A DNA stretch of 64,000 bases from Candidatus Wirthbacteria bacterium. GTDB taxonomy: Bacteria > Patescibacteriota > CG2-30-54-11. Location of the stretch: assembly GCA_903889905.1 (NCBI GenBank), contig CAISZI010000050.1, positions 45,294-109,293 on the forward strand, read 5' to 3'. Positions within the stretch are counted from its first letter, which is position 1. Every line of letters starts with the position of its first letter. Below the pieces are notes generated by a model. The model did not search any database. It was not told the origin of the DNA and was given only the letters and a program-made list of their open reading frames with translations. Shown here piece by piece: positions 1 to 64,000 of this stretch. Position numbers and translations under genes: made by a program.

Positions 1-1
1 C

Positions 2-400
2 GAAAAACTCGACCAGTCCTCGGCCAAAATGGTCAAGGAAGTGCTGTCCCAGGATGCTGACGTGTGGATGTCAGGTGTGGAACTAATCCTGGAAGAACTT
101 TCGGCTTCCGAACATTTACCGCCGCGCATCCTCCTTTGTGGTGGTGGCAGCGCCCTGCCGGAGATCAAACAAACCCTGGACAAATTCGACTGGCAGGGAA
201 AACTGCCGTTTGCCCGCAATCCTGAAGTCAGTTTTATCCACCCCGAGGATGTCAATAACGTCACGGACGAAACCGGCCTGCTGAGCTCCCCGCAGGACAT
301 CACCCCCATGGCCATGGCCAACCTGGCAAGGGATTTGATGGGTGAAGAAAAAGTCATGTCCGGCTTGTTGCGTCAAGTTGCCAAAGTGTTACAAAGCTAA
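2..400 (+). CDS. Cell division FtsA-like (actin/ASKHA fold) protein, C-terminal fragment (5' end outside window)
   Basis: The ORF is open to the window edge. 'ILLCGGGSALPEI' matches the FtsA/PilM C-terminal subdomain, and the C-terminal segment is plausibly an amphipathic tail. Partial, so family-level only. Confidence 0.5.
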   Translation, partial: EKLDQSSAKMVKEVLSQDADVWMSGVELILEELSASEHLPPRILLCGGGSALPEIKQTLDKFDWQGKLPFARNPEVSFIHPEDVNNVTDETGLLSSPQDITPMAMANLARDLMGEEKVMSGLLRQVAKVLQS

Positions 401-406
401 ACCAAA

Positions 407-2119
407 ATGCCCACCCCGAGCGCCAAACTATCTGCCATTTACCTCGAATCCAACCACGAGATCACGGACGTCATCGACCAGATCAAATCGTCGCGTGAAC
501 ATGTCGTGGCCGTGGTGTCGGCTGACCGCCATTCTATTTTACAAAGCATGGTCAACCTCAAAATTTTGATGCGCACAGCCAAAACGTTTGACCGCGAAAT
601 GGTGCTGGTCTCCACCGACCTGGTGACGCATTCCCTGGCTGACCAGCTCAAAATCCGTATTTTCCCCAAACTCCAGACTGCCCAGCAAGTCATTTCCGGC
701 ATCCCCATGACGGCGCAAGAAAGTGTCGTCGTCAGCTCCCCGGTCATTAACGGCGCCGACTACGCCAGCACTGCAACAACGCACCAGCCACCGGCGCCTG
801 CTTACACCATTCCCCCTGACATGCGCACCGCAGCCAAATCAGCACCCCAAAAAATCGCCTTTTCCAGCGCTCTGCAGCACTGGTGGAATCGTCTCACGCA
901 GCAGTTTGCCAAACCCAAAAGTGTGCAGCTTGAAACCACCAACCGGCCCGTCCTCATCCTGATCGCCATTTTCCTGCTTGGGATGACTATTTTTGGGGCT
1001 TACTTTGCCTTTGAAGTCATGCCAAATGCCGACATCACCGTCTCGCAACGCACCGAACCGTTTGTGCAGCAGGTAGAAGTCACTGCCAAACCAGCCGCGA
1101 GCAGCGCGGATTATGTGAACCGCGCCATTCCCTCCTATTATTACGAAAGCAAAGCCAGCAATTCCAGCACGGGCGCTTCCACGGGCACCAAAATCATTGG
1201 CAGCAAAGCCACCGGGACAGTCGACATCACCAACCGCGGTTATTCACAAACCGTTAACTTGCCAGCCGGCACCATCTTGACCAGTTACGACGGCAAAACC
1301 TTTGCCACCACCGACGCGGTAACCATTCCTGCAGCACAGCTCGATGCCGGACAAATCACGCCAGCGCACAGATACAAAGTTTCCCTGGTAGCGAGCGACG
1401 TAGGCGACAAATACAATGTCGACAAAAACCAGTTCTCGATTACCGGCTACGACGCCAAATACCTCTGGGCCGAAAGCAATACAGCCTTCACCGGTGGCGA
1501 CTCGCACAACGCCGTGGTCGTCAGCCAGGACGACGTCGACAAAGTCCGCACCCAGCTGTTGCAGGACCTGATGAACAAGACCAATGCCGACACCAGGGCG
1601 CAGCTCAAAAGTGGCCAGATCTTCCTGGACACTGCGCTCAAAAATGTGGTCCTGAACGAAACGATCAATCCCGTCGTGGGGAGCGAAGCCTCGTCCTTCA
1701 GCATCACCGAACAAGTCGTCGCGCAGGGCGTCGCCATTACCGAAAGCGATATCCGCGACCTGACCGAACGCACCATGCAAAGCGCTGTCCCCGAAGGTTT
1801 TGAAACGCTGAACGGCAACAAATGGGACACCCAGTACCAGATCAAAAACCTCGACATCGATGCCCGCATGATTGTCCTCACCGCAACCGGTACAGGCCAG
1901 ATCGCCCCCAAACTCAATGTAGCGCAAATCAAAATTAAACTCGCTGACCAAAGCCTGCAAACCGCCGGTGACGTGCTGCGCTCCTATTCCCAGGAAATCG
2001 ATCAATTCGATATCAAACTACAGCCTTTCTGGGTAACCAAAATCCCCCATGCCACTGCCAAAATCAACCTCACACAGGTGTCACCTGCGGTGTTTGCAGA
2101 CATGATGAAGAAGAAATGA
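407..2119 (+). CDS. Hypothetical bitopic membrane protein (cytoplasmic N-domain, single TM, large extracytoplasmic beta-rich domain)
   Basis: 570-aa ORF immediately after ftsA-like gene; Pro-rich linker, TM 'PVLILIAIFLLGMTIFGAYFAF', repeated 'GTVDITNRG...LPAGTIL' beta-sandwich-like motifs. No family recognised. Confidence 0.55.
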   Translation: MPTPSAKLSAIYLESNHEITDVIDQIKSSREHVVAVVSADRHSILQSMVNLKILMRTAKTFDREMVLVSTDLVTHSLADQLKIRIFPKLQTAQQVISGIPMTAQESVVVSSPVINGADYASTATTHQPPAPAYTIPPDMRTAAKSAPQKIAFSSALQHWWNRLTQQFAKPKSVQLETTNRPVLILIAIFLLGMTIFGAYFAFEVMPNADITVSQRTEPFVQQVEVTAKPAASSADYVNRAIPSYYYESKASNSSTGASTGTKIIGSKATGTVDITNRGYSQTVNLPAGTILTSYDGKTFATTDAVTIPAAQLDAGQITPAHRYKVSLVASDVGDKYNVDKNQFSITGYDAKYLWAESNTAFTGGDSHNAVVVSQDDVDKVRTQLLQDLMNKTNADTRAQLKSGQIFLDTALKNVVLNETINPVVGSEASSFSITEQVVAQGVAITESDIRDLTERTMQSAVPEGFETLNGNKWDTQYQIKNLDIDARMIVLTATGTGQIAPKLNVAQIKIKLADQSLQTAGDVLRSYSQEIDQFDIKLQPFWVTKIPHATAKINLTQVSPAVFADMMKKK

Positions 2120-2131
2120 TTCTTTCTGCGT

Positions 2132-2163
2132 AGGGGCGGTTCACGAACCGCCCCTCTTTGTTT
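2132..2163 (+). terminator. Rho-independent terminator candidate
   Basis: Perfect hairpin AGGGGCGGTT-cacg-AACCGCCCCT followed by CTTTGTTT, located directly after the stop of 407..2119. Confidence 0.5.
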
Positions 2164-2214
2164 CCAGGCCCGGGCGATTCATGCATCACACCTAGATTAT
2201 TTGGTAAAACTAAC

Positions 2215-2616
2215 ATGCCCCGTCTCCTCGCTATTGACCTTGGCACGAAACGTACTGGAATTGCCATTACAGACGAACTTCAAATCAGTACCCGCCCACT
2301 ACCCCTCATTGCCCACCAATCGCAGCAGGAATTGCTTACGGCACTTGCGTTGCTTGTCAAACAGTATAAAATCACCACCGTCATTCTGGGGTTGCCCCTT
2401 AGCAGCGATGGCAGCGAAGGGCCACAAGCCAAGCTCACTCGCGACTTTGGCACAATCCTTCAAAACCAAAACCTGAGCGTTATCTACCATGACGAAAGCT
2501 TCAGTTCCCAGGACGCCGCATTGACTCAAAAGAAAAAAATCAACAAAAACAAACGTTCCCTTGATAGTATCGCCGCCAAGATTATTCTCGATGATTATCT
2601 GAAAAACCAACCATGA
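2215..2616 (+). CDS. ruvX: Putative pre-16S rRNA nuclease / Holliday-junction resolvase-like RuvX (YqgF)
   Basis: 'MPRLLAIDLGTKRTGIAITD' is the YqgF N-terminal signature. Classic ruvX-mltG gene order. Internal Met at 2215 chosen as start. Confidence 0.8.
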   Translation: MPRLLAIDLGTKRTGIAITDELQISTRPLPLIAHQSQQELLTALALLVKQYKITTVILGLPLSSDGSEGPQAKLTRDFGTILQNQNLSVIYHDESFSSQDAALTQKKKINKNKRSLDSIAAKIILDDYLKNQP

Positions 2617-3701
2617 GCAAACCCGATTCTGAAATGGACGTTTTATCTCCCCAAAAAAGCAAAGGCTGTTTTGCCATATTCATTGTCATTGTCCTGCTTC
2701 TGCTTGTTGTGACTGGCATTGGCGGTTTCGCGGCCTGGTCATACTACGACCATACGCTCAAAACTGCAGTCAATACCACCGCACAGTTCCAAACCTTCAC
2801 CATTGTCCAGGGAGAATCTGTCAAAGGCATTGCCAATAAACTTGAACAGGATAAATTGATCAACAATGCCCTGCTCTTTCGCATCGCTGCCAAACTGCAA
2901 AAAAAAGAAGCCGCTATCCAGGCTGGCGACTATGAAATCAGCGCCTCCCAAACCATGCAGGAGATCATCGACTCACTACAGCACGGCGAAGCCAAGGGCA
3001 TTCCCATCACCATTTCCCCGGGCTGGCGCATCGAAGAAGTCGCCCATTATTTGGCCAACCAACACCTGGTGAATGAAGCTGAATTCCTCGCCGCCGCCAA
3101 AGCCGCCAATTTTGATTACACCATGCTCGGGAGCTCAAACCCTTTTGGCAAACCCAAATCCGCTTCACTCGAAGGCTACCTCATCCCCGACACTTACCTC
3201 GTGCCCAACAAGCCGACAGTGCAAGATATCATGGTGCGCATCCTTAACAATTTTCAGGACCAGTACGATCAACACGTCAAAGAACTGATGTCCACCAGCA
3301 AATTGTCGCTGTTTGAAGTCCTGACTCTGGCCTCGATTGTCGAGAAAGAAGCTTCCAAATCCGATGACCGCAAAATGGTGGCCGGTATTTACCTCAACCG
3401 CCTCAATTACGGTATGGCGCTCGGTGCTGATCCGACCGTCGCCTACGCTCTGGGCAGCTGGAGCGCACCGCTTACCACCGACAGCCTCAAGATCAATTCG
3501 CCCTACAACACCCGCGTCAACCCTGGTCTTCCGCCCGGCCCCATCGACAGCCCATCCCTAAGCTCGATCCTGGCGGTATTGGAACCCACCTCCAGCAACT
3601 ACTTTTACTTCCTCGCCGATCGCAACGGCATCATGCGCTACGCCAAAACGCTCGCCGAACACACAGCCAACAAAGCGAAATACGGGTTAAGCGGAGAATA
3701 A
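2613..3701 (+). CDS. mltG: Endolytic murein transglycosylase MltG (YceG family)
   Basis: N-terminal TM anchor; 'YNTRVNPGLPPGPI' and 'YFYFLADRNG' are YceG/MltG motifs; 4-nt overlap with ruvX. Confidence 0.85.
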   Translation: MSKPDSEMDVLSPQKSKGCFAIFIVIVLLLLVVTGIGGFAAWSYYDHTLKTAVNTTAQFQTFTIVQGESVKGIANKLEQDKLINNALLFRIAAKLQKKEAAIQAGDYEISASQTMQEIIDSLQHGEAKGIPITISPGWRIEEVAHYLANQHLVNEAEFLAAAKAANFDYTMLGSSNPFGKPKSASLEGYLIPDTYLVPNKPTVQDIMVRILNNFQDQYDQHVKELMSTSKLSLFEVLTLASIVEKEASKSDDRKMVAGIYLNRLNYGMALGADPTVAYALGSWSAPLTTDSLKINSPYNTRVNPGLPPGPIDSPSLSSILAVLEPTSSNYFYFLADRNGIMRYAKTLAEHTANKAKYGLSGE

Positions 3702-3704
3702 AAA

Positions 3705-3727
3705 AATAACCCGGAACTTGGGTTATT
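3705..3727 (+). terminator. Terminator-like hairpin after mltG
   Basis: AATAACCC-ggaactt-GGGTTATT followed by a U-rich tract, 4 nt after the mltG stop. Confidence 0.4.
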
Positions 3728-3884
3728 TTCAGCTTACTCCAAACTCAACGCTTACTACTAAAAAACTTCTTCCTGGTCGGAATTTGCGAAAGTGTTAAAA
3801 CTGAATTCCGCAAAGATTAGCCCGACACTCTCACTTACGTCATTTATTCACACACACGATATCATTGTCTTTCTGGCAAAAAAC

Positions 3885-4097
3885 TCAAACTTTTTTTCTT
3901 GCCATTCCTATTAATACGCCAATCACTATTGCTCCAAAAAGTAACGGAGTTGATGGGAGTGTTGAATAACCTTTCACAATAGTGTCACCAATAGCAACGA
4001 GTACATACAAGACCATAGACACTACCGTAATTATGATGGCATTACGATAAGATTTTGCATTATTTTTCTGTTGATCCATAGCAAAACCTGCTTTCAC
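3885..4097 (-). CDS. Small hypothetical membrane protein (2 predicted TM)
   Basis: 70-aa ORF with two hydrophobic helices. No homolog recognised; could be spurious. Confidence 0.35.
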   Translation of the reverse strand: MKAGFAMDQQKNNAKSYRNAIIITVVSMVLYVLVAIGDTIVKGYSTLPSTPLLFGAIVIGVLIGMARKKV

Positions 4098-4368
4098 TGA
4101 TTATTTAAATCCTTTGTTTCGAGATGTTCGTCTGAAAAAAGTTTCGCGGTGCTCCGTGCGGGCGGAGGCACACGGAATGTCTCCATACTCAGCACTCATT
4201 ACTCGAAACTTCTTCCGCTACACGCCGAAGACTGGACTACGGGATTAAGAATGACTAAGTTCATGCCGTCAATAAGTCATTCTTAAGGATTCAAGTCCCA
4301 TTCCGTCCTGATGACAGGACGACAGGGACAAATTCGACTAAGGTTCGATGACTTACCAAGTCTTCATT

Positions 4369-4444
4369 TGGTCGGGGCGACAAGACTCGAACTTGCGGCC
4401 TCATGCACCCCATGCATGCGCGCTACCAACTGCGCCACGCCCCG
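4369..4444 (-). tRNA. tRNA-Pro (anticodon GGG)
   Basis: The reverse complement folds as a canonical cloverleaf. Acceptor CGGGGCG/CGCCCCG; D-arm GCGC-AGTTGGTA-GCGC; anticodon stem CATGC/GCATG with loop ATGGGGT (GGG at 34-36, G37); T-arm GCAAG-TTCGAGT-CTTGT; encoded CCA. Confidence 0.8.
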
Positions 4445-4672
4445 ACGACAAACAGCTCAGAACGTGTTGATTATAAAGAACCGAGGCCTTAGAAGTAAAG
4501 CAGTATTATAATTGCTCACTATTTTAGCCTCAAATAACTGCTTGTAATCCATTTCATTTCTCCTCATAATATCCACTTTGTTGGAACATTTATTTTTCAG
4601 GAAATCCTGATGCCGATCCGACCTCACTCCCTGAGCAGCTCTTTCTCAACGATGCGCGAACAAGGCCCATGA

Positions 4673-5788
4673 TTGATTAGGTTATTTGCTTGCAAAAACC
4701 TTACTCAATTAACTTTGCCAACCATGTCACCCAATCATGCCAATAAATCCCTCCCCTGTGGCTCTTTGCCTGAAGTTATCACGCCCTATCTCAAGCAGCT
4801 GATTGCCTCCACCGGTGGCCCCCAGGGCCCAATCGGCCTGCAGTTTGTGGCGCAACCAGACATGGAACAAGCCCACCAGGAAATGACCTCCGACCCCCTG
4901 CACGAAGACGAACACGAAGTGGCACCGGCGTTGATCTACAAATACCGCGGCGAAGTGGAACAAAACGGTAAAGTGACTCGCTACGGCCGCGTGCTGTGGA
5001 CGGTGACGCGTTTTTGTGGTTCCTACTGCCGTTTCTGCACACGTGGCCGGGAAGTTGGCTTGCCCGCTGGTACAACCATGGAATCGCACGCACGCATCAC
5101 GCAGGAACCGTTTCTGACTGAGGCTGAGATCAATCAGGTGTTTGAGTACATCAAATCCCATCCCGAGATCAATGAAGTGGTGCTCTCTGGCGGCGATCCT
5201 CTTAGCAGCCCCAGACCTTATCTCACCAAGATCGTCCAGGGATTGGCCAGCCTGCAACAAGCAGGTCATCTGGATGTCGTCCGTATTGGCACACGACTCC
5301 CGATCGTCAGTCCCCATGCCATGCAAGAGTGGCACTACGACCTGATCAGAACCCTGCGCAATCCCTATATTCTGCTGCACATCAACCACCCCGCCGAAGT
5401 GACCGCCGCGGTCATCGCTGTTGCCCAAAAGCTTCGCGAAACCAGTTTTGCCAGCCTGCTTTCGCAATCGGTTTTACTTCAAGGCGTCAACGACAAGACC
5501 GACACTCTCTACGAGCTGTTTAATCTGCTGCACAAACACGCTATCCGCCCCTACTACCTGTTCCAGAATGACGACGTTTACTGGGCCAAACACTTTACCG
5601 TCGCCCCTAAGCGCGCCATCGAGATCTGGAAAAGCCTGCGGCCACGCCTTTCCGGGCTCGCCGCCACCGCCCGTTTTGTCATTGACGTCGAGGATGGTTA
5701 CGGCAAAATTCCTGTCCCCGAAGGAGATTCCTGGCAAGTTGATCTCACCCACTTTCGCGACTTCAAGGGGCAAGTGCATTCCTGGTAG
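4673..5788 (+). CDS. KamA-family radical SAM aminomutase (lysine 2,3-aminomutase-like; KamA/EpmB family)
   Basis: 'CGSYCRFCTRG' is the KAM-type CxxxCxxC cluster (compare KamA CSMYCRHCTR); 'VLSGGDPL' and 'LLQGVND' are further family blocks. Start uncertain (alternative Met at 4724). Confidence 0.8.
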   Translation: MIRLFACKNLTQLTLPTMSPNHANKSLPCGSLPEVITPYLKQLIASTGGPQGPIGLQFVAQPDMEQAHQEMTSDPLHEDEHEVAPALIYKYRGEVEQNGKVTRYGRVLWTVTRFCGSYCRFCTRGREVGLPAGTTMESHARITQEPFLTEAEINQVFEYIKSHPEINEVVLSGGDPLSSPRPYLTKIVQGLASLQQAGHLDVVRIGTRLPIVSPHAMQEWHYDLIRTLRNPYILLHINHPAEVTAAVIAVAQKLRETSFASLLSQSVLLQGVNDKTDTLYELFNLLHKHAIRPYYLFQNDDVYWAKHFTVAPKRAIEIWKSLRPRLSGLAATARFVIDVEDGYGKIPVPEGDSWQVDLTHFRDFKGQVHSW

Positions 5789-5808
5789 ATCCAAAATCCC
5801 ATCTATCC

Positions 5809-5889
5809 GTCATTGCGAGCATTGCTACAAGGCGTGGCAATCTCTCTCCAATGCACTAGATTGCCACGTCGATAACTCCTCGCAATGAC
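5809..5889. repeat. REPIN-like element: inverted pair of REP motifs GTCATTGCGAG / CTCGCAATGAC with internal secondary palindrome
   Basis: Seen directly: GTCATTGCGAG at 5809-5819 and its reverse complement at 5879-5889. The interior has GCGTGGCAATCT/AGATTGCCACGT inverted. The same motif recurs elsewhere in the window. Confidence 0.65.
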
Positions 5890-6115
5890 AACAAATTCTC
5901 CCGTTGACACCCCAGCCGTATCTTGTATCATTGTTCTCACTCACTATCAAAAGGTACCAGATTGGATCCTGAACCTGACCCCAGCCGACCTCCAGGCTTT
6001 CTGACCCTACAACCCATATAGAATTTCCTGACCAGGCAAGGCCAATGAACATTGAACTTGTCTTTTTTTGTATCCATTTTCTCGCCACTTACAGCTTCAC
6101 AAGGAGCTCACCAAC

Positions 6116-7567
6116 ATGCCCAATGGGACCCCGGCAAACGGAAACGGCAAAATCGACACACCCGTTCCCAAAGTCAAACACATCTTTATCTCCAATATCC
6201 TCGAAGGAGCTTACAAAGGCTATCACGGCCTCACTAACCAGGAGCGCTCATATTGGACTTTATATGATACCGTCGACAGTAACCGTGTCCTGTTTTACAA
6301 CGGTGACGACAAGCTAGTCATCACCTCGGCGCCCATCCTGCCCGCCCACTTCGAATACTCGAAACAGCTCATGGGTTGGAAGAATGTTCACAACTACTAC
6401 CCACGTTTCCCGTCGCCATTTATTTGCGAAGATATAATGAGCCAGGAAAAATTCCGTATCCGCATCGAAGAAGTCATCAGAGCCAATCCGGGTATCAACC
6501 TGATTCCCTATCGCTCGACGCCGGAATTTGCAGAAATGGTCAACTACTTCCGCCGCAAAAAACTAGAGTTTGAAACGCCGGAATCCATGGATTCAAATAA
6601 CGAATTCGTTAATATTTATGCCCACTCCAAGCGCGGATTTAGGCACCTCTGGAATAAGGCTTTCCCGACGGGCTCATCACTTCAAATTGACCTTCCCTTG
6701 GGCTTTATTACCGGCAACCGCGACGAAGCCATCGAAGCGGCCTGGTGGTTCGCACAGCAGAAGAAGTCATTTGTGATCAAGTATAACCGCGGTATTCAGG
6801 GGATTGGCGTACTTATTCTTTATTATTCCAATCTGCCTGACACCAAACGTGCCTTTGTGCGCGAAATGCAGGATGAACTGCGCGACAAGATGTGGGACGA
6901 ACCTTCGATCATCGTCGAAGAACTGATTGATATCGACAAAAACAACATGGGTGGATCTCCCAGCATTGAGTTTTTCATTGACCAGTCTGGCCGTGTCCAT
7001 CCAACCTACGCTGGCGAACAAGTCATGGCCGATGACCGCAAAACCTTTCGCGGCATTTATATTAACCCCGAAATCATCAAGAACAAACACATCAAAACAG
7101 CTTTCAAAGCCGGCCACCTGTTTGGCAAAGAACTGGCCGACCTGGGCTATCGCGGTGTGTTTGACGTGGACCTGGTGGTTTCCAAAGACAATAAACTTTA
7201 TGCCGTGGAATCCAATCTGCGCCGTACCGGCGGAACGCATGTTCACGAAGCTGCTGTCGAATTGCTTGGTGCGGACTATACCAGCAAATACCACGTCTTG
7301 ATTGACGACATCCTGCTGCACGACGAAGCCCGCATCAATTACAAAAAAGCCATGGCGCTGCTGAGTGATATTTACTACAAACCCGAGTACAAATCGGGTG
7401 TTCTGATTGCCAACCCCGACATGCTGCAAGTCAATATCCTCAACATCCTGATCGTCACCCATGACGCCGAAGAAATGAAACGCCTGCGCGGTCTGATTAA
7501 ACGCCGCTTCAAGCAGGACATGCATTCCAGCAACGTGGTTTTGTTTGAGAACAAGGATGGTTTTTAG
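6116..7567 (+). CDS. ATP-grasp fold ligase, RimK-like ATP-binding motifs, paralog 1 (large, ~480 aa)
   Basis: 'KKSFVIKYNRGIQGIGVLIL' matches the ATP-grasp K/Gly-rich loop (RimK 'VVIKLLEGTQGIGVVL'). 'LYAVESNLRRTGG' matches the E-x-N Mg-binding block. AAGGAG RBS 9 nt upstream of ATG 6116. Confidence 0.6.
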   Translation: MPNGTPANGNGKIDTPVPKVKHIFISNILEGAYKGYHGLTNQERSYWTLYDTVDSNRVLFYNGDDKLVITSAPILPAHFEYSKQLMGWKNVHNYYPRFPSPFICEDIMSQEKFRIRIEEVIRANPGINLIPYRSTPEFAEMVNYFRRKKLEFETPESMDSNNEFVNIYAHSKRGFRHLWNKAFPTGSSLQIDLPLGFITGNRDEAIEAAWWFAQQKKSFVIKYNRGIQGIGVLILYYSNLPDTKRAFVREMQDELRDKMWDEPSIIVEELIDIDKNNMGGSPSIEFFIDQSGRVHPTYAGEQVMADDRKTFRGIYINPEIIKNKHIKTAFKAGHLFGKELADLGYRGVFDVDLVVSKDNKLYAVESNLRRTGGTHVHEAAVELLGADYTSKYHVLIDDILLHDEARINYKKAMALLSDIYYKPEYKSGVLIANPDMLQVNILNILIVTHDAEEMKRLRGLIKRRFKQDMHSSNVVLFENKDGF

Positions 7568-7619
7568 CGAGCGCCCAGGAATTGGATTTTATTTTATCCA
7601 AACAAACAGAGCCGCAACC

Positions 7620-9041
7620 ATGCGCAACGGCCAAAGCAACAACGACAAGATCACATTACCAATCCCGAAAGTCCGTCACTTGTTTGTCGCCAACAACCTC
7701 GAGGGATCGTACAAAAGCTACCAGAGCCTGCCGACCAAACAACGCCTCTACTGGACACTGTGGGACACGATTGAAGGCAACCGCTCGCTGTTTTATGACG
7801 GGGATGACAAAATTCTGATCACCTCATCTCCGATCAATCCCGCTCACCTCGAGCATACCAAACAGCTGATGGGCTGGCACAATGTCCACAACTATTACCC
7901 GCGCTTTCCGTCGCCTTCCATTTGCGAAGACATGTTTAGCCAGGAACGCTTCCGCGACCGGATCGAAGCGGTGATCAAGGCCAATCCCGGCATCCAGATC
8001 ATTCCCTACCGTGCGACGCCGGAATTTTATGAAATGCTCAATTACTTCAACCGCCAGAAGCTGGATTTCAAAACGCCGGAATCCATTCCTCCCGAACACG
8101 AATTTGTTACCATGTACGCCCACTGCAAGCGCGGCTTCAGGCATTTGTGGAACAAGGCGTTTCCCACAGGATCAGCGCTCAAAATTGATTTACCCACTGG
8201 TTTTATCACCGGCAACCGTGACGAAGCCATCGAAGCTGGCTGGTGGTTTGCGCAGCAAAAAAAATCCTTTGTAATCAAATACAATCGCGGCGCCTCGGGT
8301 GTGGGCGTATTGTTTATGCATTATTCCAGGCTTCCAGAAACCAAACGTGCCTTTTGTCGCGATTTGCAGGACCAGTTGCGTGACAAAATGTGGGACGAAC
8401 CCTCCATTATTGTAGAAGCCATGGTGGACATCGACCGCAAAGCCTATGGTGGCTCGCCCAGTATTGAAATCTACATTGATCAGGCCGGCCGGGTGCATCC
8501 AACTTATGGGGGCGAACAGATTTTTGGTGAAGACAACAAAACCTATATGGGATTTTATATCCATCCCGAAATCAACAAAAGCCACTACATCAAAACCGCG
8601 TTTGCAGCCGGCCGCTTGTTTGGCCGGGAACTTTCGGCCCTTGGTTATCGTGGTTTTTTTGACATTGATCTGGTCATTGCCAAAGACAAAAAACTCTACG
8701 CTGTGGAAGCCAACCTGCGCCGCAACGGCAGCACGCACATCAACGAAGCGGCCGAAGAATTACTGGGACGCAATTACACCCAACATTACCACGTCCTCTA
8801 TGAATCCATCCTGCTGGGTGAAGAAAATCCTATCCATTACAAAGACGCGATGGCCAAAGTTGAGGACATTTATTTCAAACACGACACCAAAACCGGTGTG
8901 ATCTTTATCAATGTGGATTTGATGCAATTGGGCATCCTCAACTACGTTTTGATCGCACCCAATGCAACCGAAATCAAACGCCTGCGCAGCAGCATCAAAC
9001 GCCGTTTCAAACCAGTCAAACCAAGGATTGACCGCTTATAA
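7620..9041 (+). CDS. ATP-grasp fold ligase, paralog 2 (tandem duplicate of 6116..7567, ~60% identity)
   Basis: Colinear with paralog 1 throughout ('KKSFVIKYNRGASGVGVLFM', 'LYAVEANLRRNGSTH'). Start set at MRNGQSNN (7620) by alignment with paralog 1 rather than the ORF-track Met at 7545. Confidence 0.6.
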   Translation: MRNGQSNNDKITLPIPKVRHLFVANNLEGSYKSYQSLPTKQRLYWTLWDTIEGNRSLFYDGDDKILITSSPINPAHLEHTKQLMGWHNVHNYYPRFPSPSICEDMFSQERFRDRIEAVIKANPGIQIIPYRATPEFYEMLNYFNRQKLDFKTPESIPPEHEFVTMYAHCKRGFRHLWNKAFPTGSALKIDLPTGFITGNRDEAIEAGWWFAQQKKSFVIKYNRGASGVGVLFMHYSRLPETKRAFCRDLQDQLRDKMWDEPSIIVEAMVDIDRKAYGGSPSIEIYIDQAGRVHPTYGGEQIFGEDNKTYMGFYIHPEINKSHYIKTAFAAGRLFGRELSALGYRGFFDIDLVIAKDKKLYAVEANLRRNGSTHINEAAEELLGRNYTQHYHVLYESILLGEENPIHYKDAMAKVEDIYFKHDTKTGVIFINVDLMQLGILNYVLIAPNATEIKRLRSSIKRRFKPVKPRIDRL

Positions 9042-9061
9042 TTTTATTCCGAAGGATCCGT

Positions 9062-9508
9062 ATGGCTGCACCAATCAAACTCCATCTCGAACACAACTGG
9101 CCAGTGTATGTTGGCTGGTCCCAACAACTCAATTGTCGCGGCGTTTTTGCCCTGCGTGACATTCAGCCTGGTGAATTGGTTGAACCGTGCCCACTAATCC
9201 TGGTTCCCTTCAAAAACGAAACTGACTTTGCCAACAGTACGCCAACCAATAGCCTGGTGGACAATTATTATTATGACTGGACAGCCGAGGAATGGTGCCT
9301 GCCACTAGGCTATGCCATGCTTTACAACCATTCCTACCAGCCCAACATGAAGTATGAACGCGACTTTGAGCAATCTCTGCTCAAATACGTGGCCATCAAA
9401 ACTATTCACCAAGGCGACGAGCTTACTGTTAACTACAATGGCGACCCCAACGACCAGAAACCGATCGAATCCTGGTTCCACGAATATGGTGGACGGAAAA
9501 TTATCTAG
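9062..9508 (+). CDS. SET-domain protein (putative lysine N-methyltransferase)
   Basis: 'GRGVFALRDIQPGELV' (N-SET GxG), 'MLYNHSYQPN' (NHSCxPN-type block) and 'GDELTVNY' (ELxxxY post-block) are the SET signatures. It follows the two ATP-grasp genes in the same orientation. Confidence 0.7.
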   Translation: MAAPIKLHLEHNWPVYVGWSQQLNCRGVFALRDIQPGELVEPCPLILVPFKNETDFANSTPTNSLVDNYYYDWTAEEWCLPLGYAMLYNHSYQPNMKYERDFEQSLLKYVAIKTIHQGDELTVNYNGDPNDQKPIESWFHEYGGRKII

Positions 9509-9528
9509 ACAACCAAAAATCGTTCTCT

Positions 9529-11469
9529 TTATTGAATCGTCACCATGATCTGGCCACTAACCTGGGTGTTAAGATCCGTAGCTACCACATACACCGTCCC
9601 TTTTTTATTGCCCGCAGTAAAGAGGCCCGCAGGGGATATCGAACCACCAGTCATCGGAGACACTGTCCACAACATCTGCGTTTCGCTTACAATACGATTG
9701 CCGATGTCATAGGCCGTCGCATAAAGCTGTAATTTACCATTGACTTTGATCGTTGCTTGCTTGGGTTGGATCACGATACGCGCAACCGTAAGCGGGATCG
9801 TTCCATAATCGTCACTCGACAATCCCAATTGCCCACCGCGGTTTACCGGATAGACAATATAGTTATAACCCAAACCTGGTTTGGCCGCGGTGTCGACATA
9901 AACATTTTTACCAGCCTGGAAATTTGACATGACAATACTGATACCGCTTCCATCCAACAACATGCGTTCAACATGATAACCGGATGGCATGATCGGGGCA
10001 CTAAGCGGTGCATCCCAAGTCAGAGTAATCCCTTTTTTGCTGGGCGTGGTGACAAAATTAGTAACCGGCATCAGCGAGTAATCATAACTATAAGGTTTCT
10101 CAGGCTGCAGCTGCGGCCCCGTTGTATTGCGCAAATAGGGTCCTACTCCACCTGAAGGAGTAATGCAGCTGACATAGTAAATATAATCTTTGTTCTTCAT
10201 GGCTGAACTGTCGGTATAGTTCAAATTGCGTGTAAAGTTGGTCATCAGGCGCATATTGCTGTAATTGATGTCCGACCGCTCAACATAATAACCAACGCAA
10301 GTCTGAACCTGAATGACACTTGAGCCATAATTCATCCAAGTAGGATAGGGCATATTCCAGGTCAACGTGTAGCTGGTTGCTGCGTTCTTGCGCACCGCTA
10401 AATTCTGGATCCATGGCAGCTTGGGATCGATCGTGGGCGGAAATGAAGGCATCGTGAGGGGTACTGTCACTGGTGGCGGAATAGGCGGCAGGACCGGGGT
10501 CGTAACTGGTGGCGGAGCGACTACTGGAATCATCCCTGAAGCCGATGTCGCCGCCGAACTCACCTCTCCCAGCGCGTCAACGCTGCGTACCCAATAGGTA
10601 TAAGCAACTCCGGGAACCGCCAATGAATCGATTATGCCCATGGATTGCGTCCAACTGCTGATCGTTCTGACATCATTGGGATTATTGTTGTTGCGGCGAA
10701 TGACATGAAAAGCCACTACTTGATGATTAGGGTCAACCGGTGGCAGCCAACGGACAATGATTGAGTAAGTCGTTGCTTCGGCACGAGTTTCGCCAGGCAT
10801 CGGGAGCAAAGGATTGACAATTGGAATGGTAGCCGGAAAAACGGCCACACTGATTGGCGGCAGCTTGGGAAAAGTCACCGGATTCGTCAGCGGCAACTCA
10901 ACTTGCATACCATAGGCTGTGCTGCAGACTTTGCCTTGGGCATCAAAACTGCGGATAGTGTAGGTATAAGGCACACCACGAATCAACGTATTGTCAAAAT
11001 AGCCAAACTGTCGGGTATAAGGAGTCATCACCGTCTGCTGATCCTGGGATCTACTCATGGCACGCGATACATAAAACCCGACCACCTGATGCGTTGGATC
11101 TGGTTCCAGGCTCCAGGCAAGCGCTATACCATCATTGGCCAGCCAATTTACTGGGGAAGCAAGCCCTGGCAAATCCTGACGCACCTGGAAGGGAGGAACC
11201 GGATACTTAATTGGACCACTGGCAGGTGGCAGCAGTTCAAAACTGATGGGCTGTCCTGTAGGCCCCGGAATGGGTGTGGTAATCGGAACCCCTGTTGAAG
11301 CGTGGCTAAACCCACGCTCCTGAATATACCGCTGCACGACAATGGTTCCTACCACCAGGCAAGAGAGTGCCAGCATCGCAATTCCCAACGCTAGGTGTGG
11401 TTTGCTTTCAGGCACAGTCGCAGACGATTTGACCAACTCGTGCTGCTGCTTTTTGTTTTTTTCCAACAT
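9529..11469 (-). CDS. Large cell-surface protein with N-terminal membrane anchor, fibronectin-III-like repeats and C-terminal bacterial Ig-like (Big_2) domain
   Basis: N-terminal TM 'LALGIAMLALSCLVVGTIVV'; Pro-rich linkers; repeated ~90-aa units ('HQVVGFYVSRA.../HQVVAFHVIRR...'); C-terminal 'ATIKVNGKLQLYATAYD...SISPAGLFTAGNKKGTVYVVAT' Big_2-like. Confidence 0.55.
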   Translation of the reverse strand: MLEKNKKQQHELVKSSATVPESKPHLALGIAMLALSCLVVGTIVVQRYIQERGFSHASTGVPITTPIPGPTGQPISFELLPPASGPIKYPVPPFQVRQDLPGLASPVNWLANDGIALAWSLEPDPTHQVVGFYVSRAMSRSQDQQTVMTPYTRQFGYFDNTLIRGVPYTYTIRSFDAQGKVCSTAYGMQVELPLTNPVTFPKLPPISVAVFPATIPIVNPLLPMPGETRAEATTYSIIVRWLPPVDPNHQVVAFHVIRRNNNNPNDVRTISSWTQSMGIIDSLAVPGVAYTYWVRSVDALGEVSSAATSASGMIPVVAPPPVTTPVLPPIPPPVTVPLTMPSFPPTIDPKLPWIQNLAVRKNAATSYTLTWNMPYPTWMNYGSSVIQVQTCVGYYVERSDINYSNMRLMTNFTRNLNYTDSSAMKNKDYIYYVSCITPSGGVGPYLRNTTGPQLQPEKPYSYDYSLMPVTNFVTTPSKKGITLTWDAPLSAPIMPSGYHVERMLLDGSGISIVMSNFQAGKNVYVDTAAKPGLGYNYIVYPVNRGGQLGLSSDDYGTIPLTVARIVIQPKQATIKVNGKLQLYATAYDIGNRIVSETQMLWTVSPMTGGSISPAGLFTAGNKKGTVYVVATDLNTQVSGQIMVTIQ

Positions 11470-11580
11470 TTATTTTCCCTTTTTTTATAAACCATCGTAC
11501 TAGTATATCATAAAAAAACACCCCAGTTAAAAATATCTGTTATAATAACTTGATTACCTGTTAAAAAAGAAACCTTCAGC

Positions 11581-12411
11581 GTGCGTAAAATTTTTCAACA
11601 TTTGCTTTGGCCCCTGATCGTCTGTTGCTGTTTTGTGCCAAAATTTCTACACTGGCCGCACGACGTGATGCAGGGCAGCCTGATCCTGCTGGTTTGCGTT
11701 TACATGGCATTGCGCAACTGGGTCTTCCCCAAATGGCTGCATGGCAACGAACTGCGCGTGCTCCGGCTGGATGTAATTTTTGCTTCTGCCCTAGTAATTT
11801 TGTTTACCAATAGCCTGGGCGGCGTGCTGAGCGAGTTCTTTTTCCTATATTATTTCCTCTCGATTGGCTCCGCGCTGCTGCTCGGCGCTGGCCCTTCGGT
11901 GGGATTGATTCTGACGGTCATTGCCTGTTATCTGCCTGATTTCCCACGCACCAGTGCCAACCAGCTACTGTTTGGATCATCCGATGTGGTGCCCTTTTGC
12001 CTGAGGCTGCTATTTTTGCTGGGCGTGGTACCAATCAGCGCTTATTTCGCCAAATCCTACCTGCTGTCACAAAAACTGCAAAAAAAGATTTTCATCCTGA
12101 CCAGCCAGAAGAAAAAATACGAAGATGCCCTGGAATCAATTCAGGACGACGTCATTGCCTGGGGTGCCTTCCGCATCCGCAGCGCCCTCAGTACCACCAA
12201 AAACTACCTGGACGCCGTCATGCCCAAAGTCGATGATCCAACCCGGGAACCAGTACCCAGTGACCTTCAAGCCCAGTATATCCAGGTCGCCTTTGCCAAA
12301 AACGAAGAAGCCCTGCACGCGGTCAAGGAACTCGAGCTGCGTTTTTCGTCTGATCCCATTCGGGACATGATGGCTGTGGAAAAACTGCCCAAAGATAACG
12401 AAAACGCGTAA
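11581..12411 (+). CDS. Hypothetical polytopic membrane protein (GTG start)
   Basis: Multiple hydrophobic helices, no recognised family. Confidence 0.45.
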   Translation: MRKIFQHLLWPLIVCCCFVPKFLHWPHDVMQGSLILLVCVYMALRNWVFPKWLHGNELRVLRLDVIFASALVILFTNSLGGVLSEFFFLYYFLSIGSALLLGAGPSVGLILTVIACYLPDFPRTSANQLLFGSSDVVPFCLRLLFLLGVVPISAYFAKSYLLSQKLQKKIFILTSQKKKYEDALESIQDDVIAWGAFRIRSALSTTKNYLDAVMPKVDDPTREPVPSDLQAQYIQVAFAKNEEALHAVKELELRFSSDPIRDMMAVEKLPKDNENA

Positions 12412-12417
12412 AAATGT

Positions 12418-13272
12418 TTATTCAGAATTTAATGTTTTCCCTTTGAAATTTTTGATCCTCCATTGTCCCTCGCCCATGACACGGATGTCGCGGCGTTCAA
12501 ACAGTAGGTATCCGGCCAGTGAGCAGACAAACCCAACAACGACATACCCCAGGAACCATTTCCAATTCATGCCGTGAATGGCATCAGCACCCTGATAATA
12601 GTGGTTTGGAAGCAAATAGCCAACGTCGCGCAGCTTGGTCCCAATTTTACTCAGCCCGTTTAACAAAAATCCACCCACAACAAGCAAAGCCGTCACCATC
12701 GCCGCCAGTTTGCGCGAGGGTAACAACATGCTCATCAGCACGGCGACGCCAAAATACAAAAAAATGATTCCCAGGAGCGGCAAAAACGCGACCGCGAGCT
12801 GCGCCGGGTCCAGGCTAAAGGACGCCCACAGTTTGGCCAGGATCATCCCCAGCCACGCGATAGCCATAATCAAAGTGGTTGCCAGCACCGTCCCGCCAAA
12901 GCGTCCCCAAAAAAAACTGGAACGGCTCACCGGATGCGCCAGAATTAAATCCAGATTACCGTTTTCCTCGTCTGCCGCCACCAGTCCGCTTCCCACGAGC
13001 AAGGCAAAAATGCCCAGAATGATTGGCATCATGGAGAAAAATTCCGTATTCAAAAAACCCACCGGCGTGGAATACTGGCTAAAATCGCCAATGAACGCCA
13101 TCATGTCTTTGGGGTAAAGTTTGAGCAGGTCATCAATCTTCGTGCCTTGCCCGGCAATCGTGTTGAAAAACGAGACCATCATCATACCAAACAAACCCAA
13201 CGCAATCCCCCAGCCGATGATCTGACCGCGCAGTCTCTGCAGCGTTTGCTTAACGATGGTGATCATGGTCAC
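12418..13272 (-). CDS. ABC-2 type transporter permease
   Basis: Six predicted TM helices; overlaps the ATPase gene by 23 nt (13250-13272), suggesting translational coupling. Confidence 0.7.
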   Translation of the reverse strand: MTMITIVKQTLQRLRGQIIGWGIALGLFGMMMVSFFNTIAGQGTKIDDLLKLYPKDMMAFIGDFSQYSTPVGFLNTEFFSMMPIILGIFALLVGSGLVAADEENGNLDLILAHPVSRSSFFWGRFGGTVLATTLIMAIAWLGMILAKLWASFSLDPAQLAVAFLPLLGIIFLYFGVAVLMSMLLPSRKLAAMVTALLVVGGFLLNGLSKIGTKLRDVGYLLPNHYYQGADAIHGMNWKWFLGYVVVGFVCSLAGYLLFERRDIRVMGEGQWRIKNFKGKTLNSE

Positions 13273-14158
13273 CTCCGCCGTAATACGACAAAAATACCTC
13301 TTCCAGACTGGGATGCACCGACTCCAGATCCACCACTGCGTATTTGCCCAGCAGCTGCATCAAGGCCTGCAAACTGCCTTCCACCTGAAAGCTGGCCAAA
13401 TGGTCACGGACATGCAAATGTCGCACGCCAAGGGCTTTGAGTTCGGCCACCGGCACTGTGTCCCTGAAGCGGACTTCCACGATGCGCAGTGAACGGTGTA
13501 ATAAATCTTCGGTTTTGGCCACTTCGACGATCCGACCATCACGGATAATTGCCAATCGCGCAGCAATTTCCTGCACTTCGCTGAGCACGTGCGACGAAAA
13601 GAAAACCGTGGCACCGGCCTTGGCTGCTTCCTTGACCAGTTTCAAAACTTCCTGTTGAATCAAGGGATCCAGGCCGCTGGTGGGTTCGTCCAAAAGTAGC
13701 ACGGAAGGTTTGCTCATCAAAGCCTGCACCACACCCACTTTTTGTTTGTTGCCTTTGGACATGCTTTTGACCGGCAAGCTTAGGTCCAAATCAAGCCGCT
13801 GGCAAAGTTCCTGTACAAAATTCCAATCCAGATGGTTACCGCGCAGTTGTGCAAAATACTCAAATACACCTTTGGCCTTGAGGTTGTCCTCTAGATGCAA
13901 TTCTCCCGGCAGATAGCCGGTCAGGCTGCGTACTTTAACCGGATCAAGTTGCGGATCCAGGCCCATGATGGTGATCTTGCCACCATTGGGGTGAATCAAA
14001 TCCAGCAGGCAGCGAATCGTGGTCGTCTTGCCGGCGCCATTGGGGCCCAGGAAGCCAAAGATCTCACCCTGATCAATCTCAAGGTCAATGCCATGCAGCA
14101 CTTCGGTGCCGCCATAAGACTTACGCAGACCGGAAAATTGGATGGCGGTTTGGGACAT
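13250..14158 (-). CDS. ABC transporter ATP-binding protein
   Basis: Walker A 'GPNGAGKTT', signature 'LSKGNKQK', Walker B 'LLLDEPTSGLD'. Confidence 0.85.
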   Translation of the reverse strand: MSQTAIQFSGLRKSYGGTEVLHGIDLEIDQGEIFGFLGPNGAGKTTTIRCLLDLIHPNGGKITIMGLDPQLDPVKVRSLTGYLPGELHLEDNLKAKGVFEYFAQLRGNHLDWNFVQELCQRLDLDLSLPVKSMSKGNKQKVGVVQALMSKPSVLLLDEPTSGLDPLIQQEVLKLVKEAAKAGATVFFSSHVLSEVQEIAARLAIIRDGRIVEVAKTEDLLHRSLRIVEVRFRDTVPVAELKALGVRHLHVRDHLASFQVEGSLQALMQLLGKYAVVDLESVHPSLEEVFLSYYGGGDHDHHR

Positions 14159-14191
14159 GATACCTCTAAATCTTTATTAGTCGATTTTCCT

Positions 14192-14379
14192 GTCATTGCG
14201 AGGTCGTCTGCGACCGCGGCAATCTAGCTGTTTTTGTCATTCCGAGGGAACTGAGGCCTTAGTCCACTTTAGGGGGAATCCTTACTACTAGAGAACTCCA
14301 ACGTTTGGTGGAACGACGTGGTGAAGATTCTTCGCTTCCTCTTTCGCAAGGCTTCGGAAGACAAGCCGCTCAGAATGAC
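14192..14379. repeat. Composite REP-family repeat region (GTCATTGCGAGG, GTCATTCCGAGGG direct copies and inverted CTCAGAATGAC)
   Basis: Seen directly at 14192-14203, 14236-14248 and 14369-14379. The internal 'CGACCGCGGCAATCT' matches the interior of the 5809 and 52417 elements. Confidence 0.55.
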
Positions 14380-14382
14380 AAA

Positions 14383-14733
14383 TTATTTGCACTTCACTCG
14401 TACAAAATAAAACTCGTTTTCCTCATCTCCCAATGCCTCAATCTTATGCGTGGAATTAGCCGGAATGGTGATAATGTCTCCTACTTTGTAATCTACCGTT
14501 TCATTTTCCCAATAAAACTTACCGATGCCACGCAGCACAACAAACCATTCATCCGTATCCGCGTGTTTGTGCCAGTCAAAAGCATTGCCAGGCTTGAGGT
14601 AGCCCTTGGTCATCGCCTCGAAGTATGGCGTGGTCAGCTGCTCTGGTTTAACCAGCACCTGACGCCCGCCCGACCCACCATGCGCTTCTTCAAACGGAAT
14701 TTGGGTAATGTTGCTAATGGTAAATTTCATCAA
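14383..14733 (-). CDS. Cupin-domain protein
   Basis: 'WHKHADTDEWFVVLRGIGKF...GDIITIPANSTHK' is the two-motif cupin pattern (H-x-H...E / P-x-x-x-H). Confidence 0.6.
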   Translation of the reverse strand: MMKFTISNITQIPFEEAHGGSGGRQVLVKPEQLTTPYFEAMTKGYLKPGNAFDWHKHADTDEWFVVLRGIGKFYWENETVDYKVGDIITIPANSTHKIEALGDEENEFYFVRVKCK

Positions 14734-14782
14734 TGACCTCCCTCTTACTTTAAAAACTTTACAAATTTTATAACTTAATCCC

Positions 14783-16003
14783 CTACTTCCCCATCACCCG
14801 CTTCACAATTTGCCCAAAGGGTAATTTCGCCTTATATTCCAGCGCACCGATTTCAAACAGCTTGTACGCCAAATAAAAACTGGCGGCAGTGTAAACAGCC
14901 AAGGCAATGATTGACAAACCCATTTCCCACCACGGCAGCGCGTCAAGCGCATTGCGGAACAACAACACCATGGCCGCGGTGTAAGGGAAAAAACTGACTG
15001 CCCGGGCAATAGCCCCGGTCGGATCGGCGAGCAGAATGGTAATAAAGTAAATCGGGAAAATCGTGGCAATGATGAAGATTGAGGAGAAACTCTGCGCGTC
15101 GCGATAGGACGGCATGATTGAACCCAATCCCACCATGGTGTTGGCCATGATGAGAAAGCCGCACGCCATGCACCAGACGCCAAAGATCAGCTGCACCGGA
15201 TCAATTTTGACGGCTGCAAAATTGATAGGAATGGGCAATTTAAGGCTCAGTGCCGAGAACCCAACCACGGCAAAAATAATCAGCGTCACAACTTGCGTCA
15301 GCACCACTCCAATCTGGCCAATGATTTTGCCAAAGATCAGTTCACGCGGCTTCACCACCGACAGGATTGTCTCAATCATGCGGTTTTCTTTTTCTTCGGC
15401 CACACTGAGAAGCAGGTAACTGGAGGCAAACATGATCATGAAGAAGTAAATGATCACCAGCGCGCCAGGGACCAGGAAACGTTCTAAACTATTATCGACC
15501 AAAGCGCCATTTTTGTAAGTTTGTAAATTTATATTGAAATTAGCACTGTAGGCGGCGATTTTTTGCGCATCACCAATGCTGCTCAGAATACTGGTTTTGA
15601 GCAAATCGGTTGCCAGAGTGGAATAGCCAGTATCATTGAGCAAACCTTTGCTTTTGGCATAGACGTCGATTTTGTGCGTCGCCAGGACATCGCTGGGGTA
15701 AACAAAGAGCGCGTCGGCACTACCATCAATCACCTGCTGGCGCGCCCGCTCCAGATAACCGGTCAGCTGCAGCGGCCCGGCGATATAACTGGGATTGATT
15801 TGACCGGATGGATCTGAAATCAGGATCAATTTGGACGCCGAGGCCTGCTTTTGGATCTGCTTAACGCTTTGCTCAGCGCTCAGGTTGGAAATGATGCTCA
15901 CCGCAATGATGAATGTCGGCAGTGCCAGCGTGGCCAGCCAGAAAACTTTTTTGCGCACAATTTTGAGATATTCTCGTTTGGCAATCAACAGGATCTTGGG
16001 CAT
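14783..16003 (-). CDS. ABC-2 family transporter permease
   Basis: N-terminal TM, large extracytoplasmic loop, then 5 TM; adjacent to ATPase. Confidence 0.7.
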   Translation of the reverse strand: MPKILLIAKREYLKIVRKKVFWLATLALPTFIIAVSIISNLSAEQSVKQIQKQASASKLILISDPSGQINPSYIAGPLQLTGYLERARQQVIDGSADALFVYPSDVLATHKIDVYAKSKGLLNDTGYSTLATDLLKTSILSSIGDAQKIAAYSANFNINLQTYKNGALVDNSLERFLVPGALVIIYFFMIMFASSYLLLSVAEEKENRMIETILSVVKPRELIFGKIIGQIGVVLTQVVTLIIFAVVGFSALSLKLPIPINFAAVKIDPVQLIFGVWCMACGFLIMANTMVGLGSIMPSYRDAQSFSSIFIIATIFPIYFITILLADPTGAIARAVSFFPYTAAMVLLFRNALDALPWWEMGLSIIALAVYTAASFYLAYKLFEIGALEYKAKLPFGQIVKRVMGK

Positions 16004-16006
16004 GGG

Positions 16007-16903
16007 TTATTCCTTGGATACCTGGATGAAAATCTCGTCCAGGGACGGGTTTGACACTTCGAATTTGAGGATTTTGACTTTGGCTTTGACCAGATGTTCC
16101 AGTAGTCGTTGTGGGCTGATGCCTTCAGCTGGCGTGAGTTCGGCGGTATTGGTCTGCACCACACCATCAAACACCGTCCGGTCCACGACCAACTGGCCAT
16201 CAAATTCCACATGCACATTGTTGTGACCAAAACTGTTTTTGACATCCTCGAGTTTACCATAGAGGGCGCGTTTGCCATCTTTGATCATGAGCAGACGATG
16301 CGCAATCTTTTCGGCTTCATTCATTTGATGAGTACTAAAGACAATTGTCGTCCCTTTGTTGCGGTTCAAATCAAACAGGATGTCCATCAGCAGTTCACGG
16401 TTGAGGGGATCGAGCCCTTTGGTCGGCTCGTCCAGGATCAAAAGCTGAGGTTCATTGAGAATGGTGATGCCCAGTTGAATTTTCTGCTGCTGGCCCGAGG
16501 AGAGCTTGTTGATCGTGAAATCTTCCTTGCCCTCGAGGTCCACTTTTTTCAAAAATGCCAGGGACCGCGCTCTCGCCTCAACAAAGCTCAGTCCTTTGAG
16601 CTGGCCAAAATAAATCATGGTTTCCAGCACCGGACTGGTCACATACAGTCCGCGCTCCTCGGGCAGATAACCCAAAATCGCCGCCTGGTCGGGTCCAAAG
16701 CGCTTACCATTGATCAACAACTCACCACTATCCGGCCGATAGATCCCCAGCAATGCCCGGATTGTCGTCGTCTTACCAGACCCATTGGGCCCGAGGAAAG
16801 CAAAAATCTCGCCCTCCTGGATTTCAAACGAAAGGTCTTTAATCACATGCTGCGTGCCAAAGAATTTATTGAAATTATGGACCTGGATAATTGGTTCACT
16901 CAT
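16007..16903 (-). CDS. ABC transporter ATP-binding protein
   Basis: 'GPNGSGKTT', 'LSSGQQQK', 'LLILDEPTKGLD'. Confidence 0.85.
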   Translation of the reverse strand: MSEPIIQVHNFNKFFGTQHVIKDLSFEIQEGEIFAFLGPNGSGKTTTIRALLGIYRPDSGELLINGKRFGPDQAAILGYLPEERGLYVTSPVLETMIYFGQLKGLSFVEARARSLAFLKKVDLEGKEDFTINKLSSGQQQKIQLGITILNEPQLLILDEPTKGLDPLNRELLMDILFDLNRNKGTTIVFSTHQMNEAEKIAHRLLMIKDGKRALYGKLEDVKNSFGHNNVHVEFDGQLVVDRTVFDGVVQTNTAELTPAEGISPQRLLEHLVKAKVKILKFEVSNPSLDEIFIQVSKE

Positions 16904-17041
16904 GGTACTCCCTTTGCGCTATGCACAAGCCTAAACCACATAATATTCCCACCATCACTACAGGAGGTCAATACCGGACAAACTAAAGCTATGATATAAT
17001 TAAAAGATTTCTTCCAGATTTGATTAATTGCAGGAGACAAC

Positions 17042-17809
17042 ATGACACGTGGTCAATCTGTTTTTGAATTGGCGGCAGAAAATGTGGCAGATGAGATGAG
17101 AGGGCATATGATTGCTGGATCGGCAACAAATATTGATCATTCAATATTAGACGGTCAACCACAAACCACCTTAGCAGCTTTGGAACAATCCGTTGAAGCC
17201 ATGGTTAGAGGGATAATCACAGGTGAATTCGATCCTGCCGCGAGACAAGAGGAAATTAAAACATGGATGAGTGGCCTTCAACAACAATACGATGCCTGCA
17301 CTGAAGCCAGACGCTTTGAATTTGGGGGTGACTTGGACGACTTATGCGTAGAAATGGACCAGACGCGAAAGTATCTGATCGATAAAGACAATTTTTCCCA
17401 ATCAGAACTGACTAACCGTTTATTATCCCTTAAGTCTGCACTGAAGGGAGCCAACAATAAAGCCAAAGCCAATTTGGACTACATTGCTGCACATCCTAAT
17501 GACCAATTTGGAAATCATGACAAATCCCGGCTCCGCTTAGAAGGCAAATATAATCTTGGGGACATTCAAACTTTTATTGACCGATTAGGTCAAATGTTCG
17601 ACCTTCCTTCGCTGAATCTCTGTCTGTGGTCGTTATCAAACGGGTTGGCGGCATATTGCCGTGCTGAAATGCCCATTGAAACAAGTATTACCACTGCCAG
17701 TCGATTAGAAAATATGATTCAAACTGCTCGTATGAGCGGTAACGTCGAGACCATCCACTCTGCGCTAAACTATATGAAACTTTTCCTCTCTGGCCCGTCC
17801 AATCAATAG
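17042..17809 (+). CDS. Hypothetical soluble protein (no recognised domain)
   Basis: 255-aa ORF preceded by an extended -10 (TGATATAAT) and GGAG RBS; locally lower GC. Confidence 0.45.
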   Translation: MTRGQSVFELAAENVADEMRGHMIAGSATNIDHSILDGQPQTTLAALEQSVEAMVRGIITGEFDPAARQEEIKTWMSGLQQQYDACTEARRFEFGGDLDDLCVEMDQTRKYLIDKDNFSQSELTNRLLSLKSALKGANNKAKANLDYIAAHPNDQFGNHDKSRLRLEGKYNLGDIQTFIDRLGQMFDLPSLNLCLWSLSNGLAAYCRAEMPIETSITTASRLENMIQTARMSGNVETIHSALNYMKLFLSGPSNQ

Positions 17810-18016
17810 TGTACATATTTAGTTCTGTTTTCCATTTCGCCCTGACACACCTCAACCAACAAATTCTCAATAACCTTGTCCGGACCATGCGATCATGGGC
17901 GCGTTCATACTAGAGCCCTTTTGCAATAAACACCAAACCATAGGCGCCCAGATAATCCCACTGGCACAAGCCAAGGTCAAGGGCATCAGTCATGCAGCAA
18001 CTGCAGAGCAATAAGG

Positions 18017-18045
18017 TTGACTAGAAATGAGTTTGGCGATATAAT
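18017..18045 (+). promoter_or_regulatory. Consensus sigma-70-type promoter (TTGACT-17nt-TATAAT) with AAGGAG RBS driving 18085..18894
   Basis: Seen directly: TTGACT at 18017-18022, exact 17-nt spacer, TATAAT at 18040-18045; AAGGAG 7 nt before ATG 18085. Confidence 0.6.
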
Positions 18046-18084
18046 CTAATGATCTGTCAATTACAATAAACAAAAGGAGAAAAA

Positions 18085-18894
18085 ATGGATGGAATACAAG
18101 ACCCGGGAGTAATGGACGTATCCTCCTCCGCAGTTGACGTAGTGATGCAGAAACGAAATGCCTTTTTGAATTCCCCATTTAATCATCCCACCGACAACAC
18201 AGGCAGCATGGGTGAGCTCACCGCGGAACAAATCGAGGCCCTCCCCACCATACAACTCGATAGTCAAACCGTCGCCTTAATCGATTCACTCATCAAGCGC
18301 GAAATCGATCGCGGTGATGATGGTAGCGATGACGACAGATTGGAAACAGTCATTTACTTAAGAGATGGACATGGGGCACAAATTGTTGCCAGAATGACGA
18401 ATGAAGGAACCATCGAGCTCCATGCGTCCACCCCAGAACCGAATCCCAAATTCCCTGACCAATGGCACAAAGTCGTTACTGACAATCGGCTGACAGTCAT
18501 TAAAGATGCTGACGTCAAGAATGCTGACGGCAAAAATACCGCCTGCTTTCGTGTAGTCCAAGCTGACTATAATCGGAGTGAGAACGGAGGATATTACAAC
18601 GGAAACACGACAGAAGAGATGCAGAAATTTATGAGGGAAAATCCATACAGGCATCTCACTGCCGATTATGTTAAAAACACAGCCTCAGCTCGGGGCACAG
18701 ATGAAACACAACATGATATAGGAACGGATGAACAGGAAGAATTACTGCGAATTATCCAAGAGAATATGAAAACTATATACGATAAAGACCTCAGAGAAGG
18801 AGAAGATTGGGACGTTGCTATGTTAAAAGAAGCAGAAAATGATCCGACTCAAAAGCCACGCAATAAAAAAAGAAACATGAGTTCCAGGCATTAA
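18085..18894 (+). CDS. Hypothetical acidic soluble protein
   Basis: 269-aa ORF with strong promoter/RBS; Asp/Glu-rich; no recognised family. Confidence 0.5.
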   Translation: MDGIQDPGVMDVSSSAVDVVMQKRNAFLNSPFNHPTDNTGSMGELTAEQIEALPTIQLDSQTVALIDSLIKREIDRGDDGSDDDRLETVIYLRDGHGAQIVARMTNEGTIELHASTPEPNPKFPDQWHKVVTDNRLTVIKDADVKNADGKNTACFRVVQADYNRSENGGYYNGNTTEEMQKFMRENPYRHLTADYVKNTASARGTDETQHDIGTDEQEELLRIIQENMKTIYDKDLREGEDWDVAMLKEAENDPTQKPRNKKRNMSSRH

Positions 18895-18994
18895 ACTATG
18901 GCCATTTAAGCTACCCTCTATGGCTCCCCTCTTGGCTTTCCCGAAATGGTAGCAGTTATCCTGACACACTTTTGTTTGAATATAATACTTTCAT

Positions 18995-20086
18995 TCACAA
19001 TAGCGACACCCCTCCCTGATTCAAGAGCGACGGAGCCTTGACGTTTTTAAGCGCAGGCACGGGATCCCCCATTGCTTTGGCGAGTTTGGCTTCCTTGTCC
19101 CAGGCCATATACCACAGGTACAGATTGGCCGCGTATAGTTGCTCGACATACATCGAGTAACTCCAGGCGATGGCGACATAGAGCATGGTTGCCAGCCAGA
19201 CCGTGTCAGGCAAAACAATCTTGCCTTTGGCGGTAATGACAAAAAGTAGCGCTGGTGGAAAGAACACGATCACAGCAATGGCTTCGGAAAGGAGATAAGC
19301 CCTCACAAATCCTGACTTGTTGCCTTTCAAGACAGCAAATCCTTTTTTGACCGCGTTTGACAAACTCAGGTTTTCCCAGGCGATCGCCGGCATAATCAGG
19401 AAAACCACCATCCGTACCCCTTGGTTCACGGCAGAGAAAAAAGCTTCAGAAATCGACACTTTTTGATATCCGGCCAAAGTTTTGGCAGCATTCTCAGCAT
19501 TGATCGCGTCATCGTTATTTTTGCTTTGACGCGATGTCAATGCCGACAGCAGTAGTAACAAAAACCAGACAACGCTCCACATCAACATCAACGGCAGCAT
19601 GGTGATTAAGTTTTGGTTAATGGTGTCACCCAACGCTTGGGTAAAACTGGGTCTTTGCCCGTGTTCAATTTGCTGCAATAATTCCAGCACCAACGAACAG
19701 GAAAACATCAACAAAGCAGAAAAAATAAAAATCACGACAAACACCAACAACAATGTCTGTCCCCAGGCATTGGCGTCGGGTTGATATTTGAATTTTAGCC
19801 ACAGGATGATGGGCGCGTAGATAATCCAGACAATGATGAGTGGCAGCAGAAAAATGGGATATTTCACAAACAACCGCAACGAATCCATGAAAACGCTCGC
19901 TTTTTGGGACAGAGACAAAGTGGCATTGGTGTCATCATCCGAATCTGGCGGCACTTGATCGGCCGCTTCGTCTTTGGCCAGTTGCGCGTAGACTTCCTGC
20001 AGCGTTTTACTACTCGTTTCGGTCATGGCCTGCTGCCTTTTTTCGGCTTTGGACAACATACCAGCGAGTGGATCATCCGCTTTCAT
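18995..20086 (-). CDS. Hypothetical polytopic membrane protein (cytoplasmic acidic N-terminus + ~7 TM)
   Basis: Hydrophobic helices throughout. Same strand as, and immediately downstream of, the SGNH/MBOAT pair. Confidence 0.5.
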   Translation of the reverse strand: MKADDPLAGMLSKAEKRQQAMTETSSKTLQEVYAQLAKDEAADQVPPDSDDDTNATLSLSQKASVFMDSLRLFVKYPIFLLPLIIVWIIYAPIILWLKFKYQPDANAWGQTLLLVFVVIFIFSALLMFSCSLVLELLQQIEHGQRPSFTQALGDTINQNLITMLPLMLMWSVVWFLLLLLSALTSRQSKNNDDAINAENAAKTLAGYQKVSISEAFFSAVNQGVRMVVFLIMPAIAWENLSLSNAVKKGFAVLKGNKSGFVRAYLLSEAIAVIVFFPPALLFVITAKGKIVLPDTVWLATMLYVAIAWSYSMYVEQLYAANLYLWYMAWDKEAKLAKAMGDPVPALKNVKAPSLLNQGGVSLL

Positions 20087-20105
20087 GTCAAACTCCTTCT
20101 ATAAT

Positions 20106-21134
20106 TTACGGTTGTGTCCCCCTGGCTTTGCTGAGCGGCAGATCCTTTTCTATAAACTGCACCACCACGTTGCTCAAAATCTTGCCACCAAATACTGTAA
20201 AGTGCACCCCATCGTCCTGGCGTGCTTTTTGCTTGAGCCCAGTCTCATCGGGGACAATGGCGCTATAACGGTCATTCACCGCAAACCGGCTCCAGGTATC
20301 AACATATTCCACATTGGGAAACAGCTGTGCTTCGCTCTGGAATATCCGGTCCATGCGCGTGAACTTATTATAAAAATCCGTGGTGCCCGGTATTGGCTGA
20401 CCCACCCAATAAACCGTATCCACCACCGGGGAAACCAATTTGAGAAAGTCATCTACCCGTTTCTGGTAAACCGCGTCCCAGCCGGCATTATCCAGGTGCA
20501 CGGCTTTGCCACTGTCATCCAGAATACCCTGGCCGTCGTTGGCGCCAAACATCACCACCAGTACCTGCGGGTGGAAAGTCGCGATCAGCTGCAGCGCATA
20601 ATCGTTCCAGTTGAAATAATCGCGACGATTGAGGCCAGTGGAATATTTTCCTGCCCGTTTGACGCTGTCCACGTTGGGTAATGTCAGCAGTTGCCCTTCC
20701 AGCGCCGGTCCAAAGCCTTCGAGGATAATCGAGTCGCCAATGATCAAAATACTGTAGGGAGCTTGCAGTTTGGGTTTGACAAGGTTGGTCGTGTTCACCA
20801 GCGGCAGACTTTGCGGCTTGGCGGAAGTGGTGGAAGTCGTTGGCGCGTTGATCGGTGCAGTATTGTCAGCCAGTGGCGCTGGCGCTGTGTCGTCAGCTGC
20901 GATGAGACTTTCTGTTTGTTTGAGCTTTTCCCACTGCCGGTTTTCCCAGTGTTTAAATGTGCCCCACGGTGATTTGGCGATAAAAGTTCGCAGGCCTCCA
21001 ACGGGTAATCCCACATCCTGTGCAATCGCCAAAGAACCCGGCAGCTCAAACACAAACAAGATGCCAAATACCGCCAGCGCCAATTTGATCGATTTCCAAT
21101 CTTTGGACATAGGCCTAAAAAGAGAAATAAACAA
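20106..21134 (-). CDS. Membrane-anchored SGNH/GDSL-like hydrolase/acyltransferase partner (AlgX/PatB/DltD-like role)
   Basis: N-terminal TM; 'ILIIGDSIILEG' (GDS block) and 'DDGVHFT' (DxxH block); overlaps MBOAT gene by 20 nt. Confidence 0.5.
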   Translation of the reverse strand: MFISLFRPMSKDWKSIKLALAVFGILFVFELPGSLAIAQDVGLPVGGLRTFIAKSPWGTFKHWENRQWEKLKQTESLIAADDTAPAPLADNTAPINAPTTSTTSAKPQSLPLVNTTNLVKPKLQAPYSILIIGDSIILEGFGPALEGQLLTLPNVDSVKRAGKYSTGLNRRDYFNWNDYALQLIATFHPQVLVVMFGANDGQGILDDSGKAVHLDNAGWDAVYQKRVDDFLKLVSPVVDTVYWVGQPIPGTTDFYNKFTRMDRIFQSEAQLFPNVEYVDTWSRFAVNDRYSAIVPDETGLKQKARQDDGVHFTVFGGKILSNVVVQFIEKDLPLSKARGTQP

Positions 21135-22590
21135 ATGGAGGCACCAAATCCGGCTTGAGCCCGACGATCACGGCCAGACAAACGACCACGACCACGACTT
21201 TCGCACGAAAACTGCTGACATTCAAAATCGCTTCCAACCAAAAACCCACCCGGTGACCGATTAAGTTAAATAAGACAATCAGACCGAGGACAATAAGCAA
21301 AACCGGTTGAACCAGGGTGACGGTGTGGATTTTGGCAGTGGTCAGCCCGCCATAATACATCAGCGCTGAATCGAGCGTGGGTGAATTAAAGAAAACCCAA
21401 AGCAGACTGACGGTGGTAAACGTACCAACCCAGCTCAGCGTCCGCCGCACGACATTGTCCTGCCAGAATTTGAGCCAGAGCGAGAGCCGATGGTTGATTG
21501 CACTCGCTACCCCAAGGCCAAAACCCCACAGGATAAAGGGCCAGCCCGCGCCGTGCCACAGCCCCGACAGTGTCATGGTGGCAATCACATTGAAATAGCG
21601 GCGTGCGGGTTTGATCGGGGCGTAAGTGTCTGTCACAGAACCATCGAGGTGTTTTGCGGTGACTTTGGGCCCACGGCTGCCACCCAATGGAATGTAGACA
21701 TAATCCCGAAACCATGACGACAGCGAGATGTGCCAGCGTTTCCAGAATTCGCTTAAATTCAAACTGGCATAGGGCCGGTCAAAGTTGGCGGCGGTATTGA
21801 TGCCGAGCAGATTGGAAATGGCAATGGCCAGATCGGAATAGCCACTGAAATCCACATACAAATAACAGGCATACGCCAGCACCGCGATCCACAAATCCAG
21901 ACTGGAATAATTCTGCGGCGTGGCAAACGGACCCTGGATGAAATTGTACAAAAAGCTCGACAGCACCAGTTTCTTCATCAGCCCCGAAATAATCAGCACA
22001 ATCACCCGCGCTTCATTGTAAACAAAACCGCTGCGACCATTTAAATCGTCATAAAACGGCTGTGGCCGCGCGATCGGTCCTGAGGCAATGTGCGGGAAAA
22101 AAGTGATGTAGTTGGCATAATCCAGGAACGACGGGAGCACGATTTTGCCATGGTAACTGTCAACGAGGTGAGCGATGGTACGAAAGGTGTAAAACGACAA
22201 ACCCACCGGCGCCAAGAGCGCCAGCAGGTTGATATCCACGCTGAGGTGGAAGACATGCAATAGAGAATACAGACTGTCGATGAAAAAGTTGAAATACTTA
22301 AAAATGCCAAGCTGGACCAGGTTCGCCACAATCCCGATGACCAGGAAAAGTTTACGGCTGTTTGTCCTTCGTAGCTTTAGCGAAGAAGGACTGGCTTCCA
22401 GCACAAAGTAGTAATTGACGAACACCGACGCCAACAACAGCAACAGGAAAGTCGTACTCCAAAGGCGGTAGAACGCCAAGCTCATGATCATGAGCCAAAG
22501 TTTGTACCACACGTTGCGCTGACGCAGCAGAACCACGCCACCAAAGGCTATTGCGAAAAACCCGACAAAGTTAAGCGTGGCAAAGGACAT
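21115..22590 (-). CDS. MBOAT family membrane-bound O-acyltransferase (AlgI/DltB/PatA-like)
   Basis: 'WKRWHISLSSWFRDYVYIPLGGSRG' is the MBOAT catalytic-His block (AlgI/DltB 'WHISLSxWxRDYxYIPLGG'); >10 TM. Confidence 0.75.
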   Translation of the reverse strand: MSFATLNFVGFFAIAFGGVVLLRQRNVWYKLWLMIMSLAFYRLWSTTFLLLLLASVFVNYYFVLEASPSSLKLRRTNSRKLFLVIGIVANLVQLGIFKYFNFFIDSLYSLLHVFHLSVDINLLALLAPVGLSFYTFRTIAHLVDSYHGKIVLPSFLDYANYITFFPHIASGPIARPQPFYDDLNGRSGFVYNEARVIVLIISGLMKKLVLSSFLYNFIQGPFATPQNYSSLDLWIAVLAYACYLYVDFSGYSDLAIAISNLLGINTAANFDRPYASLNLSEFWKRWHISLSSWFRDYVYIPLGGSRGPKVTAKHLDGSVTDTYAPIKPARRYFNVIATMTLSGLWHGAGWPFILWGFGLGVASAINHRLSLWLKFWQDNVVRRTLSWVGTFTTVSLLWVFFNSPTLDSALMYYGGLTTAKIHTVTLVQPVLLIVLGLIVLFNLIGHRVGFWLEAILNVSSFRAKVVVVVVCLAVIVGLKPDLVPPFVYFSF

Positions 22591-22725
22591 ACGTTAAGTT
22601 TCTAGTCTTAAAAGTCGCTGAACCGACTTCCGTCATCATAGCAAAAGAGACATAAGTTTTACATAGATTAATGGCTGATTTCCTATTACAATACAAGTGT
22701 TCATTCCTTACAGACAGGAGGACTC

Positions 22726-23073
22726 GTGAAAATCCTCATCAAGCTGATCATCAATTCGCTGGCGGTTTATCTCTCCGCATTGATCCTCTCCCACGGCATT
22801 CATCTCAAGGACGCGATCACTGTGGTGGCAGTTGCGGTGATTCTTGGTGTGGTCAATACGTTCCTCAAACCTGTCTTGTTCATCCTGACACTACCGGTGA
22901 CCTTGCTGACGTTGGGACTGTTTGCCCTGATTTTGAATGCCTTGATGGTGCTGCTCGTGAGCGCACTGGTGCCAGGATTTGTGGTGGACGGACTGTTTTG
23001 GGCATTCCTCTTTAGCCTGCTCATGAGTGTTATTCGCAGTTTTCTCTATACGTTTGAAGCCGATGCCAAATAA
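22726..23073 (+). CDS. YvlD-like small membrane protein (phage-holin-4-like superfamily, 4 TM)
   Basis: 115 aa, four hydrophobic helices, composition typical of the YvlD/DUF360 family. Confidence 0.45.
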   Translation: MKILIKLIINSLAVYLSALILSHGIHLKDAITVVAVAVILGVVNTFLKPVLFILTLPVTLLTLGLFALILNALMVLLVSALVPGFVVDGLFWAFLFSLLMSVIRSFLYTFEADAK

Positions 23074-23560
23074 AGCCAAAATTATTTTGCTGACGACCTC
23101 TTTGCTTGTCGTCTCCCTCGGCCTTACCGCTTGCGGCCAACAAACCAAAGCCTCACCTGCCGGATCGCAAGCCAAACTACCGACGCGCGTCATCACCTTC
23201 ATGAACGCCGACAATGACAATATCACCTTGACCGCCGAACTTGCCAGCACCGCTACCCAACGTCAAATCGGCCTGATGGGCCGCACCAGCCTGGGCGCTG
23301 ACGAAGGCATGCTGTTTGTGCTGCCAACCCCCATGGTAACCACTTTCTGGATGAAAAACACCCTCATCCCGCTCGATATGATCTGGGTGGACGAAAATGG
23401 CAAAATCATCGATATCCAGCAGGCGGAACCCTGCCTGACCGCTACTTGCCCCAGCTATACGCCACCCGGACCGGTCAAATTTGTGCTCGAAACCAACCAG
23501 GGCTGGGCACAGTCGCATAGTATTGACAGCAGCGCCACCATTTATTGGCCGAGTGTTTAG
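23063..23560 (+). CDS. DUF192 (COG1430) family lipoprotein
   Basis: Lipobox 'LTAC'; 'MLFVLPT...WMKNTLIPLDMIWVDENGKII' matches the DUF192 core; start taken at MPNKAK (23063) to avoid overlap. Confidence 0.6.
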   Translation: MPNKAKIILLTTSLLVVSLGLTACGQQTKASPAGSQAKLPTRVITFMNADNDNITLTAELASTATQRQIGLMGRTSLGADEGMLFVLPTPMVTTFWMKNTLIPLDMIWVDENGKIIDIQQAEPCLTATCPSYTPPGPVKFVLETNQGWAQSHSIDSSATIYWPSV

Positions 23561-23970
23561 GAAGCAGTTTCACTACCGCCAGGCAATCTTCTGCTGTTAT
23601 TTCTCAAATTCTTTTGAAGCCAAGGAATTTGGGGCCAGTGTCCCTGCTCATTGGCTTGACGCTTAAACACCGGCCCTAGCGTCCTGCCATCACCGGTGCC
23701 AACAACTGCCTCAAACCCCAGGTACCGGGCAGCCGAGACTGTCGCTTTGCTTGCTTCACAATTTACTCCAACCATGGATTCATCCAATTCATGCCCAAAT
23801 TGTTTGAGATCGACTGTTGGTTTGGCAGATTGCGTTAAAAATTGTACAAAACTGTTGCGTACGCCTGCTGGCACATTCCCTTCGGCATTCAACTCCTCAA
23901 TCATCAAGGTATCTGCCGGACAATTCAATTCCAGACAACTGAGGATCAAACCCGTGGCCCTCAGCCACAT
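23557..23970 (-). CDS. Hypothetical protein (possible C-terminal part of a frameshifted gene)
   Basis: 137-aa ORF directly continuing 23961..24497 on same strand in a different frame; no family recognised. Confidence 0.3.
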   Translation of the reverse strand: MWLRATGLILSCLELNCPADTLMIEELNAEGNVPAGVRNSFVQFLTQSAKPTVDLKQFGHELDESMVGVNCEASKATVSAARYLGFEAVVGTGDGRTLGPVFKRQANEQGHWPQIPWLQKNLRNNSRRLPGGSETAS

Positions 23971-24497
23971 TTCGTTGATGGAAGGGCGTCTGATCGAGCT
24001 CCCGATGTGCCTGATAGCTCGGGCGTTATGACGAAATCAGGTGTTTGCCTTAGCCCCAAAACGTCCTTCATCTGTCGCAAAACCAGCCCCTGCGCAGAAT
24101 TCGAGACATATTGTTTCTCACCCGCAAGAACGGCATTCTCAATCAGATAATTCATGATAAAGACTGGCTTGGCATTTTCATCTAAAACACTATAAACCTG
24201 TCCAGCTATTGCTTGCGTAGCATCAAAAACCAACCCCCTCGCAAGCAGTTCGGGCAATACCGGACTACTTTTGAGACGATAATCGAGCCGCAGTCCATGT
24301 GGCGCCAAGGCGTCGACCATTGCCGGTGATTTGACCCTCGCCACCTCGAAACCAGATCCAAGCAAAGAAACTCCCGCGCATTGCATGACAATATCGTCAA
24401 TCGCACGTGCCAATGCGAAACCAACCTGCTCTTGTTCGCCAGAACCTATACCGTCTAACCCTTGAACCACGCCATTTTCCCCTGGGATGATAACCAA
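23961..24497 (-). CDS. Hypothetical protein (possible N-terminal part of a frameshifted gene)
   Basis: 178-aa ORF whose end overlaps by 10 nt the start of the next same-strand ORF in another frame. Confidence 0.35.
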   Translation of the reverse strand: MVIIPGENGVVQGLDGIGSGEQEQVGFALARAIDDIVMQCAGVSLLGSGFEVARVKSPAMVDALAPHGLRLDYRLKSSPVLPELLARGLVFDATQAIAGQVYSVLDENAKPVFIMNYLIENAVLAGEKQYVSNSAQGLVLRQMKDVLGLRQTPDFVITPELSGTSGARSDALPSTKCG

Positions 24498-24535
24498 AAG
24501 GTACCTATGATATCATACAATAGCTTGCTTCTCTA

Positions 24536-25912
24536 TTGATTGAATCTGTCATGCTCCAACTCACTATCGACAAACTGATCCAGGGCGGCCAGGGTATGGG
24601 CCGACAAAAGCCCGACAAACCTCCTAATAACGATCCCATTGAAGGGGGCGAGCTTCCAAGCGAAGTCTCCGGCGGCTCTGCCGGAGCCGACGGAGGCAAA
24701 ACGATTTTCGCCTGGAACGCCCTTCCTGGCGAAGAAGTAGAAGTCGAACTGGTCCACAACAAAAAAACCTGGGCTGATGGCGTGGCGGTTAATATCCTCA
24801 AATCATCGCCCCACCGTATCTCTCCACGCGAGGAGCATTTCCTCTCCTGCAGCCCCTGGCAAATTCTCAGCTGGGAACAGGAAAATACCTGGAAACAGGA
24901 AATCGCCCGTGAAACCTACGCCCAGATCGGCGGCCTCCCACAGGATCAGACCTACGAGATCGTCGCCAACCAAGACCCAACCTATGGTTATCGCAACAAG
25001 ATGGAATACTCATTTGCAGTGGACGAAAAAGAACAAATCCGCCTTGCCTTCTTCGGCCGCGGTCAGCACAAACGCTTTGCCCACGACGGCTGCATTCTGG
25101 CCGAAGATGGCATCAACCAGACAGCGTTGGCAATCCTCAATTGGATCCGCACGCAGCCCAGCATTACGCTGCGCAACCTCAAGAGCCTGATCATTCGTTC
25201 CAATGGTGAAGGCCAGACCATTGCCGCACTGTTTCTCAAAGATGTGATGGAATTCGCTGACTATCCCGTTATCCACGACAACTGGCTGGGTTTTCAGCTC
25301 TACCATTCCTTTTACAAATCACCCGCTTCGGTGCCTACTAAATTGCTTTATAGCGTTGGCCAAGACTTCCTGATCACCCACCTCAATCAAACTCCACTCA
25401 AATTCGGCTTACTTAGCTTTTTCCAGGTTAACATCCCTCTGTTTCAGCAAGCGCTCACGACCATGGCGTCGTTTGTGGATGACGACAAAGAACTGCTGGA
25501 TTTCTATTCCGGCGTCGGCGCAATTGGCCTGCCGCTTCAACACCAGGCTCGCAAGGTAACGCTGGTGGACAACAACGCCGAAGCCATCCAGTATGCTCGG
25601 GATAACATCCAGCTCAACCAGGCTGATAACTGTGAAGCCATGCTCTCGCCCGCCGAAAATGTGACCGAGCTCATTACTACCGACAAAACGCTGATCCTGG
25701 ACCCACCCCGCGCCGGCTTGCATGACGACGTCACGCAGCGAATTATCGACCAGAAACCCGGCCGCATCCTCTACATGTCGTGCAATGTCGCCACTCACGC
25801 CCGCGATATCGGTTTGCTCAAAGAACATTACGACATCAAATTCCTCAAACTATTTAACTTTTTCCCGCGAACTCCACATGTCGAGAGTTTATGCGTGCTG
25901 GAGCGGAAATAA
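24536..25912 (+). CDS. rlmD: 23S rRNA (uracil-C5)-methyltransferase RlmD/RumA family (TRAM + SAM-MTase)
   Basis: 'YGYRNKMEYSF', 'ILDPPRAGL', 'YMSCNVATHARD', 'FFPRTPHVESL' are TrmA/RumA family blocks. Confidence 0.8.
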   Translation: MIESVMLQLTIDKLIQGGQGMGRQKPDKPPNNDPIEGGELPSEVSGGSAGADGGKTIFAWNALPGEEVEVELVHNKKTWADGVAVNILKSSPHRISPREEHFLSCSPWQILSWEQENTWKQEIARETYAQIGGLPQDQTYEIVANQDPTYGYRNKMEYSFAVDEKEQIRLAFFGRGQHKRFAHDGCILAEDGINQTALAILNWIRTQPSITLRNLKSLIIRSNGEGQTIAALFLKDVMEFADYPVIHDNWLGFQLYHSFYKSPASVPTKLLYSVGQDFLITHLNQTPLKFGLLSFFQVNIPLFQQALTTMASFVDDDKELLDFYSGVGAIGLPLQHQARKVTLVDNNAEAIQYARDNIQLNQADNCEAMLSPAENVTELITTDKTLILDPPRAGLHDDVTQRIIDQKPGRILYMSCNVATHARDIGLLKEHYDIKFLKLFNFFPRTPHVESLCVLERK

Positions 25913-26200
25913 ACATTAATACCATATTTCTCTTAATGCTTCCTTGTGTGCTTTAGAATACGATCCGTGACATAATTTAACTAATCGTTGCGCATTTCGA
26001 TAGGCTTTTGTCAAACTCCTACGTTTTTTTGCTAGTGCTGACAATCCAACTGTTACCGTAGGGTATAATTATCGTATTTGTCTCGGGCTTAGGATTTCCA
26101 TGGATTAATGGTTGATAAAAGATAAATACTAGGACAGAACTTACACCAATCATGTCGGCGCTTAGTTCATGTTACACTAGTATACTTCCATCTTATCAAC

Positions 26201-27475
26201 TTGAGACACGAATTGCCCTACCGCAACCTCGAAGCCTATGAACTTGTACCCAAAGCACAACCGAAAGTACGTCCGCCGATTGGACTGGAGGCTGCGTGGC
26301 CAGAAACTGAAGGCGACCGGCCGGATTGGGTGAAAGCGCTTACTGCTGGGCAACGATTTGCGGCTTATGACGACATTGTCATGGGTAGTAGCCCAATGCT
26401 CGACCTCACTTCGGGGCAGGTGAACACTGGCCGACAATCAAAACGCGATAGCGCCATTTTAAAACCACAACATCTGTATCTGATTCCCATCAATTTAGAT
26501 GAAACTATCCTTCCTCGAGGCTATCTTGAATGGGTTTGCGCACAGCTTCAGGGACAACCACGGCAGGATGATTCCAGTATGACTTGCGGCGATAATTTTG
26601 CATGTGTCAGCCTTGAACAGGTGACGCAAGTCTTGAATTGGGAACACAGCGCAACTCAATCTGAGCTCAGCAGAAATTTACTAACAATGGGTACTCGTTC
26701 CACCGCTGCCCAATCTGGTCTTAATATTTTGGAAACCATCTTCCACTCTAACGCTGACAAACTGCAGGCACACCTTTTGGTCCACAATATTGGCATGCCA
26801 CTCAGCTTGCTGCCAGGCGATGAACTGGGCAGTGTCTACTCGCCAGCTAACGCCGAACTGTTAAGCGGTGTGGACTTGACTGCAGCCATCCAAAACAATG
26901 CCATAGAGATTAGCAATCCCTCATCACCTAACGCAGGGCATGGTATTGAAACGCTCGGCCGCGATTGGGCTTATTTGACACCTGAGGGGTTGCTCACAAC
27001 CGATGCGACCGTGGCCACGGCCATTGCTCTGCGCATTGGTAACGAATTTTACCGGCTCAATCCACATCGGAGCAATTTACCCAGAATCCTGCATCCCGAT
27101 GCTATTCGCTCTAGAAAATACCGTCACTACATGTCTGACAGACGTTTTCATTTGCGCTTCGACGCCTCTAAGGGCGACCCCATGCCACCGTTTTGGATTG
27201 GACAAACCCGTGCCTCAGTTAGACTGGCCACCGGACGTAACCTCATTCTCGACTCCAACATGTGGATTGGCGATTTGGGAGGCAAAGTAACTGGCGGCGT
27301 GGCGGAACACATTAACGCACTCAGAATCGACCAGAATGGAACCGCCAATCGCTGGCCGCTGCGTGTAGAAGTAGCGCAACATTATCCCGGCCTGGCACGA
27401 CCACAACAAGCCATCTGGACCGCAGCGTTTGCTTACCAGGATCGCGCACTAACTGTCGACAATCCCAATCGGTGA
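26201..27475 (+). CDS. Hypothetical protein (424 aa, no recognised domain)
   Basis: Long ORF preceded by ~290 bp AT-rich non-coding DNA; start uncertain. Confidence 0.4.
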   Translation: MRHELPYRNLEAYELVPKAQPKVRPPIGLEAAWPETEGDRPDWVKALTAGQRFAAYDDIVMGSSPMLDLTSGQVNTGRQSKRDSAILKPQHLYLIPINLDETILPRGYLEWVCAQLQGQPRQDDSSMTCGDNFACVSLEQVTQVLNWEHSATQSELSRNLLTMGTRSTAAQSGLNILETIFHSNADKLQAHLLVHNIGMPLSLLPGDELGSVYSPANAELLSGVDLTAAIQNNAIEISNPSSPNAGHGIETLGRDWAYLTPEGLLTTDATVATAIALRIGNEFYRLNPHRSNLPRILHPDAIRSRKYRHYMSDRRFHLRFDASKGDPMPPFWIGQTRASVRLATGRNLILDSNMWIGDLGGKVTGGVAEHINALRIDQNGTANRWPLRVEVAQHYPGLARPQQAIWTAAFAYQDRALTVDNPNR

Positions 27476-27543
27476 TGTCCGTGGTCAATCGCTATTGGCT
27501 GTGATAGATTGGTAGGTGTTAATACTATCAAAACTGTAGGCGC

Positions 27544-28398
27544 ATGCGCCAAAACAAATCCCAAATTGCATCCCTGCTCGCCGTTTTTTGCAGCATGCTG
27601 CTCACCATCCTCAAACTGTCCGCTGGCATACTTTCCAACAGCCAGTCACTGATCTCTGACGGGCTCAATTCCCTGCTCGACATTGTCTCGGGAACCATCA
27701 TCTTTGTTGCCATTCGTGTGGGTGGTAAAAAAGCCGACGACAAACATCCCTTTGGCCACAACCGCGCCGAACCCATTGCCGCACTTGTGATTGCCATCCT
27801 GGCTGGCATTCTCAGCTTCGAAATCATCCGCGACGGCATCACCTCCATACTCCACCGCACGCCAGTTGAAGTCACCAATTTTACGTTTTTTGTGGTTTTT
27901 TTCTCGGTTGGCCTCAAAACCATCATGATGCTTGCCTTCCGTCGTATCGGCCGCGCCAGCAACAGCCCTTCGCTCAAAGCTGCCGCGATTGACTTTCGCA
28001 ATGACATTTTCGCTTCGAGCATGGTCATCGTAGCCGTAATCACCGCCAAACTCGGCCTCTCGGTACTCGACTCCTATATTGCCATATTGCTTGGACTCTG
28101 GATCGCCTACTCAGGTTTCAACATCGCACAGGAAAACCTCAAATACCTGATGGGCGAGTCACCGGATGGTGAACTTCTAAAGTTGGTACACGACAAAGCA
28201 TCAGGCATCCTGGGCGTCAAACAAATCCATGCTGTCAAAGCCCAGTACCTGGGTTCGGAAGTTGAAGTGGTGGTAGATATCGAAATTGACAAACGACTCA
28301 CATTGCAGCACGCCCACGAAATCGGCGAACACGTCAAGCAAGCGCTCGAGGAAACCCCTGAAATCTGCCACGCCTTTGTGCATATCGACCCGGTCTAA
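27544..28398 (+). CDS. Cation diffusion facilitator (CDF) family metal efflux transporter
   Basis: 'SDGLNSLLDIVSG', 'HPFGHNRAEPIAAL', 6 TM plus C-terminal cytoplasmic domain, typical of FieF/CzcD. Confidence 0.8.
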   Translation: MRQNKSQIASLLAVFCSMLLTILKLSAGILSNSQSLISDGLNSLLDIVSGTIIFVAIRVGGKKADDKHPFGHNRAEPIAALVIAILAGILSFEIIRDGITSILHRTPVEVTNFTFFVVFFSVGLKTIMMLAFRRIGRASNSPSLKAAAIDFRNDIFASSMVIVAVITAKLGLSVLDSYIAILLGLWIAYSGFNIAQENLKYLMGESPDGELLKLVHDKASGILGVKQIHAVKAQYLGSEVEVVVDIEIDKRLTLQHAHEIGEHVKQALEETPEICHAFVHIDPV

Positions 28399-28406
28399 AA
28401 CCCATC

Positions 28407-29411
28407 CTACCGTAGCACCACCCGACGCGATTGCAATGGCGCACTCCAACTGGGATCATAAGGCTCTGCGCTTCGTACCACAGGAATATTCCACTGGGTT
28501 TGGACGTAGTCAAACATATTTGCAATAGGGAATTTCATATCATTTTCTCCCACAATTCCCTGCACCAGATCCATCACCATGCGCACCGCAAGGGGCTCCT
28601 TCAACACGGGCAAAAAAGCTTTTGCCATGCGGTCGAGGTTCCGTTTGGCTTGCTCTGCATCGGCCACAAATTTATCCTCAAGCTCCATCACGCCCAGCTG
28701 ACCATCCAGCACATCCAGCAACAATATTAAATGGTAACTAAAATCATCGACTGTTACATTCGTCCCGCGTTGAGTAAATCGTCGATAAACCTCTTTAGCT
28801 TTCTCACGCATTTGATGGCGCTGGGCCCTGCACTGTAGAGGACTTAGTCTGACCATGGCATCGAGCAATTGACCAGTACAACGCTGCTCGCGCACATCCC
28901 ACTCCTGCTGCGACATCCCGGAACCATTGACCGTTTTGGCAGAATGCGAATACACGGCATCGCCATGCACCGCTTCCCCGATATCGTGCAAAAAAGAACC
29001 CAGCACGACTTGGTGGTACCCATTCTCACCTAACCGTGCTTTGATTTCTGGGTATGCCGACAACAGCTGTTGAAGTAACCGCAGCATATTTAAAGTGTGT
29101 TCCAGATCCGTTTCGCCGTCTCCCGCAAAACGCCGAACTTTGTTCAACAAATAAATCGAGGCCGTCACCATTCCCATTTCCAGCTCACCAGACTCCGTCA
29201 AACCCAGCGCCCGAGTCAGAATCCTTAGCATTTCCCCATTGCCGTCCAACAACTGTTGAACCTCGGCTGTGGCCATGGTGCGGTGATTTCTACCGCCAAA
29301 ATTGCCCACCTCAATCTTATTTTTGGCAATGGCGTCTTGAGTGCCGTCAAGGCAACTTACGATTTGCTCCAAAGACTGCTCATCAACGTTGCAATGAACG
29401 GACTCGCTCAT
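28407..29411 (-). CDS. HD-domain phosphohydrolase-like protein
   Basis: 'GSFLHDIGEAVHGD' resembles the H...HD...D metal-binding block; otherwise unassigned. Confidence 0.45.
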   Translation of the reverse strand: MSESVHCNVDEQSLEQIVSCLDGTQDAIAKNKIEVGNFGGRNHRTMATAEVQQLLDGNGEMLRILTRALGLTESGELEMGMVTASIYLLNKVRRFAGDGETDLEHTLNMLRLLQQLLSAYPEIKARLGENGYHQVVLGSFLHDIGEAVHGDAVYSHSAKTVNGSGMSQQEWDVREQRCTGQLLDAMVRLSPLQCRAQRHQMREKAKEVYRRFTQRGTNVTVDDFSYHLILLLDVLDGQLGVMELEDKFVADAEQAKRNLDRMAKAFLPVLKEPLAVRMVMDLVQGIVGENDMKFPIANMFDYVQTQWNIPVVRSAEPYDPSWSAPLQSRRVVLR

Positions 29412-29592
29412 ATCTCTCTTCGCTAAAAAGTCAGGTGTTCATCTTAACACAAAAATCACTCGCCTTCACATTGTCTCCACATCCCTTGCCTATAATTAAT
29501 AAGATCAGCCTCGTTTTTTGCACAACTAAAACGTGATACCATTAGCTTGAAATACCCTCAATGGGCGTTTATCAACTCAAAAAGACAAACCC

Positions 29593-30276
29593 ATGAAAAA
29601 AATCCTCCTGATCGAAGACAATGCCCAGATTCGTCAGACCATCCGTGACTTTCTGGATGCCAAAGGCTATTTCGTCGTGGAAATTGACAACGGCACAACC
29701 GCAGTGCAGGCTTTTTTTGATGAACTGCCCGATCTGGTGCTGCTGGATTTGAATCTGCCTGGCAAGGATGGCGTGGATATTTGCCGCGAAATCCGCGCCA
29801 AAAGCCTGACGCCGATCATCATGATCACCGCCCGCCGCGAAGAAGCCGACCAGCTGCAGGGGCTCGATGAAGGCGCCGACGATTACATTGTCAAACCCTT
29901 TAGCCCCAAAGTGCTCGTGGTCAAAGTTGAAAAACTACTGGAACGGCCACTAGCCGAAAAACCCCAGATCGTACGGTTTCTGGACCTCGAGATCAATTCC
30001 GCCTCCCGCCAGCTCAAACGCATCCTGCCCAACAAACAATACGAAGTCATTCACCTCACGCCGGCTGAATTCAACCTGCTCGAGACGCTCGCTCTCAACA
30101 AGCACAAGGCTTATTCACGCGACGAACTGATCGATTGTGTCAGTGACGATCCCTTGGGCGCCGACATTTTTGACCGCACCATTGATTCCCATATCAAAAA
30201 TTTACGCCAAAAACTCGGCACCAAAGACTACATTCAGACTGTGCGTGGGATTGGCTACCAGGCGGCTGAGGAATAA
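29593..30276 (+). CDS. OmpR-family two-component response regulator
   Basis: REC domain 'LLIEDN...LVLLDLNLPGKDG...DDYIVKPF' plus winged-helix C-terminus 'VRGIGYQ'. Confidence 0.85.
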   Translation: MKKILLIEDNAQIRQTIRDFLDAKGYFVVEIDNGTTAVQAFFDELPDLVLLDLNLPGKDGVDICREIRAKSLTPIIMITARREEADQLQGLDEGADDYIVKPFSPKVLVVKVEKLLERPLAEKPQIVRFLDLEINSASRQLKRILPNKQYEVIHLTPAEFNLLETLALNKHKAYSRDELIDCVSDDPLGADIFDRTIDSHIKNLRQKLGTKDYIQTVRGIGYQAAEE

Positions 30277-30278
30277 CC

Positions 30279-31484
30279 ATGCCCATTCATTTGCATAAGC
30301 TCAAAGTCAACCTCCGCTCCAAAATCATCTTGCTGGTCGCGGCGATGACGCTGCTCGCCATTGGCTCCGCCGCCATTATCATCAACATGCGGGTCAGCAT
30401 CGCTTTTGAAAACTTCCTCGAAAGTCAGTCCAATATCTGGCGCAGCGTCGGCAGTTTTGATCAAATGCTGAGACTCTCGCCCGACTATCGCCGCACGGTT
30501 TTTTCATCCTTTCTGGAAAGCCAGTTCAAGGAGCAAATCTGGCAGGGTCTCGCCATTGCTGGCGTGTTTTCCGTAGCCTCGGCCATCCTGTTTGGTGCCT
30601 ACCTCTCAGACCGCATCAGCGAACCGCTGCGGGAACTCAAGACCCAGGTACTGAAACTCAAGGCTTATCATCGTGGTGATCCGATCAAAATTGGCGGGGA
30701 CCCGGAAATTGCTGAAGTCAGCCACGCGTTCGAGGATTTACGTCAGGAACTTAACCGTGTCGAAGAGTTACGCAAAGATGCCATTTCCGACATGGCGCAT
30801 GAAATCATTACCCCACTGCAGTCGCTGCTGGGTACAATTGAGGGTATCGAAGAGGGTATTTACAAAGCGCCGGCCAAAATTGGCGAGATGAAACAATCTG
30901 TGGAACAAATCCGCGCCATTGTCGACGACTTTCGTTTTTTTAGCCACGCCCGCGCCAAAACCAAAGACCAGAAACTGGAAGCTGTCGAACTCAAACCCTT
31001 TGTCACCAACCTGGTCGCCACCGTGAGCCGCAGTACTGGCAACAAAAAGCTCAAATTAACCACCACGATTCCCGCTGACATCGTCCTCAACACGGACAAA
31101 CAGATGCTCAGCCACATCCTCACCAACCTGGTCAAAAACGCCGTCCAGTACACCCCCAAAGGCGAAGTCAAAGTCAGTGCCGAGACAGAAGGCAAACTGA
31201 TTTTACTCAAAGTCTCAGATACAGGACTCGGCATTGACCCCGAGGATTTACCCAATATTTTTGAACGCTTTTACCGCGGCCGACGCACACGCCCCTCCGA
31301 AGCCGGTGGCACCGGACTCGGGCTCGCCATTGTCCGTGAATACATTGACCAGTTGCATTGGCATATCGACGTCGCCTCGGTACCAGACCAGGGCACGACC
31401 TTTACCATCACCATCCCGCCTGCCCAACAGGACAAACCCGAAGCAGAACCTCAAAAAGCCTACAGCAACGGCCGCAAATCATAA
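30279..31484 (+). CDS. Sensor histidine kinase (HAMP-less, HisKA + HATPase_c)
   Basis: Two N-terminal TM, H-box 'DMAHEIITPLQSL', G-box 'GGTGLGLAIV'; 3 nt after RR gene. Confidence 0.8.
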   Translation: MPIHLHKLKVNLRSKIILLVAAMTLLAIGSAAIIINMRVSIAFENFLESQSNIWRSVGSFDQMLRLSPDYRRTVFSSFLESQFKEQIWQGLAIAGVFSVASAILFGAYLSDRISEPLRELKTQVLKLKAYHRGDPIKIGGDPEIAEVSHAFEDLRQELNRVEELRKDAISDMAHEIITPLQSLLGTIEGIEEGIYKAPAKIGEMKQSVEQIRAIVDDFRFFSHARAKTKDQKLEAVELKPFVTNLVATVSRSTGNKKLKLTTTIPADIVLNTDKQMLSHILTNLVKNAVQYTPKGEVKVSAETEGKLILLKVSDTGLGIDPEDLPNIFERFYRGRRTRPSEAGGTGLGLAIVREYIDQLHWHIDVASVPDQGTTFTITIPPAQQDKPEAEPQKAYSNGRKS

Positions 31485-33235
31485 ACACGATATCCGGCAT
31501 TGGCATAGACGAGTGGCAGGACAAGTTGCGTGTCTGCCTCAACCACCACCAAACTGGCGCCGTATTTTTTGGCAATCATGACAAAATCAACAACACGGTT
31601 GGCTGCGTAGGCAGTTTTAAAAAATCCTCCATGCAGCGAACTGGAGTACAAACCTGCCTCACCACGATTCAAAACTTTTTGAAACGCACCGCCCGTTAAA
31701 TCATTCCACTTTTGTGTCACCGGCACTGCCCAATCGACGTTGAAGGCAGCTTCAGATGGATCCCCGGCTGTCATCACCACTGACCGCTCGGCTATGGCCC
31801 GAAAATCCGGCACATGCAAACCGCTTTGGTACGGCGGCACGATCAGTTTCGCGTCCTGCGGTGTATGCTGCCGTATCCAATCCTCGGTCGCCCACAAGTC
31901 GTTGTGCTCAGGCCAGATACGCACGCCTGGCCACCAGGTCTGCGCTACCCACATGGACACCATCATCGCGACAAATCCAACACCAGCCAGCGTCGCATAA
32001 AACCAATGCAGGCGCGGTTTGTCTTTGACCCAAAGGCCAAAAAGCAAAACCAGCATCGTTAAAAATGGCCAGACTGAGGCCCAAAGGACAAAAACACTGA
32101 TTGCCAGCCACCAGCGCAGCAGGCTTTTTTGCTCGTAAAGTTGAAAACCGTAAGCTGCCAACAGGATGTAAGTCAAAAGCAGCAAAAATGTATTGGCCCG
32201 GATCACTTGCAGTTGCACGAGCACTGTGATCGGCAGGACATGCGCTACCAAAACCGCCAGCAGGCTCAGGACCAGCAGTGCCACGACAAAATTCCGCATG
32301 ATTTGCTTGTGCCCCAAATCCGGCCATCCCAGTTTCCGCCAGGCAAACACCACCATCGCCATACTCGCAAAACCTGCCAACAAAGTTATCAAAATTTGCG
32401 GGTTCGTCATCTGCAAAAACTGATAAAACCCGTCCTGCACCACCCGCATGAACGCGAACCATGATGGATGCACCCCAAAATCAATGCCTTGGCTCACCCC
32501 GCTACGCCACAGCAGTGTTGGCAAACAGACAAGCACAGCCACAACCAGTCCAAGCAGCTTCTTGCCCAAATCACGGCGCCCGCCAAGCGCCACATCGGTT
32601 GCAAACATGGCCAGCACAAACATCGCCGACATCCAGTGCAGGTTGGCGACAAGACCCACCAACAAAAACGCCAGGACGGTTTTTGGGCGCAGATAAAGAC
32701 GGATCGAGAGCAACAGCAGTGGCAACACCACCATGCGTGGCAGCATCAACGCATCCAGCGTGCTCACGAACCCAAACGAAAACTTGGGTAACATCAGTGC
32801 CAGGACCGCCATTATCGCAATGGCCCGCCGTCCAAACATGTCCATGGCCAGCCCGTAAATCTGCGTGAAAAAGAAAAAAAGTGCGACAACAAACAAACCA
32901 AAAAATACCCATTCAATACCAAACATCCGAAACAGCGGTAGCAACAATGACCAAAAATAGGTCGGCTTGGTGTTGCGCAACAGGACAAACGGATCGTTGG
33001 GGTAGAGTGCAGGATTGAGCATCTGTTTGAGGTACGGCAAATGCACTTTCTGATCCTGGACGCCAAAGGAATACCCGTTCCACACCAGGGCAAACAGCGT
33101 GGACGCCAAGCAGAACAAAACCATGCCATTTCTGCGCCAGAATGGTTTCTGTAATATCAATTGCATTTTTTGAAGTCGATTGCCCATACCACAAAGTTCC
33201 CAAATCACCATCTTAAACTGCCACCATGCTATCAC
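31460..33235 (-). CDS. Large polytopic membrane protein with C-terminal extracytoplasmic domain; GT-C-type glycosyltransferase candidate
   Basis: About 12 TM followed by a ~200-aa soluble domain, the architecture of ArnT/PMT/YfhO-like GT-C enzymes. Assignment is by architecture and neighbourhood only. Confidence 0.4.
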   Translation of the reverse strand: MIAWWQFKMVIWELCGMGNRLQKMQLILQKPFWRRNGMVLFCLASTLFALVWNGYSFGVQDQKVHLPYLKQMLNPALYPNDPFVLLRNTKPTYFWSLLLPLFRMFGIEWVFFGLFVVALFFFFTQIYGLAMDMFGRRAIAIMAVLALMLPKFSFGFVSTLDALMLPRMVVLPLLLLSIRLYLRPKTVLAFLLVGLVANLHWMSAMFVLAMFATDVALGGRRDLGKKLLGLVVAVLVCLPTLLWRSGVSQGIDFGVHPSWFAFMRVVQDGFYQFLQMTNPQILITLLAGFASMAMVVFAWRKLGWPDLGHKQIMRNFVVALLVLSLLAVLVAHVLPITVLVQLQVIRANTFLLLLTYILLAAYGFQLYEQKSLLRWWLAISVFVLWASVWPFLTMLVLLFGLWVKDKPRLHWFYATLAGVGFVAMMVSMWVAQTWWPGVRIWPEHNDLWATEDWIRQHTPQDAKLIVPPYQSGLHVPDFRAIAERSVVMTAGDPSEAAFNVDWAVPVTQKWNDLTGGAFQKVLNRGEAGLYSSSLHGGFFKTAYAANRVVDFVMIAKKYGASLVVVEADTQLVLPLVYANAGYRVYDLRPLL

Positions 33236-33394
33236 AACTTATATTCTAGAGCTGCCTGCCCAACTCTTTTTGACACAAAATCGCGATCTGGGTTTATAAT
33301 CATCCTACATAGAGTCGTATCGTAAATACGCAATGCATGCGTCTCCCCCTTTCATGGTTTGGCTGTTAGTTATTAGAATTTAGGATTTATTGCC

Positions 33395-34168
33395 TTGTCC
33401 CAAATCCACATCGGCTTCGGCCAGCAACCCAATGGTTTTTTTCCCAAACGCTACCTCGTGGCCAAAATCCAAAGCGCCCGCGCGCTCCAGGCTCAAATCG
33501 GTGGTGAGATCATCTTTTTTTACCACGACAGCGATCACGATTACCGCGAAACCGTGACACCACTCATCGACAAAGCCAACGGCAACCTGGTGCGGTTAAA
33601 CTTTACCCAGGAAAACAAAATTCAAAAAAAATTCTCGCCGCTCTACCGTAAACGCATACCCAGCGGCTGGCAGGAAGAAATTGCACGTAAACTGCCGACG
33701 TTTGTCGACAAGCCACTAGTGGAACTGTTCAAGACCATCCATGCCAGCACCGTAGCTGACTTTTGCCTGCAGACGTATCAGCAGATGGGGTTGCTGGAAG
33801 GGATAAAAGTGGTGCGATCGAGTGACAAGGAATTTCGAGAAACTGCAGAAGAATTGCGTGGCGACTATTTTGCCGACGTCCCATTCGAAAATGAAATCGT
33901 CCGCGCCCGCCTCCTGGACGGAAAATTCAAGCTACACCAGGGGGGCAACGAATACATTGAACTGCCTTTCCAAAATGTCTCCAAAACAGAGAAATCCTCC
34001 AGCCGGGAATCCCGCTTTGAATGGATGCAATCCGTCTTGCACCTGACACATTATGTCACCGGTGGCGGCGAAGAAAGCTACCTGGATAAAACAAAATGGC
34101 CTGAGGTGAATTTCATACTCAGAGACAGCCTGGAGAACTTACTGGAGAGTTGGACGTCTATAATGTGA
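33395..34168 (+). CDS. Hypothetical soluble protein
   Basis: 257-aa ORF between the GT-C-like gene and the PIG-L gene; no family recognised. Confidence 0.45.
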   Translation: MSQIHIGFGQQPNGFFPKRYLVAKIQSARALQAQIGGEIIFFYHDSDHDYRETVTPLIDKANGNLVRLNFTQENKIQKKFSPLYRKRIPSGWQEEIARKLPTFVDKPLVELFKTIHASTVADFCLQTYQQMGLLEGIKVVRSSDKEFRETAEELRGDYFADVPFENEIVRARLLDGKFKLHQGGNEYIELPFQNVSKTEKSSSRESRFEWMQSVLHLTHYVTGGGEESYLDKTKWPEVNFILRDSLENLLESWTSIM

Positions 34169-34850
34169 GCAATGCATCCGCGTCGTGGATGTTGATATTT
34201 TCCTTGCACACAAAAGGCTCCCCATAAGTCTTTTTGATCTGTTCCCCCCAGAAGCGATTGCGCTCACTGACTTTTTCAAAAACATTCGCCGTGTTGGCTT
34301 TGTGCGCAAATTGCGACTGATACGCAGTCAGAGCCTTGAGTTTTGTCTCCATACTTTCGCTGATGTCAAAAATAAACGATGGCATAAACCTGACAGCAAT
34401 ATGCGTCGTAATATAATGGAAAAACTTGTAGGGGTAATGCGGCTCAAACGGTAAATCCGTCTTGACAAACTTGGCATAGAACCGTGCCGCAATGGCCAGG
34501 CTGGAAGCCTCAATATGATCGGGATGGCCATCTTCCCAATACGGGATAAAGAGTGTTTTGGGCTTGTATTCCCGGATCACGGCGGCCAGTTTTTTTCTAT
34601 TTTCGACTGTATCAAAAATTTCACGGTTGGTGATATCCAGCGTAATCCGTTGCGTCACACCAAGGGCTTTTGCTGCTGCGGCTGCCTCTGTCATGCGAAG
34701 CTCATGCGTTCCATGCGGAGTGGGCTCGCCATCGGACAGATCCACCAGAACCACTGATTTCCCCGCCTTGGTCAAAGCAGCGATGGTACCGCCCATGCCA
34801 ATTTCGACATCATCGGGATGCGCCCCGATCGCCATTACATCGATTGCCAT
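34158..34850 (-). CDS. PIG-L/LmbE family N-acetylhexosaminyl deacetylase (BshB/MshB-like)
   Basis: 'AIGAHPDDVEIGMGG' is the PIG-L AHPDDE zinc-binding motif; 'HPDH' second block. Confidence 0.8.
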   Translation of the reverse strand: MAIDVMAIGAHPDDVEIGMGGTIAALTKAGKSVVLVDLSDGEPTPHGTHELRMTEAAAAAKALGVTQRITLDITNREIFDTVENRKKLAAVIREYKPKTLFIPYWEDGHPDHIEASSLAIAARFYAKFVKTDLPFEPHYPYKFFHYITTHIAVRFMPSFIFDISESMETKLKALTAYQSQFAHKANTANVFEKVSERNRFWGEQIKKTYGEPFVCKENINIHDADALLTL

Positions 34851-35566
34851 TTTTGCTTCTCCTGCTCTAATATTTGTTGATAATAATGAAGTCGTTTACT
34901 GGGGTCATCCAATTCTGCCCCAAAAGACCGTCGCACATGAAAATAAATCCGATCAACGGCAATTTCTTTGACTTTCATGCCCAAAAAATAAGCCTGAATC
35001 CAAAGTTGCAAAGGAAAGGCATAACCCATTTCAGTCAGCGAGAACTTATTCAGGGCGGAAACCTGGTAAGCCTTGAATCCACAAAAAGCATCCGTAATGT
35101 CAAATTGGGTTAACCGATTGATCCATTCTGATACTGTCAAATTGATGGCTGGTCGATCCTGTGGCGGCTTTCCAATCACTCGGCTATTGGGAAGATAACG
35201 ACTTCCCGACACAATATCTACATTTTTTAGCGCTGCAAAAAACTGTGGCAGATAGGCTGGTTCGTGTTGAGCATCGCAGTCCATGGTCACCACATCATCA
35301 TAATCATTGGAAATAGCATAAGTAAAAGCATCCAGCAGTGATTTTCCATACCCCTGATTGCTGGAATGGTGAATGACTTCCACCCGTCGCCGGTGGTTTT
35401 TCCAGATGAGTGGAATGGATCGATCAGTGGATCCATCGTCAACGATCAGGATGTCGTTGTGATAAAACTTTCGAATTTGATTCAAAACTCTAACGACCGT
35501 TTTTTCTTCATTATAAAGTGGAATGATCACTAAATGCCTAAAAGGCGTGCGCGGATTGCATAGCAT
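34835..35566 (-). CDS. GT2 polyprenyl-phosphate sugar synthase (Dpm1/PpgS/ArnC-like)
   Basis: 'IIPLYNEEKTV...LIVDDGSTDRS' and 'TMDCDAQHEP' (DxD) are GT2 blocks. ~240 aa with no C-terminal TM, like DPM1/Rv3631. Overlaps the PIG-L gene by 16 nt. Confidence 0.7.
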   Translation of the reverse strand: MLCNPRTPFRHLVIIPLYNEEKTVVRVLNQIRKFYHNDILIVDDGSTDRSIPLIWKNHRRRVEVIHHSSNQGYGKSLLDAFTYAISNDYDDVVTMDCDAQHEPAYLPQFFAALKNVDIVSGSRYLPNSRVIGKPPQDRPAINLTVSEWINRLTQFDITDAFCGFKAYQVSALNKFSLTEMGYAFPLQLWIQAYFLGMKVKEIAVDRIYFHVRRSFGAELDDPSKRLHYYQQILEQEKQKWQSM

Positions 35567-35610
35567 GTGTATAATGTCCTTACCTTAATCACTTGGTATG
35601 AGTAAATACG

Positions 35611-37380
35611 ATGACTTCACTGCAATTCTTTCTCTCTTTCCTGTCCAACAAAAAACGCCGTCTAGTGTTCATCTCTTTTTTGGCCATGGTTTTCCAGGTC
35701 TTTTCGCTGAGTGAAGCTTTTTTATACAAAGTCTTGATTGATAATTACCTGACCAGAATTGCCTCAATCTCATCAGCGACTTTCTTTCGAGGCGTCATCA
35801 TCATTATGATCCTCTGGGTCAGCATTGCCTTTATTGCCAGGTTAGCCAAGCTCAGCCAACGCTATTTTGCCAAACTGCTGGCCAACCAAATCGGCATCGA
35901 AGTCTTTGAGCAAGGCTATAAACATGCCATCAATCTGTCCTTGGATTACCATGAAGTGCGAAAAACCGGGGAAGTACTGCGCAAACTCTCAAAAGCCAAG
36001 GATGACGCCGAGTCAACGATCATTGCCATTTTTGACAATCTGATCATCCAATCGGTTTCCTTCATTATAGTCACCATCCTGTTTTTTGTCATCCGTTGGC
36101 AAATCGCGTTGATGATGCTTTGCTTTATCCCTATTTTTCTCATCATTTCCCGGTATTTTTCGCAGAATATCGGCACGATCCAGGACCAGAACAATATCAA
36201 ACTGGAAAAAGCGCACGGTTCGGTGCAACAGGCCTTGGATGCCATCATGGTCGTTCATTCCTTTAATCGCCAAAGCAAGGAAGTCCAAAACCTGCAGTAC
36301 AACCACCAACTCTCCACCGAAGCAGTGCGTGACAAAAATCGGGTCTGGCAGAGATTTGGTTTTGTGCAGGGAACGTTCATCAACCTGGCCAGGCTCACGG
36401 TCATTGCTACCAGTGCTTACTTTGTTTATATGGGACAAATGACGATCGGTCAGATCATCCTCCTTTCCACCTGGTCGTTTTACATTTTTGGTCCCATGCT
36501 GGATGTCTCCGAACTGATCGGCACGGTCAAAGAGGGATTGAGTTCCCTCGGTCGTGTTAACGACTTGCTCGCTGTGCCTGTCATGATCAATTCTCCGGCA
36601 ACACCTTTTCATCCAACCCCATCCATGCTTCCTGCCGTTAGCATGGAGCATGTTTCCTTCTCCTACCCGCTGCAGTCTCACAAAATCATCGACGACATCA
36701 GTTTTGCAGTGGCACCCGGAAAAAAAGTTGCAATCGTCGGGCCATCCGGAGCCGGAAAATCAACTATTACCAAAATGATTCTGCGCTTTTATGATGTTAC
36801 AGGGGGAAAAATACTTGTCGGTAATGAGGACATCCGGAATTGGGATCTGGAATCTTTAAGGGATGCCATTGGTTTGGTGCTCCAAGACAGCATTCTTTTT
36901 AATGATTCCATTTTCAATAATATCCGTTATGGCAAACTGGATGCCACCAAAGCAGAAGTTATCTCTGCTGCCCAACGAGCCTATTGCCATGATTTTATCG
37001 TTTCACTTCCCGAAGGTTATGATACGATCGTTGGTGACCGGGGAATAAAACTCTCGGGTGGTGAGAAACAACGTGTCTCGATTGCCCGCACCTTGCTCAA
37101 AAATCCCCATATCCTGATCCTGGACGAAGCCACCTCCTCCCTCGACAGCGAATCAGAGGTAATCGTCCAGCAGGCCTTGAACGAACTCTCCCGTAATCGT
37201 ACGACGATCACCATTGCTCATCGACTTTCGACCATTATGAACAGCGATGAAATCCTTTTTCTCCAAAATGGCAAAATCACCGAACGCGGGACGCATGACA
37301 AACTTCTTGCTCTTGGTGGAAAGTACAAACAATACATTGACCTGCAAAAAAAACGAGAAGCTTTTCCGTCTGCCAACTAA
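35611..37380 (+). CDS. ABC exporter, fused permease/ATPase (MsbA/lipid-exporter-like)
   Basis: 6-TM domain plus NBD with 'GPSGAGKST', 'LSGGEKQRVSIAR', 'ILILDEATSSLD'. Confidence 0.85.
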   Translation: MTSLQFFLSFLSNKKRRLVFISFLAMVFQVFSLSEAFLYKVLIDNYLTRIASISSATFFRGVIIIMILWVSIAFIARLAKLSQRYFAKLLANQIGIEVFEQGYKHAINLSLDYHEVRKTGEVLRKLSKAKDDAESTIIAIFDNLIIQSVSFIIVTILFFVIRWQIALMMLCFIPIFLIISRYFSQNIGTIQDQNNIKLEKAHGSVQQALDAIMVVHSFNRQSKEVQNLQYNHQLSTEAVRDKNRVWQRFGFVQGTFINLARLTVIATSAYFVYMGQMTIGQIILLSTWSFYIFGPMLDVSELIGTVKEGLSSLGRVNDLLAVPVMINSPATPFHPTPSMLPAVSMEHVSFSYPLQSHKIIDDISFAVAPGKKVAIVGPSGAGKSTITKMILRFYDVTGGKILVGNEDIRNWDLESLRDAIGLVLQDSILFNDSIFNNIRYGKLDATKAEVISAAQRAYCHDFIVSLPEGYDTIVGDRGIKLSGGEKQRVSIARTLLKNPHILILDEATSSLDSESEVIVQQALNELSRNRTTITIAHRLSTIMNSDEILFLQNGKITERGTHDKLLALGGKYKQYIDLQKKREAFPSAN

Positions 37381-37400
37381 TTATTAATCGGAAATGAGCC

Positions 37401-37697
37401 ATGCCACAAATCATTGACCTCGAGACACAACAGAAACTTCCCGCCAATTGCTTCATTTTCAAACATGGAACAGACTGTGTGATTTCATCCAATGCCGCCC
37501 GTATCGTTCGCAGCCTGAATACCGATTTACCTATCTACTGGATTAATGTCAAACAAAACCGCGAAATCTCCACATGGATTGCCACCGAGTATCAAGTTGA
37601 ACACGACTGGCCTCAACTGATTAAGGTCGTTGATGGTAAAGTCGTCAAAACACTGACGCATTACTTCATCAGTGAACGCAATCTGAACAAGGACTGA
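37401..37697 (+). CDS. YtxJ-like thioredoxin-fold protein, paralog 1 (TxxCxIS motif variant TDCVIS)
   Basis: 98 aa, 60% identical to 37869..38165; YtxJ/DUF2847 family is defined by a T-C-P-I-S motif. Confidence 0.55.
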   Translation: MPQIIDLETQQKLPANCFIFKHGTDCVISSNAARIVRSLNTDLPIYWINVKQNREISTWIATEYQVEHDWPQLIKVVDGKVVKTLTHYFISERNLNKD

Positions 37698-37727
37698 CTT
37701 CCCCGGACTGCTTGCGACACAATCTGT

Positions 37728-37832
37728 GGTAAAATCATCGAGCGCGGCACCCACGACCAGCTCATCCAAATCGGTGGCAAATACAAACAATACATTGATC
37801 TGCAGAAAAAAAGACAAGCACTCACCGCCTGA
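37728..37832 (+). pseudogene. Remnant of ABC exporter C-terminus (duplicated gene tail)
   Basis: Translates to 'GKIIERGTHDQLIQIGGKYKQYIDLQKKRQALTA*'. This is ~75% identical to the end of 35611..37380 ('GKITERGTHDKLLALGGKYKQYIDLQKKREAFPSAN*'). Confidence 0.6.
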
Positions 37833-37868
37833 TCGACCCGACATTACTTATTACCAACTGTTTGTACC

Positions 37869-38165
37869 ATGGCCCAAATCATCGACCTCACCGCTTCCCA
37901 GGAACTTCCTGCCGACTGCTACATTTACAAACATTCCACACGCTGTCCGATTTCAGCTTCGGTCGCCAGAACACTGCGCAAATTTGAAACTGACCTGCCC
38001 ATCTATTGGATTAACTGCCTGGAGAGCCCAGCCATTTCCGACTGGGTTGCCCACAAGTATCATGTCGAACACGAAACCCCGCAACTGATCAAAGTCCAGG
38101 AAGGCAAAGTCGTCAACACCCTCGCCCACTACTTTATCAGCGATCGTAACCTGCAAAAGGCCTGA
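37869..38165 (+). CDS. YtxJ-like thioredoxin-fold protein, paralog 2 (canonical TRCPIS motif)
   Basis: 'YKHSTRCPISAS' matches the YtxJ 'TCPIS' redox motif. Confidence 0.6.
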   Translation: MAQIIDLTASQELPADCYIYKHSTRCPISASVARTLRKFETDLPIYWINCLESPAISDWVAHKYHVEHETPQLIKVQEGKVVNTLAHYFISDRNLQKA

Positions 38166-38166
38166 C

Positions 38167-38970
38167 ATGCCGGAACTTCCCGAAGTCCAAACCGTGGTAA
38201 CTGGCCTGCAACAGATTGTCGGCAAAACCATTCTGTCTTGGCGCGAGCTGCGTTCGGGCACGGTGCTCCAACACCTGCCGTCCAATACGTCCGCCCAGCA
38301 CCTGGGAATCATCAAAACGGTCACACGTCGTGGCAAGTACATCCTGATCACCACTTCAACACAAATAACCGTCGTCATTCACTTACGCATGACAGGACGG
38401 CTGCTCATGAAAAATAAAAACGCTCCGTTGGCCAAACACACCCAGGCACTGATCCAGTTTCAGGACAACACCTGCCTGCACTTTGTTGACCCGCGTACCT
38501 TTGGCAAAATAGAAATCTACCCTCACGACCAGCAACCACACGCATTGCAAGTCATGGGCCCGGAACCACTAGAGAGTGCTTTCAATCCCGCTTATCTGTT
38601 GGCACTAACCAGGCGCCGCACGGCACCGATTAAGAACCTGATACTCAACCAGAGCGTCGTGGCTGGGCTCGGCAATATCTATGTTTGTGAAGCACTCTAC
38701 CGCGCCCGTATCCGGCCCCAGAGGACGGCAGCAAGCCTGACCCTCCCCGAAGCAAAACGTCTTTATCAGGCTATTGTGGACCTACTCGCGGCAGCAATTG
38801 CTCACCAGGGCACCACTTTTTCTGACTACCGCACGATCCGCGACCAGTCCGGCAATTTTCAACAATTCCTGCGCGTTTATCACAAAAACACATGCCCTGA
38901 GGGCCACATTATTAAAATCATCCGCCAGGCTGGCCGGTCATCTTTTTATTGCCCAACCTGTCAAAAATAG
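38167..38970 (+). CDS. mutM: Formamidopyrimidine-DNA glycosylase (Fpg/MutM)
   Basis: N-terminal 'MPELPEV' (catalytic Pro2/Glu3), H2TH region, C-terminal zinc finger 'CPTCQK'. Confidence 0.85.
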   Translation: MPELPEVQTVVTGLQQIVGKTILSWRELRSGTVLQHLPSNTSAQHLGIIKTVTRRGKYILITTSTQITVVIHLRMTGRLLMKNKNAPLAKHTQALIQFQDNTCLHFVDPRTFGKIEIYPHDQQPHALQVMGPEPLESAFNPAYLLALTRRRTAPIKNLILNQSVVAGLGNIYVCEALYRARIRPQRTAASLTLPEAKRLYQAIVDLLAAAIAHQGTTFSDYRTIRDQSGNFQQFLRVYHKNTCPEGHIIKIIRQAGRSSFYCPTCQK

Positions 38971-39096
38971 TTACCATGCCTCTACTCCATGCAAAGCACT
39001 GGCATGTCGCTTGCATCAACAAAGAGCACTAGACAAATATTCATACGCGCGCTATATTAGTATAGTCAACATGTTAATCAATATCAAAGGAACGTT

Positions 39097-39585
39097 ATGT
39101 TAACCCCCAAACTCAAAGCTGAGCTCAACAACCAGATCAAGCATGAAACCGCTTCGGCGTTCGCCTATGCCGCCATGGAATCCTATTTCCAAACCCAAAG
39201 CCTGAGCGGTTTTGCCCATTTCTTCCGCCTGCAAGGCAAAGAAGAGCTGAACCACGCCAGCAAATTTGTTGAATTCCTGTTTGACCGTGGCGAAGGCGTC
39301 ACCTACCAGACCATTGAAGCTCCCAAAGCTGAATTCACCTCAGTGCCGGAAATCTTCGACGCTGCACTCAAGCATGAACAGTTCATCACCAGCCGCATCA
39401 ACCTGCTCATGGATCTCGCCATCGCCGAAAAGGACTATCCCACTCAATCGTTCCTCAAATGGTTTGTCGACGAACAGGTCGAAGAAGAACAAAACATGCA
39501 AACCATCATCGACCAACTCAAACTCTCTGGCGGCCACGGCGGCGCACTGCTGATGCTTGACCATCGCCTGGGCAAAAGAGAATAA
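39097..39585 (+). CDS. Ferritin-like iron-storage protein (non-haem ferritin)
   Basis: Ferroxidase-site residues spaced as in FtnA ('HETASAF...EELNHA...EQV'); ~160 aa four-helix bundle. Confidence 0.7.
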   Translation: MLTPKLKAELNNQIKHETASAFAYAAMESYFQTQSLSGFAHFFRLQGKEELNHASKFVEFLFDRGEGVTYQTIEAPKAEFTSVPEIFDAALKHEQFITSRINLLMDLAIAEKDYPTQSFLKWFVDEQVEEEQNMQTIIDQLKLSGGHGGALLMLDHRLGKRE

Positions 39586-39610
39586 GACTCAGATCAACAA
39601 TTTTTCCCAT

Positions 39611-39640
39611 AAACAGCGCCCATTAGGGCGCTGTTTTGCA
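39611..39640 (+). terminator. Rho-independent terminator after ferritin gene
   Basis: AACAGCGCCC-attag-GGCGCTGTTTTG directly downstream of the stop. Confidence 0.55.
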
Positions 39641-39706
39641 TCTGTGGCAAAAAAGATACTTTGCAGGTATAATTACTATCCTGCCTTTTTTTAATGAGCT
39701 TCCAGT

Positions 39707-40156
39707 ATGGATTTACGTGAAAACACATCAGGCTCTCTGGATAAACTTTCGACTCTTGGGTTTATATTACCCGATTTGGCAGAATTACCCTTCAATCCAG
39801 ATTGGCGTTGGTTCAATGCTGTCAACCAAGAAATTTTCCATACCGACGATCAGGGTGAATTACTTTTACAAACACAAGTGGAAAATACCGATGGCAGCGT
39901 TACTGTCATTGATGCCTACTTCGCAAACAAAACTCTTCGCAAACTTGTCAAAACTGACCTCACAAAAGAATCGACGAAATCCGGTATCCACGTTGTTTTC
40001 GCACAAACTTTCACCACCTCGACTTTCGATTATCAGCTCGGAACATTTAGCGTCGAAACAATAACGCAAACTGCAAGAATCGTTCAAATACCTGGAGCTA
40101 ATGCAGGTGGTATAACAAAAGATTATCAAACAAATGCGCCGAATTCCCCCCTTTAG
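39707..40156 (+). CDS. Hypothetical protein
   Basis: 149-aa ORF, no family recognised. Confidence 0.4.
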   Translation: MDLRENTSGSLDKLSTLGFILPDLAELPFNPDWRWFNAVNQEIFHTDDQGELLLQTQVENTDGSVTVIDAYFANKTLRKLVKTDLTKESTKSGIHVVFAQTFTTSTFDYQLGTFSVETITQTARIVQIPGANAGGITKDYQTNAPNSPL

Positions 40157-40334
40157 AGAGATCTCTTTCTGATTTCAACCACGAAGAAATCACACAACAT
40201 AATAATGCCCTGGCTGCGTGGAAAAAAATGGTGCAGCCAACAAAGGAAGAGGTAGGCGCTCAAGGGGTTGGGGATGACAGATCCTTACGACGGGCCCAGC
40301 CTGTTGACCCTAATTGATAGTTTCGCCCAGTACA

Positions 40335-41171
40335 CTATTCCAGAACTTTATAGTACTTTTGCATCAACAATGCATCTTCTTCCAGATTCGGGCTTTCGCA
40401 CACTACTTCACCTTTGACGTCAAATTCACGTAACACGTCCAGGATCTCCCGCCACTTGAGGTCTGACTCCTCCAGCACGAGGTGATGCTGCTCACCCTTG
40501 TCGCTGTAAGCAATGCCGGACATGTGAATATACATATGGTCAAGCATCGCACGGCCCAGGCCTTTTTCTAACGCTGTCATGATCGCGCCAAATTCTTCGG
40601 CTGTATTGTTCTTTCCACCCGTACGCGCATGGGCGTGAGCAAAATCAATGCACGGCAACACACCCACCACTTCCTGGCTCAAACGAATCAGCTCGTCCAG
40701 GTCGCCAAATTGTGTGGCTTTGCCCGTGAGCTCAGGCCGGATCATGACATCGTCGATGCCTTCGTCATGCATAGACTGTTTGAGTTTAAGCAGTGCGGTT
40801 TTTACCAGGCCGTAAACGACTTCTTTGTCTTGTTTCTGATAAAAGGCCGAATGGAATGTGAACCATTTTGCGCCCAGATGGTGACAGGCACGAGCGGTGT
40901 TGAGTAAATAATGATGTGACGCCTCAATCTTGGGAGGTTCCAACGAGGCCAAATTTACATAGTAAGGTCCGTGCGCCGACAGTAGAATCTCCTTGGCTTT
41001 GGCCATAGAACCTACGCGCTGGGCTTCTTCAGCTTTCATGCGTGCCCCATGCACAAACTCAATTTCCATGGCCCCGAGTCCAAGCTCGGCAATGCGTTCG
41101 ACGCCCTCAAAACTGCTGCGTCCAGCCGCACTTAGCGGCGTGCCACCAGTCCCGAAAAGCAACGTATCCAT
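40335..41171 (-). CDS. nfo: AP endonuclease family 2 (endonuclease IV, Nfo-like TIM barrel)
   Basis: 'LSAHGPYYVNLAS' matches Endo IV 'HAPYLINLAS'; His/Asp/Glu metal-ligand spacing of the xylose-isomerase-like barrel. Confidence 0.65.
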   Translation of the reverse strand: MDTLLFGTGGTPLSAAGRSSFEGVERIAELGLGAMEIEFVHGARMKAEEAQRVGSMAKAKEILLSAHGPYYVNLASLEPPKIEASHHYLLNTARACHHLGAKWFTFHSAFYQKQDKEVVYGLVKTALLKLKQSMHDEGIDDVMIRPELTGKATQFGDLDELIRLSQEVVGVLPCIDFAHAHARTGGKNNTAEEFGAIMTALEKGLGRAMLDHMYIHMSGIAYSDKGEQHHLVLEESDLKWREILDVLREFDVKGEVVCESPNLEEDALLMQKYYKVLE

Positions 41172-41183
41172 GTTGCCCCATTT

Positions 41184-41714
41184 CTAGAGTAAGACGACTT
41201 TTTCTAATTGCAGTAATTTACTTTTTTTGTCTATGCCACCACCGTACCCGCCCATGCGGTGGCCTTCTGCCAGTACCCGATGACAGGGAACAACGATCGG
41301 GAGCGGATTGGCACCACAGGCCTGACCAACAGCTTGAAAACCTTGCGTTTGTCCAATGGAACGACCCAGCTCGGCATAACTCTTGACCTGACCGTAGGCA
41401 ATTTGGGCAATCGCCGTCCAGATTTTTTGTTGATAAGGTGTACCACGTGGATCCAATGGCACGTCAAACTGAACAAGTCTGCCTTTGAAATAACGCCGCA
41501 GCTGCGCCTTCATTTTTTTGAGCAGTACATAATCCCGTTCAATGGCATCCACCGCGTCCACATGTTTTTTGAGCCATTGTTTAAAATGGGCGCGACTTCC
41601 AAATTCTATCCTGCATACCCCTTTGGGGGTTGCAGCGAGGTACAATTTACCGAGCGGGGAAGCAAAGGAACTCACATAGAGATTTTCCATGATGATCCTC
41701 GTTGATTTAGGCAT
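41184..41714 (-). CDS. ogt: Methylated-DNA--protein-cysteine methyltransferase (Ogt/MGMT)
   Basis: Active-site 'IVVPCHRVL' and 'AVGQACGANP' blocks. Confidence 0.8.
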   Translation of the reverse strand: MPKSTRIIMENLYVSSFASPLGKLYLAATPKGVCRIEFGSRAHFKQWLKKHVDAVDAIERDYVLLKKMKAQLRRYFKGRLVQFDVPLDPRGTPYQQKIWTAIAQIAYGQVKSYAELGRSIGQTQGFQAVGQACGANPLPIVVPCHRVLAEGHRMGGYGGGIDKKSKLLQLEKVVLL

Positions 41715-41795
41715 CCCAATTCAAACGCATTGTAGCATAAAAAAAGAGACAGCCCCGAGGGGTTGTCTCTTTTGTGATATCAGAGGGAAGGAGAA

Positions 41796-42068
41796 CTACT
41801 TGACGGAATCCTTGAGGCCTTTGCCGGAAACGAAGGCTGGGGCTTTGGAGGCTGCGATCGGGATGTTCTCGCCGGTGCGGGGATTGCGACCAGTGCGGGC
41901 GCTGCGATGACGAACCACAAAGGTACCAAAACCTGTAACTTGCACTTTGCCACCTTTTTTCAAGGTCTTGGTCACGCCTTCGATCAAAGCTGCCAAAGCG
42001 TCGCTGGCGGCCTTCTTCGTGATATTGGCCTTGCTGGCGATGTAGTCGATGAGTTCTGTCTTGTTCAC
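41796..42068 (-). CDS. hup: HU-family DNA-binding protein (GTG start)
   Basis: 'NKTELIDYIASKANITKKAASDALAAL...GFGTFVVRHRSARTGRNPRTGE' is the HU/IHF fold signature. The ORF-track N-terminal extension was rejected. Confidence 0.8.
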   Translation of the reverse strand: MNKTELIDYIASKANITKKAASDALAALIEGVTKTLKKGGKVQVTGFGTFVVRHRSARTGRNPRTGENIPIAASKAPAFVSGKGLKDSVK

Positions 42069-42238
42069 GGGAATCCTCCTATTTGGATAAATAAACGGAA
42101 AAATCAATTTGCTGGTTTAAACCCTTGGGTAATATAGCCTAAACGATGACTTAATGCAAGTGCCCCAAGGGGTCTGACGTTTTTCATTGAAATTCCCTCC
42201 ACTGTCTTAACGGGGGAGGGCAGGGTGGGGGTAATTTC

Positions 42239-43771
42239 TTACTTAGCAAATTCCACTGCGCGCGTCTCACGGATCACATTGACTTTGATCTGGCCAGGAT
42301 ACTCCAGACCTTCCTCGATTTTCTTGGCAACTTCAATCGCAATCATTTTGGACTTGAGATCATCGACTTCTTCGGGGTTGACCATGATGCGGATTTCACG
42401 ACCTGCCTGAATAGCAAAGGACTTCTGCACGCCCTGGACGTTGTTGGCGATTTCCTCAAGCTTGGTGAGGCGTTCGATGTAATTCTCAATCGTCCCGTGA
42501 CGTGCGCCCGGACGGGCACCGGAGATGGCGTCGGCCGACATGACAATAAAGTCTTCGGGGGATTTGGGTGGTACATCTTCGTGGTGGGCACGCACAGCAT
42601 AGACAACGCGGTCACTGAAACCGAGCTTCTGCAGCAAGTCCGCGCCAATCGTGGCATGTCCGCCTTCAACTTTGTGGTCAATGGCTTTGCCAATATCATG
42701 CAGCAATGCGGCTTTGCGGCAGAGTGCCACATCAGCGCCAACTTCGGAGGCCATCAAGGCCGCGAGGTGGGACGCTTCGATACAGTTGCTCAGAACACTT
42801 TGACCAAAACTGTAACGGAATTTCAGGCTACCCAGGAGCCGCGTAACGTCCGCCCGCAGGCCAGGGACCTTGGCTTCAACGGCAGCTTTCTGCCCTTCTT
42901 CCATAATCACTTTTTCGACTTCCTTGGTCGACTTCTCCACCATCTCTTCGATGCGGGCCGGATGAATACGACCATCCTGAATCAACTTGCTCAGGGTGAC
43001 ACGGGCCACCTCACGACGGATCGGATCAAAGCTTGAGATGACGATCGTCTCAGGGGTGTCATCAATAATGAAATCCACACCCAGCGCTTTTTCCAGGGCA
43101 CGGATATTGCGGCCTTCACGACCGATAATCCGCCCCTTCATTTCGTCGGTGGGTAGCGGTACGGAAGTCGTGGTGACTTCGGAGGTATGCTCAGTCGCCA
43201 TGCGCTGAATCGCAATGGTGATGATTTCGCGCGCCTTGCGGTCGGCTTCTTCTTTGGTTGCGGTTTCGACCTCTCGGATGAGGCGCAGGGCGTCTTCCTT
43301 GATATCGGATTCAACGCGGGAGAGCAACTCTTCTTTGGCCTGCTCCGCAGTCATTTCAGCAACTTGCTCGAGTTTCTGGTTAATTTCTTTGACACGTCCT
43401 TCTACTTGTTCCCGCTGTTTGACAATTGCCTGGCCTTGTAAATCCAGTTGCTGGATTTTGCTTTCAACCGTTTCATAACGTTTATCGAGTGCTTCTTCGC
43501 GCTGAGACAACCGCTTTTGCTCGCTTAAAATTTCAGCCCGCATTTTTTCGGCGTGGCTATCGGCATTTTCCTTGATCTTCAAAGCTTCGGTCTTGGCTTC
43601 CAGGACTAACTCTTTTTGTTTCTGCAACGACTCAGAGAGTTCCTGCTGCGCTTTGGCTTTTTCCTGTTCGAGCTTTTGCTTGTTGAGCATTGGCAGCAGC
43701 AGAAAACCAAACCCGACTCCGATTGCCCCCCCCAGCACCACGGCGATGAGGGCAACAATTAGCATGTCCAT
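42239..43771 (-). CDS. rny: Ribonuclease Y
   Basis: N-terminal TM, long coiled coil, KH domain 'GRIIGREGRNIRALE', HD domain 'LLHDIGKAIDH'. Confidence 0.85.
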   Translation of the reverse strand: MDMLIVALIAVVLGGAIGVGFGFLLLPMLNKQKLEQEKAKAQQELSESLQKQKELVLEAKTEALKIKENADSHAEKMRAEILSEQKRLSQREEALDKRYETVESKIQQLDLQGQAIVKQREQVEGRVKEINQKLEQVAEMTAEQAKEELLSRVESDIKEDALRLIREVETATKEEADRKAREIITIAIQRMATEHTSEVTTTSVPLPTDEMKGRIIGREGRNIRALEKALGVDFIIDDTPETIVISSFDPIRREVARVTLSKLIQDGRIHPARIEEMVEKSTKEVEKVIMEEGQKAAVEAKVPGLRADVTRLLGSLKFRYSFGQSVLSNCIEASHLAALMASEVGADVALCRKAALLHDIGKAIDHKVEGGHATIGADLLQKLGFSDRVVYAVRAHHEDVPPKSPEDFIVMSADAISGARPGARHGTIENYIERLTKLEEIANNVQGVQKSFAIQAGREIRIMVNPEEVDDLKSKMIAIEVAKKIEEGLEYPGQIKVNVIRETRAVEFAK

Positions 43772-44042
43772 GCTATCCCTTTATATATGAATAAAAGGGA
43801 ATAATTCTGGGTGAATAGAACAACCGAACGGGCTATCCCCCGTTCTCCAGGCAGCGCATAAAGGCGTTTAAATGCTTTTGTTTCAAGGTTGATGGGTTTC
43901 AAAGGAATCAAATCATTTTTTAACTGCGACTGGGTTCCAGACACTCCAGAACAACTCCCCTAGATCGACGATAACGGGTTCATTATGGCGGCGAGGGAGC
44001 GGCCTGTCAAGCAATCCAAGCTGGTGTAAGCGTAGGGGAAAT

Positions 44043-45281
44043 TCATGAATTTCCCTTTCCTCTCCCCGGATCTGCCGCTTCCACCGCAGTGAGCAGTCGC
44101 TCATAACGTTGCTTTTTCACGATTTTGGGCACGTCATCCACCCAATGCGTGGCAGCAAAAGTTCCCGGCCGAGGAGAATACATGGCCAGGTAAGCCACAT
44201 TAAAACGAACCGTTCTTACCAGCGCAAGCGTTGCCTCGAAATCCTCATCAGTTTCACCACAAAATCCGACAATCAAATCCGTGCCCAGCTCAATATCGGG
44301 GACAGTCTGACGAATCCTTGAGGCAAGGTCGGTAAATTCCTCGGCCGTGTGCCGTCGGTTCATGCGCTTCAAGACAGCGTTACTACCCGACTGCACGGCC
44401 ATATGTAGAAACCGGTCGATTTTGGGCAGTTTGAGCACCTCAATCATGTCCTGCGTGAAATCAAACGGATTGGAACTAACAAAGGAAAGTTTGCTCAAGC
44501 CTTCCAACGCATGGATCTCACGCAGCAAACTCGCAAACGGAAGCGGCTGATTGGAATTAATCCGGATTGCCTTTTTTTCCTCTGGTGATGCAATGCCCCA
44601 TGAATTCACATTTTGACCAAGCAGCGTGATGTGCTCATAGCCCTGCCCCACAAGTGCCTTCACTTCGTCCAAAATCATCTGGCGATCTTTGCTGCGTTCC
44701 TCGCCACGCGCATGTGGTACCACACAATAGGTACAAAAATTGTCGCAACCTTCAGAAATTTTGATATACGCATGTGATCCTTCTTTCCGTCTGGCCCGTA
44801 GGGGCGTGCCGTGGCCCGCCCTTTCCCCTCCCACCACCCCCGACGTCATCCCTTCCTTCATCAAAATCGTCGGTAGTTGCTCGCCGTAGCTTCCCTGGTC
44901 CACAAAATAATCAACAAAATTCGCCCGGCGCGCCAGTTCTGTTTCATTGATGCGCTTACGTTTGCCGCGCGCCGACCCGACCATGCAGCCGGTCAGAATG
45001 ACAAGTGGCAATCCGTCTTGCTGCACTGCCTCACCACCGGGCAAATTGCCGCTACCAAAAATCCGTTTGCCTTGCTTCTCCCACTTCTTGCCCCAGCCGT
45101 AGACTTTGTCTTCGGCAATCTGGCGCACCGAACAGGAGTTTAGAATGACAACCTCGGCATCCCGCCAGGTTTGGGCCGCGACCAGTCCTAACGCCTCACA
45201 CAAACCAGCCATTTCTTCGGCTTCGGCCGTGTTCATTTGACAGCCATAGGACTGGATGAAATATTTTTTTTGGGCAGTCAA
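44043..45281 (-). CDS. miaB: Radical SAM methylthiotransferase (MiaB/RimO family)
   Basis: UPF0004 N-domain 'QSYGCQMN', radical SAM 'EGCDNFCTYCVVP', C-terminal TRAM. Confidence 0.75.
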   Translation of the reverse strand: MTAQKKYFIQSYGCQMNTAEAEEMAGLCEALGLVAAQTWRDAEVVILNSCSVRQIAEDKVYGWGKKWEKQGKRIFGSGNLPGGEAVQQDGLPLVILTGCMVGSARGKRKRINETELARRANFVDYFVDQGSYGEQLPTILMKEGMTSGVVGGERAGHGTPLRARRKEGSHAYIKISEGCDNFCTYCVVPHARGEERSKDRQMILDEVKALVGQGYEHITLLGQNVNSWGIASPEEKKAIRINSNQPLPFASLLREIHALEGLSKLSFVSSNPFDFTQDMIEVLKLPKIDRFLHMAVQSGSNAVLKRMNRRHTAEEFTDLASRIRQTVPDIELGTDLIVGFCGETDEDFEATLALVRTVRFNVAYLAMYSPRPGTFAATHWVDDVPKIVKKQRYERLLTAVEAADPGRGKGNS

Positions 45282-45283
45282 GT

Positions 45284-47122
45284 TTATCCCCAGATTTCTA
45301 GACTTCTCGTTTTGACGAGTTCCGCAACCTTGGCGACAAAGTCTGCAACGGGTACAGCACCTTTGTTTTCTTCTGTCCGCAAACGAAGTGCCACAGCGTT
45401 GGCTTCAATTTCCTTGTCTCCCACCACCAGCATATAAGGAATTTTCTGCAGTTGCGCGGCGCGGATCTTCTGGTTCATACGTTCGCCGCTAGCATCGATC
45501 TCTGTGCGAATTCCGGCCGCAACCAGCTGCGCCTTGACAGTATTGGCATACTCAAGATGACGGTCTGAAATCGGCACAATCATGGCCTGCACCGGCGCGA
45601 GCCAGACCGGGAATGCACCGGCATAATATTCAATCAGGAAAGCCATGGTACGTTCAAAAGCGCCAATCGAAGAACGATGGACGACGACCGGCTCCTGTTC
45701 CGAGCCATCCGGTGCCACAAACCGCATTTCGAACCGCTTGGGCATGACAAAGTCGTATTGCACTGTAAACGCCGTCTCTTCTTGACCACTGATCTTTTTC
45801 ATCTGGATATCAATTTTGGGACCATAGAACGCAGCTTCTCCAGCCGCTTCAAAGTAGGGCGCCTTTTCTTCGATCAAAACTTCACGCAAAACATTCTCGG
45901 CATGATCCCAGGCCGCGTCATCCTTGTAATATTTCTCGGTATTGCTGCGATCTCCCAACGACAAACGATAACGGTAATCCTCGCCACGTTTGAGGCCAAA
46001 GACCGCATTGATCTCGTCAATGAGCGTCAGCACCCGTTTCACTTCTTCTTTGGCCTGCTCTTTTTGACAAATGATGTGAGCATCGGCAAGACAAAACATG
46101 CGGACACGCATCAAACCGGTGAGCTCTCCGCTTTTTTCGTACCGAAACTGCGGGCTGAGTTCGGCGATTCGAAGCGGCAACTCGCGATAGCTGCGTGGTT
46201 TGGATTTATACAGCATAAAGTGGTGCGGGCAGGTCATGGGCCGCAAAATCAGTTCATCGTCATCCACCTGCATCACCGGGTACATAGTGTCTTTGTAATA
46301 CGGATAGTGGCCGGACGTTTTATAAAGTTCAGTCTTGGCAATCGGCGGCGTGATCACGTGTTGATAACCCCAGGCATTTTCTTTTTCCAGCACCAGTTTC
46401 TCCAGTTCGCGGCGGATGACCGTGCCTTTGGGTGTGAGCATCGGCAATCCCTTGCCGATCAAGTCGGCAAAGACGAACAAGTCCAAATCCTGACCCAGTT
46501 TGCGATGATCACGACGTTTGGCTTCTTCCTGGCGGAAGAGGTAATCCTCAAGTTCCTGCTTGGTATGAAATGCGGTGCCGTAGATGCGGGATAGCATCTT
46601 GTTTTTCTCGTCGCCATGCCAGTAGGCGCCAGCCACGGAAAGAAGCTTGAACGGTCCGATCTGGCCGGTCGCTTCCACGTGCGGGCCTCGACACAGATCG
46701 ACAAACTCTTCGCCTGTCCAATAAACCGTGATCGTCTTGTCTCCGCGCTGTTCAAAAATATCTAACCATTCCAATTTGTAAGGGTTGTCTTTGAACATGG
46801 CCCGCCCCTGGTCAAAGGTCACTTCTTCGCGGCGGATTGGCATGTTGGCCTCAACGATTTTCTTCATTTCGGCTTCAATTGCCGGGAAATCCTCAGGTGC
46901 AATCTTGAGGCTCGGATCGACATGATCGCTGTCATGATAAAACCCTTCTTCCGTGGCTGGCCCCATAGCCGCTTTAATCCGATCGGCGCCATAAATCCGG
47001 TTGAGTGCCTGATGCAGCACATGTTCTGTGCTATGCCGCATGGCGGCTAAATCGACTTTTTCCATGGTTTCTCCTTGGTTAGTGGGATAGTCAGGATTGA
47101 AGTGTAATTCTGATTTACTCAT
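45284..47122 (-). CDS. thrS: Threonyl-tRNA synthetase (lacks the N-terminal TGS domain)
   Basis: Editing-domain 'RHSTEHVLHQAL', class II motifs, 'HRSSIGAFERTMAFLIEYY', C-terminal anticodon-binding domain. The protein starts ~40 aa later than E. coli ThrRS. Confidence 0.9.
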   Translation of the reverse strand: MSKSELHFNPDYPTNQGETMEKVDLAAMRHSTEHVLHQALNRIYGADRIKAAMGPATEEGFYHDSDHVDPSLKIAPEDFPAIEAEMKKIVEANMPIRREEVTFDQGRAMFKDNPYKLEWLDIFEQRGDKTITVYWTGEEFVDLCRGPHVEATGQIGPFKLLSVAGAYWHGDEKNKMLSRIYGTAFHTKQELEDYLFRQEEAKRRDHRKLGQDLDLFVFADLIGKGLPMLTPKGTVIRRELEKLVLEKENAWGYQHVITPPIAKTELYKTSGHYPYYKDTMYPVMQVDDDELILRPMTCPHHFMLYKSKPRSYRELPLRIAELSPQFRYEKSGELTGLMRVRMFCLADAHIICQKEQAKEEVKRVLTLIDEINAVFGLKRGEDYRYRLSLGDRSNTEKYYKDDAAWDHAENVLREVLIEEKAPYFEAAGEAAFYGPKIDIQMKKISGQEETAFTVQYDFVMPKRFEMRFVAPDGSEQEPVVVHRSSIGAFERTMAFLIEYYAGAFPVWLAPVQAMIVPISDRHLEYANTVKAQLVAAGIRTEIDASGERMNQKIRAAQLQKIPYMLVVGDKEIEANAVALRLRTEENKGAVPVADFVAKVAELVKTRSLEIWG

Positions 47123-47134
47123 TTTTCCTCCCTG

Positions 47135-47305
47135 TTATTCAAATGTCCGATTGTGTTCAGCTTCAACGTCCTTGATTCCCTTCCGTTGAAACAACGGATG
47201 ATCTTCAATGATTTGCCACATTTTATTACGTGTTTCTTCATCCAACTTTTTTCCCTTGAGGTCAATTCCTAACGTTTGCAAAAACTGCAGTTCAGCATCG
47301 TTCAT
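47135..47305 (-). CDS. Small ORF (56 aa) between thrS leader terminator and thrS
   Basis: Own translation: MNDAELQFLQTLGIDLKGKKLDEETRNKMWQIIEDHPLFQRKGIKDVEAEHNRTFE. Below the ORF-track cutoff; no homolog recognised. Confidence 0.3.
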   Translation of the reverse strand: MNDAELQFLQTLGIDLKGKKLDEETRNKMWQIIEDHPLFQRKGIKDVEAEHNRTFE

Positions 47306-47342
47306 ATCTTACTCCTGACAAAAGGTAAACGCGGACGAAAAT

Positions 47343-47504
47343 AAAAAATCCCGCCTCATCCAAACGATGAGACGGGACTAAAGTTCCGTGGTTCCACTCA
47401 ATTTCTACTTGATGTTGATAAGGCGGTGGCGTCCGCACGACCGAAGGTGGTTGTTGGGGATTTGCCGGCTTGCACTGTTTCCGGATCGCTGTGGCAAAAA
47501 GTAT
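47343..47504 (-). promoter_or_regulatory. Candidate T-box riboswitch leader with promoter and intrinsic terminator upstream of thrS
   Basis: On the minus strand. Promoter TTGCAT-17nt-TATACT (plus coordinates 47529..47499). T-box-like sequence AATTGAGTGGAACCACGG (47403..47386; consensus AATTAGGGTGGTACCGCGG). Terminator hairpin CCCGTCTCATCG-ttt-GGATGAGGCGGG plus UUUUUU (47376..47343). Confidence 0.45.
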
Positions 47505-47527
47505 AAGACAAAGGTTCTAAAAATGCA

Positions 47528-47556
47528 AAATCCCATCTCAGATTGAGATGGGATTT
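47528..47556 (-). terminator. Rho-independent terminator of 47584..48168
   Basis: AAATCCCATCTCA-gat-TGAGATGGGATTT with U-tract on the minus strand. Confidence 0.55.
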
Positions 47557-47583
47557 ATTCATTTTGCATTTATTCTTTGTATA

Positions 47584-48168
47584 TTAATCCACCCAATCCA
47601 TTGGAGATTTAAAATGAAGCGCATAAGCCTTCAATTCAGCCGCACTAACATCAGCCGGATGATATTCTGGACCGTTGGCTCCCTGTACTTCCCACATAGC
47701 CCCACCGCCATTTTGAAAATTGATTAGAAATTTAGTTCCTTCAGGAAATTTCGTATATTCCAGTTGCAACCTTTGTAGAACTCCTTCAGCTACTTCAGCT
47801 GTCTGGCGTGGTTTAGTGTCAAATTCAGATCCGTCAGCCCAATGCTCTGGGGTTAACACAGAAGTCAATCCTGTTTCTGATTGACTTGTGCCATGTTTAA
47901 ATGTTCCCTCATCTGCTAATTGTGAACCCAACGTTTGCCCAGCATCTGCTGCATCCTCATACTGTTCTATTTGACTGCGGGTAAAAACTGTCAAATGCGC
48001 AGCAAACTCTGCCTGTTCTTGTTCGCCGGAGATGACAGGTCTACGTACTTCGCTATAGCTTTTCCACGGGTCAGTTCCTGCTGGAACATCTAACGGCATC
48101 TCTTTTAGAACATCTCCAAAACCCTGTGCATTACCCATTGATAATTCCTCAATAAATAAACTAATCAT
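47584..48168 (-). CDS. Hypothetical soluble protein
   Basis: 194-aa ORF, no family recognised. Confidence 0.45.
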   Translation of the reverse strand: MISLFIEELSMGNAQGFGDVLKEMPLDVPAGTDPWKSYSEVRRPVISGEQEQAEFAAHLTVFTRSQIEQYEDAADAGQTLGSQLADEGTFKHGTSQSETGLTSVLTPEHWADGSEFDTKPRQTAEVAEGVLQRLQLEYTKFPEGTKFLINFQNGGGAMWEVQGANGPEYHPADVSAAELKAYALHFKSPMDWVD

Positions 48169-48243
48169 TTAATTGTACCACAAAAACACAAATCCCGCCT
48201 TATTTGCCGGCGGGATTCGTTGCTATCAAGCCACAAAATCATT

Positions 48244-49008
48244 TTACAACGGACACGGCACATCAATAAACTCAACCCCAACCCCAAACTCCCTCACCAC
48301 CAACTCTCCCAGTGCCTTGATCCCCAATGTCTCGGTATTGTAATGCCCGGCATAGATCACATGGATACCTGCTTCCTTGGCTAGATGAAAATTGGATTCC
48401 TTGGACTCGCCTGTGACAAAAGCATCCAATTTCAATTTCACCGCATCCCTCAAATGACCCGCCCCGCCACCCGAGACAAACCCCACGCGTTTGACCTTGG
48501 CTGGCCCAAACGGCAATACCAGCGCTTCGGTTTCGAGTTTATCCGTCAGCCGCTCCGCCAGCTGTTCTATCGCAAGTCCCCGATGCTCTCCAATGGCACC
48601 AACCGAATTACCTTCATACACGGCAAATGGTTGCGGTGACAATTTGAGCCCAGTCAACTTGACCAGAAGCGCATTGTTCCCAATCTCACGGTGTGCATCC
48701 AGCGGCAAATGATACCCTGCCAGAGTTATGTCGTGCTTAAATAGCACTTTGAGCCGATCCTTGCGCATGCGTCCAATTATCTGGCTGCCGTCCTGCCAGA
48801 ATTCGCCATGGTGGACCAGAATCATGTCTGCTTTGGCTTTGGCAGCCTTTTCAAAGAGTTCCAGTGAAGCACTCACGCCAGTCACGATTTTCTTGACCTC
48901 GTCCTTGCCGATGACCTGCAACCCCTTAGGACAAAAATCCTGGAAGGAATCGATATGGAGGTAGTCGTTACAAAAACGCAGAATGTCGTCGCGAGTGGCC
49001 ATCAGCAA
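48244..49008 (-). CDS. Nif3-family dinuclear-metal protein (YqfO/GTP cyclohydrolase 1 type 2 family)
   Basis: 'ADMILVHHG', 'HLPLDAH', 'IYAGHYNTE' match Nif3 metal-ligand blocks. Confidence 0.7.
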   Translation of the reverse strand: MLMATRDDILRFCNDYLHIDSFQDFCPKGLQVIGKDEVKKIVTGVSASLELFEKAAKAKADMILVHHGEFWQDGSQIIGRMRKDRLKVLFKHDITLAGYHLPLDAHREIGNNALLVKLTGLKLSPQPFAVYEGNSVGAIGEHRGLAIEQLAERLTDKLETEALVLPFGPAKVKRVGFVSGGGAGHLRDAVKLKLDAFVTGESKESNFHLAKEAGIHVIYAGHYNTETLGIKALGELVVREFGVGVEFIDVPCPL

Positions 49009-49017
49009 AACCTCATA

Positions 49018-49560
49018 TTAAATGAAATACTCATCATTCTCCCAAGCCAATGGATTATTGGCAATATATTCTTGGATCTGTTCCAGATCTCGGTCATCGC
49101 GAATGACATGTTCAAAGTAGTTGCGTTGCCAGACATCCAAAGTGGCATCATTGGCAAGACGGCGGATTTGGTTGGTTACGGCAGACTTGAATCCACGAAC
49201 AATTGCTCCCAGGTTTTGCGATGGCGATTGCAACCCATGACCCGTAGGGGCGTATTGCAATACGCCCTCACCACCGCCGTCGGTCAACACCACAATTCCA
49301 TGAAAATGGTTTCGCATAATTTGATAAATATCCATTGCCACATTTTGTCTCAATTTCTCCGTTTTCAACCATTCTTGTTCAACAATCTTGCCCCAGGGCG
49401 TCAAATCTATCTTGTCGCCGAGCTTTTTCCCAAATAGTTGTTTCCTGCATTTGGTACAAATCGTCACGAAATACGCGCCGCCCTGGGAATAATCAAATCC
49501 GGTAATACGGATCGAACGACGATGTTTTAATTGTTCGTTGATCATGGTTAATCTCGTCAA
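49018..49560 (-). CDS. REP-associated tyrosine transposase (RAYT; IS200/IS605 Y1 HUH-type TnpA-like)
   Basis: HuH motif 'NHFHGIV' and catalytic Tyr block 'WQRNYFEHVIRDDRDLEQIQEYIANNP' are Y1_Tnp/COG1943 signatures. No TnpB or terminal hairpins flank the gene. Confidence 0.75.
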   Translation of the reverse strand: MTRLTMINEQLKHRRSIRITGFDYSQGGAYFVTICTKCRKQLFGKKLGDKIDLTPWGKIVEQEWLKTEKLRQNVAMDIYQIMRNHFHGIVVLTDGGGEGVLQYAPTGHGLQSPSQNLGAIVRGFKSAVTNQIRRLANDATLDVWQRNYFEHVIRDDRDLEQIQEYIANNPLAWENDEYFI

Positions 49561-49583
49561 AGATGGGCGTAAGCATTACGCCC

Positions 49584-50129
49584 CTACTCTTTATTCACCC
49601 AATCCTTTAATTTTCGCAATGCCAAGGCCCGATGTGAAATCTTGTTTTTTTCCTCGGTTGTCATCTCCCCGAACGTCCGCGTCTCACCCATCGGCACAAA
49701 CACCACGTCAAAACCAAAACCACTTTCTCCACGCGCTTCATCGGCAATCGTGCCCGCAAGCCGTCCCTCAAAAAGAAGATGTTCGTGGCCATCATAGAGG
49801 TCAAGCAAGGCAATCGCTTCTACATATCGATCTTTGGTCTGACGCATGAGTTGCGCTATGCCGGCAGGCGTAATGGTTTGGTTGACCCATTTGATCAGTG
49901 GCCCGGGAAAACCGTTCCAGGCACGCACCTCAAATGACACATCTTCCACCACCACGGGTGCCTGCACAAATTGGAAAGCAGTTTCGGCTTTGGCCTTGAC
50001 TACCGCACGTACATCCATGGATTGAATTTCCGGAATGTCCAAATCCACCCGTTCTATCTCGTGCCCGACAATCGCCTGCATTTCGGCCAGTTTGTGATCA
50101 TTGGAGGTGACGTAGACAAGTTTGGGCAT
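49584..50129 (-). CDS. rdgB: Non-canonical purine NTP pyrophosphatase (RdgB/Ham1/ITPase)
   Basis: 'VYVTSNDHK', 'EDVSFEVRAWNGFPG', 'GFGFDVVFVP', 'ISHRALAL' family blocks. Confidence 0.8.
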   Translation of the reverse strand: MPKLVYVTSNDHKLAEMQAIVGHEIERVDLDIPEIQSMDVRAVVKAKAETAFQFVQAPVVVEDVSFEVRAWNGFPGPLIKWVNQTITPAGIAQLMRQTKDRYVEAIALLDLYDGHEHLLFEGRLAGTIADEARGESGFGFDVVFVPMGETRTFGEMTTEEKNKISHRALALRKLKDWVNKE

Positions 50130-50314
50130 GAATTAAATCCTAAATTCTAATATCAAATCACCAAACACTGACAAAAATCTTTCCTTTTCACTTCTTTCCT
50201 TCCTCTCGCCCTAGGGGAGAGAGCCAGAGAGAGGGGAATTCCCTTTCCTAAATCCTCCCCCATCGGGGAAGGAGAAGATATTTCTCCGTCTTTCTTTAGG
50301 ACCCCGTTTGGATG

Positions 50315-50773
50315 TCAATTATTAGTATTTAGTGCTTGTTTCTTAACTCCCACCCGCCAGCTAAGCCACCACTGAAACCACATCCAGGTACAGACAATGC
50401 CCATAAAAAAACAATAAAAAATCATGCTCCGGTCAAAGTAAAAAATCACCAACGTGATGATCAGCAATATCGCAAACCGTTTGGGAAAATGAAAAATACT
50501 ATCTAATCTGGTTTGCCGCTGATACGTTTCAAACTGTTCCACCAACTCGAGCTGGATCGCTTTGGGGCGTTCATGGCTGGGCTTCTCAATGGCCAGTTCA
50601 ATAAAGGGTTCGCCCTGTTCAGAAACCCAGAACAAGACCACCCGCAGCGATCCCGCTGCCACACCCACAAGTAGCGCCCAGTACTGTTTGAAATACCAGG
50701 TGGCGCCAACTGTGATCAACGTAAACAGGAGTGCGACCATAAATTTGCGCCAGCTTGCAAACAAGTCTTCCAT
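50315..50773 (-). CDS. Hypothetical membrane protein
   Basis: Four hydrophobic segments; start at MEDLF; no family recognised. Confidence 0.4.
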   Translation of the reverse strand: MEDLFASWRKFMVALLFTLITVGATWYFKQYWALLVGVAAGSLRVVLFWVSEQGEPFIELAIEKPSHERPKAIQLELVEQFETYQRQTRLDSIFHFPKRFAILLIITLVIFYFDRSMIFYCFFMGIVCTWMWFQWWLSWRVGVKKQALNTNN

Positions 50774-50774
50774 G

Positions 50775-52226
50775 TTATCCCTCGGTAATAGCAGATGAAT
50801 TGGGCCGGGGAGCAAGCCGGGAAGAGGCTATGCCCAAGCCAAACACAAACCAGATATGCATAATATAAAGCGTGGAAAACGTTACATACTGTACCCAAAA
50901 ACCCACCATGGTGGCAATCAGCCCCATAAGCAAAATACGATCCTCAAGCAATACGCTGCGACCGAACGCCGCCAGCGCCTGCACAAACCAGACGAGCACG
51001 GCCAGGAGCAGGGCGAGCGTGCCGATCAGTCCCACTTCGTCCAGCAGCTCCAGATATTCATCGTTCACAATATTCCAACCACCGGTTGGAGCTCCTCGGT
51101 AAACGCCACTAATGTACGCGCCATAATTGCCCGGACCAAACCCCAGCAGCGGCGACACTTTAAATGCATCATACGCCGTACGATACTGTTCCAGCCGTTC
51201 ATAATCCCCGGTGGAGGCGATCAAGGTCGTGGCGCGCTGCGCCAGATAATCCACACTGAGTTTGGAGGACACTTTTCCCGAAATCGCCATCACCAGCCCA
51301 AAGCATAATGCCAGCGCCAGGACCAGCATGACAACCCGTTTGCTGAACAAATCACGGTAAGCGAGCAGCAATACAACCAACAATGCTGCGGCCAATGCAA
51401 TGTACCCGCCGCGCGACAAAGTCAAAATAAAGGCCAACCCAGTCGTCACCAACACACCAAGCAAAAACCACAAAGGAAAAGGAAGTCGAAGTTTGGCTGT
51501 CTTCCACTTGCCGCGCGCCTGCACTACAATTAAGGCCGCCACAAGCGGAATAGCCGAAAGCAGATAATTGGCCAGATACAAAGGTTCCAAGGAAAACGCC
51601 TGCACACGGGTCATGCCCAGCACGGCTTTGTTATACCAGCCCCAGCGAATCAGCGTAAGCGCGGGCGACAAGCCAATTTCGTCGCCCACAAACTGAAACA
51701 GTCCAAACAGGCTGGTAATAAACGCCGCCCCGATCATCACTTTGACGACAAGCCAAAGTCGATGTCTAGTGTCTACCAAATCCGCCACCAGCAGTGAAGT
51801 GAACAAAGTAAAAGCAGTAAATATCCAAACATTAATACCGCGCATAACATTGATAGCGTTCAGAATCGAGAGCAGTGCAAATAATAAAAAAACGAACAAT
51901 GGCCAAAAGGTTGGATTGAAGTGAAACTGCAATTTACTGCGACGCGTTTTGTGCCACAGCCAGCTCAGCATGGTGAGCAAGGCAATCACCTGGCTGATGC
52001 GGAAATTCGAGCCACCTACCGCCACCCCGCCAATACGTTCAAATGGCAAAAAAAAAGCAATGCCGAGCACTCCGGCAAACGGGTTGTTCACGATTTGGAC
52101 AATACCCCAAATCGCCATCACTGCCGCCACCAATCCAGCCAGCACCAGTGGTGCAACCAGAATCAGAATGGCAGCAATACCGGCCAGAAGCCCAAGTCCA
52201 ACGTAGATAAGTCGTCGTTTGTTCAA
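50775..52226 (-). CDS. O-antigen ligase/polymerase-like polytopic membrane protein (Wzy/RfaL superfamily)
   Basis: >10 TM with a large extracytoplasmic loop in the C-terminal third, as in Wzy_C proteins; weak assignment. Confidence 0.4.
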   Translation of the reverse strand: MNKRRLIYVGLGLLAGIAAILILVAPLVLAGLVAAVMAIWGIVQIVNNPFAGVLGIAFFLPFERIGGVAVGGSNFRISQVIALLTMLSWLWHKTRRSKLQFHFNPTFWPLFVFLLFALLSILNAINVMRGINVWIFTAFTLFTSLLVADLVDTRHRLWLVVKVMIGAAFITSLFGLFQFVGDEIGLSPALTLIRWGWYNKAVLGMTRVQAFSLEPLYLANYLLSAIPLVAALIVVQARGKWKTAKLRLPFPLWFLLGVLVTTGLAFILTLSRGGYIALAAALLVVLLLAYRDLFSKRVVMLVLALALCFGLVMAISGKVSSKLSVDYLAQRATTLIASTGDYERLEQYRTAYDAFKVSPLLGFGPGNYGAYISGVYRGAPTGGWNIVNDEYLELLDEVGLIGTLALLLAVLVWFVQALAAFGRSVLLEDRILLMGLIATMVGFWVQYVTFSTLYIMHIWFVFGLGIASSRLAPRPNSSAITEG

Positions 52227-52355
52227 TAATCATTCCCTATGTTCAAAACAGCGCTATTGTCTCAAGCGGGGTGAAGAAATGTAAAGGGCCACAAATTACC
52301 CCCGCCTGTATCCTCCCCCGTGAAACACAGGGGCGGAGAAGACTAAAGATCCCAT

Positions 52356-52383
52356 CCCTCCCCCTGCCTTAGCGGGGGGAGGG
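52356..52383. repeat. G-run/C-run palindromic hairpin (CCCTCCCCC-n10-GGGGGAGGG), member of a recurring intergenic family
   Basis: Seen directly. Similar C-run/G-run palindromes occur at 42195-42220, 50200-50290, 52290-52330, 52480-52497 and 60598-60625. Confidence 0.5.
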
Positions 52384-52416
52384 TAGGTAGGGGGTATTTC
52401 CTTATATTCCTTATTG

Positions 52417-52463
52417 CTGTCAATGAGAGATTGCCGCGGTCGATGACTTCCTCGCAATGACAG
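52417..52463. repeat. REPIN-like element (GTCAATGAGAG ... CCTCGCAATGAC) of the same family as 5809..5889
   Basis: Inverted REP motifs with the shared interior AGATTGCCGCGGTCG. Confidence 0.55.
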
Positions 52464-52522
52464 AGTCTCCTACCCCCTTGCAAAGGGGGCGCAGGGGGAT
52501 TTTTCACTGCTTTGTAACTTTA

Positions 52523-54772
52523 TCAACTTCCCTCTTTTTTCACTTCTTCTGTTTTCGTCTCTTCTGTCCCGGTCGCTGCTTCCGGCCGGGTCCAGGTCGC
52601 GTATTTGCAAGTCGGGTAACTACCACAGCCGTAAAAAATCTTGCCACGTTTGGTGCGTTTGGTGACAATGTCGGCGCCGCAATCCGGGCATTTGGCGCCG
52701 GTGGGTTTGGGGACAAAAAGGTTCTGGATATTTTTGCATTCAGGATATTTTTCGCAGCCCCAGAACTGGCCAAAGCGGCCACGTTTGAGCACCATTTTGC
52801 CACCGCATTTTTCGCAAGGTTCGTCGCGCACACTTTTTTGCGCGGAAGTGGATTCCTCGCCCGTGGTGGCGTCTTTGGATTTGATCTCACTTTCCATCGG
52901 CTTGGTGTTACGGCAGTCGGGATAACCACTGCAGGCCAGGAATTTACCAAAGCGTCCCAATCGAATGATCATAGGTTTGCCGCATTTTTCGCAGACTTCA
53001 TCGGTCTTCTCATCTACCACGGAACGTTTCTGGACTTCTTCGGTTTTGGCAGTCAAATTACGATGGAACGGTTCATAGAATTCACGAATTACCGGCACCC
53101 ACTCGCGGCCGCCTTCGGCTATGTCGTCCAGGTTCTGTTCCATGCGGGCGGTAAAATCAATGTCCACCACATCGGGGAAATGCTCGACCAGTAGAGTCGT
53201 CACCACTTTGCCCACGTCTTCGGGTGCAAAGCGCTTGTTTTCCAGTTTGACATAACCGCGATCCTGAATTGTGCTCAAGGTCGGGGCGTAGGTAGAAGGG
53301 CGGCCAATGCCGTGTTCCTCGAGTGCCTTGACCAGCGTGGCTTCAGTAAACCGTGGTGGTGGCTGGGTAAAATGCTGCTCAGGTGTCAATTTGTCCAGAT
53401 CCACCGACTCGCCTTGTTCCAGATGTGGCAGACGTTTGTCTTCACCTTCTTTTTTCTCGGTTTCGTCGTCTTTGCCTTCTTCGTAGACAGCCAAAAAGCC
53501 AGGGAACTTGACCACGCTACCCGTGGCACGGAACATGGCCTGTTTCCACTGCGACTTTGTTAAAACGCCGACGATGTCCGCCGACGTCTGGTCCAGCACA
53601 GCCGGTGCCATCTGGCAGGCGATTGCACGTTTCCAGATCAATTCATACAGTCGGAACAAATCTTTTTCGAGCGCATCTTTGACACTTTCGGGAAGTCGCG
53701 TGATGTCGGTCGGGCGAATGGCTTCGTGTGCTTCCTGCGCTCCTTTGGCTTTGGTGTGATAGAGCTTGGGCGCAACCGGCACGTAGTCTTTGCCGTACTT
53801 TTCGCCGATCAAAGTGCGGATCGAGGTCACGGCTTCGGCAGCGAGGTTGAGTGAATCGGTACGCATATAGGTGATCAAACCGGTACGGCCCGAGCCCACG
53901 TCCACGCCTTCATAAAGTTGTTGAGCACAATACATGGTTTTCTTGGCCGAAAAGCCCAGTTTGCGGGCGGCTTCCTGCTGCAGAGTGGAAGTCGTAAACG
54001 GTGGTGTTGGGTTACGCTGGCGTTCTTTGCGTTCCACGGACGCAATCTGATAGATGGCAGTTTGCAGAGCAGTTTCGATGTCGTTGGCCTGGTCGCCAGT
54101 GATGATCTCAACTTTGACACCGTCCAGGGTATGCAGTTGTGCGCCAAAAATCTTGCCTTTGGATACGGTATTAGAGCAGACAAACTGCCCGTCGACAGAC
54201 CAGTATTCCTTGACCACAAAGGCGTCACGTTCGGCTTCGCGCTCGACGACTAAACGCACAGCCACCGATTGCACGCGACCAGCCGAAAGACCGGGCATAA
54301 CTTTTTTCCAAAGGAAAGGACTAAGTTCATATCCCACCAGCCGGTCCAGAATGCGGCGAGCCTGTTGCGCGTCCACTTTGGGCATGTCGATCAGGCGTGG
54401 CGAAGCCAATGCTTTCAAAATTGCGGTCTTGGTGACTTCATGAAAAACGACCCGTTTGGTGTCCGCTGGGGAAACGCCCACGGCCTGCGCCACGTGCCAG
54501 GCAATGGCTTCTCCCTCGCGGTCCTCGTCGGTCGCAAGAATCACCTCGGTACATTTATCGGCTTTAGCCTTGAGGTCTTTGACAGTCTTGGCCTTGTCGC
54601 GCGGGATCGTATAGGTGGGCTGGAAATCATGCTCGGTGTCCACACCCAGTTTGGATTTGGGCAGATCACGGATGTGGCCCATGGATGCGACAACGCTATA
54701 ATCCTTACCCAGAAATTTTTCGATCGTGCGCGCCTTGGCCGGAGATTCCACAATGACAAGTGACTTGGGCAT
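52523..54772 (-). CDS. topA: DNA topoisomerase I with C-terminal zinc-ribbon repeats
   Basis: TOPRIM 'LVIVESPAKARTIEKFLG', catalytic-Tyr region, four C-terminal CxxC...CxxC ribbons. Confidence 0.9.
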   Translation of the reverse strand: MPKSLVIVESPAKARTIEKFLGKDYSVVASMGHIRDLPKSKLGVDTEHDFQPTYTIPRDKAKTVKDLKAKADKCTEVILATDEDREGEAIAWHVAQAVGVSPADTKRVVFHEVTKTAILKALASPRLIDMPKVDAQQARRILDRLVGYELSPFLWKKVMPGLSAGRVQSVAVRLVVEREAERDAFVVKEYWSVDGQFVCSNTVSKGKIFGAQLHTLDGVKVEIITGDQANDIETALQTAIYQIASVERKERQRNPTPPFTTSTLQQEAARKLGFSAKKTMYCAQQLYEGVDVGSGRTGLITYMRTDSLNLAAEAVTSIRTLIGEKYGKDYVPVAPKLYHTKAKGAQEAHEAIRPTDITRLPESVKDALEKDLFRLYELIWKRAIACQMAPAVLDQTSADIVGVLTKSQWKQAMFRATGSVVKFPGFLAVYEEGKDDETEKKEGEDKRLPHLEQGESVDLDKLTPEQHFTQPPPRFTEATLVKALEEHGIGRPSTYAPTLSTIQDRGYVKLENKRFAPEDVGKVVTTLLVEHFPDVVDIDFTARMEQNLDDIAEGGREWVPVIREFYEPFHRNLTAKTEEVQKRSVVDEKTDEVCEKCGKPMIIRLGRFGKFLACSGYPDCRNTKPMESEIKSKDATTGEESTSAQKSVRDEPCEKCGGKMVLKRGRFGQFWGCEKYPECKNIQNLFVPKPTGAKCPDCGADIVTKRTKRGKIFYGCGSYPTCKYATWTRPEAATGTEETKTEEVKKEGS

Positions 54773-54912
54773 GACAAACCTCAATAGGTAAATTGCGTTT
54801 CTTAAAATAGACATGCGCCAATGGGAATGTCAAGCAACGCCCGCATCTCAAAATGACTTTTAAATAAGAATCATTTATAATTATTATTATTTTATTCAAC
54901 CAGAAAGCCTTT

Positions 54913-55614
54913 GTGAAAACAACTAAAACAGATACAGGCTATTCGTTTACAGTAAGTCGGTACAGGCTGGTTAATTACTACTGGCTTAGTTGCCTGATGG
55001 TGATTGCCATAAATTTATTTTTATTTTATTTAATCTCATCCCAAATCACTGCACACGCCCGCTTTGATTTGTTTGGTTGGCTGAATCACAGCTGCCTGCA
55101 CAACTGCTCAAATGACAATACTTATATTAATCCAGTTGTATGGATAGCCTTCCCTTTTTTTGCTCTCTTCGCCTTGTACCTGTGCCTCAATTTTGGGCGT
55201 ATTTTTATTAATCCTAAAAACTATCTCAGGATTGACGATGCTGGCATTTATTTCCGCAACCAGCACCCCATTGCCAGCCAGTTACTTCCCTGGAGTGCGA
55301 TCACTTCTCTGGTGCTGAATTTTCAATTTATCGCCATTCCATATACCAAGACTAAAACACAGCCCATTTTGGTCATCGGTTTTCATCAGGTTGCTTTAAT
55401 CAAAATGGACTCTACCTTAATCGTAAAACTGCTCGGTATTACCGGCAAACTCCGGCGCGAAAAGGAATTCATGATTCCCTTGCATATCTTAGGACTCAAG
55501 AACAACGATAACTACAAAAAATTCATTTTCTCAATCAATGAAGTTGCAACCAGGAATGGTCATGAACTAAAAATACCGTCGTCTATTATCGTAAATAAAA
55601 CATCTAGCCAATGA
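54913..55614 (+). CDS. Hypothetical membrane protein in AT-rich segment (GTG start)
   Basis: 233 aa, 3-4 TM; region 54800-56040 is markedly AT-richer than its surroundings. Confidence 0.4.
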   Translation: MKTTKTDTGYSFTVSRYRLVNYYWLSCLMVIAINLFLFYLISSQITAHARFDLFGWLNHSCLHNCSNDNTYINPVVWIAFPFFALFALYLCLNFGRIFINPKNYLRIDDAGIYFRNQHPIASQLLPWSAITSLVLNFQFIAIPYTKTKTQPILVIGFHQVALIKMDSTLIVKLLGITGKLRREKEFMIPLHILGLKNNDNYKKFIFSINEVATRNGHELKIPSSIIVNKTSSQ

Positions 55615-56057
55615 TACGTTTAGTCAGTTTTAAAATTTCTTCTGCCTAGATATTGTTGGCAAATAACAATGGCAGCGTCTCTTTGCCTGTTGCCAATGTG
55701 AAATGTAAAAAAACTCAAACCAGACGATATACAAGCAAATTGTTGCCTACCTCATTTTTTGAATATCGGCAAACTTAATTTTAAAGTTATCACTTGGAGA
55801 AATTAACTCCTTTGTCTGTTTGTCCAGAATAATTGCTTTGGAATGACGTGTATTCTATCGGCAGTTTGATTTCACGATTCTGTGGCATAAACAAGAAGAA
55901 AAAGACATATCAATCTCCCCTGTTATTTTTAAGCATCCCATTAAATAGTTAAATTCTATTATCAGCCCAAGCCATTCTCCCTTCTCACCGCTTCCCAATT
56001 TGTGCTACTATTACCACGCTTTGATCAAGCGTTTACTCATTATCTGTAGGAAAAACC

Positions 56058-57317
56058 ATGGCCACCATTTCATCCCTCAAAGCCCGTGAAATTCTCGACT
56101 CCCGCGGTAACCCCACCGTCGAAGTCGATGTCACTCTCAATGACGGCAGTTTTGGCCGTGCAGCTGTTCCCTCTGGCGCCTCTACTGGTTCCCATGAAAT
56201 GCTCGAACTCCGCGATGGTGACAAAGCCCGTTACCTGGGTAATGGCGTACTCAAAGCTGTGAGCAACGTCAAAGAAATTATCGCGCCCAAAGTCATCGGC
56301 ATGGACGCCAACAACCAGGCTGACCTCGATCACACCATGATCGCGCTCGACGGCACACCCAACAAATCCAAACTCGGCGCCAATGCCATCCTGGGCGTTT
56401 CTATGGCGGTCATGCACGCCGCGGCTGCTGCCAAAAATATTCCACTTTACCAACATGTTGGTGAACTTTTTGGCAACACGAATTTCATCCTGCCCCAGGT
56501 CATGTTCAATGTCCTGAATGGCGGCAAACACGCCAACTGGGCGACTGACGTGCAGGAATTTTTCATCATCCCCACCTCCAAAGCCATTCCCAAATACGCC
56601 GACCGTCTGCGGGCTGGCGCTGAGGTTTATCATCATTTGAAAAAGATTTTGTCCGCCAAAGGTTACACCGTTTCCGTGGGCGACGAAGGTGGCTACGCTC
56701 CCAAAGAAATGTCCTCCAATACCGAACCTGTCGAAATCCTGCTGATGGCCATCGAAAAAGCTGGTTACAAAGCGGGCACCGACATCGTCCTCGGCTTTGA
56801 CGCCGCGGCTTCGGAATTTTACAAAGACGGCAAATACGAACTCAAAAAAGAAGGCAAATCCCTGACCTCATCCGAGTGGACCGAAGTCGTTAAAGGCTGG
56901 TGCCAGAAATACCCAATCTTCTCCTTTGAAGACATGCACGCCGAAGACGACTGGACTGGCTGGCAGGAATTCACCGCCACCGTGGGCGCGGATCATCAGG
57001 TCGTGGGCGACGACTTGCTCGTCACCAATGCGGAACGTGTGAAATTGGCCATCGAACGCAAAGCCTGCAATTCGCTGCTCGTGAAGGTCAACCAGATCGG
57101 CTCCATCACCGAAACTTTTGACGCCATTAAGCTCACCAACAGTGTTGGCTGGACCAACGTCTTCAGCCACCGCAGCGGCGAAACCGAAGACAGCACCATC
57201 GCCGACCTCGTGGTCGGAACCGGCGCTGGCCAGATCAAAACCGGCGCTCCTGCCCGTGGCGAACGCACCGCCAAATACAACCAACTGCTCCGCATCGAAG
57301 AGCTGCTTGAAAACTAA
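56058..57317 (+). CDS. eno: Enolase (phosphopyruvate hydratase)
   Basis: 'AREILDSRGNPTVEVDV', 'SGASTGSHEMLELRDGD', 'LLVKVNQIGSITE', 'SHRSGETEDSTIADL' are signature enolase blocks. Confidence 0.95.
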   Translation: MATISSLKAREILDSRGNPTVEVDVTLNDGSFGRAAVPSGASTGSHEMLELRDGDKARYLGNGVLKAVSNVKEIIAPKVIGMDANNQADLDHTMIALDGTPNKSKLGANAILGVSMAVMHAAAAAKNIPLYQHVGELFGNTNFILPQVMFNVLNGGKHANWATDVQEFFIIPTSKAIPKYADRLRAGAEVYHHLKKILSAKGYTVSVGDEGGYAPKEMSSNTEPVEILLMAIEKAGYKAGTDIVLGFDAAASEFYKDGKYELKKEGKSLTSSEWTEVVKGWCQKYPIFSFEDMHAEDDWTGWQEFTATVGADHQVVGDDLLVTNAERVKLAIERKACNSLLVKVNQIGSITETFDAIKLTNSVGWTNVFSHRSGETEDSTIADLVVGTGAGQIKTGAPARGERTAKYNQLLRIEELLEN

Positions 57318-57392
57318 GGCCCAAAAGATTTAAACTACGGTCAATTGAGTCCTGTTCTTCGCTTTCGTTTAAACTGCTTGAGACAAAACAAA

Positions 57393-58580
57393 ATGGAAAT
57401 GGACACGCTTTCGCCTCCGCCTGCTGCACCGGTTGATCCCAATGATTACGCAGGTTGGTTACGCTCCTTCCGCCGCATCGGGCCCAAAATCACCGAACAC
57501 ATCATGGCACTCTACCCCAGCCGCGCTGAACTCGCGCAGGCCACCGCCGAACAGTTGGTGCAAAAAATCAAAGGACTGACGGCCATGAGCGCCAAAGCCA
57601 TGATCGAAGCGGCCGCACAGATTTCGGCCAAGGTCGAAAGTGTTCCTACCGTAGCCGAAATCCGTCGCACGCAGACGACCTTTACCCCACCGGTGGAAGA
57701 AGCAGAAGCCGAGGAAGAAGAAGCCAGTGCCGATAACACCGACGCTGGCATGGGACTGTTCAGCAAACCACTGGATTTTCGGCCCGTCCGCGAAAAACCC
57801 GTCACACCGCCTGTGTCAATTGACGCTTTGCGCCGCCGGCAACAAATGCCCAATTCGCTTTCCTTTGGTCCCAAGCCTGCAGAACAACCCGCCGAAGAAG
57901 CCAAAGCCGACTTTGCCACCTTCAAAAAACCCGACGTCCATGTCATCTACAGCGCCGGCAAACAAAAACAAGTCCGCGCTGAACCCACTACCAAGGCACC
58001 ACCGGGCAATCCCCTTCTGCACACCGTGCTGCCGGTACTTTTCATCCTGGTGGGTGCCGGCCTGATTGGCGTCTCAGCCTGGTTTTTGATCAAATCCAAT
58101 GCCGACAATCCATCTGTGACCAATAGCGCACCCGTAGCCCCCATCTCCGCGCCTGTCTCGGCCACGGTTTCGGATATTGACCTGCAAAAACTGCAACAGG
58201 ACGCACTCAAACTCATCCAGAATCCCATCCCAACGACCACGCCGCCCGCTACCGCCCCTGCCATAACACCTACGCCAACGCCAACGATCCCGACGCTCAA
58301 ACCGGCCGACATCTCCGTTCAGGTGCTCAATGGCAATGGCATCAAAGGTGCGACCACCAAAGCCTTCAATCTGCTGAAGACGGCCGGGTTCAATCCCACT
58401 GCCTCCAACAACGCCAATAATTACGCCTATAAGTCGACCATGCTTTACTTCAGTACCGCAAACCTTGCCAAAGCTGAACTGGTGCAGACGGCACTTACTG
58501 CCCAGTATCAGATCACCATGACCCCCACGCTCTATACCGGCCAAAAACTGGACGTCGTTGTGGTACTCGGCGCCAAGTAA
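57393..58580 (+). CDS. Membrane-anchored protein with C-terminal LytR_C (LytR/CpsA/Psr C-terminal) domain
   Basis: Single TM 'VLPVLFILVGAGLIGVSAWFLI', Pro/Thr-rich linker, C-terminal 'ISVQVLNGNGIKGATTKAFNLLKTAGFNP...VVVVLGAK' LytR_C-like. Confidence 0.5.
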   Translation: MEMDTLSPPPAAPVDPNDYAGWLRSFRRIGPKITEHIMALYPSRAELAQATAEQLVQKIKGLTAMSAKAMIEAAAQISAKVESVPTVAEIRRTQTTFTPPVEEAEAEEEEASADNTDAGMGLFSKPLDFRPVREKPVTPPVSIDALRRRQQMPNSLSFGPKPAEQPAEEAKADFATFKKPDVHVIYSAGKQKQVRAEPTTKAPPGNPLLHTVLPVLFILVGAGLIGVSAWFLIKSNADNPSVTNSAPVAPISAPVSATVSDIDLQKLQQDALKLIQNPIPTTTPPATAPAITPTPTPTIPTLKPADISVQVLNGNGIKGATTKAFNLLKTAGFNPTASNNANNYAYKSTMLYFSTANLAKAELVQTALTAQYQITMTPTLYTGQKLDVVVVLGAK

Positions 58581-58698
58581 AAGACATCATCCCATCGAAT
58601 TTCCCGTAGGGGCGATGCAGGCATCGCCCCTACTTTTTTGTCTGTTTTTTGTTTACAATACAGGCTGCCACCATTTTATTCAGCAACTGGCGTTTTTG

Positions 58699-59481
58699 AT
58701 GTCGTTTTGGGATAAATACCCTTTTGCCAAACTCCTGCTGGTCGAAAGCTGGCTGTTTGTGGCGCTGTCATGGCGGCTCGACAGTTACAACACAGCAGCC
58801 GTCGCTTTGATTCTGTGCGCCGTTGCGCTCACCTGCCTGCAAACGGTCATTTTTGAAATTTTACTCACCGCCATTTGCCCTTTGCTGTTTTTTTACAACT
58901 TTCACTTTCAGATTCCTGCCTGGCCAACGCTGGTGTACTTTGGGGCATTGATTGTCCTGATCAAAAACATCACGCTGCGCCCCGCGCCTGCCCCCAAAAT
59001 CAAAACAAAACCTTTGCCCAAAGTCACTTCTTCTCCCCAGCGCCAGTCCATGCCCGAAGCCTCCTATACCTCGACCATGGCGGGCGTGCTCAATCTACGC
59101 AATCCGACTTTCACGGTTCCAACCCAGGCCGCTCCTTCCGCCCCGGCCTCCTGGTTTAATGATGCGGCAGAAAACGTTGCCACCGATCATTTTGCTTTTC
59201 TTGCTAAAATTCAACTGGGCCTCAGTCAAAAATTAGTGCTGCTAGCCATCGGGTTTACATTGGGATATTTCTGGATTCACCCGTTCTGGCTGGCCAAAGC
59301 CAACAGCACTGACACCTATCATTCCTACCTGCGCACAATTTATCCACCCACGCAGCTCATTGTCACCGCCGGCAGCGATCCCATTACCCTCAAGACACAA
59401 CCTTCCAATAACTATTTTCTTGCTCCTCCCGCCATTTCCAAGGCCCTTTTCTGGAAATTTCCCGTCCCTCCATCCCAATAA
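58699..59481 (+). CDS. Hypothetical polytopic membrane protein
   Basis: The 58558 ORF is hydrophobic across its N-terminal half; start uncertain (possibly MSFWDK at 58699). Confidence 0.35.
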   Translation: MSFWDKYPFAKLLLVESWLFVALSWRLDSYNTAAVALILCAVALTCLQTVIFEILLTAICPLLFFYNFHFQIPAWPTLVYFGALIVLIKNITLRPAPAPKIKTKPLPKVTSSPQRQSMPEASYTSTMAGVLNLRNPTFTVPTQAAPSAPASWFNDAAENVATDHFAFLAKIQLGLSQKLVLLAIGFTLGYFWIHPFWLAKANSTDTYHSYLRTIYPPTQLIVTAGSDPITLKTQPSNNYFLAPPAISKALFWKFPVPPSQ

Positions 59482-59515
59482 CGCCCTTTCTTTCACCCAT
59501 TACACAGGGATAGCC

Positions 59516-60586
59516 ATGTTTGTCTTGATTCCTGCCGGCGGGTCCGGCTCTCGCCTCTGGCCACTAAGCCGCAGCCATTTCCCCAAGCATCTGCTGGATC
59601 TGACCGGGCAAGGCAGCATGATCCAGGTCACGATTGATCGCATTCGCGACATTGTTCCTTTTGACCAGATTTACGTGATTACCGAGGCCAGCCACGCCGA
59701 CGCCATCCGGAAACAATTACCACAGATTCCTTCTCCCAATTTCATTGTCGAACCTGCACGACGTGAAACTGCTGCTGTGATCGGCCTGGGCACGCACTTC
59801 GTTCACCACCACGACCCCAAAGCCGTCGTTGCTTCGCTGCACGCTGACCATATCATTACCAAAGCCAAAGCCTTTCGTGAAATCCTGCAAGCCGCCGAAC
59901 AAGTGGCCACCGCACAGGACGTGATTGTCACCATCGGTATCCACCCAACCTCACCGGCAACCTGCTACGGCTACATCGCCTCGGGCAAAAATATCTTTGA
60001 AGTGGGCTCCACTGCGGTGTTCAAAGTCGACCGCTTTACCGAGAAACCCAATCTGCCCACAGCGCAGGCATTTCTGGCAGCCGGTAATTATTTCTGGAAC
60101 GCCGGCATGTTCATTGCCCGCACCGAAGTGCTGCTCCGTGCCTACCGCCAATTCGTGCCGCAGCTCGCGGACAAACTCGACGAGCTTGCCAAGTACATAG
60201 GGACGCCGCAGGAAAAGGAAATGATCCAGAAGCTCTACGTCGAACTGCCCAAAGAACCGATCGACACCGCCATCATGGAAAAAGCCGACAACATCGTCGT
60301 CATCCCGGCCGACATTGGCTGGAGCGACATCGGCAGATGGGACAGCCTCAAACAAGTCCTGCCCAACGACAGCCAGGGCAACCTGATCAAAGGCGACCAT
60401 ATTGGCATCGACACGCGCGATAGCCTTATTTATTCGTACGGCGGCCGCACCATCGGCACCATCGGCCTCCAGAACATGATCATCGTCGACAACGGCGACG
60501 CCATCCTCGTCTGCCCCATGGACAAAGCCGAACTGGTGAAGAAGTTGCTCAAGAAGGTGGAAGAAGAAAAGAAGCATTTGGCGTAA
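59516..60586 (+). CDS. manC: Mannose-1-phosphate guanylyltransferase (GDP-mannose pyrophosphorylase)
   Basis: 'MFVLIPAGGSGSRLWPLSR...PKHLL' nucleotidyltransferase signature; start moved to 59516 from the ORF-track 59360. Confidence 0.75.
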   Translation: MFVLIPAGGSGSRLWPLSRSHFPKHLLDLTGQGSMIQVTIDRIRDIVPFDQIYVITEASHADAIRKQLPQIPSPNFIVEPARRETAAVIGLGTHFVHHHDPKAVVASLHADHIITKAKAFREILQAAEQVATAQDVIVTIGIHPTSPATCYGYIASGKNIFEVGSTAVFKVDRFTEKPNLPTAQAFLAAGNYFWNAGMFIARTEVLLRAYRQFVPQLADKLDELAKYIGTPQEKEMIQKLYVELPKEPIDTAIMEKADNIVVIPADIGWSDIGRWDSLKQVLPNDSQGNLIKGDHIGIDTRDSLIYSYGGRTIGTIGLQNMIIVDNGDAILVCPMDKAELVKKLLKKVEEEKKHLA

Positions 60587-60708
60587 CTCGTTTCTTTCCC
60601 GCTTTAAGCAGGGGAGGGGGGATTTTCTCTGTCATCCTGAGTGAAACGAAGGATCTCTACTACAAACGTATTAAATCGTTTGGTTTAACCACTTAACGAA
60701 AGTCACCC

Positions 60709-60888
60709 ATGCAATGCGAAAAATGTAAGGTGGAAATGATTAAAGGACGTATTAATGTTTCCTGGCTACCACCAAAGGTAAAAAGCCTCGGAACGGCTCT
60801 ATATCCCTTAAAAGGTGAAGAAAGAATGATCGCCTATAAATGTCCCACTTGTAGCAAAATCGAACTTTACTCCACAAATGAATATTAA
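60709..60888 (+). CDS. Small zinc-ribbon protein (59 aa, CxxC...CxxC)
   Basis: Own translation MQCEKCKVEMIKGRI...AYKCPTCSKIELYSTNEY; two Cys pairs 38 residues apart. Confidence 0.4.
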   Translation: MQCEKCKVEMIKGRINVSWLPPKVKSLGTALYPLKGEERMIAYKCPTCSKIELYSTNEY

Positions 60889-61026
60889 TTTCCATTATTG
60901 GAATCGGCCCTTTCTCCACCCATAAAGGCAATTCAAAATTGCCCCTACACCACCAACCACACAAACCAAAATCCCCGCCCAAGACGTTGCTCTGGACGGG
61001 GATTTGATTATCAACAAAGGATCAAA

Positions 61027-61314
61027 TTAAAAACCATCCTCGTCTGATGGACCTTGCTTTGCATTTCGATAGACTTCCCCTTCAATCTCCGCAAACCTAT
61101 CCTCGCTGACACCCAATGCCTTCACTGCAGCAATAACTCTCCGTTGTCCCCGAAGATCCGTCGGCATTCGCCTTTTAGAAACGGCTAATAATCTTAACGT
61201 CTCGGCTAATCTAAACGTCTTGGCTGCTTTTTCTTCAGAGGTCAAGGGTTGAGTTGTATTATCGTCTGCCATCTTTTTCTCACAATTAATAATTCTGGAG
61301 TCCAAATTATACAA
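61027..61314 (-). CDS. Hypothetical small protein
   Basis: 95-aa ORF (possibly starting at MADDNTT, 61272); no family. Confidence 0.35.
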   Translation of the reverse strand: MYNLDSRIINCEKKMADDNTTQPLTSEEKAAKTFRLAETLRLLAVSKRRMPTDLRGQRRVIAAVKALGVSEDRFAEIEGEVYRNAKQGPSDEDGF

Positions 61315-61369
61315 TATCCACCCAAAACTTGCTATAATCTAATCCATTCGCCCATTATGCCAGCCAAGT

Positions 61370-62461
61370 ATGTCCCCGCTTGATCCCAAATCTTATCTCC
61401 TTTGCCTCGCCCAAATTCCTGGTGTGGGGCCAGCCACACTCAACAAACTGCTGCTGACCTTTGGCTCGGCCAAAGCAGCCTGGACAGCGAGCGCGCAACA
61501 AGTGGCTGCCGCCGGTTTTCAAAACGATGTGGTTAAAAGCTGGGCTGCGACGCAAGTCGCGTTGGATCCCACTGCCGAATGGTCCAAACTCGCCGAATTC
61601 CAGACCACACTACTTACGCCCGACGACAAAACCTATCCCGACATGCTGCGTGAAATCGTACCCATGCCACCGCTACTCTTTGTCCGTGGCAAAGTGGAAC
61701 TCCTGAACACGCCCTGCATCGCCGTCGTCGGCACGCGCAAACCCACAGCCTATGGCACGCAGGTCGCGGAAACGCTGGTGGCAGAACTGGTGCAGGCGGG
61801 ACTCACGATTGTCAGCGGTTTGGCCATGGGCATTGACGCACTGGCGCACGAAACGGCTCTGAGGCAACATGGCAAAACGATTGCAGTACTCGGCTCTGGC
61901 GTGGACAGGATCACACCACAAGCCAACTTTTTCCTGGGTGAACAAATCCTCCAGGAAGGTGCCCTCGTCTCTGAATTTCCTTTGGGCAGCAATTCGGATC
62001 CGTTTCATTTTCCCCAGCGTAACCGCATCGTCAGCGGCCTCAGCCTGGGCACGTTGGTGATCGAAGCCGGCGACAAAAGCGGCACCCTGATCACCGCCGC
62101 CTGCGCCCTGGAACAAAACCGTGATGTCTTTGCCATCCCCGGCCCCATCACCAACCACAAATCCATTGGCACGCATCGCCTGATCCAGCAGGGCGCCAAG
62201 CTCGTCACCTCGGCCCAGGATATTCTGGACGAACTTAATTTGGAGCAAACCACGGCGATCATGACGGCCAAACAGGAATTACCGCAATCACCACTCGAAA
62301 AAGCCATCTACACTCTGCTCATGGAAGACAGTCAGCATCTGGATCAAATTTCCCGTACCCTCCAAAAACCCATTGCCTTGATCAGTTCCACCTTGACCCT
62401 CATGGAAATGAAAGGCATGGTACATTCTACCCGCAGCGGCGACTATTCCATTAAACGGTAA
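61370..62461 (+). CDS. dprA: DNA processing protein DprA (Smf)
   Basis: Rossmann-like core 'IAVVGTRKPTAYG...VSGLAMGIDALAHE...GSGVD', C-terminal winged helix. Confidence 0.8.
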   Translation: MSPLDPKSYLLCLAQIPGVGPATLNKLLLTFGSAKAAWTASAQQVAAAGFQNDVVKSWAATQVALDPTAEWSKLAEFQTTLLTPDDKTYPDMLREIVPMPPLLFVRGKVELLNTPCIAVVGTRKPTAYGTQVAETLVAELVQAGLTIVSGLAMGIDALAHETALRQHGKTIAVLGSGVDRITPQANFFLGEQILQEGALVSEFPLGSNSDPFHFPQRNRIVSGLSLGTLVIEAGDKSGTLITAACALEQNRDVFAIPGPITNHKSIGTHRLIQQGAKLVTSAQDILDELNLEQTTAIMTAKQELPQSPLEKAIYTLLMEDSQHLDQISRTLQKPIALISSTLTLMEMKGMVHSTRSGDYSIKR

Positions 62462-62464
62462 CCC

Positions 62465-63235
62465 ATGTACATCGACACGCACGCCCACCTCACTTCCTCA
62501 CGTTTTACCAACCAAAGCGTGGCCATTGTCGACCGCGCCACCGCAGCGCAAGTCACCACCATCCTCACCATGGGCACCGACTTGCACGACAGCCGCAAAG
62601 CAATTTCCGTGGCCCAGCATTTCCCTCGCGTGTTTGCCGCTGCCGGTATTCACCCCGAAAATCTCGACCACCTGTCTGAAACCTGGCGGACGGATTTGGC
62701 AACAATGCTGCATCTGGACAAAGTCGTTGCTGTCGGTGAAATCGGTCTGGATTATGTCAATGGCAGCCCCGACCATGCTCTGCAACAAAACATTCTGATC
62801 GAGCAGATCAAACTGGCACGGGAATTAAACTTGCCCGTTATCCTGCACTGCCGCGAAGCGTTTGATGATTTGTTCAAACTTATCCAACCTTTTGCACCGC
62901 TCATGGGTGTCATGCATTCCTTTACCGGCAATGCCGCTCAAGCCAGGGAGACGATTGCCGATGGGCTCCATCTTGGTCTGAATGGCATCGTCACCTTTAG
63001 TAACGCCAAAGAATTGCAGGAAGTGACCAAGGGCATTCCCCTAACCCGCATCGTCCTCGAAACCGACTGCCCCTACCTTGCGCCCCAACCGGTACGCGGC
63101 AAATTGAACGAGCCCCAGTACATTCCGATGATCGCCACCAAAATTGCGGAGCTGCTCGAAATTCCTGTCGCCAAAGTCGCTGAGCAAACAACGGCAAATG
63201 CCAGCACACTTTTCAACTTGCCTCAATTTGAATAA
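62465..63235 (+). CDS. tatD: TatD family metal-dependent deoxyribonuclease
   Basis: 'MYIDTHAHL', 'AVGEIGLDY', 'PVILHCREA', 'MHSFTG' TatD metal-site blocks. Confidence 0.85.
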   Translation: MYIDTHAHLTSSRFTNQSVAIVDRATAAQVTTILTMGTDLHDSRKAISVAQHFPRVFAAAGIHPENLDHLSETWRTDLATMLHLDKVVAVGEIGLDYVNGSPDHALQQNILIEQIKLARELNLPVILHCREAFDDLFKLIQPFAPLMGVMHSFTGNAAQARETIADGLHLGLNGIVTFSNAKELQEVTKGIPLTRIVLETDCPYLAPQPVRGKLNEPQYIPMIATKIAELLEIPVAKVAEQTTANASTLFNLPQFE

Positions 63236-63267
63236 AAACAACTCCTTGTCTCACAATAGTAAGGGTT

Positions 63268-63374
63268 GGCGATGATTTTGCCCGCGCAATAGACGAAGCC
63301 ATGCCCAAAACTATTCCTTTTACAACCTAACCTCCCACAACACTCAAGTTGTTTGCACGGGCAAAATCATCGCC
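63268..63374. repeat. 16-bp perfect inverted repeat (GGCGATGATTTTGCCC ... GGGCAAAATCATCGCC) with 75-bp spacer
   Basis: Seen directly at 63268-63283 and 63359-63374, between tatD and the ECF sigma-factor gene. Confidence 0.5.
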
Positions 63375-63475
63375 AGCCCGGCGCCCAAACGTGCAATCTC
63401 ACCATTTTCGAACTGTTCTGAACCCGTCCCCCAGACGTCCTTAGTGGATCAAGTAATTTCTTACCCAGTGTGCCC

Positions 63476-64000
63476 ATGGAAGACTTAGCGCTGGTCAAAG
63501 CTTTCCAGCAAGGTAAAACGTCTGCCTTCAATGCTCTCTACGACCGTTATGCCGATAACGTGTATCGTTTTGTGCGCGCCAAAACGAGCGAGAACGAAGA
63601 GGCCAAAGACATCACTCAGAATGTGTTCCTCGAGGTCATCCGAACCCTGTCCAAAGCCAAAATCACCCGCACCTTCAAAGCCTGGCTATTTGGCATAGCA
63701 GCTAACGAAGTACGCGACTTCTGGATCAAACATTACCAAATGCCAATTGATTCGATTGATCTGCTGCTCGAAAACGGACACGAAGGTCTGCTTCCCCAAA
63801 AACCAGCAACACCCAAGTCAACCAAAGCCCAGGCAGAACTGCTGCAAAAACTCTACGAACAAATTCCCCCAACCCAAGCCAGGGTCATTCACATGCGTTT
63901 TTACCAGGGGCTTACCCGCAAAGAAATTGCGGCAGAACTCCAAGTCCCCGAAGAAACCGTCAAAACCTGGCAATACCGCGCCCTCAAAGTGCTGCGCAGT
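63476..64000 (+). CDS. ECF-type sigma-70 family RNA polymerase sigma factor (3' end beyond window)
   Basis: Own translation: region 2 'AFNALYDRYADNVYRFV...DITQNVFLEV' and region 4 'RVIHMRFYQGLTRKEIAAELQVPEETVKTWQYRA'. The ORF remains open at the window end. Confidence 0.7.
   Translation, partial: MEDLALVKAFQQGKTSAFNALYDRYADNVYRFVRAKTSENEEAKDITQNVFLEVIRTLSKAKITRTFKAWLFGIAANEVRDFWIKHYQMPIDSIDLLLENGHEGLLPQKPATPKSTKAQAELLQKLYEQIPPTQARVIHMRFYQGLTRKEIAAELQVPEETVKTWQYRALKVLRS

Follow-up and report, generated by a model that had tools for sequence, protein, structure and literature searches.

A gene for a KamA-type radical-SAM enzyme, two genes for ATP-grasp ligases and a gene for a SET-domain protein follow one another in a chromosome segment of a CPR (Patescibacteria) bacterium. 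The locus raises the question of whether the four products act in a single pathway in which a beta-amino acid is made, ligated and then methylated, as the initial annotation of this DNA had proposed. The whole segment of 64,000 nt that was analysed is referred to here as the window. All four open reading frames were found at the coordinates given in Table 1, each on the plus strand. The gaps between the first ligase gene (AGa), the second ligase gene (AGb) and the SET gene are 52 and 20 nt, respectively. The aminomutase gene and AGa are 328 nt apart, and because this spacer contains a hairpin and a promoter-like site, only the stretch from 6116 to 9508 counts as a tight same-strand array, as had been described. 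The observation itself was thus confirmed, and its interpretation was supported in part.

Table 1. Features of the aminomutase-ligase locus (positions within the window).
Feature	Position	Strand	Evidence
KamA-family radical-SAM/PLP 2,3-aminomutase-like gene, 354 aa	4724..5788	+	profiles, 2A5H alignment
Strong palindromic hairpin, copy of a short repeated element	5809..5889	+	RNA fold
Sigma-70-like promoter consensus match TTGACA-16-TATCAT	5904..5931	+	11/12 match, consensus only
ATP-grasp ligase AGa, 483 aa, PGM1/BesA-like, subtype AG3	6116..7567	+	profiles, AF2, Foldseek
ATP-grasp ligase AGb, 473 aa, tandem paralog of AGa	7620..9041	+	identity, invariant columns
Minimal SET-domain methyltransferase, 148 aa	9062..9508	+	Pfam SET

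The radical-SAM open reading frame extends from a TTG codon at 4673 to 5788; its start codon is likely the ATG at 4724, and an identical product of 354 aa is present in the public sequence collection. The protein matched Pfam Radical_SAM (35.5 bits) and six NCBIfam models of the KamA family (154-188 bits), including AblA_like_2 (188 bits), AblA (184 bits), EpmB (174.4 bits), and KamA (161.3 bits), and it aligned with the lysine 2,3-aminomutase (LAM; KamA/AblA) of Clostridium subterminale (PDB 2A5H) with an E-value of 1e-38. The KAM-type sequence CGSYCRFCTRG noted in the initial annotation, which was tested as the KamA-context Fe-S/SAM motif CxxYCRxCTR, aligned with C125, C129, and C132 of 2A5H and was invariant in 18 homologs. 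The GYGK sequence aligned with GGGK337 of LAM, which contains the PLP lysine, and its lysine (K328) was likewise invariant in the 18 homologs. The equivalents of R134, D293 (QND), and D330 (VID), presumably substrate-binding residues judging from the LAM structure and from glutamate 2,3-aminomutase, were also retained and were invariant in the CPR clade (18 homologs). The radical-SAM and PLP architecture of LAM, with its CxxxCxxC block and its K337, is therefore common to this protein, and the alignments place it, as had been predicted, in the KamA 2,3-aminomutase family, where it is a divergent representative. Since the Fe-S, PLP and lysine-binding residues are conserved, conversion of lysine to beta-lysine is the expected reaction.

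However, all six KamA-type scores fell below their curated cut-offs. The KamA profile (TIGR00238), which had been suggested as a check, gave a match but not at its cut-off of 199.2 bits, and the EpmB equivalog model (TIGR03821) has a cut-off of 369.3 bits. The protein is roughly equidistant from the AblA, EpmB, glutamate and arginine aminomutase models. These scores mark it as part of a divergent clade with no named enzyme as its equivalog, so that its substrate could differ from lysine. Relative to LAM it carries two insertions and is missing the zinc site (C268 and the C-terminal Cys cluster) and the C-terminal domain, with K in place of C268 and a C-terminus shortly after the K337 region.

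The two ligases are 65-66% identical, somewhat above the approximately 60% first estimated. Each is the nearest relative of the other and the nucleotide sequence recurs with an offset of 1498 nt, which fits the in-situ duplication that had been proposed. AGb is the more diverged copy: almost every family member compared is closer to AGa, and two of the most distant members are equally similar to both. Relatives at E<=1e-30 form 251 clusters at 50% identity, and the named ones are almost all from CPR/Patescibacteria.

The ATP-grasp fold expected of these proteins was borne out by weak profile matches and by a predicted structure. AGa weakly matched Pfam ATP-grasp_4 and the NCBIfam models BesA (41 bits; cut-off 750 bits) and LdmS (26 bits; cut-off 475 bits), reaching neither cut-off. 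The Pre-ATP-grasp domain PF18604 scored 19.9 bits in AGb against a cut-off of 27.5 bits and had no match in AGa, and several homologs carry a precomputed match to it. Sequence searches of the PDB with AGa returned 8yi6, 8ynd, 3wvq, and 7r8p. The AlphaFold model of AGa (pLDDT 88.8) gave its best Foldseek matches to 8ynd, PGM1, and BesA, with TM-scores of 0.67-0.81, and the entries 8ynd, 3wvq/3wvr, and 8yi6 were matched with E-values of 1e-22 to 1e-24; the matches extended over the whole length (431-495 aligned columns) at an identity of only 16-18%. K222 (KYNRG), E365, N367, R369, and G372, which we take from general knowledge of ATP-grasp enzymes to act in ATP and Mg2+ binding, were invariant in 21 ligase sequences including AGa and AGb, and none of the columns that are invariant in the family alignment is altered in AGb. 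The residues of the motif recorded as E-x-N-x-R-x-GG are present, but the actual spacing is E-x-N-x-R-x-x-G-G. These invariant residues fit an active amino-acid or peptide ligase.

RimK, the ribosomal protein S6 glutamate ligase after which the two proteins had been named, shares the ATP-grasp superfamily with them, but in size and in their N-terminal domain they are of the PGM1 type. No match to Pfam RimK (PF08443) was obtained in the ligases at E<=0.01, and no RimK structure was among the top 50 PDB fold matches of AGa; a RimK-like identity thus found no support. Both the profiles and the model place AGa and AGb as ATP-grasp ligases of the PGM1/BesA/LdmS type, in a distinct subfamily. The pheganomycin peptide ligase PGM1, the Streptomyces ATP-grasp peptide ligase 8YND, BesA, and LdmS, which AGa resembles in fold over its whole length, all depend on ATP to link the carboxylate of an amino acid with an amine. 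Unlike the PGM1 and BesA systems, the ligases here have no NRPS, PKS, amidinotransferase or recognisable precursor peptide gene beside them. No conserved family of small open reading frames that could encode a graspetide or RiPP precursor was found next to the ligases, a search that very short precursors would escape; the neighbouring clusters of approximately 100 aa consist of minus-strand frames, the examples inspected fall inside ligase genes, and we read them as antisense artefacts.

The SET-domain assignment of the fourth product was confirmed (Pfam PF00856, 52.5 bits; cut-off 22.4 bits). It contains the catalytic-type motifs YNHS (NHS) and ELTVNY (C-terminal Tyr), among solved structures it is nearest to S. 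pombe Set7 and PBCV-1 vSET, and it resembles the minimal SET proteins of approximately 150 aa (vSET, Set7, and small bacterial and archaeal forms). Its gene is preceded by its own Shine-Dalgarno-like GAAGGA, as AGa is by AAGGAG 8 nt ahead of its ATG, and it is probably co-transcribed with AGa and AGb in this genome. The retained motifs and the tight array speak for the full four-gene pathway, in which a beta-amino acid would pass through two ligations and N-methylation by the SET enzyme and end as a solute, an oligomer or a protein adduct that contains methylated beta-lysine. Yet the SET gene was found in none of the approximately 115 other aminomutase or ligase loci, where the four-gene set had no second instance. 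The three loci with SET orthologs in other genomes contain neither an aminomutase nor a ligase, and their contexts are unrelated, with unconserved neighbours. Close SET orthologs number only about 12, the named one being from candidate division WWE3, against hundreds of aminomutase homologs. The methylation step thus has no comparative support; the SET gene appears from these comparisons to be a lineage-specific neighbour outside the conserved pathway, and we regard the four-gene pathway as highly improbable.

The spacer between the aminomutase gene and AGa bears on whether even these two belong together. Its hairpin, directly 3' of the aminomutase stop codon, has a folding energy of -37.7 kcal/mol (z = -7.6; none of 200 shuffled sequences was as good), and its arm GTCATTGCGAG has 7 matches in the whole window against 1.3 expected. 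The hairpin is thus a copy of a short repeated element, which may act as a terminator or simply be an inserted repeat. The promoter-like site upstream of AGa, a match to the consensus, is the best of its kind between 3600 and 11700. With both elements in the spacer, the aminomutase and AGa may lie on separate transcripts. The aminomutase could then form its own transcription unit, for example to supply free beta-lysine, either as a solute or as an intermediate of catabolism, beside an unrelated AGa-AGb-SET operon. Such a coincidental adjacency would also agree with the finding that most loci with AG3-type ligases have no aminomutase and most aminomutase loci have no AG3. AG3-type ligases are mostly solitary or in AG1-AG2-AG3 triplets with no aminomutase nearby, and the dependence of the ligases on the aminomutase that had been supposed does not hold for the family.

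Coincidence is nevertheless difficult to reconcile with the pairing seen elsewhere. An ATP-grasp gene lies within 4 kb at 21 of 74 distinct aminomutase loci, and at 11 of the 38 that have at least 1.5 kb on both flanks; approximately 70% of the well-flanked loci have no ligase within this distance. The ligase neighbours resemble D-Ala-D-Ala ligase (Ddl-like) and/or PGM1. In most cases they share the strand of the aminomutase; overlapping genes are frequent, and so are pairs of ligases. The Ddl-like family is the most conserved neighbour (20 loci; 31 copies, 30 of them on the same strand), followed by the PGM1-like family (8 loci). Gene order varies: the AG3 subtype itself precedes and overlaps the aminomutase gene in L005, and the orders Ddl-KamA-AG (L038 and L041), Ddl-KamA-Ddl (L032, L043, and L046), and Ddl-Ddl-KamA (L057, L062, L077, and L110) were also found, which favours functional coupling over inherited synteny. 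By informal judgement, this rate is far above chance for a small genome with few ATP-grasp genes. Co-occurrence, which had been proposed as a check on the whole set, therefore held for the aminomutase and its ligases and failed for the four genes together. The comparisons indicate that the aminomutase-ligase link is not coincidental and recurs in many CPR lineages, and we consider an unrelated adjacency at this locus unlikely.

In most other sampled CPR genomes, two Ddl-like enzymes replace AGa and AGb beside the aminomutase. Ddl-like genes also accompany AG3-type ligases at loci without an aminomutase, immediately before the ligase in L016 and L020 and 1.2 kb upstream in L025. Their PDB matches are to Ddl/VanA-type ligases only. 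Because such paralogs are the commonest partners of the aminomutase, the product might be a cell-wall building block, in which a beta-lysine dipeptide or side-chain is made for peptidoglycan. Parallels exist in the aspartate racemase and ATP-grasp D-aspartate ligase of enterococcal cross-bridges and in Ddl/VanA, which make the terminus of the stem peptide. Faint matches to the archaeal pseudomurein ATP-grasp model and the cell-wall genes at some loci (MltG/YceG, identified with Pfam upstream in the window; YkuD, VanW, and an S66 LD-carboxypeptidase near the aminomutase in L036) point in the same direction. However, these cell-wall neighbours vary and are not conserved across loci, the Ddl-like partners score 85-180 bits, far below the Ddl cut-off of 243 bits, and the module showed neither a Mur ligase nor a Fem-type gene. 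We know of no beta-lysine-containing peptidoglycan, and a cell-wall role seems improbable.

Known KamA routes offer another comparison. EpmB likewise has no C-terminal zinc-binding region of the clostridial LAM type, and the aminomutase here is similarly short; its EpmB and AblA_like_2 scores match its AblA score. The ligases might therefore take the place of EpmA and attach beta-lysine made by an EpmB-like enzyme to a protein, at a lysine or at one of its ends, with EF-P and ribosomal proteins as possible targets, and the SET protein might then methylate the target. SET enzymes do modify protein lysines. PGM1-type ligases attach a non-proteinogenic acid to the amine of a peptide (PMC8939145). 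Against such a modification, a crude pattern test of the window and of 118 loci detected no EF-P-like loop motif, and neither a class II synthetase-like family nor an EF-P family was among the conserved neighbours of the aminomutase loci. Instead of EpmA, the GNAT AblB or lysine-fermentation genes, the partners here are ATP-grasp ligases, and the initial annotation was correct in noting that this locus has no EpmA or GNAT partner. Two to four different ligases recur together, a better fit to stepwise peptide assembly, and the SET gene is not conserved with the module. We hold protein modification to be quite unlikely.

The reading that we prefer is that the locus is one version of a recurrent CPR module of a KamA-family aminomutase and ATP-grasp amide ligases. 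The aminomutase would convert L-lysine to beta-lysine, as its conserved active-site residues suggest. AGa and AGb, judging from their fold and from PGM1, BesA, and LdmS, would each spend ATP on turning a carboxylate into an acyl phosphate, which would then be joined to an amine. After a single ligation, or two in succession, the result would be a small beta-lysine-containing dipeptide, tripeptide or amide, for which a solute, a cell-wall building block and a peptide modification are candidate roles. We give this reading of the module, beta-lysine formation followed by ATP-dependent ligation to a small peptide or amide, a probability of roughly 0.5.

Contrary to the initial view, such a combination has a precedent. 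In pyrrolysine synthesis, the radical-SAM enzyme PylB rearranges lysine to a non-proteinogenic amino acid and the ATP-grasp ligase PylC joins the product to an amine. PylB is neither a KamA-family protein nor a PLP enzyme. PylC is among the weaker, distant structural matches of AGa and no PylD equivalent was seen here; the likeness is thus one of logic and not of membership. No paper on these aminomutase and ligase subfamilies, and no biochemistry for any member, was found in the literature. The pairing has the look of a hitherto unstudied route to a small peptide, one that varies a biosynthetic logic already known.

A more speculative extension, to which we assign a small chance, is that the pathway is conserved in and specific to CPR/Patescibacteria, that a dedicated beta-lysine synthase feeds at least two interchangeable Ddl-like or PGM1-like ligases to make a beta-lysine-containing peptide with a core cellular role, and that the SET enzyme was recruited for tailoring in this genome. 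If this is true, the product could, for instance, enter peptidoglycan as a novel constituent, serve as a small molecule of the polyamine or thiol-like kind, or modify a translation factor by a route that bypasses EpmA.

The four open reading frames that the initial annotation had placed on the plus strand between positions 4673 and 9508 were confirmed: a radical-SAM aminomutase gene (KamA), two tandem ATP-grasp ligase genes (AGa and AGb) and a SET-domain gene. The positions of these and of the other features discussed are listed in the table.

Features of the window and of the comparison loci (numbered L loci, collected around homologs of the aminomutase, the ligases and the SET protein)
Feature	Coordinates	Strand	Remarks
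MltG/YceG gene	2613-3701		upstream of aminomutase
Hydrophobic ORF, possible small membrane protein	3885-4097	minus	70 aa; between mltG and tRNA gene
tRNA-Pro(GGG)	4369-4444	minus	280 nt upstream of aminomutase gene, divergent from it
Radical-SAM aminomutase ORF	4673 (TTG)-5788	plus	354 aa from ATG 4724, the form entered in the public collection
Palindromic element, hairpin copy	5809-5889		directly 3' of aminomutase stop codon
Sigma-70-like site	5904-5931		11/12 match; downstream of hairpin
AGa	6116-7567	plus	483 aa; 328-nt gap after aminomutase; plausible ribosome-binding site in front
AGb	7620-9041	plus	473 aa; 52-nt gap to AGa
SET	9062-9508	plus	148 aa; 20-nt gap to AGb; plausible ribosome-binding site in front
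Fibronectin type III repeat gene	9529-11469	minus	convergent on SET gene; ends the array
Palindromic element, other copies	~14192-14246; 52451-52461		weaker at 27995, 56134
MBOAT (membrane O-acyltransferase) and DUF459/SGNH-like genes	20109-22593	minus	adjacent
Ddl-like pair with aminomutase, L032	4941-8114		overlapping reading frames
Ddl-like pair with aminomutase, L062	5849-9047
Ddl-like pair with aminomutase, L046	6629-10164
AG1-AG2-AG3 triplet, L013	5601-11377
Gene of ~200-220 aa after aminomutase, L005	10539-11147
Gene of ~200-220 aa after aminomutase, L034	7197-7868

The aminomutase matched Pfam Radical_SAM and six NCBIfam models of the KamA type with nearly equal scores (AblA_like_2, 188 bits; AblA, 184; EpmB, 174; KamA subfamily, 161; Glu, 159; Arg, 154), all of which were below the curated cut-offs. 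The only solved structure matched was the lysine 2,3-aminomutase of Clostridium subterminale (2A5H, E=1e-38). Alignment to 2A5H revealed conservation of C125/C129/C132, R134, D293, D330 and K337, the last being the PLP lysine, and the equivalent positions were invariant across 18 aminomutase homologs; a Lys stands in place of the zinc ligand C268, and a Cys-rich region at the C-terminus is missing. In the structure of the clostridial enzyme, R134 binds the carboxylate of lysine, and D293 and D330 its epsilon-ammonium group. Glutamate 2,3-aminomutase has other residues at both aspartate positions, and the lysine-binding residues kept here therefore make a lysine-type substrate the best inference. 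The clade comprises at least 588 clusters (E<=1e-40) with identities of typically 55-62%, and its named members are almost throughout from CPR bacteria.

AGa and AGb are 65-66% identical and are each other's nearest relatives, AGb being the more diverged copy, and the DNA over the two genes repeats with a period of 1498 nt, which fits a lineage-specific tandem duplication. Their matches to ATP-grasp proteins were weak by sequence, the best being BesA, LdmS, a Streptomyces ATP-grasp peptide ligase (8YND) and PGM1. The AlphaFold model of the ligase, for which 21 homologs served as input, was confident (pLDDT 88.8, pTM 0.87). Its best full-length fold matches in the PDB were 8YND, PGM1 (3WVQ/3WVR) and BesA, with TM values of 0.67-0.81, followed by LdmS, PurK, biotin carboxylases and PylC. 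K222, E365, N367, R369 and G372 were invariant across the ligase family, including AGb. These fold matches and invariant residues indicate that AGa and AGb are active-looking, predicted amide ligases of the PGM1/BesA type. The label "RimK-like" given in the initial annotation was discarded, because the Pfam RimK match was absent and RimK was missing from the fold matches. The family is of modest size, with 122 clusters at 90% identity in an indexed search, while 251 of 1.84 billion representatives matched at E<=1e-30. Within the PGM1-like ligases (AG, subtypes AG1-AG4), both proteins belong to AG3. WWE3, Wirthbacteria, Saccharibacteria, Roizmanbacteria and Peregrinibacteria were among the CPR/Patescibacteria names borne by relatives of the window genes, and it is by these names that the source organism is assigned to the group.

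The pairing of aminomutase and ligase was examined around ligase homologs in 22 genome loci plus 9 others, and around aminomutase homologs in 80 metagenome loci plus 6 others. An ATP-grasp ligase was located within 4 kb of the aminomutase in 21 of 74 distinct loci, and in 11 of the 38 aminomutase loci flanked on each side by 1.5 kb or more. Clustering of the aminomutase neighbours placed first a family of ~360-aa ATP-grasp proteins of the D-Ala-D-Ala ligase family (Ddl-like; 31 copies in 20 loci, 30 on the same strand and 21 directly adjacent), which match Pfam Dala_Dala_lig_C and score 85-180 bits against NCBIfam Ddl, whose cut-off is 243 bits. The second family was PGM1-like (8 loci). There are two main Ddl-like subtypes, one of them always directly upstream of the aminomutase. 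One aminomutase with two ligases was a frequent pattern, and the orders found were Ddl-KamA-Ddl (L032, L043, L046), Ddl-Ddl-KamA (L057, L062, L077, L110), Ddl-KamA-AG (L038, L041), AG-KamA with overlapping genes (L005), AG..Ddl-KamA (L112) and KamA-AG-AG (this window). The commonest aminomutase context in CPR bacteria consisted of two divergent D-Ala-D-Ala-ligase paralogs, of two subtypes, flanking or preceding the aminomutase. Overall, the aminomutase, the Ddl-like and the PGM1-like ligases are linked in many lineages by a network of adjacencies that recur, vary in order and often involve overlapping genes. The interpretation given in the initial annotation is partly supported: its aminomutase-ligase logic holds, whereas the RimK label and the SET step fail. 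Family, fold, kept residues and gene linkage are the points that the analysis establishes. As a rival explanation, the adjacency in this particular window may be coincidental. Elsewhere in the 64 kb, no Ddl-like partner or M17 peptidase was found.

The AG3 gene occurs elsewhere alone, after a Ddl-like gene (L016, L020, L025) or as the third member of an AG1-AG2-AG3 triplet. This triplet of tandem PGM1-like genes, with 22-39% mutual identity, was observed in one CPR lineage (L004, L008, L013-L015, L017; L112), where it resembles an assembly line in which several ligases would build a peptide. It is transcribed divergently from genes encoding a CBS-domain protein and an M17 leucyl aminopeptidase; a Ddl-like gene stands in front of some copies, and an aminomutase gene is nearby in L112. 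The aminopeptidase, the CBS protein and ClpB were rejected as triplet partners and given no functional weight, because the synteny block is confined to one closely related lineage (78-86% identity between the compared AG1 copies). In several loci, a gene of ~200-220 aa follows the aminomutase and may encode an accessory partner; the L005 product showed only a weak TPR match below the Pfam cut-off, that of L034 had no Pfam match, and homologs of the former grouped into one small family of neighbours, covering 3 loci. Nothing conserved that could be a precursor peptide was found in the gap between 5788 and 6116 or beside the ligase homologs.

The 148-aa protein matched Pfam SET with 52.5 bits (cut-off 22.4), carries the NHS and ELTVNY motifs, and has S. 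pombe Set7 and the PBCV-1 viral SET protein as its nearest solved structures. Only ~12 close orthologs were found in the collection (51-65% identity), one of them from a WWE3 genome. The initial annotation had proposed a four-gene pathway ending in methylation by this protein. No SET gene was detected near aminomutase or ligase homologs by phmmer (E<=0.01 or better, ~115 loci), and three SET-ortholog loci contained neither aminomutase nor ligase and had unrelated neighbours. The SET protein was accordingly rejected as a member of the module, and the four-gene set did not recur in other genomes, being unique to this one in the available data.

The hairpin behind the aminomutase gene (-37.7 kcal/mol, z = -7.6) is a copy of a palindromic element with arms GTCATTGCGAG/CTCGCAATGAC, which has 7 matches in the window (1.3 expected), mostly intergenic; the folds of the two other copies were no more stable than those of shuffled sequence. 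Together with the sigma-70-like site, the hairpin suggests that the aminomutase may be transcribed apart from AGa-AGb-SET. Alternatively, a repeat element may have been inserted between the aminomutase and AGa.

The tRNA-Pro gene, the sole RNA gene found in the window, was rejected as an island border, as composition is unshifted across the region; neither an integrase domain nor a long flanking repeat was found in the genes and the region examined. Elsewhere the window consists of unremarkable chromosomal DNA, with genes for ABC-2 transporters, a histidine kinase, RNase Y, a MiaB-like enzyme, ThrRS, a Wzy-like protein, topoisomerase I and the MBOAT and DUF459/SGNH-like pair, which is similar to polysaccharide or cell-wall O-acylation systems. 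The gene convergent on SET probably encodes a surface protein; its 646-aa product carries a membrane anchor at the N-terminus, along with fibronectin type III repeats and linkers rich in proline.

In the proposed pathway, the aminomutase would make beta-lysine, and the ligases, by analogy with characterised relatives, would form acyl phosphates and couple the carboxylate to an amine. After one such ligation, or two in sequence, the product would be a small peptide or amide that contains beta-lysine. A protein modification of the EF-P type is a rival explanation, but by a crude test the EF-P loop motif was absent from the window and from every locus. A peptidoglycan building block is another rival for the product. 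None of the known KamA partners, namely the EpmA/EF-P link (again by crude test), a GNAT or lysine-fermentation genes, was found here. The closest known precedents in logic are PylB/PylC (a radical-SAM lysine mutase with an ATP-grasp ligase), the enterococcal pair of aspartate racemase and ATP-grasp D-aspartate ligase, and tailoring ligases of the BesA/PGM1 type. No description of an aminomutase/ATP-grasp pairing, in CPR/Patescibacteria or elsewhere, was found in the literature, a 2009 survey of amidoligase neighbourhoods lying outside the scope. A phylogenomic study of graspetide ATP-grasps noted CPR branches, which are of the graspetide type, and described PGM1 as no more than a distant relative of these enzymes (PMC8939145).

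In summary, the aminomutase-ligase module follows a known biosynthetic logic in a new version, and does so in bacteria that have been little studied. CPR bacteria have tiny genomes and little biosynthetic capacity; that an oxygen-sensitive radical-SAM aminomutase and several ATP-consuming ligases are kept in many such lineages makes it likely that the module matters to the cell. The known roles of beta-lysine are as a solute, as a component of antibiotics and as the EF-P modifier; ATP-grasp ligases are not known to accept it as a substrate. As the enzymes are small and look soluble, they lend themselves to direct tests in vitro. Once defined, the product would give functions to the aminomutase clade, the two Ddl-like clades and the PGM1-like clades, whose database entries are mostly unannotated or carry only generic names. 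The module would be more notable if this product were a core envelope or translation-related molecule, and it could bring to light new chemistry of the cell envelope or of small molecules in a phylum group that is uncultured.
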